Source: Squalus acanthias
Taxonomy: Eukaryota
Length of the DNA stretch: 64,000 bases
Reading direction: 5' to 3'
Assembly (NCBI GenBank): GCA_030390025.1
Contig: CM059432.1
Span: 68,946,001-69,010,000 of the forward strand
The notes under the pieces are model-generated. The model ran no database searches, had not been told where the DNA came from, and saw nothing but the letters and a program-made list of their open reading frames with translations. This document shows positions 1 through 64,000 of the stretch, piece after piece (within the stretch, counting starts at the first letter, position 1; every line of letters begins with the position of its first letter). A program made the position numbers and the translations under genes.

Positions 1-562
1 TTTTCACATCTATTGCAGCAAGCTGCCACTTCAATAAAATCAAAAAAAAACAGTCCAAAAGCTTAAATACAAACCTATCTGAACGATGTGTATGTCCCTT
101 TAAGAGGAGCTGACATCGCCACTATCAGCCTGCTTGCAGGACCCAGCGCTGAATTCAATGCTAGGGTTGAAGTTTGCGTTTGTGACATTAATTCGGCGTT
201 GCACGCTGATTGACGTCACAACACCACCATTTTGTTCGAGATGGCGCTGCCAGTTACCGGCAGTGCAAAGGTGGGGACGAAAATGGCGGCCACCGTGGGA
301 ACCGCCGGCAGCTATCATTTTAGCGCCATTAAATGGCGCTACAGAGTGGCACTAAGGCCACAAATTTCGCACCCTCACTGCTAAAACCACTGCTCATTGA
401 CTTACTGCTCAACAGGTGGGCCAATATCAGGTCCAGTCTAATTCCCAGTCATGTTTGGCACAGGCTTTATTCAGTACATAGAGGGGAGGTGCATTTATGC
501 TACAGCATCTCATAGTCAATCCAGTTCCAACTTCACCTGGAAGCAGACAGCAGTGAATGCAG

Positions 563-1600
563 ATGGCAGAGCCTCAGCACAGGGAGAGAGCCCACAGATT
601 CTCAGATGCGGCTCTTGAGGCACTGCTGGTGGCCGTGGAGAGGAGGTGGGCTGTCCTCTTCCCGCAGACTGGCAGGAGATAGCCACCTATGTGACGGCCA
701 GCACATACATCTCGAAGGCTCTGGCAGGAGATAGCCACCTATGTGACGGCCAGCACTGTGGTCCCAGGTCGGCAATCCAGTGCCAAAAGAAGTTTAATGA
801 CCTCACACAGCAGGTCAAGGTGAGTGAAGGCTTCAGCAAATGCCATATCCCACCATCTGCACCACAAGCCGCACACACTGCTCAATGCACCGCACCCCCA
901 TCACTCACCTACCAACAATCTCTACCTATCACCACTCAGACCTCAATCAGAGCTTCACTTAACACTCACAACCTTACCACTGCTGCAACACTCACACCCA
1001 CATCTCACACCTTGCCCACACTGATAGCTATTCAACTCTGGCAGTCACATCACCCAAACACATTGCACCGCACTCACTCACACTCATTCCACAATCTTTT
1101 CTCACTTTCAAGCTGCTGATGCTGTATGCATGCATATCTTGCTTTCTCTCTCCTTGCCTCACCATAACTTGACTCTTGTGCCTTTCTGCTTTCAGCTAAT
1201 CAAGAATAAGCACCAGACCAGCCTGTCCCCAAGGTGCTGCAGGAGAGTGAGGGGGCAGAAGAGGAAGAAGAAGACACAGCGTCACTGCATCTCTCACTCG
1301 CAGACACCAGCTCAGAAACTGGCACTGCACATACTTTAGAGGCTAGTGTAGAAGCTTAATCTGCACATGGCGAGGCACCGGGCATGAGTGGGCTGCAGCA
1401 AGGCCAGGGGGAAAGGGTAGCTCGGGGGCCAGAGGGCGAGTTCGCGCGTGAGTTCTGCTGCACAGGACTCAGATGAGGACCTCAATGGGGCGCCCTTCAG
1501 ACGGATTGCTAGGTGCAATGGCAAGCCTGCCAGAGACCCTCTTGGCAATGTCAAGCAGCATGGAGGAGTCCGCCTCCAACATTGCACTGGGCTCTGTGCA
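563..1600 (+). pseudogene. Decayed Harbinger Myb/SANT-like DNA-binding gene fragment (no termini found)
   Basis: ATG at 563 reads MAEPQHRERAHRFSDAALEALLVAVERRWAVLFPQTGRR, then WQEIATYVTAS..RSAIQCQKKFNDLTQQVK|gtgagt (donor at 821). Homologous to the Myb exon 1 at 6014-6256(-). Confidence 0.75.
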
Positions 1601-2724
1601 GAGGTTGGAGCGCAGGATTTCCAGGCTGGAACTGAGGAGAGCTTTGGGTTGACAATCTTCCCACCAGTTTATACGAACTGGAATCTGAACCTATCCAAAT
1701 CAGCATCAGTACCAGAGCCACTGCTGAAATTTGTCTTGTTTACGCTGGCATTGATTGAGAACCAATACTTCAGGTTATTAATAGTAGTAAGTGAAGGTGA
1801 GATATCAGGGCAAATCCAATCATATTTTGCCATGACTGCCTGATACGTACGTTGTCTGACACATACACTGACTTGTGATACCAACTAGAAATACTGGGAT
1901 CTCAATCAGACAGGTTACACCAGACTGATTTAAATTGATTTATTTTTCAAACAGTTTTAAACTAGTGTCTCAAAGTGGGATTTTTAATTTCAGTCCAAGC
2001 GCATGGAATTAGAGGTAACCTTGCGACATGGGTTGATAATTATTTGAGAAGTAGGAGACAGAGAGTAAAGGGGAAAAATTCAGTTGGTTAGCGCCTCCCG
2101 TTAGCGCCTCCGGGGGATGCTAACAGGGCGCTAACGACTTGCCACCTGTGTGTGTCGATTTTAGCGCCGCTCGTGAAATTCAACTGGTGGTTTGCGGTGG
2201 CGCTAAACACTACCGCCACGATCTCCTGCGCCCGGAGATCGTGATGTCATCCAAGCGTGCATCGCCCCGGTAGCGCCCCGGACCGGAAAGTGATTCTCGC
2301 CCCCTGCCTCAGCGCCTGGCACTAGGAATGACAGGTAGAGGGGGACGGTTTGCAGTCGGCTGGGAGCTGGGGGAGCGCTATTTAAAGGCGTGCGCTTCCT
2401 GTTTTTTCCTGTTGGCAGTCAATTCTGCCTACGCAGGTTGAGAGAGTGAGAGAGGCGTTTGGAGAGATTTAACGGTTTCCTACTTGAAGGAGTTTTGGTC
2501 GTCAGCCTCAGCTCAAGACCAGGATGTCTCTGTCGGTGGCAGTGAAGGTGATGGTGGCCCTCTATTTCTACGCCAGCGGCTCCTTCCAGGCTTCAACAGG
2601 GGATATTGTGAACATCTCCCAGTTCGCTGTCCATTGCTGCATCCTGGAATTCACAAATGCTGTCTACAGAAGAAGGAAGTACATCTCATTCCCCATGACC
2701 CGAGACAAACAGCATGAACGCGTA

Positions 2725-2886
2725 ATATGATTTTTCATTTCCTGCTTTTTTCCAGTTCTGGCGAAAGGTCTTCGACCTGAAACGTTAACTCTGTTTCTCT
2801 CTCCACGGATGCTGCCTGGCCTGCTGAGTTTTTCCAGCGTTTTCTGTTGTTATTTCGGATTTCCAGCATCCGCAGTATTTTGCTAT
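2725..2886 (+). mobile_element. Penelope-like retroelement 3'/pLTR fragment with minimal hammerhead motif, inserted in the transposase
   Basis: Exact 14-bp TSD AGCATGAACGCGTA (2711-2724, 2887-2900). The body matches copies at ~40290-40390 and ~61837-61916. Penelope assignment is inferred from the HHR motif. Confidence 0.7.
2754..2790 (+). ncRNA. Minimal type-I hammerhead ribozyme motif (core variant CUGGCGA)
   Basis: AGTT-CTGGCGA-A-AGGTC ttc GACCT-GAAA-CG-TT-AACT. Stem I is AGUU/AACU and stem II is AGGUC/GACCU. One core substitution. Confidence 0.55.
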
Positions 2887-3716
2887 AGCATGAACGCGTA
2901 TGTGGCTTTGCTTAAATAGCGGGCTTCACCATGGTTCAGGGCGCCATTGACTGCATGCACGTGGCATTGCGGGCACCTCATCAAAATGCAGAGGTTTTCC
3001 GCAACCGCAAAGGCTACCACTCTCTGAACGTGCAGTTGGTGTGCGACCACAGACAGCTCATCCTCGCCGTCAATGCCCGTTATCCTGGCAGCAGCCATGA
3101 TTCATTCATCCTGCGCCAGACTGGTGTCCCAGCGCTGTTCCAACCACCGCATCAAGCTCATGGCTGGCTCCTCGGGGACAAGGGTTATCCACTCTGCACC
3201 TGGCTAATGACACCGCTCCGTAACCCCAACACTCGCCTACAATGAGAGCCATAGCGCCACTAGAAACCTCATTGAACAGACGATCAGTGTGCTGAAGCAA
3301 CGGTTCTGGTGTCTTGACCACTCTGGAGGAGCCCTGCTGTACTCCCCTGATCGAGTATTGGTTTTCATAGTTGTGTGCTGCATGCTGCACAACCTCGCCA
3401 TGCTGAGGGCCCAGCCATTGCCACCAGGGATTGGTGGACCACCTCAGGAGGAGGAAGAGGGAGAGGAGGAGGAGGAGGTGGAGGAGGAGGATAAAAAGGA
3501 GGAGGAGCAGCAACAATGTGGGAGGGAGGCGCTCAATGTTGCTTCTGCAAGGGCCGTCCGTGAATGCCTCATAACACCGCACTTCCAATGAATGAGAGAG
3601 AAGATGGCATTTGGGCTCAACAACCACATCATTACAGCCATCCCGAAGCCCCGACTACCGGCCAAAGTTCCAATGAGAAACATGAGCAAATTTGTAATGT
3701 TTAAATAAAAAATGTT

Positions 3717-4426
3717 GGCCCGTAATTTCCGATAGGAGGCTTCCTGCGTACGGATGCCTCCTATCGGAAAAAAATCTATGCACTTACCTGAGGGCTCCCG
3801 AGGTCCGGACACTTCCACTCCTGGGCCTCACCACAGTCGAAATGCGCAGGGCCCACATAACCCAGGGGCGCATGCAGTTCGCAAGCGTCCCTGGGATCAC
3901 GTGGGCCAGGCCAGCCAATGAAAGAAGGGAATCCCCCTTCATACTTTTGACAGATAGACCTGTCAAAAGTATGAATGGGAATCATTGAAAAAAGACACTA
4001 AAACATTAAATAAATCAAGTTTTTAAAATGAGTTAAAATTATATTAAATTAAATATATTAAACAAAAATTTAATTAAAAAAAAACTTACCTTTTTTAAAA
4101 GTATTTTAAAATTATAAATGAATGAATTAAAAAAAAAAACTTTTTTAAAACTCTTATGCTGGTAAAAGCAGGTCTTACGCCTGCTTTTGCCAGGTGTAAG
4201 ATTTCTAAGGGTTTTCAGCGGGTAGCGGTTCTGCAGAAAGCGGAACTCTCTGCCCACAGAGGCCCTTCTCCAGGGCAGGCGTGCGATCTGTCAAGAGGAT
4301 TCTTGACAGATCGGAAATGCCAGTTTTCAGCGCATGCGCTTCGCATGCCTGAAACCAGCATTTCCGATGTCCCTACGGGTGTGTACACAGCGCATACACA
4401 CCCGTAAGCATCGGAAAATACGGGCC
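3717..4426. mobile_element. Harbinger-type MITE, family A
   Basis: 17-bp TIR GGCCCGTAATTTCCGAT / ATCGGAAAATACGGGCC (1 mismatch), TSD GTT. GC-rich ends and AT-rich core. Similar to 20324-21065 and 27510-28260. Confidence 0.85.
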
Positions 4427-4639
4427 GTTATTATTCTGAACAACTATGTCTTATTAAGCACAACCAATAACAAACAAACACAACAATTTATTAACAAACA
4501 CAACAGGTTCTTAGCACATCGAAATAATTCTTAACAAAGTGAACAATATATTTACAAACACATCCAACTTTGGTACAAACACTCCCCCCATTTGGTATAA
4601 AAATTTTAGTTACTGGGCCTTCTTCAATGATCTCCCTCC

Positions 4640-6256
4640 CCTTCGCACTTCCCCCCTCCCAACCCTACTGCTCCTCCGTAATGTGGCCCCAGTGGCTGCA
4701 GCAAGGCTGGTGGAAGGCTGCTGAATCTCAGAGCCAGAGACTGCAGATGGCTTTGTAGGATGCCCTGCGGCACCGTGAGATCCCTGGTGGACAGTGGTCG
4801 ACCCAGCTACGATGGCAGCAGCCAGCGCTTGTGCGGATCAATCTGAGACTGCATCAGAGCAGTCTGAGATTGGATGGCACCAACCAATGACTCGATTCCA
4901 GCACTAAGCCATAGCGTTGCCTCGGCCTGTTCTGCAATAGATGCTGCCGCCTCACCCATTACACGCGGCATGGAGTCTGGGTTCTCATGCTCTCCCTGCA
5001 AGTCAACCATCCTCTGCAAAGAGGCAAGGAAGGGCTCGAGGGTTTGCGCACAGATGTCAGCTGTGCTGGCGGCGGACTCCTCCACAATCCTAGCCAGCGC
5101 ATCCATGCTCTCGGGCACCCTTGCCATTGCAACCATGAGCTCAGTATGCATGCTCATCGCCTGTGTGTCCATCGCCACGATATCGAGGTCCTGTGCAGCA
5201 GAACTCGTGCGCGCACTCACCCTCCGGGGAGTTGAACCCTGAACTTCCGTTTCCCCATGGCGTTGCTGCAGCCCGCTGGGTCCCGGAGCTTCACCCATAT
5301 CAGAGCCAAATCCTCTGCTCCCCTCTAATGACCGCGTGGCCCCAGTATCCGATGTGTCGCCCTCAGGATACGCAGGCAGTGAGGCTCCAGCTTGGTGTTC
5401 CTGATCCTCTCCCGTGTCTCTGTCACTGGGAGGCTGAGTTTCAAGCTGTTCAGAAGGTGGCTCACTATCTGAAAGCAGGAAGGCACAAGAGTGGGTTTAA
5501 CGTACATGTAGGGGGGCAGGAAGGGAGCAAAGAATGGAGACAGTATACTTTGATGGAAAGTGGGAAGGGCTCGTGTTGTGAGGAGGAAGTGGTATGAGAG
5601 AGGAGGAAGAAATGATGAACATATCATTACTGTCCCCAAGGGAGTCGACCTCTCCGACTGCCACAGCGCCCATGACATGGCTCGTGATGATTCTGTGCAC
5701 TCATTCCTCCAGCTGTGTGAGGGGGTGCAGCTCTGCCTGACCTCCCGAGCGTTGCTGCTCCCTCCTGTTATGAGCAAGCTTGGCCTGCAAGCAAAAGGAC
5801 AGTGTGTGAGTGAGTGTGCAGCCATGTGTTTGGCAGATGCGCCTACCATAGTTGAATAGCCATTAATGTCTGCAAGGTATGAGATGTGGATGTGACTTTT
5901 AGTAGATGGGCATAGTTGTTGGGTGAGTGTTGCGCATTTGGCAGTTTATACCGTCTGTGCACAGAGTGAGGTTGAGATGGTGGGATGTAGAACGTATTTC
6001 AAGCATCTACTCATCCTGCCCACCCGAGTGAGGTCATTGAACTTCTTGTGGCACTGGGTGTGAGTCCTTTGGAAGACGCTTCTGGCCGAGACGTATTGGG
6101 CCACCTCCCTCCACACCCTTGTGAACTCCCGGGGCATTGGCCTCCTGCCAGTGTCTGGGAACAGCACTGCCCGTCGGCGTTCCACAGCCACAACCAGGCC
6201 TCCAATGCCTGGTCACTAAACCGGCGAGCTCTCTCCCTGGGCCTCTGAGCAGCCAT
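4640..6256 (-). pseudogene. Harbinger Myb/SANT-like gene with introns, decayed
   Basis: MAAQRPRERARRFSDQALEA..VAVERRRAVLFPDTGRR..WREVAQYVSARSVFQRTHTQCHKKFNDLTRVGR. Exon 2 begins cag|AKLAHNRREQQRSGG near 5785. Coiled-coil-like ORF at 4807-5298. Confidence 0.8.
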
Positions 6257-7769
6257 GATATTGCTGGTTGAAGAATTGCACCTCCTTGCAGGCCCAGGTC
6301 AAAAGCAGCAATGATCAGGGTGAGGCTGTGCAGCATGATGGACCCTCCCCTTTAAAAACTGGAAGGCGCCAGTCTGTCTGAGTACAAGGTAATTGACATT
6401 GCCTGAGTTTGAGTAGCGCTCTGAGGTAGCGCCCCGTTCTCCAACGTTAGCGCCCTAAGAGAAGTGTGTAGCGCTTGATTTAGCGCTCCAATCACCTCCA
6501 GGGGCGCTGGAGACGAATTTCGCGGTCGCCGGCACTAATTTGCGCCAGGTGCTTAAGTTTGCGGCCGGCCGATGTTAGCGCCCCAAAATGGTCGATACCG
6601 AATTTTTCCCCCCAAGGATAAATGAAATGCTCTCTGATTGGCAGGTTGTTACAAGTAGTGTTCTCCAGGGATCTGTACAGGAGCCTCAGCTTTTCACCAT
6701 ATATGACTTGGATAAAGGAATAGAGTTGTATATCCAAGATTGCAGTTGCTGCTAAGTTAGGAAGCAAAGTTAGTTGTGTAGATGGAAGCATGAAGTTAAG
6801 TGGGAAAAATTGTGGCAGATGGAGTTCAGTGTGGGGAAGTGTGAGGTCATGCACTTTGGATCCAAGAAAATAAACATCAACATATTTTCATAATGCAAGA
6901 GACTTGGAACTGTGAAGGAGCAAAAGGGTTTAGGTGTCCAAGTGCACAAATCACTAAAAGCTACTGCACAGGTACAAAAAGTTAAAAAAAAGTCTGATGA
7001 AATATTGGCCTTTATCTCAAAGGGGTTGGAATTCAAAAGTGAGGAATTGATGCTTCAGTTGTACAGAGCTTTGGTCAGATCTCATCTGGGGAACTGCAGA
7101 GTACTATTGGAGTAGGGTAGATATAGAGAAAGTATTTCCTCAGGTGAGGGAATCCAGAACCAAGGGGCGTAATCTTAAAATTAGAGCTGGGCTATTCAGG
7201 AGTAAAATTAGGAAGCACTTTTTCACACAGAGTATTGGGAATCTGGAACTTGCTCCTCCAAAAGGTTGCGGATGCGTTGTCATTTGAAATTTTCAAGATT
7301 GTGATCGACAGATTTTTGTTAGGCAAGGGATATGGATTAATAGCAGGTACATGGATTTGACAGTGAAGCCTGCAAACCCATTCAGTGGTCAAGTGACTTT
7401 AGAGTTAGAACAGCGATTGAGGTGAGTCTCAGGTAACTTGGAGTTCAGGCACGGGCTGAGTTTGAATTGTTTAATATCCCAAAGGAACAGTGCAGTTAAC
7501 TTTTGGAATGTGAAAGGGACTTTTACATTTCTGCTGAGCCTTTAAATGACGAGGCAGTTAAGAGTCAACGATGTTGGTGTGGGGCATATACATGTGGTGT
7601 GGGTGTAGGGGTCACATATGGGTCAGACCGAGTAAGGGTCTAGGTCATCAGTGAAGCAATTGGGTTTTTACAGCAATTCGACAGCTCTGTGATCACTTTT
7701 ACTGATTTGGCTCCTTTAGTTTCTTGGTTATTATTATTCTTATAGTCCTCATAGGCTCTCTTCTTCAAT

Positions 7770-9450
7770 TTCATTAGTTTTTCATGGCATCCTAAAACTA
7801 CTAGCAGTTTCCTTATTTTTTAATAGAATATACTCATTCTGTACTTTTTACAATCTCTTTTTTTAAAACTATCCCACTGTTGCTCTACAGTCCTGTGTGT
7901 CAGATTCTCCTTCCATCTCACCTCAGCTTGCTAACTCCTCGTCTTTCTAAAATCTGCCGTAATCCAACCTGGTGTTCTTTTTGTACTGACTATCTCTTCT
8001 CCTAGTTAGATTGCAAACCTTATCATATTGTGGTCACTACTCCCAAGGTGCTCATCTATATTGAGTTCATCTACCTGATCTATTTCATTACTCATAACCA
8101 ATCCAGCAATGCCTCCACCTTTTTGGTCTACGAACATACTGCTTGAGGAAGGACTCCTGTATACATTTCAGGAATTCCATTCCCTTTTCTCCATTAACTC
8201 TCTCTCTCTGTCCCAATTGATAAGTGAATAATTAAAATCTCCCAGAACAATAATTTTGTTATTCCTGTTTGTCTTCTAATCTGACTGCAGATTTCCTCTT
8301 CCATTTCCTTCCCATAATTTGGAAGTTTGTAATGCAGCTATGCTATTGTAACAAACCTTTTTTGTTATCTTTGAGCTCCAACAATATTGTCTCTGTACCC
8401 CTTCCTTGTTTACATCAACCCTCTCTACAACATGTATTCTCTCTTTAACCAATATTGCCACTCTGTCTCCTCTCTCTTCCCTTCTATCCCTCCTAAATAT
8501 ATTATATCCCAATATGCTTATTTTCCATTCTTGTACAGTTTCAACCAGGTTTCTGATCATGCTATTAAATCTAGATCTTGCTGTAAAATAATTTCTTCCA
8601 GTTCCCCCACTTTATTTCCCACACGGCACATTGCAATACATGCATTTTAACTCTGCTTTGCTTCTTTTTAAAACTACTCCCCATGATTTTTTGTTTAAGC
8701 TATATTTGCTTCAGTCTTTTCCCCATTTATAAATGGTCCATTTGATTTTATTCCTCTACTCCATATTCCTCTTGCTAAATTGCTTTCTCTATTAGCTGAT
8801 CCTGGTTGGTTTTATTTTCCCAGCCCTCCCCCTCCTCTACTCCCTTTCTAGTTTAAATACCTTATTGCTTTCCTATTTATCCATTTGCCAATACATTAGT
8901 ACCCTTGATGCGTTCATGCTTTTCAGACTGGGAGGCCGCTTTTGGGTGTTCGGTCGTCTTCTTGATGACATTACCTGGCAAGTTCTCGGTGAACTAGCAC
9001 ACACAGGGAGACCACGTGTAGGTTGTCATCAGCTCATTTCTCATTTCTCCACTCGGCATCTCAGGAGGCCATCGAATGGCTAGCCAAACTAGACATCCCA
9101 TTATAAGCTTTTGCCATCAGACGAAACAGCAACATTAGCACCCTGCTTGTTCAGATGCAGTCCATCCTTGCTGAATAGCCGCCATCTGTCCCAGAACTGG
9201 TGCCAATGCCCAAAAAAGTGGAATCCCCTGTTCTTGAGACCACACCTTTAGCCATACATTGCCTTAATCTTCTTGCCCTTCTCTATTCTAGCATATGGCT
9301 TGGGAAGTAATCCTGAGATTACCACCTATGAAGTCCTGCTTGTAAACTTGTTTCCTTACCTCCTAATCTCATTTTGCAGGACCTCAGGCCTTTCTTTACC
9401 GATATCATTGGCTCCCACATGGACTATAATGATTGTTCTCCCCTCCTTTG
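7770..9450 (-). mobile_element. Old CR1 5' portion (ORF1 esterase and ORF2 endonuclease remnants)
   Basis: ORF 8276-8560 reads EWKISILGYNIFRRDRREERGDRVAILVKE (CR1 APE endonuclease). 9150-9430 resembles the reverse complement of the CR1 esterase region at 43480-43760. Confidence 0.7.
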
Positions 9451-9729
9451 CACAATCCAACTTCAGATTACATTAAGTACAGCTGATCAACCTGATTATT
9501 TTTTACACAATGTATCCTCAGTCAGTTAAGATGAAGATTTCACGTAGAGGAAGCATTATTTTTCTCCTGACCCATGGAATGTATGGAGCGCTTCATACTC
9601 TCTTCAAGTCTAACTCATTCTTTCCCACAACCTCATAACTGGGACAGATGAGAATGGAACCACAGTTCTGTGGAAGTGGTTCACAGAGGGAGGAGATGTG
9701 ATTTCAGCTTCATATCAATCCAAACTTTG

Positions 9730-12700
9730 CAACAACAACAACTTGTATTTATATAGCACCTTTAACATAGAAAAACCTCCCAAGGCACTGCACAGGAGTA
9801 TTTTGAGACAAAAAATTTGACACCGATCCACATAAGGATAAATTAGGGCAGGTGACCAAAAGCTTGGTCAAAGAGGTAGGTTTTAAGGAGCATCTTAAAG
9901 GAGGAAAGAGAGGTAGCGAGGCGGAGAGGTTTAGGCAGGGAATTCCAGAGCTTAGGGCCTAGGCAACAGAAGGCACGGCCACCAAAGGTTGAGCGATTAT
10001 AATCAGGGATCCTCAAGAGGGCAGAATTAGAGGAGCGCAGATATCTCGGGGGGCTGTGGGGCTGAAGGAGATTACAGAGATAGGGAGGGGCGAGGCCATG
10101 GAGGGATTTGAAAACAAGAATGAGAATTTTGAAATGGAGGCGCTGCTTAACCGGGAGCCAATGTAGATCAGCGAGCACAGGGGTGATGGGTGAACGGGAC
10201 TTGGTGCGAGTTAGGACACGAGCAGCCAAGTTTTTGATGACTTCAAGTTTACGTAGGGTGGAATGTGGGAGGCCAGCCAGGAGTGCGTTGGAATAGTCAA
10301 GTCTAGAGGTAACAAAGGCATGGATGAGGGTTTCAGCAGCGGACGAGCTGAGGTAAGGGCGGAGATGGGCGATGTTACGGAGGTGGAAGTAGGCGGTCTT
10401 TGTTATGCTGCGGATATGTGGTCGAAAGCTCATTTCAGGGTCAAATATGACACCAAGGTTGCGAACAGTGTGGTTCAGCCTCAGACAGATGTTAGGGAGA
10501 GGGATGGAGTCAGTGGCTAGCGAACGGAGTTTGTGGCGGGGACTGAAAACAATGGGTTCGGTTTTCCCAATATTTAATTGGAGAAAAGTTTTGCTCATCC
10601 AGAATTATATGTCGGACAAGCAGCCTGAAAATTTAGACACCGTGGAGGTGTCGAGAGAAGAAGTAGTGAGGTAGAGCTGGGTGTCATCAGCGTACATGTG
10701 GAAAGTGACGCTGTGTTTTCGGATGATGTCAGCAAGGGGCAGCATGTAGATGAGAAATAGGAGGGGGCCAAGGATAGATCCTTGGGGGACACCAGAGGTA
10801 ACGATGCGGGAGCGGGAAGAGAAGCCATTGTAGGTGATTCTCTGGTTACGATTAGATAGATAAGAATGGAACCAGGCGAGTTCAGTCCCACCCAGCTGGA
10901 CGACGGTGGAGAGACGTTGGAGAAGGATGAAGTGGTCAACCATGTGAAAGGCTACAGACAAGTCAAGAAGGATGAGGAGGGATAGTTTACCTTTGTCACA
11001 GTCACAAAGGATGTCATTTGTGACTTTGATGAGAGCTGTTTCAGTACTGTGGTAAGGGCGGAAACCTGATTGGAGGGATTCAAACATGGAATCGCGGGAA
11101 ATATGGGCACGGATTTGGGAGGTGACAACACGTTCAAGGACATTGGAGAGGAAAGGGAGGTTGGAGATGGGGCGGTAGTTTGCAAGGACGGAGGGATCAA
11201 GGTTTGGTTTTTTGAAGAGAGGGGTGATGACAGCAGATTTGAGGGAGAGAGGGACAGTACCTGAGGAGAGAGAACCGTTAACAATATCAGCCAACATGGA
11301 AGCCAGAAAAGGAAGTTGGGTGGTCAGCAGTTTGGTGGGAATAGGGTCGAGGGAGCAGGAGGTGGGTCTCATAGACAAGATGAGCGCAGAGAGATCATGA
11401 GGGGAGATCGGAGAGAAACTGGAGAAAGATGTGACTTCAGGGCTAGGGCAGGGGGGAACCTTAGAGGAAGTTTGGCCCAGTGGGCTAGGGGAAGGAAGGG
11501 AAGTGGCAGAGGCAGCAGAACGGATGGTCTCAATCTTAGAGACAAAGAAGTCCATGAGCTCCTCACATTTGTTATCGGGTGTGAGGGTGGAGGAGACAGG
11601 GGAGAGGGGTTTAAGAAGATGGTTAGCAGTAGAGAATAGGAGCCGGGGTTTATCTTTGCATTCCAGAATGATTCTGGAATAGTGAGCAATTTTGTCAGAC
11701 GAGAGCAGGACCCGATAGTGCTTTATGTGGTCCAGCCAGATCTGGCGGTGAATGGCTAAACCAGTTGTCTGCCATATCCGTTCGAGTCTGCGTCCCTTGG
11801 ACTTAAGGGAGCGAAGATGAGAGCTGTACCAGGGGGAATGGCCAGGGTGAGAGAGGGTAATTGTTTTAGTAGGGACTCGGGCATCAAAGATAGTGGTGAG
11901 GGTGTGGTTGAGCAGATCGGTAGCTGCAGAAATGTCATGGTGAATGGAGGGCCAGAGGCTGGACAGTTGGGATTTCATAAGTGTAGTTGTAAGAGAGTTG
12001 GGAGAGAGTTTTTTTTCCAGGGGCGGACACAGAAGGAAGTAGGGTTGGGTGGGTGGGGTAGGGGGCGGGGGGAGGCGGTGGGTGGAAGGGGGATGTGGGT
12101 GGAGAGCGATACGAGGAAATGGTCAGAGGTGGCCTTATCTAGGATTGACACGATGGGAGTAGCGAGGCTACGAGAGATGGCAAGGTCGAGGGGGTGGTCG
12201 TGAATATAGATTGGGGAGTTTACATGGAGGCAGAGATTAAGGGAGGATAGGAGGCTAGTGAACTCCGAGGAGAGAGAGCATGATGAATTGAGATGGAGGT
12301 TGAAATCACTGAGGATGAGAAGTCGTTCGGTGCAGAGGCTGAGGGAGGAGAACAGTGAAGATATCTCAGTAATAAAATTTTTATGGTACTTGGGCGGGTG
12401 GTAGAGACCGAGAATTTTAAATGAGAGGTGAGAGGGGTGGAATAAGGTGAGATGCTCAAAGGAGGAGAAACTGCCGGAGGAATAGAGGAACAGACCAAGG
12501 TGTGATTTGGTGATGAGAGCCACACTGCCACCACGGCGGTCTGAGCGGGCCAAGTGATGGAAGGTATAGCCAGGTAGGGAGGCTTCATTTAAGGGTAAGG
12601 TGTCATCACCCCTCACCCAAGTTTCCGTCAGGGCCATGATACCGATGCAGTCATCCACGATAAGCTCATGGATGGCAAGGGCCTTGTTTGCAAGTGAACG

Positions 12701-13010
12701 GACATTCTGGAGGGAGATGCGGAGAGGGTCGGTGATGGCTGCCCCACTGCCAGTGTCCACAGGGTCAGCCTGGGGGGGGGATGAGTTGGATGGTGAGGAG
12801 TTTGGTAAGATTAGCCCCCAGTGGGTGCGCTGGGTGGGAAAGTTGGCGAGAGAGTAGGATGGGACAGTTGGGGTTGCTGCTCATAAGGCGGCAGCGACGA
12901 GTGCCTCGATGTGCCCTTCGTAGGATGCCAAGAGAGGCACAGAGGGAAGCTGTAGGCTTATCTAAGAGGGAGTGAAGCCTGGGACAGCGGCAGAAGAGTA
13001 GGAAAGTCAA
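9730..13010 (-). mobile_element. L2 LINE with near-complete ORF2 (EN+RT), frameshifted or stopped
   Basis: EN motifs LQNVRSLANK, ALTETW, SDFNLH, SDHFLV. RT motifs NYRPISNLPFLS, QSGFRPYHSTETAL, GVPQGSILGP, YADD. C-terminal LHWLPV. 3' tail (TTG)n at 9730-9742. Confidence 0.93.
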
Positions 13011-16000
13011 AGAGTAATGAAGGATTGGGGTAGGGATTTGGGAGGGCAGAGTATCCGAGAGGAAAGGAAGTATGACGAAAGGAGAGTGCTTTTAGGGAGG
13101 GATAGAGAGAAAAGGAAAATAGGGGGAAAAAGAGGAATGGCTCAGGTCCAGTGTAACTTGCGTATGAAGCTGACAAAATAAAATTTCAGCAAGTTCTGTG
13201 AGATCACCATTTCATAAGAAAGTGCTTGTTAAACCTATTTGGTTATATAAACACATACAATTGCATTACTTGTCTCTGTGCTGAAAATGATGCATGGCTC
13301 TTTTGGCTCATCTCCCTACCAAAACAAAAAAAAATTGCTAAATACTTTTTATGAAGAGAATGTCCCTTTAAAAGCTATTTAAAAAAACTTTTGGGCCATG
13401 GCCTTACTAATTTTCTTGCTACTCTTCTTCAGGACTCTCCGACGTACCATCATTGTCTATTTTTTCTACTGTTGTTGCATTTGTACTGGAGTCACCAGTC
13501 TAATACTGACTGCACAGATGCACTGGCTAGATCTCAAACCCTCCTGCCTGGAAGGGAGCTTTATGCATTCAGCCTTGAATGTACATACCTCCTCTTCCAG
13601 AAGTGAGAATTTAAATATTTAGACCCCGTAAGCAGCACGGTGTCCATACTCTGTAAGCATTTAAATGAACCCTAAGTAGGTTTTTAAAAAATGTCCAGGA
13701 GATCCAGGGGACTGCCAAAGCATTCTTGAAATCTATCCATGTGGTGTCAAACCGAAGCAGTGTGAGACTACCTCCTCCAAATCAGGCTTTATCTCTGGAT
13801 TTACTATACAACTATAGTTTACACATTCATCGAATTATAATATTTATTTAACTGAAACTTCTATTTCCAGATTGGGTCTTGCTATTACAGACCAATTATT
13901 CTTTGTAAACAGAAAGGGTGGCTGGTCCACTCAGAAGTAAAATCATAACTGAAGGCTGAGAACTTTTTTCTGGCTAGGACGTCACGTTACAAGACACATT
14001 CTTAAGTCCGTAGCTGCGAATTCCTTCCTAGAAAGTGTGTAAAATGTGAAGCCAATAGTTGCACCTCTAGTGCCACTCCAGCTGAGATCAGTTAATGCAC
14101 AATAAGACCAGCATGCACCATAATTTTTACTGTTTCTATAGCAGGTACAACCAAATACTGCCCATTTACCCAGTAATGAATAAGTAAATGTGACTATGGA
14201 AAAAATTGTTTACATCTCCAATAGTTGGCTTTTACAACTGATCTCAAGCTCATGCCAGCACTGAAAGGGTTACCATATTTCATGCAATAATATCATCTCT
14301 GTAATTTGTTACTTCTAAATGATAACTGACAACTGCTGAATGGAGAATGTTGCAGTAAATCAATCTGATTAATATAAAACGAGTAAAACAAATCAGTTTC
14401 AGTAAAAACCTGTTTCTTTCCAATTTTCTGCCTTACTGTACTAAAGATGTTAACTCTTACTGTTTTGCTGTTCCACGGGTGGCAGCAACCCTCTAATTCC
14501 TTGCCCAGTGGCCAAGCATTGAATGTTTGCTCATCAACTGTGGAGAACATCAAAGACCAGCTTGATCAATGTGTGTGCATGCTATCCAGTGGGGAGAGTG
14601 CTAGAATTCTGCTTGATGTTTCCTCTCCCTATCCCGACGACATGGAGGTCAACTGTAGTGCCCCTGCGTGAGAGAAACTGACTCAGCACAGACCGGGAAT
14701 TGAACCTGGGAATCTTCGCCAGCTGTGTTTAGAGCATTTACCCACTAAGTCATTAGAGGAACATGGGTCAGCTCACCGTCATAAAAGCTAAGCTCGAATG
14801 TAAACAAAGTGAACACAGAAATTATTTTGTACATATAGGCCCCGATAATAATTCAGAGGTGCGTTGGGAGCGGGAGATTCCAATATCGCATGGGGAACCC
14901 AGAAGTAAGTTTAGCATGTCTGTCAGTGACATTTTAATGCAGCCACCTCATTACCTCATTATCATTTTACTCCGGGTTTGGCGTTGATTGCGCGGCAGCG
15001 GATGTGATGAGGACCCACATGACGCAATCGCAACTCCAGTATTTAAAGGACTAATCCAAAGATGGAATTTGGAGGAGTTGGGAGTTGGAAGCAAGAGAAG
15101 ATGAACTGTGAGAATGGATTCAGGACAGTCAAAGGCTGCACCCCTCTTCAATGGTGCCTCCTTGATGTACTGTTGGGGGCAGTGAGGAGCTGGAGAGAGA
15201 TACCTTTCACCAGCAATGGGAGGAAGAAACCTGCTGCTGCCACAAAGAAGGTGTGGTTGGAGGTTGCGGAGGAGGTCAGCAGTAGGCATTGTGCCACTCT
15301 CCTGGATTCAGTGCAGGAAGTACTTTAATGACCTAAACGGGTCAGGAAAGATGAGTACAGTTGCATATTCCTCTGCATCTGCCTTGTCAAGCCTACTCTA
15401 TCACATCACTCTTCACACCTATAAGATTCCAGAAGGAACCTGGTTCCTAATGATTCAAGGTTGACCCGTATTGGGGACTTACCCTGCAAGCGCGCCCATC
15501 ATTCTCTTTTGATGCACTTCCTCACATTCCACTGCCAATCACCCTCATCCTTATGCAACTTCATGCCTCTCCATGATAGTCACCCTCACCAAATGCATTC
15601 CATCCATCGGGTGAACACTTGCCAAAACAGTCACTCATAGGCCTGCTCTTTCCCCCATTGCAGAAGAGAGCGCATCCACAGATCACACAGTTGACAACTG
15701 CAGAGGAGGAAGTGCTGGCGATCAGTGGGGTCTCAGCATCCCTGGCCATAGGAGATGGGAGCCCTGCAGCCACCTGGTGACGTAATCAAATGTAATACAC
15801 ACACATGTCAGGCAACACTCATTCATGTTGACTTCATTTCAGCAGGGAGTGAAATGTGATCAGCTTCATAATAATAAGTTGCCACATTCTTATCTTGCCA
15901 GTACTAATTCATATCTTTATCTTCGATAGGGCCTTCACGCGTGCAGCAGGAGTCCATGGACATCTCGGATAACGAATCCTCAGAAGAGCACATTCGTTCT

Positions 16001-16924
16001 GAGGGTGCACCATCACAGGACTCATGCTTACCACGCATCAGTTCTGATACTCGCACTCCAGTGGGACCAGTTAGACAGATATTTGCGTTTTCACCTGGTG
16101 ACTCACACTTCACAAATGTGCAAGAGCAGATGGTGGTGGCAGGGACAGCAGTGGAGAGCCCGCGTCTGAGGGCGCAGGACGCTCCAAGCTCTGCTCAGCT
16201 GGACACAGATGCTGTACCCCGGGAATAGGTTAATCATTGAGCAGCAGCAGGTAATGTGTGATGTACTGACAGGCCTTCCAAGCACACTGACCATGATTGC
16301 AGAGAGAATGGAGGAGTCTGCCTCAAGCATGAATGGGTTGATGTCGCAGGGCATTACAATGATGTCTTTTTGCATGGATAGAGTGGCCAACTCTGTGGAA
16401 CATCAAACGTGACAATCAAATAAGTCCATGCAGGTCTTGACCATGGCCATGCACACTCTGGATGTCAACATGTCTGGCGCTATAAAAAGGATGACAGATA
16501 TTTTAGCCTTGGCCTTACATCGCGTCACTGATCTGCACCAAGCTGCTATCCAGCAAAGTGGTCACAGTGAAGTGCAGCTGGGCCATGAGAGGGATGATGG
16601 TGAAAGGTGACCCGGAAGTGGGGACTCCACTCAAAGCGCTTCGACTTCTCACCCATTGCTTCCCTCCCCCTCCACAGGTGCAGGTGGAACAATCTTTGGC
16701 GGGGCCTCACAGGCTGCAAATCCCAGAATTCGTCAGGCAAGAGCATGTCAGCTGTCAAAGCAGCTTTCCTCTACCTCTGCTGAAGCTACATGGGCTGTAC
16801 CACATAGGAGCAGCAGGAAAAGAAAGAGTAAAGCTTTTTAGTTGCACAAGGATATGCACATGGGTGTATGAGAAAATGTTATATTGTGAAGTTTCCGTTC
16901 TTTAGTAGAATCACATTAAGTATT

Positions 16925-18230
16925 TGTCATGGCTCAGTCGGTAGCACTCTCGCCTCTGAGAATGAAGATTGTGTGCTCATAGTCCCACTGCAGAGACTTG
17001 AGCACAAAAATCTAGGCTGGCATTCTCGTGCAGTGCTGAGGTATGAGGGATGATGTCTTTCAGATGAGATGTTAAACTGAGGCACCGTCTACTCTCCCAG
17101 GTGGATGTAAAAGATCCCATGATACTATTTCGAAGAAGAGCAGGGGCGTTATTCCCAGTGTCCTGGCCAATATTTAGCCCTCAATCAATATCACTAAAAC
17201 AGATTATCTGGTCATTATCACATTGCTGTTTGTGGGAGCTTGCTGTGCACAAATTGGCTGCCGCGTTTCCTACATTCCTACCGGCATGGACTCGATGGGC
17301 CGAATGGCCTCCTTCTGTGCCGGTATGACTCTATGGGGGAAAAATTCAGCTGCTTGCGCCTCCCGTTAGCGCCTTAAGAGGGCGCTAATGGGGCGTAAAG
17401 CAGCTAACGCCCGGGCGCAGCGCCGCCCACGCCTCCTGAAAAATTTAGTGGGAGGTTAGCGGCGGCGGCAGCCGGTAGCGCCCTGTGGCGCTGCGCCGCC
17501 GGCGATGACGTCATCGCCGTGCGCAGCACCCCGCTCGCGCCCCGGCCGTGATCTTCAGTCGCGCCCCCTGATTTACCGCCAGACGCTATGTCCGACGGGT
17601 TCAGGGAGGCGTACGTGCGGCCGGGGCGGCGATATTTAAAGGGGAGGTGGCAGGCGGCCATTTTTGTTGCTGGCCGCCTGCCAGCACCTGTCCCCGTTGC
17701 TGTCCCCGGCCCCCGTGAAGCCCCCCCACCGTGAAGTGCCGGCTGCGCTCCAAGAGCCCGGCACTTCTCTTGAGTGCCGGGCTCTTTTGCCGGCACTCCC
17801 GATCCCTGGGGGCCCAGCTGGGCCCCGGTTCGCGCTGCGCAGGGTCCCTCCCCTTTAAGAAGGGGAGGAAGGCCTGCAATACCGCGGCGCGACGTGCCGC
17901 AGCGCGTGGCGCTGCGACACGTCGCGCCAGGATATTCACTCGCAGCGCCCCAAGAGTGATGCGGGGTGCTTCCAGTGGCGCCCCGCTTCCCTCTTGGGGC
18001 GCAACCACTGAAGTTCCGGCGCGGGGCCGCTAATTTTTTCGGGGCGCTAAAAGTCGCGCCCCGGCGAGGTTAGCGCCCCAAATGGGGCGCGACCTAATTT
18101 CTACCTCTATGACTTATGACTCTATTACAACAGAGACTACAGTTCAAAACAAGTACCTCATTGGCCTTAAAGTGGTTTGGGACATGCTGATGTCATGATA
18201 GGTGCTATATAAATGCAAGTCTTTCTTTCA
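16925..18230 (+). mobile_element. tRNA-headed Deu-domain SINE (SacSINE1/AmnSINE1-like) with L2-type tail, split by a CR1 tail and a MITE
   Basis: Head TGGCTCAGTCGGTAGCACTCTCGCCTCTGAG. Deu-like core GTCTTTCAGATGAGATGTTAAACTGAGG..AAAGATCCCATG..GTGTCCTGGCCAA. Tail GGTGCTATATAAATGCAAGT is shared with the L2 3' ends here. Confidence 0.7.
17335..18107. mobile_element. GC-rich Harbinger MITE, family C (non-autonomous relative of 2069-6612)
   Basis: Termini GGGGGAAAAATTCAG / CTAATTTCTACCTC, TSD TAT. Both ends align to the ends of 2069-6612. Inserted in a CR1 tail microsatellite. Confidence 0.85.
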
Positions 18231-18469
18231 TATAAAATTTACTACTCTGCACCACTTCCCTGCCTTGCCCATTCTTGGTTGCTGGGTGACAAGTTGGCTT
18301 TTAACTTACTTGTTGATGAATGGGAAGATATGAATTGACAGGGACCAATGGGGGAGATGCGCAAGGAGTGGTTGTTTGTTTGCAGGACTGCTTTGTGTCA
18401 GTGGCATTGGGAAGGGTAGGAAGAGTGGTCATCGCATGTGGTTCTGACATCAATCCACTGTTGCAACCT

Positions 18470-19625
18470 AAGTGAACCTTGGCATAAGGGCATCCTCGCA
18501 TCCCGGGCAGCAATGTGAGCAGCTGGTGCTGCATTGCCCTCATCACCTTCCTCCTCCTCGTCTTCCTCCTCCTCCTCTTCGAAATCGTCCACAGACAATG
18601 TGTGCTCTTCGTCTTGTTCCTTCTGCAGGTCCAAACCTTGTGCAGAGCGCAGCACACCACAACCATTCTGGACACCCTGGCTGGTGCAGACTGAAGGGTG
18701 CCTCCAGATCTGTCTAGGTACCTGAAGCGCATCTTCAGCATGCCGACGGTTTGTTTGATCACACATCTGGTGGTCATATGGCATTCATTGTAGCAATGTT
18801 TGGCTTCATTTGTTGGGTTTCTGACGGGTGTCATCAGCCAAGTTTGAAGTGGGGTATCCCTTGTCTCTGAGCAGCCACCCCTTAAGTGTGCTTGCAGGTC
18901 TAAAGATGTCAGGGAGCTTGCCGCAGGACGAAAGTATCATGGCAGAACCCCAAGAATCTTGTGCACACCTTTCTGTGATTGCACACCAGCTGCACATTGA
19001 TGGAGTGGAAGCCCTTGCGTTTCATGAATACTCCTGGTTTATCTGGGGGTGCACAGATTGCCACGTGTGTGCAGTCGATGACTCCCTGCACCTGTGGGAA
19101 GCCAGCCAGAGATGCAAACCCGAGTACCCATTCATTCTGACTGTCATCATTACAGGCAAAATTCACATAATTGGCGGCCCTAGCAAACAAGTCATCAGTC
19201 ACCTGTCTTATGCATTTGTGGGCTGCCGACTGGGAGATCCTGGATATTGCTCTGGCAGAGCCCTGGAAGGATTGGGAGGCAATAAAGTTGAGGGTGGTGA
19301 TCAATTTCACAGCCATTGGTAATGCATGGCCACCAGGTCCAGCAGGGAGCAAGTCTTCTTCTAGGAGCCTGCAGATGTCTGCCACCACCTGATGCAACAA
19401 CCTGAGCCTCCTGAAGCACTGCTATTCCAACATGTCAAGGAAACTCAACCTCTGCCTGTACACCCTATGTTGTGGGCAGTGCCTCCTGTGAGCTGCACCC
19501 CTCTGCAGCTGCCCTCTCTGCTGTCCATCTGCAGGTCTCTAAACAGCAGGCTGCTGCTGCTGCTGGTGCTGGTTAGACAGCTCCTCCTCCGAGGTCCAAT
19601 CGAAGGCAGCCAAGGCGCCACCTAT
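18470..19625 (-). pseudogene. Harbinger DDE transposase, decayed
   Basis: [59 protein letters not shown] and CCALH, spread across frames. Confidence 0.88.
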
Positions 19626-20323
19626 TCTGTCTGATGTGATTCAGAAAACCTCAGTGTAAAACGTAAACTCTCAGCAAAAGTAGCATGAACAAATCCTTTC
19701 CCGCTAGTAAGTAAGAAAGCTGCTGTGAGAACTGAGTATTTATTGCAGTATTTCCATGCGTTCTAATCAGCCTCTCAATTGCCGTTGTGTTCTCGCCTTG
19801 CTTTCAATGGCGAGTTTCATGAAGCCCGGGAAACCTGTGGATGCGATGTTAAAAGTGTGTTGGAATATCGCTCCAATTGAACGATTACCATATGTTAATA
19901 GGCAACCCGCCTATCCCAAGGGAGGTACGCGCAACTAGCCTAATGCGCCCGAGTTAAACGTGGAAATTGGCAAGTTGGAGCAGGCTTTCCGACGCGATCA
20001 CATTTTTGCTGGATTTAAGCCCCACCCGCACTCAAACCCACATGCTCCTCCAGGTTAAAATTCTTCCCATTGTACCACTCGAAAGATTTTATCCTTTTTT
20101 ATGCATTAAAATAGAAACATTCTTGGAGTGTAGGATTCTACTTTGTCTGGATCTATGCGAATGAAATGGAATCACATCCATTTCAATTCACACCTCATCC
20201 AAATGTTTCTCTTTGTACAGAACTGGAGCTCTTTGAAACAGAAACCCAAACCACACAGGCTCAGAGTACAAATAGAATAGGTATACTTTGTCACTGTAGA
20301 TTAACTTTAAATACCTTGCTAAT

Positions 20324-21065
20324 GGCCCAAAAATTAGTCTTGCTACGCGAGAGTATGCACTGTGTACTCTCGCGTATTCTGTCTCCAATTGCCGGTTTTC
20401 TGCATGCACTGCGCATGCGCTGAAAACCGGCACTTGGTGAATGGAAAAGGGGGCGGGTCCTAGGTGCACCGCGTGCGCGCTACAGGCTGCGTGCACACTG
20501 TGCACTTAGTGGTTTCAACGCGCAGGTAAGTACGGAAGATTCTACACATAAAAAAAGGAGGAGTAAGACCCACTTTTAACAAGGTAAGTAGTGAATTAAG
20601 TATTATTTTGAATTTTTTTTAACAGGTATATCTTTTTTAGAGACTTTAAAGACAGGTAAGTTTATTTTTATAACTTTTTAAAAGATTTTAAATTTTATCA
20701 AAAATTTAATTTTTTATTTAAAATGGTTAATTTATTTAACTATACTTATTTTATTAATGTGATGGTTTTTTTTAAATTTAATTGAGGTTTAGCGGTTCTT
20801 TTGGGGGGCTATAGTATTCATAACTTTCACAGCACTTATGTGAAAGTTATGAATGGAAGATGGTGTGCTGCCATTGGCTCTAACTGAGTCACGTGATCCC
20901 ACAGCTCGCACGAATTAACTACGCCAGTGGGATATGCAAGCCCAGCACAGCAGCTGTCCAGAACATCAAGTTCGTGCGAGCTGGAACTGAAAAAGCCAAC
21001 GCGGAGTGAGAGATCGCGGGGAGGCCTTACCCTCGCACGAAGGCTTCCTCACGAATTTTTGGGCC
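20324..21065. mobile_element. Harbinger-type MITE, family A (opposite orientation)
   Basis: Perfect 12-bp TIR GGCCCAAAAATT / AATTTTTGGGCC, TSD AAT. Confidence 0.88.
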
Positions 21066-21097
21066 AATATATTCGAACAAAATGATGAATTTGGTGG

Positions 21098-22285
21098 GCA
21101 GGCAGGTTCCGCCAGGACCACTCGGCTCCAGACCTCATTACAGCCTTGCTCCAAACATGGACAAAGGAGCTGAATTCCAGAGGTGAGGTGAGAGTGACTG
21201 CCCTTGACATCAAGGCAGCATTTGACCGAGTGTGGCATCAAGGAGCCCGAGTAAACTGAAGTCAGTGGGAATCGGGGGAAAATGCTCCACTGGCTGGATT
21301 CATACCTACCACAAAGGAAGAAGGTTGTGGTGGTTGGAGGTCAATCATCTCAGCCCCTGGACATCGCTGCAGGAGCTCCTCAGGGCAGTGTCCTAGGCCC
21401 AACCATCTTCAGCTGCTTCATCAATAACCTTCCCACCAGAAGTGGAGATGTTTGCTGATGACTGAGCAGTGTTCAGTTCCATTCGCAACTCCTCAGAAAA
21501 TGAAGCAGTCCATGTCCACATGCTGCAAGACTTGGATGACATTCAGGCTTGGACTGATAAGTGGCAAGTAACATTCGTGCCACACAATGCCAGGCAATGA
21601 CTATCTCCAACAAGAGAGAGTCTTACCACCTTCCCTTGACATTCAACAGCATAACCATCGCTGAATCCCCCACCATTTACACCCTGGGGGTCACCATTGA
21701 CCAGAAACTTAACTGGACCAGCCACATAAATACTGTGGCTACAAGAGCAGGTCAGAGGCTGGGTATTCTGCAGCGAGTGTCTACCTCCTGACTCCCCAAA
21801 GCCTTTCCACCATCTACAAGGCACAAGTCAGGAGTGTGATGGAATACTCTCCACTTGCCTGGTTGAGTGCAGCTCCAAAAAACACTCAAGAAGCTCGACA
21901 CCATCCAGGACAAAGCAGCCCGCTTGATTGGCACCCCATCCACCACCTTAAACATTCACTCCCTCCACCACCGGTGTACCGTGGCTGCAGTGTGTACCAT
22001 CTACAAGATGCACTGCAGCAACTCGCCAAGGCTTCTTTGGCAGCACCTCCCAAACCCGTGACCACTACCACCATCCTGACTTGGAAATATATCGCCGTTC
22101 TTTCAACGTTGCTGGGTCAAAATCCTGGAAATTCCTCCTTAGCAGCACTATGGGAGTGCCTTCACCTCACGGACTGCAGCGGTTCAAGAGGGTGGCTTGC
22201 CACCACCTTCTCAAGGGCAATTAGGGATGGGCAATAAATACTGGTCTTGCCAGTGACGCCCACATCCCAGGAATGAATAAAAATA
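21098..22285 (+). mobile_element. 5'-truncated LINE of a third family (CR1/L2 supergroup, clade not assigned)
   Basis: RT motifs FRQDHSAPDL, VTALDIKAAFDRVWH, PQGSVLGP, FADD, IYKAQVRSVMEY. Tail ..CCCACATCCCAGGAATGAATAAAAA. Confidence 0.8.
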
Positions 22286-23330
22286 AACCTCAGTTTTTGG
22301 AACACATTATACTCTCTGGGGTTCGAAAATGTGTTAAAAAGTACCGGAAAATGTCAGAACTAAGTTTGGATTTTGCATTATTCAAGCTAGTTCATACTGC
22401 ATAAAGAATTACCTCTGAACTGAATTAATTTAATTGAATGACTTTAAAATTCAGTCACTTCCCAAATGTTATCAGTAATTATATCAGCAATCAATTGTGG
22501 TTCCACAATGAAGAGTGGTTAGAATGTGGAACTGAAGTAGTTGAGGCAAATCGTATAGATGCATTTAAGGTGAAGCTAGCTAAGTACGTGGGAGAAAGGA
22601 ACAGAAGGATATACTGATAGAGTTAGATGAAGTAGGGTGGGAGAAGGTGCAGAGCCAAATGGCCTATTTCTGTGCTGAAAATTCTATGTAACGTAATTCT
22701 ACTGTGACTGGGAGGTGGCACTGAAGCAGCATGAGCATGTCTTTAGCAGTCCTACTTTTCCACTGAGTTGGGGCCACTTCGGTCTCTGTTGCACACCATC
22801 CAGCAGTCTACCAATAGTAACTAAAGGGAGACTGAGCTGGATTTGTAAGCATTCTTGGGACTTGAAGATGACTGGTGAGGAGTCACGCACTCGATCACAT
22901 CAATGACTGGGCTGCTTTCAGTGGCCACTAATTTAAAGTCATTGCTTATCTTTGACTACAACAACCAGTGATAGATCACACACTTCCTTGGTCTTTCAAT
23001 TAAGATTTTAGATACACTATTCAGGTGATTGATGGTGAGGCATAAATAACTCTGATGCTATCTTTCTATCGCACCTCCTGGGCTTGGCATGTTTGGCAGG
23101 AAATGCCCTGGAATAATTAGTTAATTAAAGACAAATTAGTGTATGTTAACTGGAAATAAATTGAGTTAACAGTTACTGGAATTAACTGGTTAAACTTGAA
23201 ATAAATTCAATTCCCTGGTACATGCTGTGCAGCCTGACATAAAATTAGGATAACACTGCACAAAATATAATATTTAAAAATAAAATGGAATTTTTTGCAA
23301 TTGAATATGTCAGAAATCTTTTGTTTGAAA

Positions 23331-23791
23331 CCCATCATCCCTATGCTCACTGACCTACATTGACACCCAGTCTGGCAAAGCCTCGATTTTAAAATTCTCA
23401 TCCTTGTTTTTAAATCCCTCCATGGCCACGCCCCTCCCTATCTCTGTAACCTCCTCCAGTCACCAACCCTCCGAGGTCTCTGCGATCCTCCAATTCTGGC
23501 CTCTTGCGCATCCCCGATTTCCATTGCTCCACCATTGGCAGTCGTGCCTTCAGCTGCCGAGGCTCTAAGCTTTGGAATTCCATTCCTAAACCTTTCCGCC
23601 TCTCCAGGTCTCTCTCCTCCTTTAAGGCGCTCCTTAAAACCTACCTCTTTGACTAAGCTTTTGGTCACCTGTCCTAATATCTCATTATGTGGCTTGGTGT
23701 CAAATTTTATTTGATAACGCTCCTGTGAAGCATCTTGGGATGTTTTACTACGTTAAAGGTGCTATATAAATACAAGTTGTTCTTGTTGTTG
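23331..23791 (+). mobile_element. L2 3' fragment
   Basis: Matches the reverse complement of 9730-10190. Ends GCTATATAAATACAAGTTGTT. Confidence 0.85.
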
Positions 23792-23900
23792 AAACACTGT
23801 AACTTTAAGGCCGAAGGATGGTGAATGTGGAGTGCACCAAGATGCTCAGTAAGATTTCATCAATCGCTTGAATAATAGCTTATTTGAAGCAAAGTACATT

Positions 23901-24067
23901 GACCCTGAAATTCTGTTGGGGTTCTACTGCTTTCCTGCTTAACTCCGGCAGGAGACTGTGAAGCCCCAGGGTGGACAAGGCCATTTTCCGCCATCTACAT
24001 ATTTTCTTGGGTGTTCTACAGATGTCCAGCTGTAATTACAATAGAACTCCTGTGGAATTTCAAGGCC
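23901..24067. mobile_element. Possible short old Harbinger-type MITE
   Basis: Imperfect TIR GACCCTGAAATTC / GAATTTCAAGGCC. No matching TSD. Confidence 0.35.
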
Positions 24068-24754
24068 GACATTCTTTACAGCACCTTTATGTCAAAGAAC
24101 CACTGTACAGTTCAGTTCTTACTAACAGATAGTGATAATGTTACAAATACTTCTGAAGCCTTCAAATGGGATGTTAATGCAGAAGGATGTACTTGCAATG
24201 TAAATTACTTATTTTCCTCTGATTACTCTGACACTGAATGAAGCTGCCCACCTTGAGCTCACCCTGCGCAAGTTGTTGAAGGCTGGGTATGGCTTTGAAG
24301 TCCCTAGAATTTCCTTTAGTTTCTGTCCAGTTCCCTTCTCCAGGAAACACCGCCAATATAAAGGTGTCAGTACAGGGATCAGTACAGTGTCCCAGAGATG
24401 GTAAAGCACAGAGAAGACCATGAGGTAGATTGTCATCTTCACTGCCTAGGCGATAATCTGGTGGAATGGATCGCCCGCCCTTTATAGACCCCACCTGATT
24501 TTCATTCTATTCATTTTTACAGACCAAAGAGGCTCTATCTGATTTTCTTTACCTATACACAATGTCTAAGATGCCAGTGGTTTTCGCTAGATACAGTAAA
24601 TGTGAGTTGCAAGGTGTTGGCACCTGCCCTGCAACTTCTTTACACAGCTTTGTCAGTTGCCCTAAAGATAATAACAGCTTTTAAATTTTTATGTGACTGA
24701 ATGTTTGCATGTGGCCCCTGGTAACATAAGTCACATGCTCAATCAGCAGTGCAC

Positions 24755-25946
24755 CTCTGCATTAAGCAAGTGATGGATGTCCTGTTCAGGCAGGCCTCAG
24801 ATTTCATTACCTTCCCCATGGACCCACTAAGGCAGAGAGATAGAGCAATCAGTCAAGTGGAAAGATTCCCCTAAGTGTAAAGTGCCATTGATGCGACACA
24901 TGTTCCTGTCATCGGCCGCTAGCTGTACATTGATAGAGTGATACCCTTTTCTGTTGGTGAATATTGCTGGCACATGATCCGTGCCCTAATAGCCACATGT
25001 GTACAGTCAATCATGCCCTGCATGCGAGGGGAGCCAGCGACTGCCGCAAAGCCATGAACTCTGTCCTGTTGACTTTTGAGATTAGTGAGGAAGGTGATCT
25101 ACTGCTCGGCCCTGGCAAAGAGGGTGTCGGGCATTTACTTTATGCAGTTCTGAACTGCAGACTGCAAGACTCGGCTGATATCCACTGTTGCAAACTGAAA
25201 GGATCAAGTGGCGTAAAAATTCAGAGCTATGGTGACTTTGAGGGCCACTGACAAAGAATGCTCCCCTAGTCCAGCAGGCAGCAGGTCTTGTTGCAGGAGG
25301 TTGCAGAGGTCTGCGATAGCCTGCTTGGAGAAGTGCAGCCTTCTCCTGCACTGCTCCTCAGTTAGATCCAGGAAGGTGAGTCTTGGCCTGTAGACTTTGC
25401 TGGGTATGGTCTCCTGTGCACAGCTCCCCTCAGCTGATGTGTTCTGGGCAACCCAGCTGCCGGATTTGGTGCTTGCTGAGGCTGCTGCTGGTCCTCTTCC
25501 TCCAAGTCTTCCTCTATCCAGAAGAAAGAAGCAATAATGGCTCCCATTATAAGAGACACCTGACTAAAGCTTTGTACTGCAACAAAAGTGTAGAGGTCGT
25601 GATCTGGACACTGGCAACACTCCTGGAAATCTAGACAGCAAAAGATCCTGGGACCAGTGAGCTGCAGGTGAGAGCCCTCTTTCATAGTGTTTCAGGCGCT
25701 CTCAGATACCAATCCCACTCAGTCTTGTTGGCGGATTTGAGAGTGGATGGGGCATCTGCGATTTGTAGTTAAAATGCAATGGGGCAGGTTTTAAGTAGGA
25801 CCCAGCTTGCCTGGGGTGGGTGCCTGACACGCAGCCACAAACAGGTCAGTTAAAATGGTGCAGGTGCGAACAGTACGGGAAAGGGACGAGGCGGCCACAG
25901 ATGTGACTTTAACTATTCCTGCTGGTTGGTGGGTTAAAAGCGGCCC
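24755..25946. mobile_element. Two opposed, highly decayed Harbinger transposase remnants
   Basis: + strand ~24757-24905 reads CIKQVMDVLFRQASDFITFPMD..AIDATHV. - strand ~25550-24980 reads [42 protein letters not shown]. Confidence 0.7.
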
Positions 25947-26496
25947 TATAGTTTCTGTGTAAAGCTTTGTTTTGTGATATTGTCCTAAAGTAAGGAAATG
26001 AAAGCGGCATGGACCCGTTGGGCCGAATGGTCTGTTTCTGTGGTGTACATTCTATATATAATTCTATGTAATACGGCGGATGTTACAGATGTGGAGAAGG
26101 GCTACAGCAGAACTTTGACGTCTTGATTACATAATTCACCTAAAATTGTTAGCAGCAAAAATGCTGTGGCAACCAGTTGGTCTGAATAATTGGGCTTTTA
26201 TAGTCAACTGTGGAAAATTTGGATTACAACTTTTCTACAATTTCAACAAGGAGAGTTAATGTGGTGGCAAAAGGGCATGACTGGCATCACTTTGAGTGGT
26301 TGAAACCATACTGCTGCTTCCTCTATAAGCGGTGAAGCAATCTCATTGACCAGTAACCTCTGCTGGCCGTGTACCAAAAAGAATCTTAAAACAACTGTAT
26401 CACTTGCAAACAGCAAGCCAGGGAAATGTGGAACTGAGCTTGCACTTGCACGTAAAATCAAGCTGTTGTTTTAATTTTATGTTAAGACCTATCACT

Positions 26497-26800
26497 GAGC
26501 TCCTCTGATGACTTAGTGGGTAAATGCACTGCCTGTTGTGGCAGTGAGCCATACAAACCAAGAAGGTCTCCGATCCAATCCCTATCACATGACGAATAAG
26601 CTGATCTCAGATGTGGTGGCAGATGGGGTTGTACATTTAGCTTTAGCATCTCTGGACTGAAGAGGAGAAAACATCAGCAAGGGTCTTTGCTCCTGATCAT
26701 TATCATGTGACTACTGCATGAAAGTACACCTGCACGGACTTCGTGTATGGCCATTAGATGATGAAAGGATTGAGATATGCAGTGATACCCTCTGCAGTTG
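26497..26800 (+). mobile_element. Old tRNA-headed SINE (family unassigned)
   Basis: Head GACTTAGTGGGTAAATGCAC..; body GAGGAGAAAACATCAGC. Related degenerate copies at ~14570-14760(-), ~31750-31930(-) and ~35037-35240(+). Confidence 0.45.
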
Positions 26801-27105
26801 ATTAATCTGCTCACTCGCACCATCTAGACTCACGTATGAAGAATGGTCACTTCGGTGAGGTACTGGAGGTCTGCTAGTTCTAAGATCTGGCCATTGTTGA
26901 TGACTGCAGAATCTACTGCTGTGATTTTGTGTTTTGTCAAATAAGGCAAGCAAATCTTTTTAAAAATTGGCATAAAACTGAAACATTCACGGTGCAATAC
27001 TTTATTTGATTGATCCATTCTCTCTGCAATCATGGTCTGTGTGCTTGGAAGGCCTGTCAGTACATCACACATTGTCTGCTGCTCCTCAGTAATTATCCTT
27101 TTCAT

Positions 27106-29016
27106 CATGGCAGAGAAGTCACGAAAGTAAAAGCCCATGGGATCCAAGGCAAAGTGGCAAGTTGGATCCAAAATTGGCTCAGAGGCAGGAAACAAAGGGT
27201 AATGGTCGAAGGGAGTTTTTGTGACTGGAAGGCTGTTTCCAGTGGGGTTCCACAGGGCTCAATACTGGGTCCTTTGCTTTTTGTGGTATATATCAATGAT
27301 TTAGACGTGAATGTAGGGGGTATGATTAAGAAGTTTGCAGATGATACAAAAATTGGCCATGTGGTTGATAATGAAGAAGAAAGCTGTAGACTGCAGGAAG
27401 ATATCAATGGACTGGTCAGGTGGGCAGAAAAGTGGCAAATGGAATTCAATCTGGAGAAGTGTGAGATCATGCATTTGGGGAGGGCTAACAAGGCAAGGGA
27501 ATACACACTGGCCTAGAAATTCGCGTGGCCGGCTTGCCGCGGGGGTAAGGATCGCGCGCGCTCTTACCCACTGCGCCTGCCGTTGTGTTTTGGGCCCACA
27601 GGAACTTCGGGTCCCGGGCCTCTCCCTAGTGCCGGCGCGCAGTGCTTGCGTGTTCCAGGGGCGCAGTTAGTGCGATGCGACCCCTGGGATCACGTGGGCC
27701 ATGGAGAGCCAATGGCAGCAGACCATCTTTCATTCATAGACCTGTCAAATCTGTGAATTGAAATCGGCCCCAAAAGAACAGCTAAACCTCAAATAAATTA
27801 AAAAAAAACCATCACATTTATAAAATAACTATAGTTAAATAAATTAACCACTTTAAACAAAAATTTTAATTTTTGAAAAAATTTAAATACTTTTTAAAAG
27901 TTATAAAAATAAACTTACCTTTCTTTAAAGTCTCTAAAAAAGATAAAGCTGTTGAAAAAAATTTAAAATTATACTTAATTAACTACTTACCTTGTTCAAA
28001 AGGGGTCTTACGCCTCCTTTTTACTAGCGTAGAATCTTCAATACTTACCCTCGCGTTGAAACCTGAAAAAAAATCTAAGTGTGCTGCGTGCACGCAGCCT
28101 CTAGCGCGCACGCGGTTCACCTAGGAACCGCCCCCTTCACCATACCGGAAGTGCCGGTTTCCCGCGCATGCGCAGTGCATGCAGGAAACCGGCACTTTGG
28201 GAATGAATACGGGTGAGTACGGACTGTGTACTCACCCGGGAACGGCCGAATTTTTGGGCCACTAAATGGTAGGACACTGAGAAGTGCAGAAGATCAGATG
28301 GACCTTGGAGTGCATGTCCACAGATCCCTGAAGGTAGCAGGATAGGTAGATAAGGTGGTTAAGAAGGCATATGGGATACTTGCCTTTATTAGCCAAGGCA
28401 TAGAATATAAGAGCAGGGGGGTTATGCTTGAACTGTATAAAACACTAGTTAGGCCTCAGCTAGAATACTGCGTACAGTTCTAGTCACCACATTACAGGGA
28501 GGATGTGATTGCACTAGAGGGGGTACAGAGGAGATTTACGAGGATATTGCCTGGGCTGGGAATTTTAGTTATGAGGAAAGAATGGACAGGCTGGGGTTGT
28601 TTTCTTTGGAACAGAGGAGGCTGAGGGGAGACCTAATTGAGGTGTATAAAATTATGAGGGGCCTAGATAGAGTGGATAGGAAGGACCTATTTCCCTTAGC
28701 AGAAGGGTCAATAACCAGGAGCATAGATTTAAAGTAATTGGTAGAAGGATTAGAGGGGAGTTGAGGAGAAATTTTTTCACCCAGTGGGTGGTGGGGGTCT
28801 GGAATTCACTGCCTGAAAGGATGGTAGAGGCAGAGACCCTCATCACATTTAAAAAGTACTTGGATATGCACTTGAAGTGCCATAACCTACAAGGCTACGG
28901 ACCAAGAGCTGGAAAGTGGGATTAGGGTGGATAGCTCTTTGTCGGCCGGCACGGACAAGATGGGCCAAATGGCCTCCTTCTGTGCTGTAAATTTCTATGA
29001 TTCTATGATTCTATGA
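27106..29016 (+). mobile_element. 5'-truncated CR1 LINE (RT to 3' tail), split by a MITE
   Basis: GVPQGSILGPLLF, FADDTK, KWQMEFN. Tail (ATTCTATG)n at ~28993-29016. Confidence 0.92.
27510..28260. mobile_element. Harbinger-type MITE, family A
   Basis: Termini GGCCTAGAAATTCG / CGAATTTTTGGGCC, TSD ACT. Removing it restores CR1 EYTLNGR. Confidence 0.9.
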
Positions 29017-30242
29017 ATGGTCCTCGGGGTACAGTATCTTTGTCCAGCTGAGCAGAGCCTGGAGGGGGCTGCGCCCTCCGACGCAGACTCTCCACAGCTT
29101 TCCCTGCCACCACCATCTGCTCTTGCTCACTTGTGAAGTGTGAGTCACCAGGTGAAACCCCAACTATCTCTCTTACTTGTCCCACCAAAATGTGAGTATC
29201 TGAGCTGGTGCATGGTCTGCATGAGTCCTGTAACGCTGCACCCTCAGAACGAAAGAGCTTCTCTGAGGGTTCATCGTCTATGAGGTCCACCTACTATTGC
29301 TGCACGCATGAAGTTCCTGTTGGAGAGAAAAGGTATGAATTAGTACTGGCAAGGTATCATTATGAACATGATCATATTTCACTCGCTGTTGAAATCAAGT
29401 CAACATGACTGAGTGCCGTATGACATGTGGGTCGCTGATATTTATTTGTGTTACCGGGTAGCTGGGAGATCCCCGTCTCCCCATCTCCGACAGCCAGGGA
29501 TGCCAAAATGCCACTGATCTCCAGTGCTTCCTCCTCTGCAGTTGCAGCTGTGAGATCTGTGGAGGACCACCTCCGGTTCTCTCCCTCTCCCTCGTGTTCT
29601 GTGCTCTCTTCTCCTGCAATGGGGAAAAGAGCAGACCTATGAGTGACTGTAATGGCATGTGTTCACCCGATGGATGCAGTGCATTTGGTGAGGATGACTA
29701 TCAGGGAGAGGCATGAAATTGCAGAGGGGTGAGGGTGAGTGGCAGAAGTGGATGGATAGATGGGCAGAAGAGAAAGTGCATAGAAAGAGATGGGTGCACG
29801 TGCAAGTTGGTGTGAGGAGTGATGTGATGGAGTAGGTGTGACAAGGCAGAGTGAGAGGGTGGGGTGTTGCGCACAGCAGGATGTAAGTGAATGTGCAACT
29901 GCACTCACCTTTCCTGACCTGGTTAGGCTATTAAAGTGCTTCCTGCTCTGAAGCCAGGAGCGTGGCACTATGCTCCTCCTGCTGACCTCCTGGGCCACCT
30001 CCAGTCATGTCTTCTTTGTGGCAGCAGCAGATTTATTCCTCCCGTTGCTGGGGAAGAGTATCTCTCTCCAGCTCCTCATTGCCCCCAGCAGTACATCGAA
30101 GGAGACATCATTAAAGCGGGACGCAGGCCTTTGAGCGTCCTGAGTCCATTGTGAAATTGCTGTCTCTGTGCCTAACCACTCAACTCCTCCAAATTCCATC
30201 TTTGGATTGGCCCCTTAAATACTGGAGCTGAGATCGCGTCAT

Positions 30243-31365
30243 TTAAAAAAAATTCATTCATGGGATGTGGGCGTCGCTGGCAAGGCCAGCATTTCTTGCC
30301 CATCCCTAATTGCCCTTGAGAAGGTGGTGGTGAGCCACCTTCTTGAACCGCTGCAGTCTGTGTGGTGAAGGTACTCCCACAGTGCTGTTAGGTAGGGAGT
30401 TCCAGGATTTTGACCCAGCGACGATGAGGGATCGGCGATATACTACCAAGTCAGGATGGCATGTGACTTGGCGGGGAACTTGGAGGTGGTGGTGTTCCCA
30501 TGCGCCTGCTGCCCTTGTCCTTCTAGATGGAAGAGGTCGTGGGTTTGGGAGGTGCTGCCGAAGAAGCCTTGGTGAGTTGCTGCAGTGCATCTTGTAGATG
30601 GTGCACACTGCAGCCACGGTATGCCGGTGGTGGAGGGAGTGAATGTTTAAGGTGGTGGATAGGGTGCCAATCAAGCGGGCTGCTTTGTCCTGGATGGTGC
30701 CGAGCTTCTTGAGTGTTGTTGGAGCTGCACTCGTCCAGGCAAGTGGAGAATATTCCATCACACTCCTTACTTGTGCCTTGTAGATGGTGGAAAGCCTTTG
30801 GGGAGTCAGAAGGTGAGACACTTGCCATAGAATACCTAGCCTCTGACGTGCTCTTGTTGCCACAGTATTTATGTGGCTGGTCCAGTTAAGTTTCTGGTCA
30901 ATGGTGACCCCCCAGGATGTTGATGGTGGGGGATTAGGCGATGGTAATGCCATTGAATGTCAAGGGGTGGTGGTTAGACTCTCGCTTGTTGGAGATAGTC
31001 ATTGCCTGGCACTTCTGTGGCACGAATGTTACCTGCCACTTATCAGCACAAGCCTGAACATCGTCTAGGTCTTGCTGCATGCAGGCATGGACTGCTTCAT
31101 TATCTGAGGAGTTGTCAATGGCACTGAACACTGTGCAGTCATCAGCGAACATCCCCATTTCTGACCTTATGTTGGAGGGAAGGCCATTGATGAAGCAGCT
31201 GAAGATGTTTGGGCCTAGGACATTGCCCTGAAGAAGTCCTGCAGCGATGCCCTGTGGCTGAGATGACTGACCTTCAACCACCACAACCATCTTCCTTTGT
31301 GCTAGGTATGACTGCAGCCAGTGGAGCGTTTCCCTCCCGATTCCCATTGACTTCAGTTTTATTAG
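30243..31365 (-). mobile_element. 5'-truncated LINE, same family as 21098-22285
   Basis: ORFs 30934-31347 (MFADDCTV) and 30306-30953 (IYKAQVRSVMEY). Reverse complement of the 21.3-22.3 kb copy. Confidence 0.85.
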
Positions 31366-32977
31366 TCATGCAGGTGCACACCACGCCCACTGCCACACAA
31401 CCAACGCCAAACCTGGAAGTAAAATGATAGTGAGATGGCTGCGTCAAAATGCTATAGACAGATGCACTGAACTTACTTCCAGGTTTCCCACGTGATATTG
31501 GAACCACCCCTCCTCCCCCCACCCCACACTCCCAACGCACCTTTGAATTATATCGGGGCCATAGAATTAATAATAATGAAAATATTCTTTCCTCCACGCC
31601 TGAAAGCCTCGACTCCTCACTCAAGTAACGAATACTCATATGTGATGGTGGATAGTGAAGTTCCAACAGACCATTTGGTTGAGGGGAACATTACACTTGA
31701 GCCCCATCCTCTCCTCACTAAATATCTACAGACACATTTCGAGCAGAGATAATGAGCAACAGGAGGAATCCTGCCCGATTTCCCCATCCTAACCAATGGA
31801 CACTGAGGCCCATTGTAATGCTTCTACTACTTGGTTGAGACTAGCTAACTCAACAAAGATCAAAATGTTTGGCCTTTCTGGCATCATTGGCTCAGCTACT
31901 CACTGCACATGCTCACTGAGCATTAGGGAAAGCCTTGGAAGAATTTAGTTTACGCAGAACTAACATACAAGTATATTTAAAACATTAGAATGCTGCATTT
32001 CCTTCAGAAGATCTGGAAATTTGTGGGATGAACAAACAGCTTTTGGAGACTTTCTCATTTCAGTCTGATTCAAGCTCAGCCAAGGCCATCAAATCTCAAC
32101 ATAACCAAGTCCAGAAAGCTCCGTCCTTTTACCTCATTGCAATGGAAACATTTTGTACTAGTTCCAATTTCTTTCTCCTGGAAAAAAAACTGAAAACCTC
32201 CAACCCAAACCAAGGAAAGCTGATTTTCTTTGTTCACTGTACCAGCCAAGTTTGGAGAAGGAAAGTACGGGCGTGGGGAGGCGGGGGAGGTGGCGGGGTG
32301 GGTGTGGTTGGTGGGGTGGTGGAGGCGGGGGGGGGGATTTTATACTTGGCAATACAATTTTCTACATTATGTTTGAACAGATCTGAATTTACAGCACTCA
32401 TGTTAAACAGGAATGTAATGAATGCTGGAATAGCTCCCATTGTTGAATCAGAACAGGAAGCTTACAAAGGAACTTTACTTCAGAATATGGCTTCATCAAG
32501 TACACTATGAAAGCAAAAGCATATTAAAACACTTCACTATGGGATTTGGAGCTCCTTTTTTGATTCTCCACTACAGGTTAGTGAATTAAATGGTGCAAAC
32601 ATCACTGAATATTCAAATGAATATTTAAAACTTAAAAGTTTTGTGTAGAGTTCAATAACTGGAGGAAGGGGTCATGTAACGGTCACGCTGTAATTTTGGT
32701 TTAAAGTTTATCCTGAGTTTAGGGCATTTCACTTCAGTTACCACTCACTTCATGTCAGAGTATACTGAAAATTTTAACCCTTTAAATCTATATGTACAAT
32801 TGCATAGAACAGATGGAATAGCAACATGATAAGATATTTCAGCTGAGAGACAAATGGCTAAAATGGGTACAACATGTAGTGGCTATGTTACTGGACAAGA
32901 AGTTGGAACATGGTTCCAGAGGCATCAGCAAGCCTCTGATACTTCATCCAAGTGACCATTCTTATCTGTGAGACAGA

Positions 32978-33335
32978 GGGCTGGATTTTGAATGACCCAT
33001 AGCGTTGGGTTTGGAGGCGTGTGGGGGGTTAAATTTGTGGGGTCGGGGATCCCGACCCCATCCCGACTCCACGCAATTTTGACAAAATCAGTTGCGGAGT
33101 TCCCGACTCCGTCCCACCTCCGTCCCACCTCCAAGAGGCGGGAGAGGCCATTAAAGCCCTTAACAAGCCCTAAATTGGCTCTGTAATGCAATTTTGAAAT
33201 GTTTTAGCTAGTTTAACCTTTTGCCGACGTGAAGTACGCCTGGTGTCAAACACTCCAGTGAAACCTGGCGGGAGCACAAGTGGATAGCTGACTATCAGCC
33301 AACGGAGATGTGATGAAGGTAGTAGTAGTTTATTT

Positions 33336-33381
<46 letters not shown>

Positions 33382-33589
33382 CAGACAGTCTCTGAGACCA
33401 GGCAGTCAGCAATGATGACATCATCAGAGGCAACTTTCAGACTGAAACCACTAATTAGTTCATGGGTTCCCACATGCTGGAACTCAATTGCCCAATTAAG
33501 TGAAAATTGCATCATTCATCCACATTAATCTGGAGTTGGGGGGGGGACACGAAATGCGGATGACATGACCCCAAGACAAAATCCAGCCC
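32978..33589. mobile_element. Harbinger-type MITE containing a (CT)n microsatellite
   Basis: Perfect 13-bp TIR GGGCTGGATTTTG / CAAAATCCAGCCC, TSD AGA. Confidence 0.85.
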
Positions 33590-33762
33590 AGAGTGTCAAC
33601 AGGGTATTTGACCATGGGGGTCATCACAGTCAGGCTCAATCTGACCTCATCAAACAGTTGCATTTGTGCACTTTCCAGCAAGAGTCATTGGCTAGTGATG
33701 AGAAGTATAGCTGATTTCTTCCCCTCCTGGCCAGAGTTGCTGAGGTCAATTGGAGCACTCAA

Positions 33763-34062
33763 GGCCTGCGTCGCTGGCAAGGCCAGCATTTATTGCCCAT
33801 CCCTAATTACCCTTGAGAAGGTGGCGGTGAGCTGCCTTCTTGAACCGCTGCAGTCCGTGTGGTGAAGGTACTCCCGCAGTGCTGTTAGGGAGGGAGTTCC
33901 AGGATTTTGACCCAGCGACGATGAAAGAACGGCGGGCGATATATTTCCAAGTCAGGATGGTGTGTGACTTGTAAGGGAACTTGGAGGTGGTGGTGTTCTC
34001 ATGCACCTGCTGTCCTTGTCCTTCTAGATGGTAGAGGTCGCTGGTTTGGGAGGTGCTGCCGA
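33763..34062 (-). mobile_element. 3' fragment of the third-family LINE
   Basis: Matches ~30270-30562. Confidence 0.8.
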
Positions 34063-34412
34063 ATCTGAGTTCAAACCCCACCATAGCAATTTGAGAATTT
34101 GAATACAGATTCAAATATCAGTAAAAGTGACAATGACACTGTTGGATTGTTGTAAAAACTCAACTGGTTCACTAATATCCGTTATGGGAGCAAACCCACC
34201 ATTCTCACCTGGTTTGGCCTATATGTGACTCCAGTCTCATGTTGTTGACTCCTAACTCCCCTCTGAAGTGGCCTAGCAAATTACTACAAAGAATACCACA
34301 CAAATTGTAGTGATTCAAGAAGGCACACCACCACCTTCTCAGGGTAACTAGGATGGACAATGAAAAGTGGCCTTGGCAGTGATGCCCACATCCTGAAAGT
34401 GATTTTTTTTTA
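34063..34412 (+). mobile_element. SINE sharing its 3' tail with the third-family LINE (second copy at 38871-39200)
   Basis: B-box-like GAGTTCAAA(C/T). Tail CCACCACCTTCTCAGGGTAACTAGG..GATGCCCACATCC matches the LINE tail at 22200-22270. Confidence 0.6.
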
Positions 34413-34548
34413 AATGAAAGGTGGACTATGGTGCTTTGAGACTGGTGTCGTGCAAGTCAGAAAACACTGACTACAAGGCCAAGGTTTTGTGTACTAATAT
34501 GAGGGTGACAATTTATATATTCCCTTGCACAATGAAACCCAACTATTC

Positions 34549-34920
34549 CATAGAAACATAGAAACATAGAATCTAGGAGCAGGAGTAGGCCATTCGGCCC
34601 GTCGAGCCTGCTCCGCCATTCAATACGATCATGGCTGATCATCCAAAATCCAGTACCCTGTCCCTGCTTTAATCCCCACAGTACACATATCCCACCCTAC
34701 CCCCGTAACCCCACGTATTTAATTCCCCCTAACATATCCCATCCTATCCCCATAACCCCACATATTTAATCCCCCCTAACACTAAGGGTCAATTTATCAT
34801 AGCCAAATCAACCTAACCCACACATTTTTGGACTGTGGGAGGAAACCGGAGCACCCGGAGGAAACCCACGCAGACACGGGGAGAATGTGCAAACTCCACA
34901 CAGACAGTCACCCGAGGTCA
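34549..34920 (-). mobile_element. CR1-type tail joined to a 5'-truncated HE1/V-SINE
   Basis: (CATAGAAA)n tail. V-domain reverse complement GGACTGTGGGAGGAAACCGGAGCACCCGGAGGAAACCCACGCAGACACGGGGAGAATGTGCAAACTCCACACAG. Confidence 0.8.
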
Positions 34921-35800
34921 GATTCCCATTAATAGAAAATATAATTTTGTGTTGTACTCTCTGCTTTATAGCCCAGCTGTCTATTCTGTAAACCCACTCT
35001 CTATACTTGTTAATCTGCAGAAAAGATAGGGTAAGCCTGTGCTGAGTTTGCAGATTTCAGCAGTTGAAGCGCTCCAATTGACCTCAGCAACTCTCGCCAG
35101 GAGGAGAAGAAAATCAGCCATACTTCTCATCACTAGCCAATAACTCTTGCTGGAAAGTGCACAAATGCAACTGTTTGACGAGGTCAGATTGAGCCTGACT
35201 GTGATGACCCCCATGGTCAAATACCCTGTTGACACTCACTGTCTCACAGATAAGAATGGTCACCTGGATGAAGTATCAGAGGCTTGCTGATGCCTCTGGA
35301 ACCGTGTTCCAACTTCTTCAGGGGAAAGGAGAGAAAATTGAAAAAAATATACTGACAAATCCCCTTCACCCTGAAAACTCCACTGAAACACAAGACAAAA
35401 AAAGAAATGAGCTGGTATTCCCTGCAACGTGCTACTATATACTTTCAGCTAACAAGTCCAAAGTCCATATCTTCTTGATGGATCGATGGAAGGGAAAAGC
35501 ACTTTGAAAAAACAGAAAGTAAATCAAGAAGAGCATGAGAATATTTAGGAACAGGAAAAGCCCATTGAGCCAACAACCCTTTTTGATAGACTAACGCCTC
35601 CCACCCGACATAAATGACAAAGGAATGAAAATCAAGTGCTGAAGAAGTGCCAAATTAGAATTATTATCTGGTTGAATATAATTTTGCTTTATTTCTCCTT
35701 TAGAATAACTTTTGCACACACAAAAAAGTCTTTAAATCAACATTATGAACTTTGCTCTTAGGTATATAGTTGTACCAAAAATGGGCAAATTCAAGGTACT

Positions 35801-37713
35801 GGCCGGGAAATTGGAGCTATTAGCGCCGGACATTAAGGCCGGTTTGGAAGAAAAAATGGCGGCCGCCTCGTTTCTGCCCGTTTCCGGCATGGAACGTGAT
35901 GGCCGCCATTTTGGGCAGGTCAGCAGCGCTGCCGTTGCCTGCGCTCGCTTCGCATAGTTAAATGATACAGATCGTGACGTCAATCGGAGTGCAACGCTGA
36001 ATTGATGCACGATCTGAGATTTTGGACATTGCCACTCTTACTAATGCCCTCTCCAAACCACGCATGGCAGAACGTGCGTGCAGCAATATGACAGGCCCGC
36101 TGCCAGCACTTCTTAAAGGGACACACACAACTTTCAGGTAAGTTTAGGTTTTCACTTTTGTACTGGTTTCTTTACATTTTATCGGAGTAGTGGCTTGGTG
36201 CAAGACATAAAAAAAATTATTAAAGTGTTCAGGGAGTGCAGTGAGTGCTGCTGGATGTTTACAAGGATTTGGCTCTTAAAGGAAGGCCACTTGCTCCCAG
36301 TCCTGGGGGCTCTAGTTGCAGTCCCCCTTGGACTGCAGTATAACATGGAGATGCAGCAGAGGCAGCAAAGGAGATAAGCTGCTAGCAGAGGGAGGAGGAG
36401 GAGGAAGAGGAAGAAGCAGAAGAGGAAGAAGCAGAAGAGAAAAAAGGAGAAGAGGAAGAAATGGAAGGCCTTTCTGGCCGGGATATCTGGGATCGAATCA
36501 TCCGCCTCCGGTATCAATGACCACAATCCCAATTCCCCTATCAACATGTGTCCTACACCTTACCTTCCCTCTGTTACTGACCATCACAGCGTCCTCTTGG
36601 CCACAATGCTGAAATAAAAGCCACCATAAAGCAAACTTTCCAATCCAACTTTATCCATATATGCATCCAATATTACATCAAAAAAATCAACTAATCACAC
36701 TGGTGCATTCCCTTAGTTATTGTCTTGCCTGTGCCTTTGCCTATCCTAGTGATGTTGCGCAGTGCTACCCCAGTGGCTGCAGCATGGCTGGTGGAAGGTT
36801 GCTGACTTTCAGTGGGGGACACTGCAGATGGCCTTGCAGGACAACCTCGAGGAGCTGGTGGCTGGGAGTGTGAAATCGAGTGACAATGTTTCTTATTCTT
36901 CTTCTACACTCTCCTCTCCCTCTTCTTGGTCAACCACTGGCTGGGCGGGCTGCATTTGTTGGGTGTCTGAAATGAGGGAGGCAAAAGGGTAGGGTTGTGG
37001 TGAGGGGAGAGGGTTAAAGCAAGAGGTACATGCTTACACTACATGCAGCTTGTAAATCAAAAGATATTGTGGGATGAGGAGGAAGTGGGATATGAGGAGG
37101 ATAACATTTGAGGATGCCAGCATCTTGTATTCTTTCAACTTCTTTGGGCACTGGAGCAGGTCCTGGGGGAGACACTGCTGGCAGTGACGGCCTCAGCGAT
37201 CTGGTCCCACACCCTTCTTTCTGGAGGGCCTCCTGGCTTCCTGTGGGTAGAGGACCTCTCTTCCAGTGTTTTCCCCTGCACAAAGCTGGAGTGTTGCATC
37301 CGGGACTCTGTGTGCGCTTTCCTTGGCCTGTTCAGCCATTTGTGTTAGTGCTGAAGCACTTTTACCATTTTTGATCAGCAGAAGGTGGCTCACTTTTAAG
37401 AGGTGCAGACTACCTATGCTGAAGTAATTTTAATTTTTTTAATCTGCAAAAGGTAGCTCAACTTGAAGAGCTGCAGACTACCTTTAAGAGGAGCAGGCCA
37501 AATTTAAGTAAAGCTAACCTCGCTCCAGCAACGTGAACTTAGGGCCCCTGCTGAGCGCCCATCCTGTCAGCAGCACATTCAGCGCTAGGTGGTGCGCTAC
37601 AATCATGATAATTTGCAGGCAGCACGAAGTTGATGTGCATTTTGAACAGGTGCGAGCATACCTCACATTGCGGTGCTCGCGCCCTTTTTTTGTCGTTAGC
37701 AAATTTCCCGGCC
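35801..37713 (+). mobile_element. Internally deleted Harbinger derivative
   Basis: Perfect 12-bp TIR GGCCGGGAAATT / AATTTCCCGGCC, TSD ACT. Myb exon-1 remnant on - (MAEQAKESAHR.., ~37340-37100). ~185-375 resembles its left end in reverse. Confidence 0.85.
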
Positions 37714-39427
37714 ACTGTGTCCAGTACTGAATCAGTGAGTCAGTGAATGTAATGAATACAGTAATATTTGCTGCCCCCTTTTTTAACTCTCTGTTTCCCC
37801 CAGCAGTTTGGCATTATTTCGATAGCTATCCATGGGTCAAGGTCGAGACCGCCTTGAAACAACTGGGATTGTTTTATTTTAGCACTGACTGGCACTTTAG
37901 GTTCCTTCCCATCATGCTCAGGGCTGGGAAACAGGTGACATTTGGAAGCTTGCCATCAAGAATGAGGCCAGGCGTCCTCAGCTGCAGCAGAACTTATCAC
38001 ATTTGGTATTACAGCCGTTTCCTCCAGAAAGTCCAGGGTCATTCTGAATTGCTGTAGACAAGTCTGCCTGCATCCCAGAGCAAGTGTCTGGAGGATTTTA
38101 CAGATTCATTTTTTTCTGGTACCTGTCTTATCCAATGTAATATTTAAATTGTTTACTTGTAACAAAGACTTTCCTGTCTGATCTCCTTAAATTTTACTAA
38201 CTGAAATCTCAGATTCCATAGGTTGATGATTAGTCTAAAAGCAGAGTAGAATTTCAGGTTCCCAAACCATGCTGCTCCCTTGTCAGGCCCGATAGTACTT
38301 CCTTCCTGCCCTCTCATGACTTCCTGCCTGGGGCCTTATCACTGCAAAAAAATGTTATGTACTTGCTGTATGGCAGAGGTTGGTTGCAACTCCTTAAATG
38401 GTAATCTTAGCCTTGACTATGAAGTGAAGGAGTAACTTTAAAATAATTGTCACCATTTTTGAGGTTCTGATGATATAATTTAATAAAAGTGTTTTCTCTA
38501 ATTTAATATGAAGTCTCTGCAGATGTAAACATTAAAATGTGTCATAATGTTTTGTGTTTGTTAATATTCCATTGTGTTTATTTTTGTCTTGTAACATTGT
38601 TGCCAGATTATAGCCTGTCTGTTCCTGATAGTAGCTATGTTTGTGTTAGGGCACGGGTCAATCTGATAACAGTTTGTAGCATCGGTATGATAAGAAATGT
38701 TTAAAATGGGAATGATCCAGAACTACTAATCTTCTGACAAAATCACCACACAATCAACAAAACTTTTTCTTAAAAGAACTTCAAGGTTTAAACGTAAAAT
38801 CGTGATATTGAATGACTGTAGTAATGACTTCTGAGTTTTTGTGTACTTACCAGGGTACTGTACTGTACTCTACTAATAATCCAGGGAATACGAGTTCAAA
38901 TGCCACCATGTTAGTTTGAGAATTTTAATTCTGTTTAAAAAATCTGGAAATAAAAAGCTGATATCAGTTAAAGTGACCATGAAGCTGTTGGATTGTTGTA
39001 AAAACCCAACTGGTTCACGAATGTTATTTAGGAAAGGAAACATGCCTTCCTTACCCAGTTTGGCCGATATGTGACTCCAGTCCCACACCAATGTGGTTGA
39101 CTCTTAACTGCCCTCTGAGTGACCAAGCAATCTACTCAGGGATGGACAATAAATGCCGGCCTTGCCAGCGATGTTCACATCCCGAGAATGAATTTAAAAA
39201 GTACTGAAAGCAGATTTAAACATGCCTTCAAAATTTGGCTGATAACACTTCTGTGAAGCATCTTGGGACATTTTACTATGTTAAAGGTGCTATATAAATG
39301 CAAATTGTTGTTGCCTTAAGTTTGTAAATATTTCATAACTTTCTTACACTTCCCATTGCATTGCAGTATTTTGCACAAGTCTGGTATTTTAAAATTACTG
39401 GTGCAAATGTTCCTTCTAAGGCTTGCA

Positions 39428-39783
39428 TCGCGGCCATTTTTGTTGCTGGCCGCCTGCCAGCACCTGCCCCCATTGCTGTCCCCGGCCCCTGTGAAGCCTC
39501 TTGAGTGCCAGGCTCGTTTGCCGGCACACCCGATCCCTGGTGGCCCAGCTGGGCACCGGGACGCGCTGTGCCAGGCCCCTCCCCTTTAATAAGGGGAGGA
39601 AGGCCTGCAGTACCGCGGCACGTAGCGCTGCGATATTGGCTCGCAGCGCCCCAAGAGGGACGCGGGGTGCTTCCAGTAGCGCCCCTCCTCCCTCTCGGGG
39701 CGCTACCTGGGAAAATCGGCCGCAGGGGCGCTAACTTTTTCGGGGCACTAAAATTAGAAGGGGCGCTACCCAATTTTTACCCC
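39428..39783. mobile_element. Partial copy of MITE family C
   Basis: Aligns to 17654-18107. Right terminus CCAATTTTTACCCC. Confidence 0.85.
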
Positions 39784-40164
39784 ATACCTATTCTTAAACA
39801 GTCTCCCATGTTGAAGACAATGGCATCAATTTTTGTATGGAGCATATATCGAGCAGAAGGTGGACAGGGCATCCACATCATTGAGGTGGCAGGAGGCCGA
39901 TCAATCTTTGTTGTCAATCCTCTTTAATACTGAATGAGTGAGATGCCAGCACTACTTGAGCTCCTTATAGGCAGCTCTCCAACTGGGAATGTGGGAAATC
40001 CAGTGGGGTGACCAGTGTTGACAGGCCTGCAAGCAACATTTTAAAGGGAAGGGGTGGAAGCGTGAGAATGAAATGGAGCAGCAGGGAAAGTTTTGCAGTG
40101 CCTATGGCAGAAAGGAGATGAAACATTGGAAGCCTTTAACGCTCAAAATACACATGATACTGCC

Positions 40165-40390
40165 ATGTCCATTTGTAACATTTAATCTCTCCTAACTTTC
40201 ACCCTAGCACACACCGTCCCTTTTGTTCTTTCCTCCCCTCCCCCCTTTCCCTGCCTCTGCACCTGCTTAAAACCTGTTACATCTCTAACTTTTTCCAGTT
40301 CTGACAAAGGATCACAGACCAAAACTCTGTTTCTCTCTCCATGGATGCTGCCTGGCCTGCTGAGTGTTTCCAGCATTTTCTGTTGTTATT
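40165..40390 (+). mobile_element. Penelope-like 3'/pLTR fragment, hammerhead core decayed
   Basis: Shares TTTTCCAGTTCTG..CTCTGTTTCTCTCTCCA..GATGCTGCCTGGCCTGCTGAGT..CCAGC with 2725-2886. Confidence 0.6.
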
Positions 40391-40539
40391 TTGAATCCCT
40401 CCAATCAGGTTTCCGCCCCTGCCACAGTACCGAAACGGCCCTTATCAAAGTCACAAATGACATCCTATGTGACTGTGACCATGGTTCAGAGCGCGGACCT
40501 GAGCAGGAGGCGGCAGCAGCAGAGGCGGCAGCATAAATA

Positions 40540-42768
40540 GAGCAGCGGAGAAGGCCCAGGATACAGCGCGGACCTGAGTGGAGAAGGCCCAGGATACAGC
40601 GCGGACCTGAGCGGAGGTGGCCCAGGATACAGTGCGGACCTGAGCGGAGAAGGCCCAGGATACAGCGCGGACCTGAGTGGAGAAGGCCCAGGATACAGCG
40701 CGGACCTGAGCGGAGGTGGCCCAGGATACAGTGCGGACCTGAGCGGAGAAGGCCCAGGATACAGCGCGGACCTGAGCGGAGAAGGCCCAGGATACAGCGT
40801 GAACCTGAGCGGAGGAGGCCCAGGATACAGCGCGGACCTGAGCGGAGAAGGCCCAGGATACAGCGCGGACCTGAGCGGAGGCGGCTTAGTATACAGCACG
40901 GACCTGAGCGGAGAAGGCCCAGGATACAGCGCGGACCTGAGCAGAGAAGGCCCAGGACAGAGCACGGACCTGAGCGGAGAAGGCCCAGGATACAGCGCGG
41001 ACCTGAGCGGAGAAGGCCCAGGATACAGCGCGGACCTGAGTGGGGGCGGCCCAGGATACAGCACGGACCTGAGCGGAGAAGGCCCAGGATACAGCGTGGA
41101 CCTGAGCGGAGAAAGCCCAGGATACAGCGCGGACCGGAGCAGAGAAGGCCCAGGATACAGCGTAGACCTGAGCGGAGGCGGCCCAGGATACAGTGTGGAC
41201 CTGAACGGAGAAAGCCCAGGATACAGCGTGGACCTGAGCGGAGAAGGCCCAGGATACAGCGCGGACCTGAGCGGAGAAGGCCCAGGACACAGCGCGGACC
41301 TGAGCAGAGAAGGCCCAGGATACAGCGCGGACCTGAGCGGAGAAGGCTCAGGATACAGTGCGGACCTGAGCGGAGAAGGCCCAGGACAGAGCACGGACCT
41401 GAGCGGAGATGGCCCAGGATACAGCGCGGACCTGAGCGGAGGCGGCCCAGGATACAGCACGGACCTGAGCGGAGGCGGCCCAGGATACAGCGCAGAGCTG
41501 AGCGGAGAAGGCCCAGAATACAGCGCGGACCTGAGCGGAGGCGGCCCAGGATACAGCACGGACCTGAGCGGAGAAGGCCCAGGATACAGCATAGACCTGA
41601 GCGGAGAAGGCCCAGGATACAGAGCGGACCTGAGTGGAGAAGGCCCAGGATACAGCGCGGACCTGAGCGGAGAAGGCCCAGGATACAGCGTGGACCTGAG
41701 CAGAGAAGGCCCAGGATACAGCGCGGACCTGAGCGGAGGCGGCCCAGGATACAGCGCGGACCTGAGCGGAGAAGGCCCAGGACACAGCGCGGACCTGAGC
41801 GGAGAAGGCCCAGGATACAGCGCGGACCTGAGTGGGGGCGGCCCAGGATACAGCACGGACCTGAGCGGAGAAGGCCCAGGATACAGCGCGGACCGGAGCA
41901 GAGAAGGCCCAGGATACAGCGTAGACCTGAGCGGAGGCGGCCCAGGATACAGCGTGGACCTGAACGGAGAAAGCCCAGGATACAGCGTGGACCTGAGCGG
42001 AGAAGGCCCAGGATACAGCGCGGACCTGAGCGGAGAAGGCCCAGGATACAGCGCGGACCTGAGCGGAGAAGGCCCAGAATACAGCGCGGACCTGAGCGCT
42101 GGCGGCCCAGGATACAGCACGGACCTGAGCGGAGAAGGCCCAGGATACAGCATAGACCTGAGCGGAGAAGGCCCAGGATACAGAGCGGACCTGAGCGGAG
42201 AAGGCCCAGGATACAGCGCGGACCTGAGCGGAGAAGGCCCAGGATACAGCGTGGACCTGAGCAGAGAAGGCCCAGGATACAGCGCGGACCTGAGCGGAGG
42301 CGGCCCAGGATACAGCGCGGACCTGAGCGGAGAAGGCCCAGGACACAGCGCGGACCTGAGCGGAGGCGGCCCAGGATACAGTGCGGACCTGAGCGGAGGC
42401 GGCCCAGGACAGAGCACGGACCTGAGCGGAGAAGGCCCAGGACAGAGCACGGACCTGAGAGGAGAAGGCCCAGGATACAGCGCGGACCTGAGCGGAGAAG
42501 GCCCAGGATACAGCGCGGACCTGAGCGGAGAAGGCCCAGGATACAGCGCGGACCTGAGCGGAGAAGGCCCAGGATACAGCACGGACCTGAGCGGAGAAGG
42601 CCCAGGATACAGCGTGGACCTGAGCGGAGAAGGCCCAGGATACAACGTGGACCTGAGCGCAGGCGGCCCAGGATACAGCGCGGACCCGAGCGGAGAAGGC
42701 CCAGGATACAGCGCGGACCTGAGCGGAGAAGGCCCAGGATACAGTGCGGACCTGAGCGGAGGCGGCGG
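40540..42768 (+). repeat. 33-bp CpG-rich minisatellite, ~67 units
   Basis: Consensus GGACCTGAGCGGAGAAGGCCCAGGATACAGCGC. 11-aa periodicity in the ORF track. Confidence 0.97.
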
Positions 42769-44056
42769 AGATATATTCGGTGAAACAAAAAAACAAACAA
42801 AAAAAAACAAGGAGTGAAATACAGGACAGCAGGTAGGTGATTGATTGGTGAGTATTACCTTTGTCTTTTTCTCTCTAAGTTAAGGCAGTTAAGAAGTTTA
42901 GTTAGCAGTCTAATAAATAGAGGCATAGCAGGGCACTTCAATCCCGTTGAATGCACATCCTGTGCCGTGTGGGAAGTTCAGGATGCTTCTTGTGTCATGG
43001 ACAACCACATGTGCAGGAACTGTTATCAGCTGGAGGAGCTCAAGCTCAAGGCTGAGAGCTACCATAGATCGCACGCTTCAGGAGGTGGTCACCCCGCAGC
43101 TTAAGAGTTTGCAGGCAGATAGGAAATGGGTGACCGCCAGACAGACAAGGAGGACCAGGCAGGTAGTGCAGGCGTCCCCTGAGTGCGTCTCACTCTCTAA
43201 CCAGTATTAATACTGGTGAGGGTGATGGTTCCTCCAGGGAGTGCAGCCAGAGCCAAGAACACGGCACCATGGGTGACTCTGCTGTACAGGGTGGGGGGAG
43301 GAGGAAGGTCAATAATGCAATAGTGAAAGGGGATTCAATAATTAGGGGAACAGACAGACGTTTCTGCGGCCATAGTCATGACTCCAGGATGGTATGTTGC
43401 CTCGCTGGTGCCAGGGTCAAGGATGTCACTGAGCGGCTGCAGGACATTCTGAGGGGAGAGGGTGAACAGCCAGAAGTTGTGGTCCATATCGGTACCAACA
43501 ACATAGGTAGAAAGAGGGATGCGGTCCTGCAGGCAGAATGTAGAGAGCTAGGAAAAAGATTAGTAAGCAGGACCTCAATGGTAGTAATCTCTGGATTATT
43601 CCAGGTACCACGCACAAGTGAGTAAAGAAATAGGAGGATCGAGCAGATGAATGCATGGCTGGAGAGATGGTGCAGGAGGGAGGGCTTTAGATTCCTGAGG
43701 CATTGGGACCTGTTCTGGGGGAGGTGGGACCTGTACAAACCAGACGGATTGCGCCTCAACAGGGCCAGGACCAATATCCTCGAGGGGGGGGGTTGTTGCT
43801 AGTGCTGTTGGGGAGGGTTTAAACTAGCTTGGCAAGGGGATGGGAATCTGAGCGAAGATTTAGTAGGGGGAGAAGCAAAGCTGGAAATGGAAGGCAGTAA
43901 ATTAGTAAATGAGTTTGGAAGGCAGAGGAAGCAAAGGCTAGAAAATAGACAACAAAGGAGTTTGGCAGTGCTTAATGATATAAACTTCAATGCAAGGAGT
44001 CTAGTGAATAAGGCAGATGAGCTGAAGGCACAGATAGACACGTGGAAGTATGACAT

Positions 44057-44432
44057 CATAGAGTCATAGAGTCATAACGGCACAGAAGGAGGCCATTCAG
44101 CCCATTGAGTCCGTGCTAGCTCTCTGTAGAGCAATCCAGTCAGTCCCATTCCCCCGCTCTATCCCCGTAGCCCTGCAAGTTGATTTCCCTCAAGTGCCTA
44201 TCCAGTCTCCCCTTGAAAACATTGAGTGTCTCCGCTTCCACCACTTCCGTCGGCAGCAAATTCCAGGTCATCACCACTCGCTGCATAAAAAAGTTTCCCC
44301 TCACATCCCCCCTGTATCTCTTGCCCAAAACCTTAAATCTGTGTCCCCTAGTCCTTGTACCATCAACTAGTGGGAACAGCCTTTCCCCATCTAGCCTATC
44401 CAAACCCGTCATAATCTTGTACACCTCTATCA
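44057..44432 (-). mobile_element. CR1 3' fragment inserted antisense into the CR1 endonuclease
   Basis: IEVYKIMTGLDR..TRGHRFK..FFMQRVV..WN. (CATAGAGT)n tail at 44057. Confidence 0.88.
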
Positions 44433-44577
44433 ACTATCTAGCTATGACTGAAACATGGCTTAAAGAGGGGCAGAAATGGCAGCTCAACATTCCTGGTTAC
44501 AGGATTTTCAGATGAGATAGAGAGGGGGATACAATATTGGTTAAGGAAACAATTACAGCTGTGAAGAGGGATGATAT

Positions 44578-44887
44578 CACAGAATCACCACAGTGCAGAT
44601 AGAGGCCATTTCAGCCCATCGAGCCTGCACTGACACATTTCCCACCCTATCCCCGTAACCCCATGTATTTAATCCCCTCCCTAACACTAAGGGTCAATTT
44701 ATCATAGCCAAATCAACCTAACCCACACATCTTTGGACTGTGGGAGGAAACCGGAGCACCCGGAGGAAACCCACGCAGACACGGGGAGAATGTGCAAACT
44801 TCACACAGACAGTCACCCGAGGCCGGATTCAAACCCGTGTCCCTGGCGCTGTGAGGCAACAGTGCTAACCACTATGCCACCGTGTTG
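44578..44887 (-). mobile_element. HE1-type V-SINE, near full length
   Basis: tRNA head (minus strand) CACGGTGGCATAGTGGTTAGCACTGTTGCCTCACAGCGCCAGGGACACGGGTTTGAATCC, followed by the V-domain and a CR1-like tail. Confidence 0.85.
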
Positions 44888-45652
44888 CTCTATCAACTAT
44901 CTAGCTATGACTGAAACATGGCTTAAAGAGGGGCAGAAATGGCAGCTCAACATTCCTGGTTACAGGATTTTCAGACGAGATAGAGAACTTTTTTACATAA
45001 CAAGCCCAACAAGAGAAGGGACGGTTGTGGACTTAGTTTTAGGGAATGAAGCTGGGCAGGTGGAAGGGGTATCAGTGCGGGAGCATTTTGGTGGTAGTGA
45101 TCATAATTCAGTTAGATTTAGCATAGTTATGGAAAAGGACAAAGATAGCCCAGGTATAAAAGTTCTCGATTGGGGAAAGGCCAATTTTATCAAGCTGAGA
45201 TGTGATTTGGCCAACGTGGACTGGAAACAGCTACTTGAAGTGTCAGAGCAGTGGGAGGCATTCAAGGAAGAGATAGTAAGGTCCAGAGTGAATATGTTCC
45301 CACAAAGAAAAAGGGTGGGACACCCAAATCTAGAGCCCCCTGGATGTCAAGGAGAATATAGGGTAGGATAAGGAAAAAAAGGGGAGCTTTTGTCAGATAC
45401 CGAGAGCTCAATACTGCAGAAAGCCTAGAGAAGTATAGAAAGTGCAGGGGTAACATTAAAAAGGAAATTAGGAAAGTAAAGAGAGGGCATGGAAAAATAT
45501 TGGCAAGTAAAATCAAGGAAAACTCAAAGATGTTTTATAAATACATAAAGAGCAAGAGGATAGCTAAGGAAAGAGTAGGGCCTATTAGAGACCAAAAAGG
45601 TAACTTATGTGTGGAGGTGGAAGACATGGGTATGGTTCTTAATGAATACTTT

Positions 45653-46506
45653 GGCCGCGATTTTATTAATGGAGGCATGTTGAGTGCAGGACAGCTGGTT
45701 TCCGGCTTCCAGTCCCACCCCCAGCTGCATCCGTTCCACAGATGTGATTTTGCCCTGATTGACCTTGTTAAGCCCACCCTGCGGGCTTGCCGGCCAATTA
45801 GCAGGAAGCGGGTCTGATGACGTCATTTAATGACACATCATCTGCCGGTTTCCTTAAAGGGACCACGCACAATTTCATTTTGACAGTTGATTTCTCAGTG
45901 TTTGACAGCATTGAAGTGCTTAAAACACGACAATCACTGCACAAAGCTGACCTCTTGCACCCAGGCTCTCCAATGACTCCCTCCATAGGCTAGAATAGAT
46001 GGCAGCTGCAGGTGAGGTGACAGAAGTGATCTGTCACTGGTGAGAGAGGTTCTCCCAATGAGATGGCACTGGACATGGATTTAAAAACTTGTAAGCTAAA
46101 GAAATCTGTAAATGTATCAAAAATGCAGTAACCAACATTTTCTTTCCTCTGAAGCTCACCATGTGTAACAGTGGATCCTTCACACCACTTCTGCAGCTGT
46201 CATCTTTTCACAAACATTACACCAGACTCACAACACGCCACACTTACCTGGTGTGGTGTCCGGACGTTGGGAAACCCGGCCCAGAAGCGGGAAAATCCAA
46301 AAATAGGCTGACAACTACTGGCAAGTACCTGTTAATAGGCAGGTAATTGCCTTTAATTCGCTTCTCGCCGCTAGGTGTCGGGTCCATTGGCAAATCGGGG
46401 ACCCGACACTTGGGAAAGCTGTTTGACGGCGGGTTCGGGACCTGCCGTCAATCAATTGAACTTTAACTTCTGACCCGCCTCTCTGAGCGCCGACAAAATT
46501 GTGGCC
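45653..46506. mobile_element. Harbinger-type MITE in CR1 ORF2
   Basis: Termini GGCCGCGATTTT / AAAATTGTGGCC, TSD TTT. Removing it restores LNEYFVSVFTEE. Confidence 0.88.
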
Positions 46507-49411
46507 TTTGTGTCTGTCTTCACAGAAGAGAGGGACGATGCAGACATTGTAGTTAAGGAGGAGGAGTGTGAAATATTAGATGGGATAAATGTAGAGTGAA
46601 AGGACGTATTAAGAGGTTTAGCACCCTTGAAAGTAGTTAAATCGGCAGGCCCGGATGAAATGTATCCCAGGCAAGGGAGGAAATAGCGGAGGCTCTGACC
46701 GTCATTTTCCAATCCTCTCTGGCTACAGGTGTGGTGCCAGAGGACTGTAGGACTGCTAACTTTGTGCCATTGTTTAAAAAGGGAGAAAGGGATAGACCAA
46801 GTAATTACAGGTCAGTCAGCCTAACCTCGGTGGTGGGAAAATTATTGGAAAAAATTCTGAGGGACAGTATAAATTGTCATTTAGAAAGTCACGGATTAAT
46901 CAAGGACATTCAGCATGGATTTGTTAAGGGAGGGTCGTGTCTGACTAACTTGATTGAATTTTTTGAGGAGGTAACAAGGAGGGTCGATGAGGGTAGTGCA
47001 TTTGATGTAGTCTACATGGATTTTAGCAAGGCCTTTGAAAGGGTCCCACATGGCAGGTTGGTCAAAAAGGAAAGTAGTTGGATCCAAAATTTGCTCAGTG
47101 GCAGGAAGCAAAGGGTAATGGTCGACGGGTATTTTTGTGACTGGAAGGCTGTTTCCAGTGGGGTTCCGCAGGGCTCAGTACTAGGTCCCCTGCTTTTTGT
47201 GGTATATATCAATGAATTAGACTTCAATGTAGGGGGCATGATTAAGAAGTTTGCAGATGATACTAAAATTGGACGTGTGGTTGATAGTGAGGAAGAAAGC
47301 TGCAGACGGCAGGAAGATATCAATGGACTGGTCAGGTGGGCAGAAAAGTGGCAAATGGAATTCAATCCGGAGAAGTGTGAGGTAATGCATTTGGGGAGGG
47401 CTAACAAGGCAAGGGGATACACAATAAATGGTAGGACACTGAGAAATGCAGAGGAATAGAGAGATCTTGGAGTGCATGTCCACAGATCCCTGAAGGTAGC
47501 AGGACAGGTAGATAGGCAGGACAGGACAGGTTAAGAAGTCACATGGGATACTTTCCTTTATTAGCCGAGGCATAGAATATAAGAGCAGAGAGGTTATACT
47601 AGAACTGTATAAAACATTAGTTAGGCCACAGCTAGAGTACTGAGTACAGTTCGGGTCACCACATTAGAGGAAAGATGTGATTGCACTGGAGAGGATACAG
47701 AGGAGATTTACGAGAATATTGCCAGGACTGGAGAATTTTAGCTACGAGGAAGGATTGGATAGACTGGGGTTGTTTTCTTTGGAACAGAGGAGGCTGAGGG
47801 GAGACTTAATTGAGGTGTATAAAATTATGAGGGGCCGAGATAAAGTGGATAGGAAGGACCTATTTCCCTTAGCAGAGAGTTCAATAACCGGGGGCAAAGA
47901 TTTAAAGTAATTGGTAGAAGGATTAGAGGGGAGTTGAGGAGAACTTTTTTCACCCAGACGGTGGTGGGGGTCTGGAACTCACAACCTGGAAGGGTGGTAG
48001 AGGCAGAAACCCTCATCGCATTTAAAAAGTACTTGGCTATGCACTTGAAGTGCTGTAACCTGCAAGGCTACGGACCAAGAGCTGGAAAGTGGGATTAGGC
48101 TGGATAGCTCTTTTTCGACTGGCGTAGACACGATGGGCGGAATGGCCTCCTTCTGTGCCGTAAATTTCTATGATTCTATGGTAAACTATCACACCTCGTC
48201 CTTCTTGACCTGTCTGCAACCTTTGAATGGTTGACCACACCATCCTTCTCCAACGCCTCTGCTCCGTCGTCCAGCTGGGTGGGACTGCACTCGCTTGGTT
48301 CCATTCTTATCTATCCAGTCGTAGCCAGAGAATCACCTGCAATGGGTTCCCTTCCCGCTCCTGCATCATTACCGCTGGAGTCCCCCAGGGATGTATCCTC
48401 GGTCCCCTCCTATTTCTCATCTACATGCTGCCCCTCCATGACATCATCCAAAAACACAATGCCAGGTTCCACATTTACGCTGGCGACACCCAGCTCTACC
48501 TCACCACCACCTCCCTCGAACCCACCACTATCTCTAAATTATCACACTGCTTGTCCGACATCCAATACTGGGTGAGCAGAAATTTCCTTTGAATATTGGG
48601 ACTTTGGGAAGACCGAAGCCATTGTCTTTGGTCCCCGCCACAAACTCCATTTCCCTAGCCACTGACTGCATCCCTCTCCCTGGCAACTGTCTGAGGTTGA
48701 AAGATCCAAAACTCTGCTGCCCATATCCTAACTCACTCCACATTTGGTGGCCATGCCTTCAGCTGCCTAGGCCCTAAGCTCTGGAATTCCCTCCCTAAGC
48801 CTCGCCATCTCTCTACCTCTCTTTCTTCCTTTAAGACGCTCCTTAAAACCTACCGATCCTAACATCTCCTTACGTGGCTCAGTGTCAAATTTTGGTGATA
48901 ATGGTCCTGTGAAGTGCCTTGGGACATTTTACTACATTAAAGGTGCTATATAAATGCAAGTTGTTGTTGTTGTAATGCCTTTTTAGCTTGCAGAGTGTAG
49001 TGATGAATGTTCAGTTCCTGCTACAGAGGTTACCTATTTATTTACTTTTAAAAAATAGCTTGTAGATTTCTGGACAGTCCCAGATGGTATGTTAGAAAAG
49101 GGGCTCTCACCTCCTATATTTCCAACATAATTCAAAGGTGAAACATCCATAATCTGCTTTCTCAGTGATTACTTTGCTTCATTTTCTTTATACAGATTCC
49201 ACTAAGTCCTATCAGTATTAGCTCTCCATGTTTCTTCAGAAAAAAGGACAGAATTCCAACTGTATCATCTCTTTCTAGTTATATGTAGTTATATACTGAG
49301 AGCTCCACATTGTATATAAATATCTGCACAGTAATACCATATCGCCAGTAGAGATGAAAATGAATGAGATACTCATAGTGAAAGTCACTGAGCACCAACA
49401 ATTGACCCCTT

Positions 49412-50346
49412 GGGGGAAATTTTAACCCCAAAAAACGGGTTGGTTGGGGTCAGATAGAAGATTAAAGAGTTAAAAATCTGAATCCCGGCCCTAAGCTGCC
49501 TCCAACCCGCCCACTCCGGTTTTAACGCAGGAGGCGGGTTGGCACTTTAAATATTATAATGAGGCTGCATACCTCATGGTGATCCACCATTTTAAATGTA
49601 ACTGTGGACGGGCAGGTTTCCCTGGCTTCGGGGAACCCACCAGCTAAAGGAAGGTGAGGACTGCTGGATCCAGCAGGTAAGTGCCTTTCCACTTGTCTGC
49701 TGGATCCAGCGTTCCTGCCTCGCCAACCCTCCCAGGATTGGACATCCCTCTGACCCTTCTGCTCTCCCCCAGACCTCACCCCTCCCCCCCACCGAGGCCT
49801 CCAATCTCTGATCCCCCTCCGGCCTTCCAACCCCTTCCCTGGCCTCCTATCCCACCTCCGGCCTTCCGATTTTCGGCCCCCGAAACCCCCCTCCAGCCTC
49901 TGATTCCCCCTCCGGCCTCCAATCTGCGGCCCCTGACCCCTCCGAAGATTCTTCAACCCCCGACCCTGCCGAAGATCTTCCAGCCCCCAACCCCGCCGAA
50001 GATTCTCCAGCCTCCGAATCCGCTGAAGATCTGTAGCCCCTGACCCCCTCCGAAAAACCCCACCCTTAAGACCACCCCCCCCCCCCCCCCCCAACGCCGA
50101 TCCCTCTCTCCCTCCTTTCTGCGGCCTGGTGCCACAGGCCTACTCGCCCGACAGCCAGCCTCTCCATCTGGCTGGCTGCGATCAAGAAACAAGAGATTCA
50201 AAATGTTAATCAGGCCCTGCTGTTAAATTCGGCAGGGCCTGAGAGAAACCCGTTCTCACATGACTACATTGCAGCAACCCCCCCACTCCCCCCACCCACC
50301 CCCACCCCATACGCTCCTAACCAGCCTCCAAATTAAAATTCTGGCC
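49412..50346. mobile_element. Harbinger-type MITE with internal C-rich short tandem repeats
   Basis: Termini GGGGGAAATTTTAA / TTAAAATTCTGGCC, TSD CTT/TTT. Repeated CCTCCGGCC and CCGAAGAT units at 49790-50060. Confidence 0.65.
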
Positions 50347-52696
50347 TTTGTATTTAAAGGCTCTGGCTTTTAGTGCCACCCTGTATGGCAAATAACTTCA
50401 ATATTATCAGACAGCGAATGGAGATTGAAATATGTACACCATGCAGTTGTAGCATTTTAGAATATATAAACTATTGTTTGCATATAAACTATAGAGAATA
50501 CATTACACATGGAGGTTGAAGCTCTAAAGATTAATTTTAGAGTACAGGTTCATGCATTTGTGCAAAATCATGCAACAAATTCACTAACTCATTTACTTGA
50601 AATGTTAACAAGTTTGTTAAAATAGTGCACTTCAGAATTTTACACAAGTACAATACATAGGATATACAGCACAGAAACAGGCCATTTGGCCCAACCAGTC
50701 CATACCGGTGTTTATGTTCCACTCGAGCCGCTAAAAATAGCACTTGATGAATGTGTCGAAGTTTGATTGTTGCATTTCCCCTTTAAAAATAAATTCATAT
50801 GAAGAATTATTGCTGGCATGCCTTAACAACTGATAAGGATGGCGAGAAAGTTTTCTTTTAATTTTATTGTTTGGTAGATTATATTTGAATCTTAACTTAA
50901 AAAGTATTTATGTTGTACTGTAAAGGTTTTGTGTCCGTTTGTGAGTTACCAGCAAACTGCCATTTACATTGTCTGTAATGGCCTTGATTTGTCTTTATTA
51001 CGGAATTTGTAGTCTTAGTCCCCTGGGAGTACTAACTCCATGTGATGCCTTTGTGTTTTGTAATTATAAAACCCCAATCTGGCATTTATGAGCATATAAA
51101 TAATACTGTGCTGAAAGGTGTGTAAAAACTCTGGACTCTGGAGACTTGACAATAGATGTAGAGTTTATTCAAACATGTTCTGTGAGTCTCCTTTTCAGGG
51201 AGTGTTCATGGCTGAAGATATTATTTGTCTCCACTCTCAGCCCATTTTGATTAACAAAAGGCAGTTTTGGAAGTAAATGTGGAAATTTCAGTGATTCTCA
51301 GTAGTTAGAGCTGCCAACTATTAGTGATCTCTGTCGTCTGCTATGTGAATGATACCAAATTATAAGGCAGTGTAAACAATGAAAAATGCAGTGCAACCAG
51401 ATTTGGGAAGATTTCAATCTTTTAGTTAACTGGGCCAGTAGATACAATTTATGTAGGGGAGCAAGGAACTAAAAGACGAGAGTATATGTTGAATGGAACA
51501 GTCATACCATGTGCTGATCAAAAATTTCTGGGGGTTGTAGTGGTTCAATCTATGAGACTGTTAGCGCAGTGCTTAGCTACAATTAAGCAGGCAAATCATG
51601 TACTGGTTGTATTAGCAGAGGCACAGATTACAAATGAAAATAAGTTATATTGTATCATGGGCCCACAGACCCTGATTGTCTATCCATCAGTGATGATCGA
51701 GGAGTGAGGGATGTGACAGGCCATGATCTTACAGATTGTGGTTGTATACAATTCTGCTGCTGCTGATGGCTACCATGCATGTTTGCAGCATGATTTTGTG
51801 GTGGTGAAGCCAGGGACAAGAAAAAGATAGAAAAAAATAGAAAATTGCAAGGCTGGTAAAGACCATTTACATTTAGCCCAGATTTTACGATCAGCGGCGA
51901 ACAAACGACCCAGCCATTCATTACACTTACAATTGTCCACAGACTTTCTATGAGCTTTTGCATTAGAGGTTGCGGTTATTAGAAATTGAAAACAGCGTGC
52001 CGTCCTCTACAGGGGATCTGGAACCTGTGTGAACAGGGCAAGGAACACTGCATCTCCTAACCAATCAGATTGAAGAGTCCTTACTGAGACACGCAGATTC
52101 TGAATCAGGAAGTATCAGTCAGAATATTTAATTCAATGCCAAATTATGTACAGAAAGTGAAATAAAGGCCGGAATTTTCCCATTGCCAAGCGTGCAGGTT
52201 TGGGGGCAGGTCGGCAGTTAAGAGCACGGACATTGACATTGCGTTGGGAACCCGCCGACTTCCGTATTTAACTCGGGCGCGTTTTGAGCTGCGCCACGGA
52301 CCCGCTCGGGAGATGCGGGTGACCTCATTGAGAAAGTTAACTGCTCGTTGTGAGACCCTTAATTGCCTTTTTAACTTCAGGTTTTGGATTTAACTTCTTG
52401 AGCACAGGATTCCCGCACCTCAGGAACCTCGCCTGTGAAGGGGAGGCGGAAGCTCAGTGGCCATTGTACGAGTCCATTAATTGACAGCTGGAAAAAACAC
52501 ATAAATACTCGCACATTACACCAGCTTCCTTCCCTAATGGAAGGCTCTTGCTGCTTCCATTTTGTGCAGAGATTTGGCTGTCAGGAGTTTGCAGGTCATT
52601 TCTGCAACCTCGGAAGCCACTCTCACTACACTGCTTGTCACTATGAGAACATTGGCCCTCTGATCTTCACTTTACCTGCCATCTATTACATCAGCA

Positions 52697-53858
52697 TGGG
52701 TGCTGCTTATGCTGTCTCTCCTTGGACCTCAGAATCGGACCAAGGTGAGCCCCAGCACCAACAACACCAGCCACACCAGCAGCAGCAGCAACCACAGCAG
52801 CAGCCTTCTCAACGACCACATAGAGAGGCGGTCAGCACAGGGCTGCACCACGCCAGAGGCGATACCCCCAAACACAGGGTATACAGGCAGAGGATGACCT
52901 TCCTGGACATGACTGAACACCAGTGCTACAGGAGGCTCAGGCTATCGCGCCAGGCTGTCACAGACATATGTAGCTTGCTGGAACAGAGGACCTGGTGGAG
53001 ACGCCTTACCAGTGGCTGTCAAAGTCACCACTGCCCTCAACTTCTTCACCTCAGGCTCCTTCCAGGGATCTGCAGCAGACATTTGCAGGATCTCGCAGTT
53101 GGCCGCCCACAGATGCATCACCCAGGTGACCGATGCCATGTTTCACAAGTCAGCCACTTATATAAACTTTGCCACTGATGAAGCCAATGTTACTGAACGG
53201 GCGCTCAGCTTCACGGCTCTGGCTGGCTTCCCACAGGTGCAGGGTGTCATCGACTGCACACATGTGGCCATCAAGGCACCCCCACATCACCCAGGAGTGT
53301 TTGTGAACTGTTAAGGCTTCCACTCCCTCAATGTGCAGCTCGTCTGCAACCATAAAAATATGATCATGCATGTGTGCGCCAGATTCCCTGGCAGCTGTCA
53401 TGACTCTTTCGTGCTGCGCCAGTCCACCCTCCCTCAGCTCTTCGAACCTCCAAACAGACTTAATGGCTGACTGCCTGGAGAAAAGGGCTATCCACTGAAG
53501 ACGTGGCTCCTGACACCCTTGAGGAGGCCAAGCAATGAGGCCGAGGAGCGTAATAATGACAGCCACATGTCCACCAGATGTGTCATAAAGCAAGCAATCG
53601 GCATGCTGAAGATGCACTTCACATGCCTTGACAGATCTGGAGGAGCCCTTCAGTACGCACCAGCCAGGGTCTCCAGAATTATTGTCGTGTGCTGCACATT
53701 GCACAACATAGTGCAGCAACGAGGATTGGAGCTGCTGGAGGAGCAAGGCGGAACACGAGGAGGAGGAGAAGGAACCTGAGGTGGAGATGGCAGCAGCAGT
53801 GGCGCACATTGCTACCCAGGAGGCCCGGGATGGCCTCATAATGGTCAGATTTACTTAA
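52697..53858 (+). pseudogene. Harbinger DDE transposase, decayed
   Basis: [70 protein letters not shown]. Contains stops and frameshifts. Confidence 0.9.
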
Positions 53859-54153
53859 TTTGCACCAGTGCACCCATATGGCTCCTAGATTCTGTACTAA
53901 CTATCCCCCACCCCAACAACACCACAACACAGTCCTTAATGGCCAAGCCATTCCTGTCACCTAAACCCCCATTGTTCGAGGTTAAATAATGTCTCACCAT
54001 TCACTCCAAGTGACAAGACCACTTCCCAGGTAGCAGGCAAACATGGACAAGGTGGGAAAGTTGTGCAAACAAGTTAATTTATGTGTGTCATAAATATAAC
54101 TGAAACTTAACATAAATATTTTTTCATACACCCATGTGCATACCCTTGTGCAG

Positions 54154-57100
54154 CTAGGGCAGATCCGTTTCTGAGCGTACGGTACAGGGTTGATCGTGGC
54201 TGCGCGTGCGAGCCCCGACGGGCTCATAGTCAGTCTGCCCCAGGTCGGCACGCTGGAGTGAGGTACCAGCCGGCGTCAGATCCCGATCATGATGAGAGGC
54301 ACCTGGCAAGCCCAGAGATGTGCCTGGTACAATATCATCCCCTGGTGTCCCTCTATGTTTCGGCGGGCAGGGAGCCAGATCCCGCAATGACACGGTAGAT
54401 TCCCGACCGTCAGGATACCGAATATAGGCGTAGGTAGGGTTGACGTCAGTGAGCTCAACCTCATCTACCAGGGGGTCATTCTTAGACGCCCGGACATATC
54501 TTCGGAGTAGCACTGGTCCCGGTGCAGTCAGCCACGACGGGAGAGATGTCCCATAGGATGAGCGACGCTGAAATCGGAAGAACCGTTCATGAGGCGTCGT
54601 ATTTGTGGCGGTCGAAAGGAGGGACCGTGTGGAGTGTAATGCGTCTGGAAGTACTGCTTCCCAATGCTGGTTGGGTAGGCCCCGAGATCTCAAAGCCAGA
54701 CGTACCGCATTCCAGATGATAGCGTTAAAACGCTCGACTTGCCCATTCCCAACCGGATGATAAGGCGTCGTTTTGCTGGCAGCAATACCCCGTTCCGAGA
54801 GATAGGCCTTGAGTTCTCCCGACATAAAAGAAGGGCCCCGATCTGAATGAACATAGGATGCCATGCCACAGAAAGCAAATACCTGTTCAAGGCAGCTGAT
54901 AACCGTGGTTGTCAGCATATTGGGGCAGGGAAAGGCAAACGGAAAACGAGAATACTCATCAACCATTGTTAATAGATAAGTGTTGCGAGTCGAAGAGGGC
55001 AACGGCCCCTTAAAATCGATGCTAAGCCTTTGCATTGGCTGGGTCGCATGTATGAGTATACCACCCGAGGGGCGGAAAAACCGAGGTTTCAATTCCGCAC
55101 AGACTCTGCAGTCCGAGCACATCTTCTTTACATCCCCGGTAGAGAATGGGAGATTTCGGGACCGCACGAAGTGCAGCATGCGAGTAACGCCTGGATGACA
55201 CAACCCATCATGGATGTCTACGAGCGTAGAGGGTGCCATGGCGGAGCAGAATGCTCGTGTGAGGGTATCCGGAGCCACATTCTCCTTGCCAGGTCGATAG
55301 TGGATGGTGTAACCAAAAGAGGCCAATTCCAGCCGCCAAAGCTGGATTTTATTATTTTTAATTTTGGTCCGTTTTCGATTATCGAGCATGAAGGCGACCG
55401 ATCGCTGGTCCGTGATTAAGGTAAAGTGCTGGCGAGCCAGGAGATGACTCCACTTCCGTACTGCCTCTATGATGGCTGTAGCTTCTTTCTCGACTGGAGG
55501 ATAATGTAGCTCAGCCCCTTGAAAAGTCCTGGACAAAAATGCCACCGGACGACCTTCCTGATTCAGAGTGGCTGAGATTGCCACCTCCGAGGCATCACAC
55601 TCAACCACGAAAGGAAGACTCTCATCGATGGAGTGAAGAGCCGCTTTCTCCAACTGCTTTTTCAGGAGGTTAAAGGCTGCAACAGCCGTTGTGTCTAGTG
55701 GGAATGTGCTGGCCTTCAGTAGAGGTTGGATTCGGTCCGAGAAGTTAGGAATCCATTTCGCATAGTATGCAAACAGGCCGAGGGCCCGGCGCAAGGAGGC
55801 CGGATTCTTAGGTGGCGGGAGTTCTTGGAGTGGGCGAAGCCTTTCAGGGTCAGGTTTAATGATGCCATTGCCCACACAATAGCCAAGGATGTTGATAGTT
55901 GGTTGTGACTCAATGGATTTAGCCGCATTCAATGTCAAATTACGGTGCTGGAGTGCATCCCAAAATCGTTGGAGATTGGCGTCATGTTCCTGCTGATTGC
56001 GACCTGCGACAGTAATATTGTCCAGATAAGGAAACGTATCCTTCAAGTCTTCCTGTTTGACCAGGTCATCCATTGCTCGCTGGAAGACAGCCACTCCATT
56101 AGTGACCCCAAAGGGGAGGCGACGAAATTGATACAGCCGCCCATTGGCTTCAAAGGCTGTATACTGCTTGTCTGAGACCTTCAAGGGTACCTGATGATAG
56201 GCGCTTTTCAGATCATAAGTCGAGAACACCGTGTACTCAGCCAATTTATTAACCATATCATCGATGCGCGGCAATGGGTATGCGTCCAAGTCCGTATACT
56301 GATTGATGGTCTGTGAATAGTCAATGCACAGCCGTTTCTTGTGAGGTTGTAGAGGGTTCTTAACAATAACGACCTGGGCGCGCCATGGCGACGAACAAGG
56401 CTCGATGATATCCTCTGCTAAAAGCCGAGAAATCTCAGCCGCAATAAAAGACTGGTCTTCCTGACTGAAACGGCGTGACTTTGTTATAATCGGTTTGCAT
56501 CGAGGAGGGATACTGGCAAACAGTGAGGGTTCATCCAGTGAAGCTGCTGACAAGGCACAGAACGGTAATCGAGGTCGTATATTAGAAATAGTGAGTTCAG
56601 GTTTGGATCCGCCGAACTCAATGGTAAGCTTCTTATGCTGCTTTTGAAAATCCAGCCCTAAGATAAGATCACTACATAAGTCCTTGAGCACCGAAAGCCG
56701 GGTGGAGGGATACCTGTGACCTTTAAGCATTATTTCAACTACACAGAAGCCAGAAATTCTGGTATTAAGTGATGACTGAGCCATCGCAACTGCCTGGTCC
56801 GATGGAAAAACATGTAGCTTTAACTGTGCAACAGTCTGTTCCCTAATGAAACTATCAGTGCTACCTGAGTCAATTAAGGCATCTAAAGTATGTCCATTAA
56901 TTGATGCTTTTGTAGCTGCATGGAATAGATTCTGAGGACAAGCAGCTGTAATTGGTGTCGTTGCACAAAGAGTGGCTGAAATTCTAGGTGTGTTTCTTCG
57001 AGAAAAAACCCGAGAGGAAGCACGATAGTTTTTAGTTGGAACATCCTGATAGGCCCTTACTGGGGCAGTTCGGTAGGACTTAGCTTGATAAGCCCTCGTA

Positions 57101-57906
57101 GAGGCTCTTGATAGGCAAACCTTTACAAAATGACCCTTTTTGTTGCAATGACTGCAAAACGCATTGCGAGCAGGGCAGAATCTCCGAGGGTGAAACTCAT
57201 CACCACAAAAAAAGCATTTCTTAGATTGCCAAGAGGCTGCCACAGTGGGGTCATCATCCTCTTCATCAGTGAAGTCATCAGATCGATCGTCAGGGATAAA
57301 GTCCTCCCTAATAGAGTTCACCTGTGGCCTCTTAAATTGCCTGACTGTAGTTAAGGCAGCAGACTGAGGTCTGGGCACTGTAAAAAGGTCTGCATTTCTT
57401 TTTGCCAGATCTAGAGAGCAAGCCAGGTCATAAGCTCTCTGCAGCTCAAGTGTCTTACTTTCCAGTAGACGCTGGCGTATAAATGGGGAGGCAAGCCCGC
57501 AGATGAACGCATCACGGATCATTTCTTCGCGGTATAGCTCAGCTGAGGCTGCCCGAAAGTTACAGTCCATACTAAGTCTGCGAAGCTCTTGGAGGAATTT
57601 ATCAATGGATTCATCCGGCCCTTGTTGGGCTGTAGCTAGTAGATGTCTAGCATAGACCTCATTCGGTGTCTTAGTATATAGTCTCTTAAGCGTCTGAATT
57701 GCCTCCTCATAACTGTCCCAGTCTTCCACATACTGAAATACATTCGGGGTGACACAGTTGATGAGTATCCGCAACTTTGAGTTATCATCAGCTTTGCAAT
57801 ACTCAAGAAAATTCTCAAACGTGCGATACCAGTGTTTCCACACCTTACCGGCTGCTGGGGTGTTTGGGTCCAAGTCAAGACGCGATGGTTTAAGGATGTT
57901 TTCCAT
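54154..57906 (-). CDS. Ty3/Gypsy gag-pol polyprotein, 1250 aa, uninterrupted (Gag, 2 CCHC, PR, RT, RNase H, IN)
   Basis: CFFCGDEFHPRRFC and CSHCNKKGHFVKVC; ALIDSGS; YDLKSAYHQ, LPFGV, YLDN; ECDAS, EKEA, TDQ; H..H..C..C, IDFKG, SDRG, GQVERFN. PR-RT-RH-IN order. Confidence 0.96.
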   Translation of the reverse strand: MENILKPSRLDLDPNTPAAGKVWKHWYRTFENFLEYCKADDNSKLRILINCVTPNVFQYVEDWDSYEEAIQTLKRLYTKTPNEVYARHLLATAQQGPDESIDKFLQELRRLSMDCNFRAASAELYREEMIRDAFICGLASPFIRQRLLESKTLELQRAYDLACSLDLAKRNADLFTVPRPQSAALTTVRQFKRPQVNSIREDFIPDDRSDDFTDEEDDDPTVAASWQSKKCFFCGDEFHPRRFCPARNAFCSHCNKKGHFVKVCLSRASTRAYQAKSYRTAPVRAYQDVPTKNYRASSRVFSRRNTPRISATLCATTPITAACPQNLFHAATKASINGHTLDALIDSGSTDSFIREQTVAQLKLHVFPSDQAVAMAQSSLNTRISGFCVVEIMLKGHRYPSTRLSVLKDLCSDLILGLDFQKQHKKLTIEFGGSKPELTISNIRPRLPFCALSAASLDEPSLFASIPPRCKPIITKSRRFSQEDQSFIAAEISRLLAEDIIEPCSSPWRAQVVIVKNPLQPHKKRLCIDYSQTINQYTDLDAYPLPRIDDMVNKLAEYTVFSTYDLKSAYHQVPLKVSDKQYTAFEANGRLYQFRRLPFGVTNGVAVFQRAMDDLVKQEDLKDTFPYLDNITVAGRNQQEHDANLQRFWDALQHRNLTLNAAKSIESQPTINILGYCVGNGIIKPDPERLRPLQELPPPKNPASLRRALGLFAYYAKWIPNFSDRIQPLLKASTFPLDTTAVAAFNLLKKQLEKAALHSIDESLPFVVECDASEVAISATLNQEGRPVAFLSRTFQGAELHYPPVEKEATAIIEAVRKWSHLLARQHFTLITDQRSVAFMLDNRKRTKIKNNKIQLWRLELASFGYTIHYRPGKENVAPDTLTRAFCSAMAPSTLVDIHDGLCHPGVTRMLHFVRSRNLPFSTGDVKKMCSDCRVCAELKPRFFRPSGGILIHATQPMQRLSIDFKGPLPSSTRNTYLLTMVDEYSRFPFAFPCPNMLTTTVISCLEQVFAFCGMASYVHSDRGPSFMSGELKAYLSERGIAASKTTPYHPVGNGQVERFNAIIWNAVRLALRSRGLPNQHWEAVLPDALHSTRSLLSTATNTTPHERFFRFQRRSSYGTSLPSWLTAPGPVLLRRYVRASKNDPLVDEVELTDVNPTYAYIRYPDGRESTVSLRDLAPCPPKHRGTPGDDIVPGTSLGLPGASHHDRDLTPAGTSLQRADLGQTDYEPVGARTRSHDQPCTVRSETDLP

Positions 57907-58168
57907 GATGGGTGATTCCCTGGATCCTTAGCTCCGAGTTCGTCCAAAAAGTTTGAGTGCGAAGTTTTTCAAAAGTTGATTAAATTGTCGTAAGAATGAG
58001 CCTTACGCGTGGTAAACTTAATGTAAGCTTTAATCAACTTAAAACGGTGCTGCATACAAAAGAGGTCTTACCCTATGCCTCTTCCAGAGCTAACTGATCA
58101 GTCCAGTATTTATCCTGGACTGATTACAGGAAGTGATGTCATACAGGAAGCTGAAAAGTGTTACCACA
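54159..58168 (-). mobile_element. Gypsy LTR retrotransposon with 5' LTR only
   Basis: Flanked by GCTAGG (54153-58, 58169-74). No second LTR or polypurine tract at the 3' end. Confidence 0.88.
57986..58168 (-). repeat. 183-bp 5' LTR
   Basis: Minus strand TGTGGTAA...TTACGACA (7/8 inverted termini). TATA-like GATAAATA and poly(A)-signal-like ATTAAA. Confidence 0.8.
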
Positions 58169-58727
58169 GCTAGGATTGTGTCTTTTTTCATTTACGCGTG
58201 CTTCTACGTGATGCAACCCCTGTGGCTTCAGCAGAGGTAGTTGCAGGCTGCTCACTTCCCTGCTGCGACTGCTTAGACGCTTTTGGCAGACGTCCTCTGG
58301 GATTTGGCGCATGTGAGGGCGCCGCCAAAGACTGCTCCTCCTGCAACTGTGCAGGGGCAGACTTGGCCATCAGGATCCGAGGCAGCATGAGGGGCTCTGA
58401 CTGAGGGGGAAGCAACGGGGGAGAAGTGGGAATGCTTTGAGAAAAGCCCCCACTTCTATGTCCCCTCTCACCATCATCCCTCTCATGGGCCACCCACACT
58501 TCCCTGCTAGCAAGGAGCTGGAGAGCACCCTGCTGCACATCAGTGGGGCGATGAAGGCCCAAGTCTATGTTTCTACCCCTCCTTGAGATGAGATCAATGA
58601 GAGTCTGCAATCTGTTGTCCACAGCAAGCATGTTCTTGTTGGACTGGCGCATTTGCTGCTCCATGCAGGTGGCCATCCTTTCCATGGAACAGCACATCGT
58701 CGCCGTCGCCTGCGAGATGGTGGTGCT

Positions 58728-60249
58728 CATAAAATCATAGAATCATAGAATGGTTACAGCACAGAAGAAGGCCATCCAGCCCGTCGAGCCCGTGCCAGAT
58801 CTCTGCAAGAGCACTTCAGCTAGTCCCACTCCCCCACCCTTTCCCTGTAGCCCTGCAAATTTCTTTCCTTCAGATACTTATCCAACTCCCTTTTGAAAGC
58901 CGTGATTGAATCTGCCTCCACCACCTTTTCAGGCAGTGTATTCCAGATCCTAACCACTCGCTGCGTAAAAAAGTTTTTTCTTACGTCGCCTTTGGTTCTT
59001 TTGCTAATCTTAAATCTGTGTCCTCTGGTTCTTGACCCTTCTGCCAATGGGAACAGTTTCCTTCTATCTACTCTGTCCAGACCCCTCATGATTTTGAACA
59101 CCTCTATCAAATCTCCTCTCAATCTTCTCTGCTCAAGGAGAACAACCCCAGCTTCTCCAGTCTATCAACGTAACTGAAGTCCCTCATTCCTGGAATCATT
59201 CTCGTAAATCGTTTCTCTCTCTAAGGCTTTCATATCCTTCCTAAGGTGTGGTACCCAGAATTGGACACAATACCCCAGTTGGGGCCGAACCAGTGTTTTA
59301 TACAGGTTCATCATAATTTCCACACTTTTGTACTCTATACCTCTATTTATGAAACCCAGGAGCCCGTAAGCCTTTTTAACTGTTTTCTCAACCTGTCCTG
59401 CCACCTTTAACGATTTGTACACACATATCCCAGGTCTCTCTGTTCCTGCACCCCCTTCAGGATTGTACCCTTTAGTTTATATGTCCTCTCCTCATTCTTT
59501 CTACCAAAATGTATCACTTCACACTTTTCTGCGTTAATTTTCATCTGCCACATGTCCGCCCATTTCACCAGCCTGTCTCTGTCTTCCTGAAGTCTATCAC
59601 TCTCCTCTTCACTGTTCACTATACTTCCAAGTTTTGTGTCATCTGCAAATTTTGAAATTGTGTCCTGTACACCCACGTCGAAGTCATTAATATATATCAA
59701 GAAAAGCAGTGGTCCTAGAACTGACTCCTGGGGAACACCACTGTATACCTTGCTCCATTCTGAAAAACAGTCGTTTACCACTACTCACTGTTTCCTATCA
59801 CTTAGCCAATTCCGTATCCATGCTGTCACTGTCCCTTTTACTCCATGGGCTTCAACTTTCCTGGCAAGCCTATTATGTGGCACTTTGTCGAATGCCTTTT
59901 GGAAATCCATATACACTTCGTCAACTACATTACCCTCATTAACCCTCTCTGTTACCTCATCAAATAACTCAATCAAGTTAGTTAAACACAATTTGCCTTT
60001 AACAAATTCGTGCTGGCTTTCCTTAATTAATCCACACTTGTCCAAGTGACTGTTAATTTTGTCCCTGATTACTGTTTCTAAAAGCTTCCCCAGTACCGAT
60101 GTTAAACTGACTGGCCTGTAGTTGCTGGGTTTATCTTTACACCCTTTTTTGAACAATGGTGTAACATTTGCAATTCTCCAGTCCTCTGGCACCACCCCCA
60201 TATCTAAGGAGGATTGGAATATTATGGCTAGTACCTCCGCGATTTCCTC
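58728..60249 (-). mobile_element. 5'-truncated CR1 LINE in the Harbinger Myb gene
   Basis: NYRPVSLTS, YMDFQKAFDKVPH, FADDTK. (CATAGAAT)n tail at ~58735. Confidence 0.92.
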
Positions 60250-61836
60250 ATGTTGGAGATGGACTCCTCCATTCTTTGTACAGTACAGCTGCACACATTG
60301 TGGCTGCTAAAGCTGCCAGAGCCTCGCGCAATTGGTGCTGCTCCTCCAAGATCACCCTCTTTCTCGATGTCCCCGAGGTTCAGCATCTGCATGCAGCTCA
60401 GCACAGCTTGGAGCATCCTGTGCCCTCCAGCAAGGACTCTCTACTGCTGTCCCCATCTCCACCATCTGCTCTTGCTCACTTGTGATGTGTGAGACACCCA
60501 AGTGAGGGAAATAAAGATGGGATTAAGAGAGAGAGAGAGATAAAAGAGACAGAAATAAAAATTAAAAGAAATAATTTTTATTTACTTTTTTAATTAAAAA
60601 AAATCTCCAACAATAATTTAAATCTGAATGAATGAGACACCAAACTTGTAAAAGGTAATTTTCAGTGCCAGAGAGGTTGTTTTGCAGTAATTAAAACTTA
60701 TCACACCGTTAAAAATCAACTTACATTTGAATGAAAAAGCCCTAACTTTTTCTGACTTGTTTAGTGGGTATCTAGTGGGTGAGTACCGCAACTTCATGCC
60801 CTTCATGTGTTTCAATGCTGAGTCTCTTAGCGAGGTACCAGTGTAGCGAAGCTTCTGGAGGAGAGGAGCAACTTGGACAGCAACTTCCTGATTTCTGCAT
60901 TTAACTGCACATGTGCAGATGCCGGAAGTTACTGTCCAATTTACACTTTAATAATGGTGAGCGCTGTTCGCCGCACCGTTATTTTCACCATAAAATCTGG
61001 ACCAATAAGTTTTCATCATATTCTGATGAACGGTGATCATATATCACAGGACGCTGATATTGTGACACCAGACAGTCACCAGCTGAAACCAGCTGTAAGT
61101 CAAAAGGTAGTTACTGTGTTTCACCCATAGATTTCATATAAGTATTTATTGATTAACCAGCTACCTTTGTTAGCTACACAGTCCAGTTATTAATATTCCA
61201 TTAAAGCAATTCCTTTGTGTCCCATTTCCTTCCCGTCCATCCCTATTACAAATTACATCCCTTGTGGCTGTAACTGTGGTATGTTATCCCTCCTTGTCCT
61301 CCTTAACATCTCCACAGCATTTGATATGGTTAACCATCACCTTTCTGCTGTTAAGCTGCATGGGCGTGCCTTCATGTGGTTACACTCCCACATGTCTGAA
61401 TGCATGACTTCCCGCCTCTGCACCATCCCTCCTGAGGTCCTCTAAGGCACTATCTTTGGCTCCTTTCTGTTCCTTACCTACATGCTGTCCCTACCTTATC
61501 TTGCTAGCTGTTCAATGACCAATTAGTGACTATCCTTAGGATAGAGGTAAGTGGGATCTCTTTGGAGGCTCCAAGATAACATGCCTGGCAATTGGAGATT
61601 GGAACCAATTCAGCACCTCTGTGGCAGACTCAGCAATCTGATCCCTGAGTCAGACAGATCCCCATTGCACCATTGATGATTGACCAGCGAGTCTAGATAA
61701 TTAGTAGAACCCAGAGGGATAGAGCAGTCAGTGGGAAACTGGAATTCTTCCCACGTGGCTCCAGATAAATCTGCAAGCCAGTGCCCTAATGGGTGGCATG
61801 GTCATGGACAAGCAGCAGGAAGCTTAACAGTATGCT

Positions 61837-61871
61837 GTTCTGACGAAAGGTCATTGACGTGAAACGTTAAC
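61837..61871 (+). ncRNA. Minimal type-I hammerhead ribozyme motif in a Penelope-like fragment (61837-61916)
   Basis: GTT-CTGACGA-A-AGGTC att GACGT-GAAA-CG-TT-AAC. Core intact, one mismatch in stem II. Confidence 0.6.
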
Positions 61872-61932
61872 TCTGTTTCTCTCTCCACAGATGCTGCCTG
61901 ACCTGCTGAGTATTTCTTAACTTCCTTATTAA

Positions 61933-63483
61933 CTCCCTCAAATCTGCCGACATCACCCCTCTCCTCAAAAAACAAACCTTGATCCCTCCGTCCTTGCAAA
62001 CTACTGCCCCATCTCCAACCTCCCTTTCCTCTCCAAAGTCCTTGAGCGTGTTGTCGCCTCCCAAATCCGTGCCCATCTTTCCCGCTATTCCATGTTTGAA
62101 TCCCTCCAATCAGGTTTCTGCCCTTGCCACAGTACCGAAACGGCTCACATCAAAGTCACAAATGACATCCTTTGTGACTGTGACAAAGGTAAACTATCCC
62201 TCCTCGTCCTTCTTGACTTGTCTGCAGCCTTTGACACGGTTGACCACTCCATCCTTCTCCAACGCCTCTCCACCGTCATCCAGCTGGGTGGTACTACACT
62301 CGCCTGGTTCCATTCTTATCTATCTAATCGTAACCAAAGAATCACCTGCAACGGCTTCTCTTCCCGCTCCCACATCGTTACCTCTGGTGTCCCCCAAGGA
62401 TCTATCCTTGGCCCCCTCCTATTTCTCATCTACATGTTGCCCCTTGGTGACATCATCCGAAAACACAGCATCAGTTTCCACATGTACGCTGACGACACCC
62501 AGCTCTACCTCACTACCTCTTCTCTCGACCCCTCCACGGTGTCTAAATTGTCAGACTGCTTGACAAACATACAGTTTTGGATGAGCAAAAATTTTCTCTA
62601 ATTAAATATTGGGAAGACCGAAGCCATTGTTTTCGGTCCCCGCCACAAACTCCGTTCCCTAGCCACTGACTCCATCCCTCTTCCTAACATCTATCGGAGG
62701 CTGAACCACACTGTTCGCAACCTTGGTGTCATATTTGACCCTGATATGAGCTTCCGACCACATATCCGCAGCATCACAAAGACCGCCTACTTCCACCTTC
62801 GTAACATCGCCCGTCTCCGCCCTTGCCTCAGCTCATCCGCTGCTGAAACCCTCATCCATGTCTTTGTTACCTCTAGACTTGACTATTCCAACATACTCCT
62901 GGCTGGCCTCCCACATTCCACCCTACGTAAACTTGAGGTCATCCAAAACTCGGCTGCCCGTGTCCTAACTTGCACCAAGTCCCATTCACCCATCACCCCT
63001 GTGCTCGCTGACCTACATTGGCTCCCGGTTAAGCAGCGCCTTGATTTCAAAATTCTGATCCTTGTTTTCAAATCCTTCCATGGCTTCGCCCCTTCCTATC
63101 TCTGTAATCTCCTTCAGCTGCACAACCCCCCCCACCGCCCCCCCCCCCCCCCTCTCCCCGCCCCGAGATATCTGCACTCCTCTAATTCTGGCCTCTGGAG
63201 CATCCCTGATTATAATTGCTCAATCATTGGTGGCCGTGCCTTCTGTTGCCTTTGCCCTAGCTCTGGAATTCCCTGCCTAAACCTGTCCGCCTCGCTCCCT
63301 CTCTTTCCTCCTTTAAGACGCTCCTGAAAACCTACATCTTTGACCAAGTTTTTGGTCACCTGACCTAATTTATCCTTATGTGGATCGGTGTCAAACTTTT
63401 TGTCTTAAAATACTCCTGTGCAGCGCCTTGGGACGTTTTACTATGTTAAAGGCGCTATATAAATAGAAGTTGTTGTTGTTATT
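61933..63483 (+). mobile_element. 5'-truncated L2 LINE (RT to tail)
   Basis: LLDLSAAFDTVDH, GVPQGSILGP, YADD, LHWLPV. (TTG)n tail. Closely similar to the 9.7-11.3 kb copy. Confidence 0.93.
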
Positions 63484-64000
63484 AAAAATATACACACAAA
63501 ACCAATCGACTCTTAATTTGGGTAATAATTACTCAAATAAAACTTTTAAAACAAATCTCTCCTGCAGAAAATGCTACAATTTCAATGTATTTATTTTCCA
63601 CAATACCTAATATTTTACCTATAGATATGCACAGCCAAACTCACAACATTTAAAAATAATATGTTCTGTTTTTATTAACAGTATACTGTGTGATAAGCTG
63701 TGCAATGTTAGCTGGTTAACTCCAGCAGTGTACCTGCTTACATTTGGTGGTCCCTAAGCCTTGTCCTCTTGTCAACCTGTGTCTGAACGCTCTGACCTTG
63801 GGCAAGTGGATTGTGTCCCTACAGAGAGAGAGAGAGTTTGCACTCCAAATCAAATCAAATAAACGGGGACTGTGCAGATTCCTCTACAATTTGGTTATAG
63901 ATTGTTGCATATGTCAGACTAATAAAAAAATCTAAATAGGTAGGCAAGTTGCAACTGTTCACTATTTAACTTTTTGCTGGAGTTCACATTAATCTTTGAC

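Follow-up and report, generated by a model that had tools for sequence, protein, structure and literature searches.

A Ty3/Gypsy element on contig CM059432.1 of Squalus acanthias raises the question of how reverse transcription can begin when no tRNA primer-binding site (PBS) follows the LTR. An earlier note on the 64,000-nucleotide stretch analyzed here (the window) had reported that the PBS position of this element is a perfect 12-nt complement of its own LTR, and had suggested that the element may belong to a separate self-priming lineage. To our knowledge, self-priming has been proven only for fission-yeast Tf1 and is predicted for its chromovirus kin and for one plant Copia lineage. Some Repbase entries are said to speak of self-primed Gypsy elements, and a prior mention is possible. 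The open literature consulted, mostly at the level of abstracts, gave no account of self-priming in a non-chromovirus animal Gypsy element; PMC5341516, PMC6934838, PMC6238403 and PMC3601003 were among the papers covered.

The element is assigned to Ty3/Gypsy by its TG..CA LTRs, target-site duplication (TSD), PPT and a gag followed by PR-RT-RH-IN without env, all of which are found across its family. Fifteen of 16 other whole copies carry two identical 183-bp LTRs, a 5-bp TSD and the PPT GGGGGGGAGAA, with a total length of 4418–4421 bp; the sixteenth has no exact match to the 3' LTR head. An intact copy encodes a product of 1318 aa. A search of the shark's own genome gave 1073 candidates, of which the 40 that were scored were 98–100% identical, and the 150 Gag matches scored were 99–100% identical, many of them inside an open frame of 1325 codons. 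The window copy represents a young Ty3/Gypsy family of high copy number. Contigs of four sequencing runs, which we guess to be RNA, also cover the element. The features of the window copy used below are as follows, in the order of the element.

58169 to 58173, minus strand: 5' target-site duplication CTAGC, observed.
57986 to 58168, minus strand: 5' LTR, 183 bp, TG..CA, defined by identical LTR pairs in other copies.
58107 to 58114, minus strand: TATA-like box GATAAATA (LTR 55–62), of putative function.
58029 to 58040, minus strand: LTR segment that pairs with the PBS, with the last 11 nt as its core and ATTAAA at 58034–58029, from pairing and conservation.
58029 to 58030, minus strand: candidate position of an RNA cut (or of an RNA 5' end), between LTR A139 and A140, A140 being the last base in the putative minus strong-stop DNA, from fold-back and end-joined LTR units.
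58016 to 58028, minus strand: predicted short hairpin beginning directly after the hexamer, from the fold and a family-wide stem count.
57989 to 58007, minus strand: predicted second U5 hairpin, CGTAAG/CTTACG.
57984 to 57985, minus strand: 2-nt spacer AT after the CA of the LTR, with AA as its counterpart ahead of the 3' LTR in full-length copies, observed.
57973 to 57983, minus strand: primer-binding site TTAATCAACTT, without TGG, from observation and covariation.
54158 to 57906, minus strand: single gag-PR-RT-RH-IN ORF with two CCHC knuckles and YLDN at the RT active site, its 3' end missing, from translation and domain search.
54153 to 54157, minus strand: 3' target-site duplication CTAGC, directly after the truncated ORF, observed.

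As can be seen from these coordinates, the window copy is truncated at its 3' side, with the ORF cut and both the PPT and the 3' LTR gone, and a perfect 5-bp TSD is nevertheless present on both sides. Since the TSD flanks a copy that has no PPT or 3' LTR, this suggests a one-ended or otherwise aberrant integration and not a later deletion. The LTR contains several other sequences of note. The TATA-like box forms the loop of a 7-bp inverted repeat, AGTCCAG/CTGGACT (window 58121–58100); in shark families B and C the equivalent place is occupied by TATAAATA, and there the box itself forms part of an inverted repeat. A splice-donor-like AGGGTAAGA lies within the LTR (window 58073–58038), and in most families a pyrimidine run and AG, resembling a splice acceptor or an initiator, are found at the 5' side of the paired segment.

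On the minus strand the LTR ends in ..TTACGACA, followed by A and then by TTTAATCAACTT (57984–57973), the exact complement of the LTR segment AAGTTGATTAAA (58040–58029, LTR 129–140), with 44 nt between the two. The window contains this motif at one place only, and none of 100 shuffled versions of the window contains it, which confirms the complementarity first reported. The identical 12-mer is present at 76 of 76 5' junctions in the fetched loci, some of which overlap. The conserved core is 11 nt, because subfamily A2 leaves the 12th position unpaired. The two small hairpins that had been proposed for the enclosed 44 nt both appear in the predicted fold of the LTR-leader (z −2.15; 6 of 200 shuffles equally stable), which had no match in Rfam.

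If the duplex matters to the element, its two strands should be found to change together in relatives. Families A, B and C and subfamily A2 of the shark genome supplied five references, and metagenome and MAG contigs supplied 87 loci (80 of 552, plus 7), 34 of them with a Gag start and at least 120 nt upstream. The resulting 39 junctions fall into 28 families, or 23 clusters if merged at 80% Gag identity. At 19 loci an LTR pair gives independent proof of where the LTR ends, and the reading there is CA followed by AT in every case; the T at +2 in all 39 junctions is a product of the rule used to place the LTR end and was excluded as evidence. Twenty-four of the 28 families pair with their own LTR at 11–12 of the first 12 positions (mean 11.4), compared with 7–8.6 for shuffled LTRs and 8.8 for the LTRs of other families, where 11 is reached by 93 of 756 cross pairs. 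For 26 of 28 families, no more than 2 of 200 LTR shuffles match the real score, the real LTR end having been picked by best score from one to three candidate CA sites, a choice that the shuffle control does not include; the remaining two (L161 and L212) fail the test.

Among 27 families there are 18 distinct 11-mers, related families being non-independent draws. Positions 5–9 and 11–13 vary on both strands of the duplex. Almost no change is seen in three A-T pairs located at the 3' end or at position 10, which is a G-C pair in 27 of 27. Pairing is found in 25 of 27 families at position 12, in 22 at position 13, in 14–16 at positions 14–16 and in 5–6 at positions 17–20. Coupled changes are also seen at close range: one pair in shark family B reads T/A in 21 copies and C/G in 3, with three further copies that look like decayed C/G copies, and a second case separates L140 from L147 within one invertebrate family. 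We conclude that the PBS-LTR complementarity is a real, conserved feature that has been maintained through changes on both sides, the outcome of the covariation check that the earlier note had proposed.

None of the 39 lineage junctions examined has a TGG PBS, so that its reported absence from the window copy extends to the relatives, whereas Mag-type elements of the same shark genome have an ordinary TGG PBS in 4 of 4 copies. A comparison of the 12-mer with host tRNAs had also been proposed. The best match to the PBS was 5 nt among 53 tRNA genes of about six types, a small sample and a weak test (20 stretches from 63 places in the genome, with 46 of the 53 genes being Lys or Cys).

The paired segment coincides with the position of the poly(A) signal. 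Read from the PBS, the hexamer takes the form AATAAA or ATTAAA in 19 of 27 families; five have GTTAAA and three another form, and four families have an additional canonical signal within the loop. For family A, the predicted unpaired probability of ATTAAA is 0.00–0.11 in the 5' context, whereas in the 3' context five of the six bases have values of 0.41–0.96. The idea that the duplex hides the poly(A) signal only at the 5' LTR thus fits the 19 families with a canonical hexamer but not the other eight; by this modeling, masking is possible and plausible, though not general.

These data bear on an explanation in which a host RNA, either a tRNA half or another small RNA, is the primer and the LTR-PBS duplex only hides the poly(A) signal. 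The canonical hexamers and the difference in predicted pairing between the two LTR contexts would fit such a role, the tRNA sample was small, and priming by tRNA halves is known for Copia elements, according to the part of PMC10886601 available to us. However, the letters of the PBS change among families in step with the LTR, eight families have no canonical signal to hide, the tRNA genes compared yielded nothing beyond 5 nt, and an RT primed in this way would read through the segment, not stop at its last base as described below. We consider a host primer very improbable. Self-priming in some form, by comparison, is strongly favored by the sequence comparisons.

Relatives of the window element were found by RT-RH similarity (about 56–89% identity, best 120 of 1527 matches) in shrimps, cnidarians, a nematode, a copepod, a tunicate, rays and many contigs, with a catshark relative also among the matches listed; none was found in viral contigs. 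Seven bacterial MAG contigs (L217–L223) carry the lineage, most simply as host DNA binned into MAGs. Copies near-identical to A1 and A2 (L031:352-760) occur in contigs of four other organisms (X9, X11, X12 and X14), which may be close relatives or may reflect recent transfer. In most of the lineage YLDN replaces the usual YxDD at the RT active site. A literature search for YLDN returned one unrelated paper only, and the lineage motif was not found in the portions of literature supplements searched (including PMC8556966); the lineage may be a clade already named in molluscs or annelids.

The absence of a chromodomain and the presence of two CCHC knuckles, both claimed from the window alone, hold up. 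No chromodomain was detected in the window ORF at E ≤ 0.1, nor at E ≤ 0.05 in a copy with a full C-terminus and nine relatives; Pfam Chromo and SH3_Tf2-1 were absent from 11 lineage proteins, Chromo being found in three comparison rows, and the knuckles are visible in the translation. No chromovirus family is evident in the shark genome among 16 Chromo matches. A double CCHC knuckle is a Mag trait, and Mag elements (A, B and C clades) also resemble the window family in having short LTRs, a single ORF and a length of about 4.4 kb, as far as described in the part of PMC11117352 available. Mag-type elements of the shark genome, however, share only 26–31% RT-RH identity with the lineage, and differ from it in their PBS and in their branch of the RT tree.

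That tree was a quick one of 77 rows and 208 columns (58 library rows picked by hand so as to span the clades of the library, 14 relatives, the window and four locus RTs), without named Tf1, sushi, Mag or CsRn1 references; the Mag, CsRn1-like and chromovirus labels of its rows are those we take to apply from their motifs, together with the three Pfam Chromo rows. On an open backbone, the lineage was recovered as one group (SH-aLRT 100, stem 1.12), apart from a group of chromovirus rows (99) and another of Mag rows (98), and it did not group with the presumed CsRn1-like rows. In a topology test with 38 rows, grouping with four chromovirus rows of fungal/vertebrate type was rejected (p-AU 0.013), while a position as sister to all chromovirus rows (p-AU 0.26) or with one Mag subclade (p-AU 0.23) was not. 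The phylogenetic check, in the unconstrained tree, thus places the lineage apart from chromovirus and Mag rows, which fits a separate self-priming lineage. Unlike Tf1/sushi elements, which are chromoviruses, the lineage sits on a long RT branch of its own outside the chromovirus rows. It appears to be Tf1-like in its working without being a member of the Tf1/sushi group, and its self-priming likely had an independent origin.

Genomic copies in which reverse transcription went astray provide a second line of evidence. Copies whose PBS continues as the reverse complement of the LTR were collected without selection on the position of the junction. A first search gave 6 matches, 3 of them extended, and a second gave 22, comprising 15 extended units and 7 point variants. 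Six of these 15 have the size of an LTR, two normal ends and a 5-bp TSD (five exact, one with one mismatch); in them an antisense U5 arm comes first and is followed by a fold-back that copies U5, AT, the PBS sequence and U3. The arm stops opposite the last A of the WTAAA hexamer in five of the six (four from family C, one from family B) and 2 nt further in the sixth; the re-entry points and TSDs are all different. By analogy with the established steps of retroviral replication, we infer that these structures derive from reverse-transcription intermediates and that the antisense U5 arm is minus strong-stop DNA.

Since five of the six units stop opposite the last A, the RNA was probably cut at ATTAA^A (window 58030/58029), and the true PBS would be TTAATCAACT(T), located behind the 2-nt spacer, with a primer ending in ...GAUUAA. 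The RNA template would then have ended at the last A and the DNA would begin with the 2-nt spacer. What appears to be new here is that mis-copied LTRs record the end of minus strong-stop DNA, giving a prediction of the cut to the base.

Junctions of another kind were sought in family A across LTR 134–151 (18 nt). The 14 matches, at 11 places, comprise four small slippage deletions and seven larger junctions, five of which lie at 140/141. Three of these five use one microhomology, AGCT; the other two have none and are joined to AATGTGG, the PPT-side (left) cDNA end with a 2-nt extension. Three more elements, from a search that selected on position, have 119–140 deleted through AGC in both LTRs. 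The equivalent scan of family C was not clearly clustered, since a single small slippage deletion accounts for about 39 of 60 matches and, among the 14 larger junctions, 6 lie at 160–164 (both counted by eye). In one deleted copy (L269), the plus strand ends at CA-AT before the jump. A fold-back LTR of family B (L256:1400-1500, G000:C25:14935029 region) has about 100 nt of foreign sequence, probably captured cellular RNA, at its strong-stop end; this insert had no match in Rfam.

Extended-PBS copies were also considered as a marker of the transcription start and rejected in this role: 17 of 18 units run into U3, past any plausible start site, and four of these reach the PPT (two of the four being a tandem duplicate). 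Hints of a start site conflict, with the unit in L224 stopping at TATA+30, whereas four family C units (L251, L254, L257 and L262) start at a cryptic TG (LTR 141) that precedes the cut by about 21 nt. At their other side these four units finish in an inverted U3 end, and three of them have an exact TSD. The cryptic-TG starts possibly mark an RNA 5' end.

Taken with the covariation, the fossils favor priming in cis, in which the 5' LTR copy of the segment folds onto the PBS and a cut before the last A frees the primer, a reading to which we assign a probability of roughly 0.6. Transcription would start upstream of the segment (in the shark families, some 30 nt past the TATA-like box), and the segment would fold onto the PBS over a loop of 20–67 nt. 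By analogy with Tf1, the element's RNase H would cut before the last A of ATTAAA, beside the small hairpin; a stem beginning at the first base past the hexamer is found in 18 of 27 families, compared with 5.5 expected. The freed ...GAUUAA end would prime minus-strand DNA, which would begin with the 2-nt spacer AT, run about 45 nt to the cut and then jump to the 3' LTR, into the short sequence that follows its poly(A) signal. As primer, a 5' fragment exceeding the 11 nt of Tf1 would be used, and families with a canonical hexamer would gain masking of their 5' poly(A) signal as a by-product.

The stop at the last A could instead mark a transcription start. A conserved TATA-like box lies 84–102 nt upstream of the stop base in families A, B and C (by eye, invertebrate relatives have no evident TATA box at a fixed distance), the stop base follows another A, and Pol II starts poorly at an A after A. 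The fossil junctions show no evident added C. Because of these three points, we favor a cut in the 5' copy over a start site. They weigh likewise on a scheme in which the 3' LTR copy of the segment, on the same or a co-packaged RNA, is cut and primes on the PBS, the fossil stop then being a transcription start or a second cut. Retroviruses with the poly(A) signal in U3 give a precedent for transcription starting at such a position. In this scheme it would be natural that nearly all extended-PBS units enter U3 and four enter the PPT and internal region, that four family C units copy through the uncut segment, and that mis-jumps land at nearby microhomologies, as expected if the acceptor end is missing. 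However, it is at the 5' copy that the strong-stop fossils end, which this scheme does not need unless transcription starts there, and this copy, separated from the PBS by only about 44 nt, should by prediction be the first to pair. Units reaching U3 would also follow if plus strong-stop DNA, ended at the PBS, annealed to the 3' LTR segment, survivors needing two integrase ends. Priming from the 3' copy therefore strikes us as unlikely.

A plain Tf1-type arrangement would have an initiator (YYAGT-like) at or just before the AG of the 11-mer, the first 10–15 nt of the transcript serving as primer. In the available part of PMC7175516, the Tf1 primer is the transcript's initial 11 bases, freed by an RNase H cut between bases 11 and 12. 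The 11-nt core of the shark lineage, its AG start after a pyrimidine-rich run in most families, the invariant G at position 10 and the fall of pairing to background past position 16 would all agree with this arrangement. Nevertheless, most families keep pairing on the 5' side of the AG, in many cases up to a pyrimidine, and the conserved TATA-like box of the shark families lies far upstream. In the window copy, 66 nt separate the end of the box (which starts at LTR 55, 58114) from the 12-mer, and the earlier remark that the segment lies too far past the box for a Tf1-style 5' end is supported indirectly by the conserved upstream position of the box in the shark families and by pairing length. 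As pairing is often 13–16 nt long and the box lies so far upstream of the stop base, the primer is probably not a Tf1-type 11-nt transcript start, and we hold the plain arrangement to be improbable. A primer made by splicing was considered as well and is unlikely, because the PBS pairs with unspliced sequence across the conserved AG.

Priming in cis after an internal cut shares much with Tf1/sushi elements. Like Tf1/Tf2 (Schizosaccharomyces pombe), Tj1 and Tosmo, the lineage has no tRNA PBS and about 11 nt of complement to its own LTR, with extra stems beside the duplex and a probable cut at the primer 3' end. It differs from them in that its paired segment, 20–67 nt from the LTR end, overlaps the poly(A)-signal position and probably does not correspond to the transcript's first 11 nt. 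The three-duplex 'pretzel' of Tf1, in the portion of PMC10085805 available, has two duplexes adjacent to the PBS, whereas the conserved flanking stem of the lineage is a local hairpin at the putative cut. Outside Tf1/sushi, PMC6317226, as partly available, predicts self-priming from PBS-LTR complementarity for TAR (Houba, Osr-1; plant Ty1/Copia) and for Tcn1 chromoviruses. TAR is Copia and Tcn1 a plant/fungal chromovirus clade, whereas the lineage described here is an animal Gypsy with PR-RT-RH-IN order. Fungal GalEa Copia elements likewise have no tRNA PBS and carry a pairing element, the Conserved Hairpin Site, directly after the 5' LTR; its partner is downstream in the internal region, not upstream inside the LTR as here (PMC5445492, seen in part). 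Saci2-like tapeworm elements have 4-bp TSDs, compared with 5 bp in the window family, according to the accessible part of PMC12471100.

More tentatively, in what would be a large and widespread animal Gypsy lineage, an internal poly(A)-signal segment, instead of the initial bases of the transcript, may be cut within an RNA duplex (ATTAA^A) to serve as primer, possibly at the 3' end of a second genome; this use would have arisen independently of Tf1, and one helix would both prime and distinguish the two LTRs for polyadenylation.

Self-priming in a vertebrate family that is young and high in copy number, and whose relatives occur in crustaceans, cnidarians, a nematode, a tunicate and rays, would mean that the mechanism reaches a major animal branch, and would bear on whether tRNA priming is ancestral or replaceable. 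Self-priming elements would escape control by tRNA fragments, and elements without a tRNA PBS are missed by LTR finders that require one. Since the fossils in the genome predict both the cut and the end of the primer to a single base, the mechanism is directly testable with short RNAs, and the same approach could map primers in other unstudied lineages.

Two further observations concern the surroundings of the element. It sits inside an apparent transposon remnant (window 52400–54150 and 58170–58740) that, from its translations, we take to be of Harbinger type, and a long tandem repeat with a 27-bp unit, open in several frames, occupies window positions 40400–42880.
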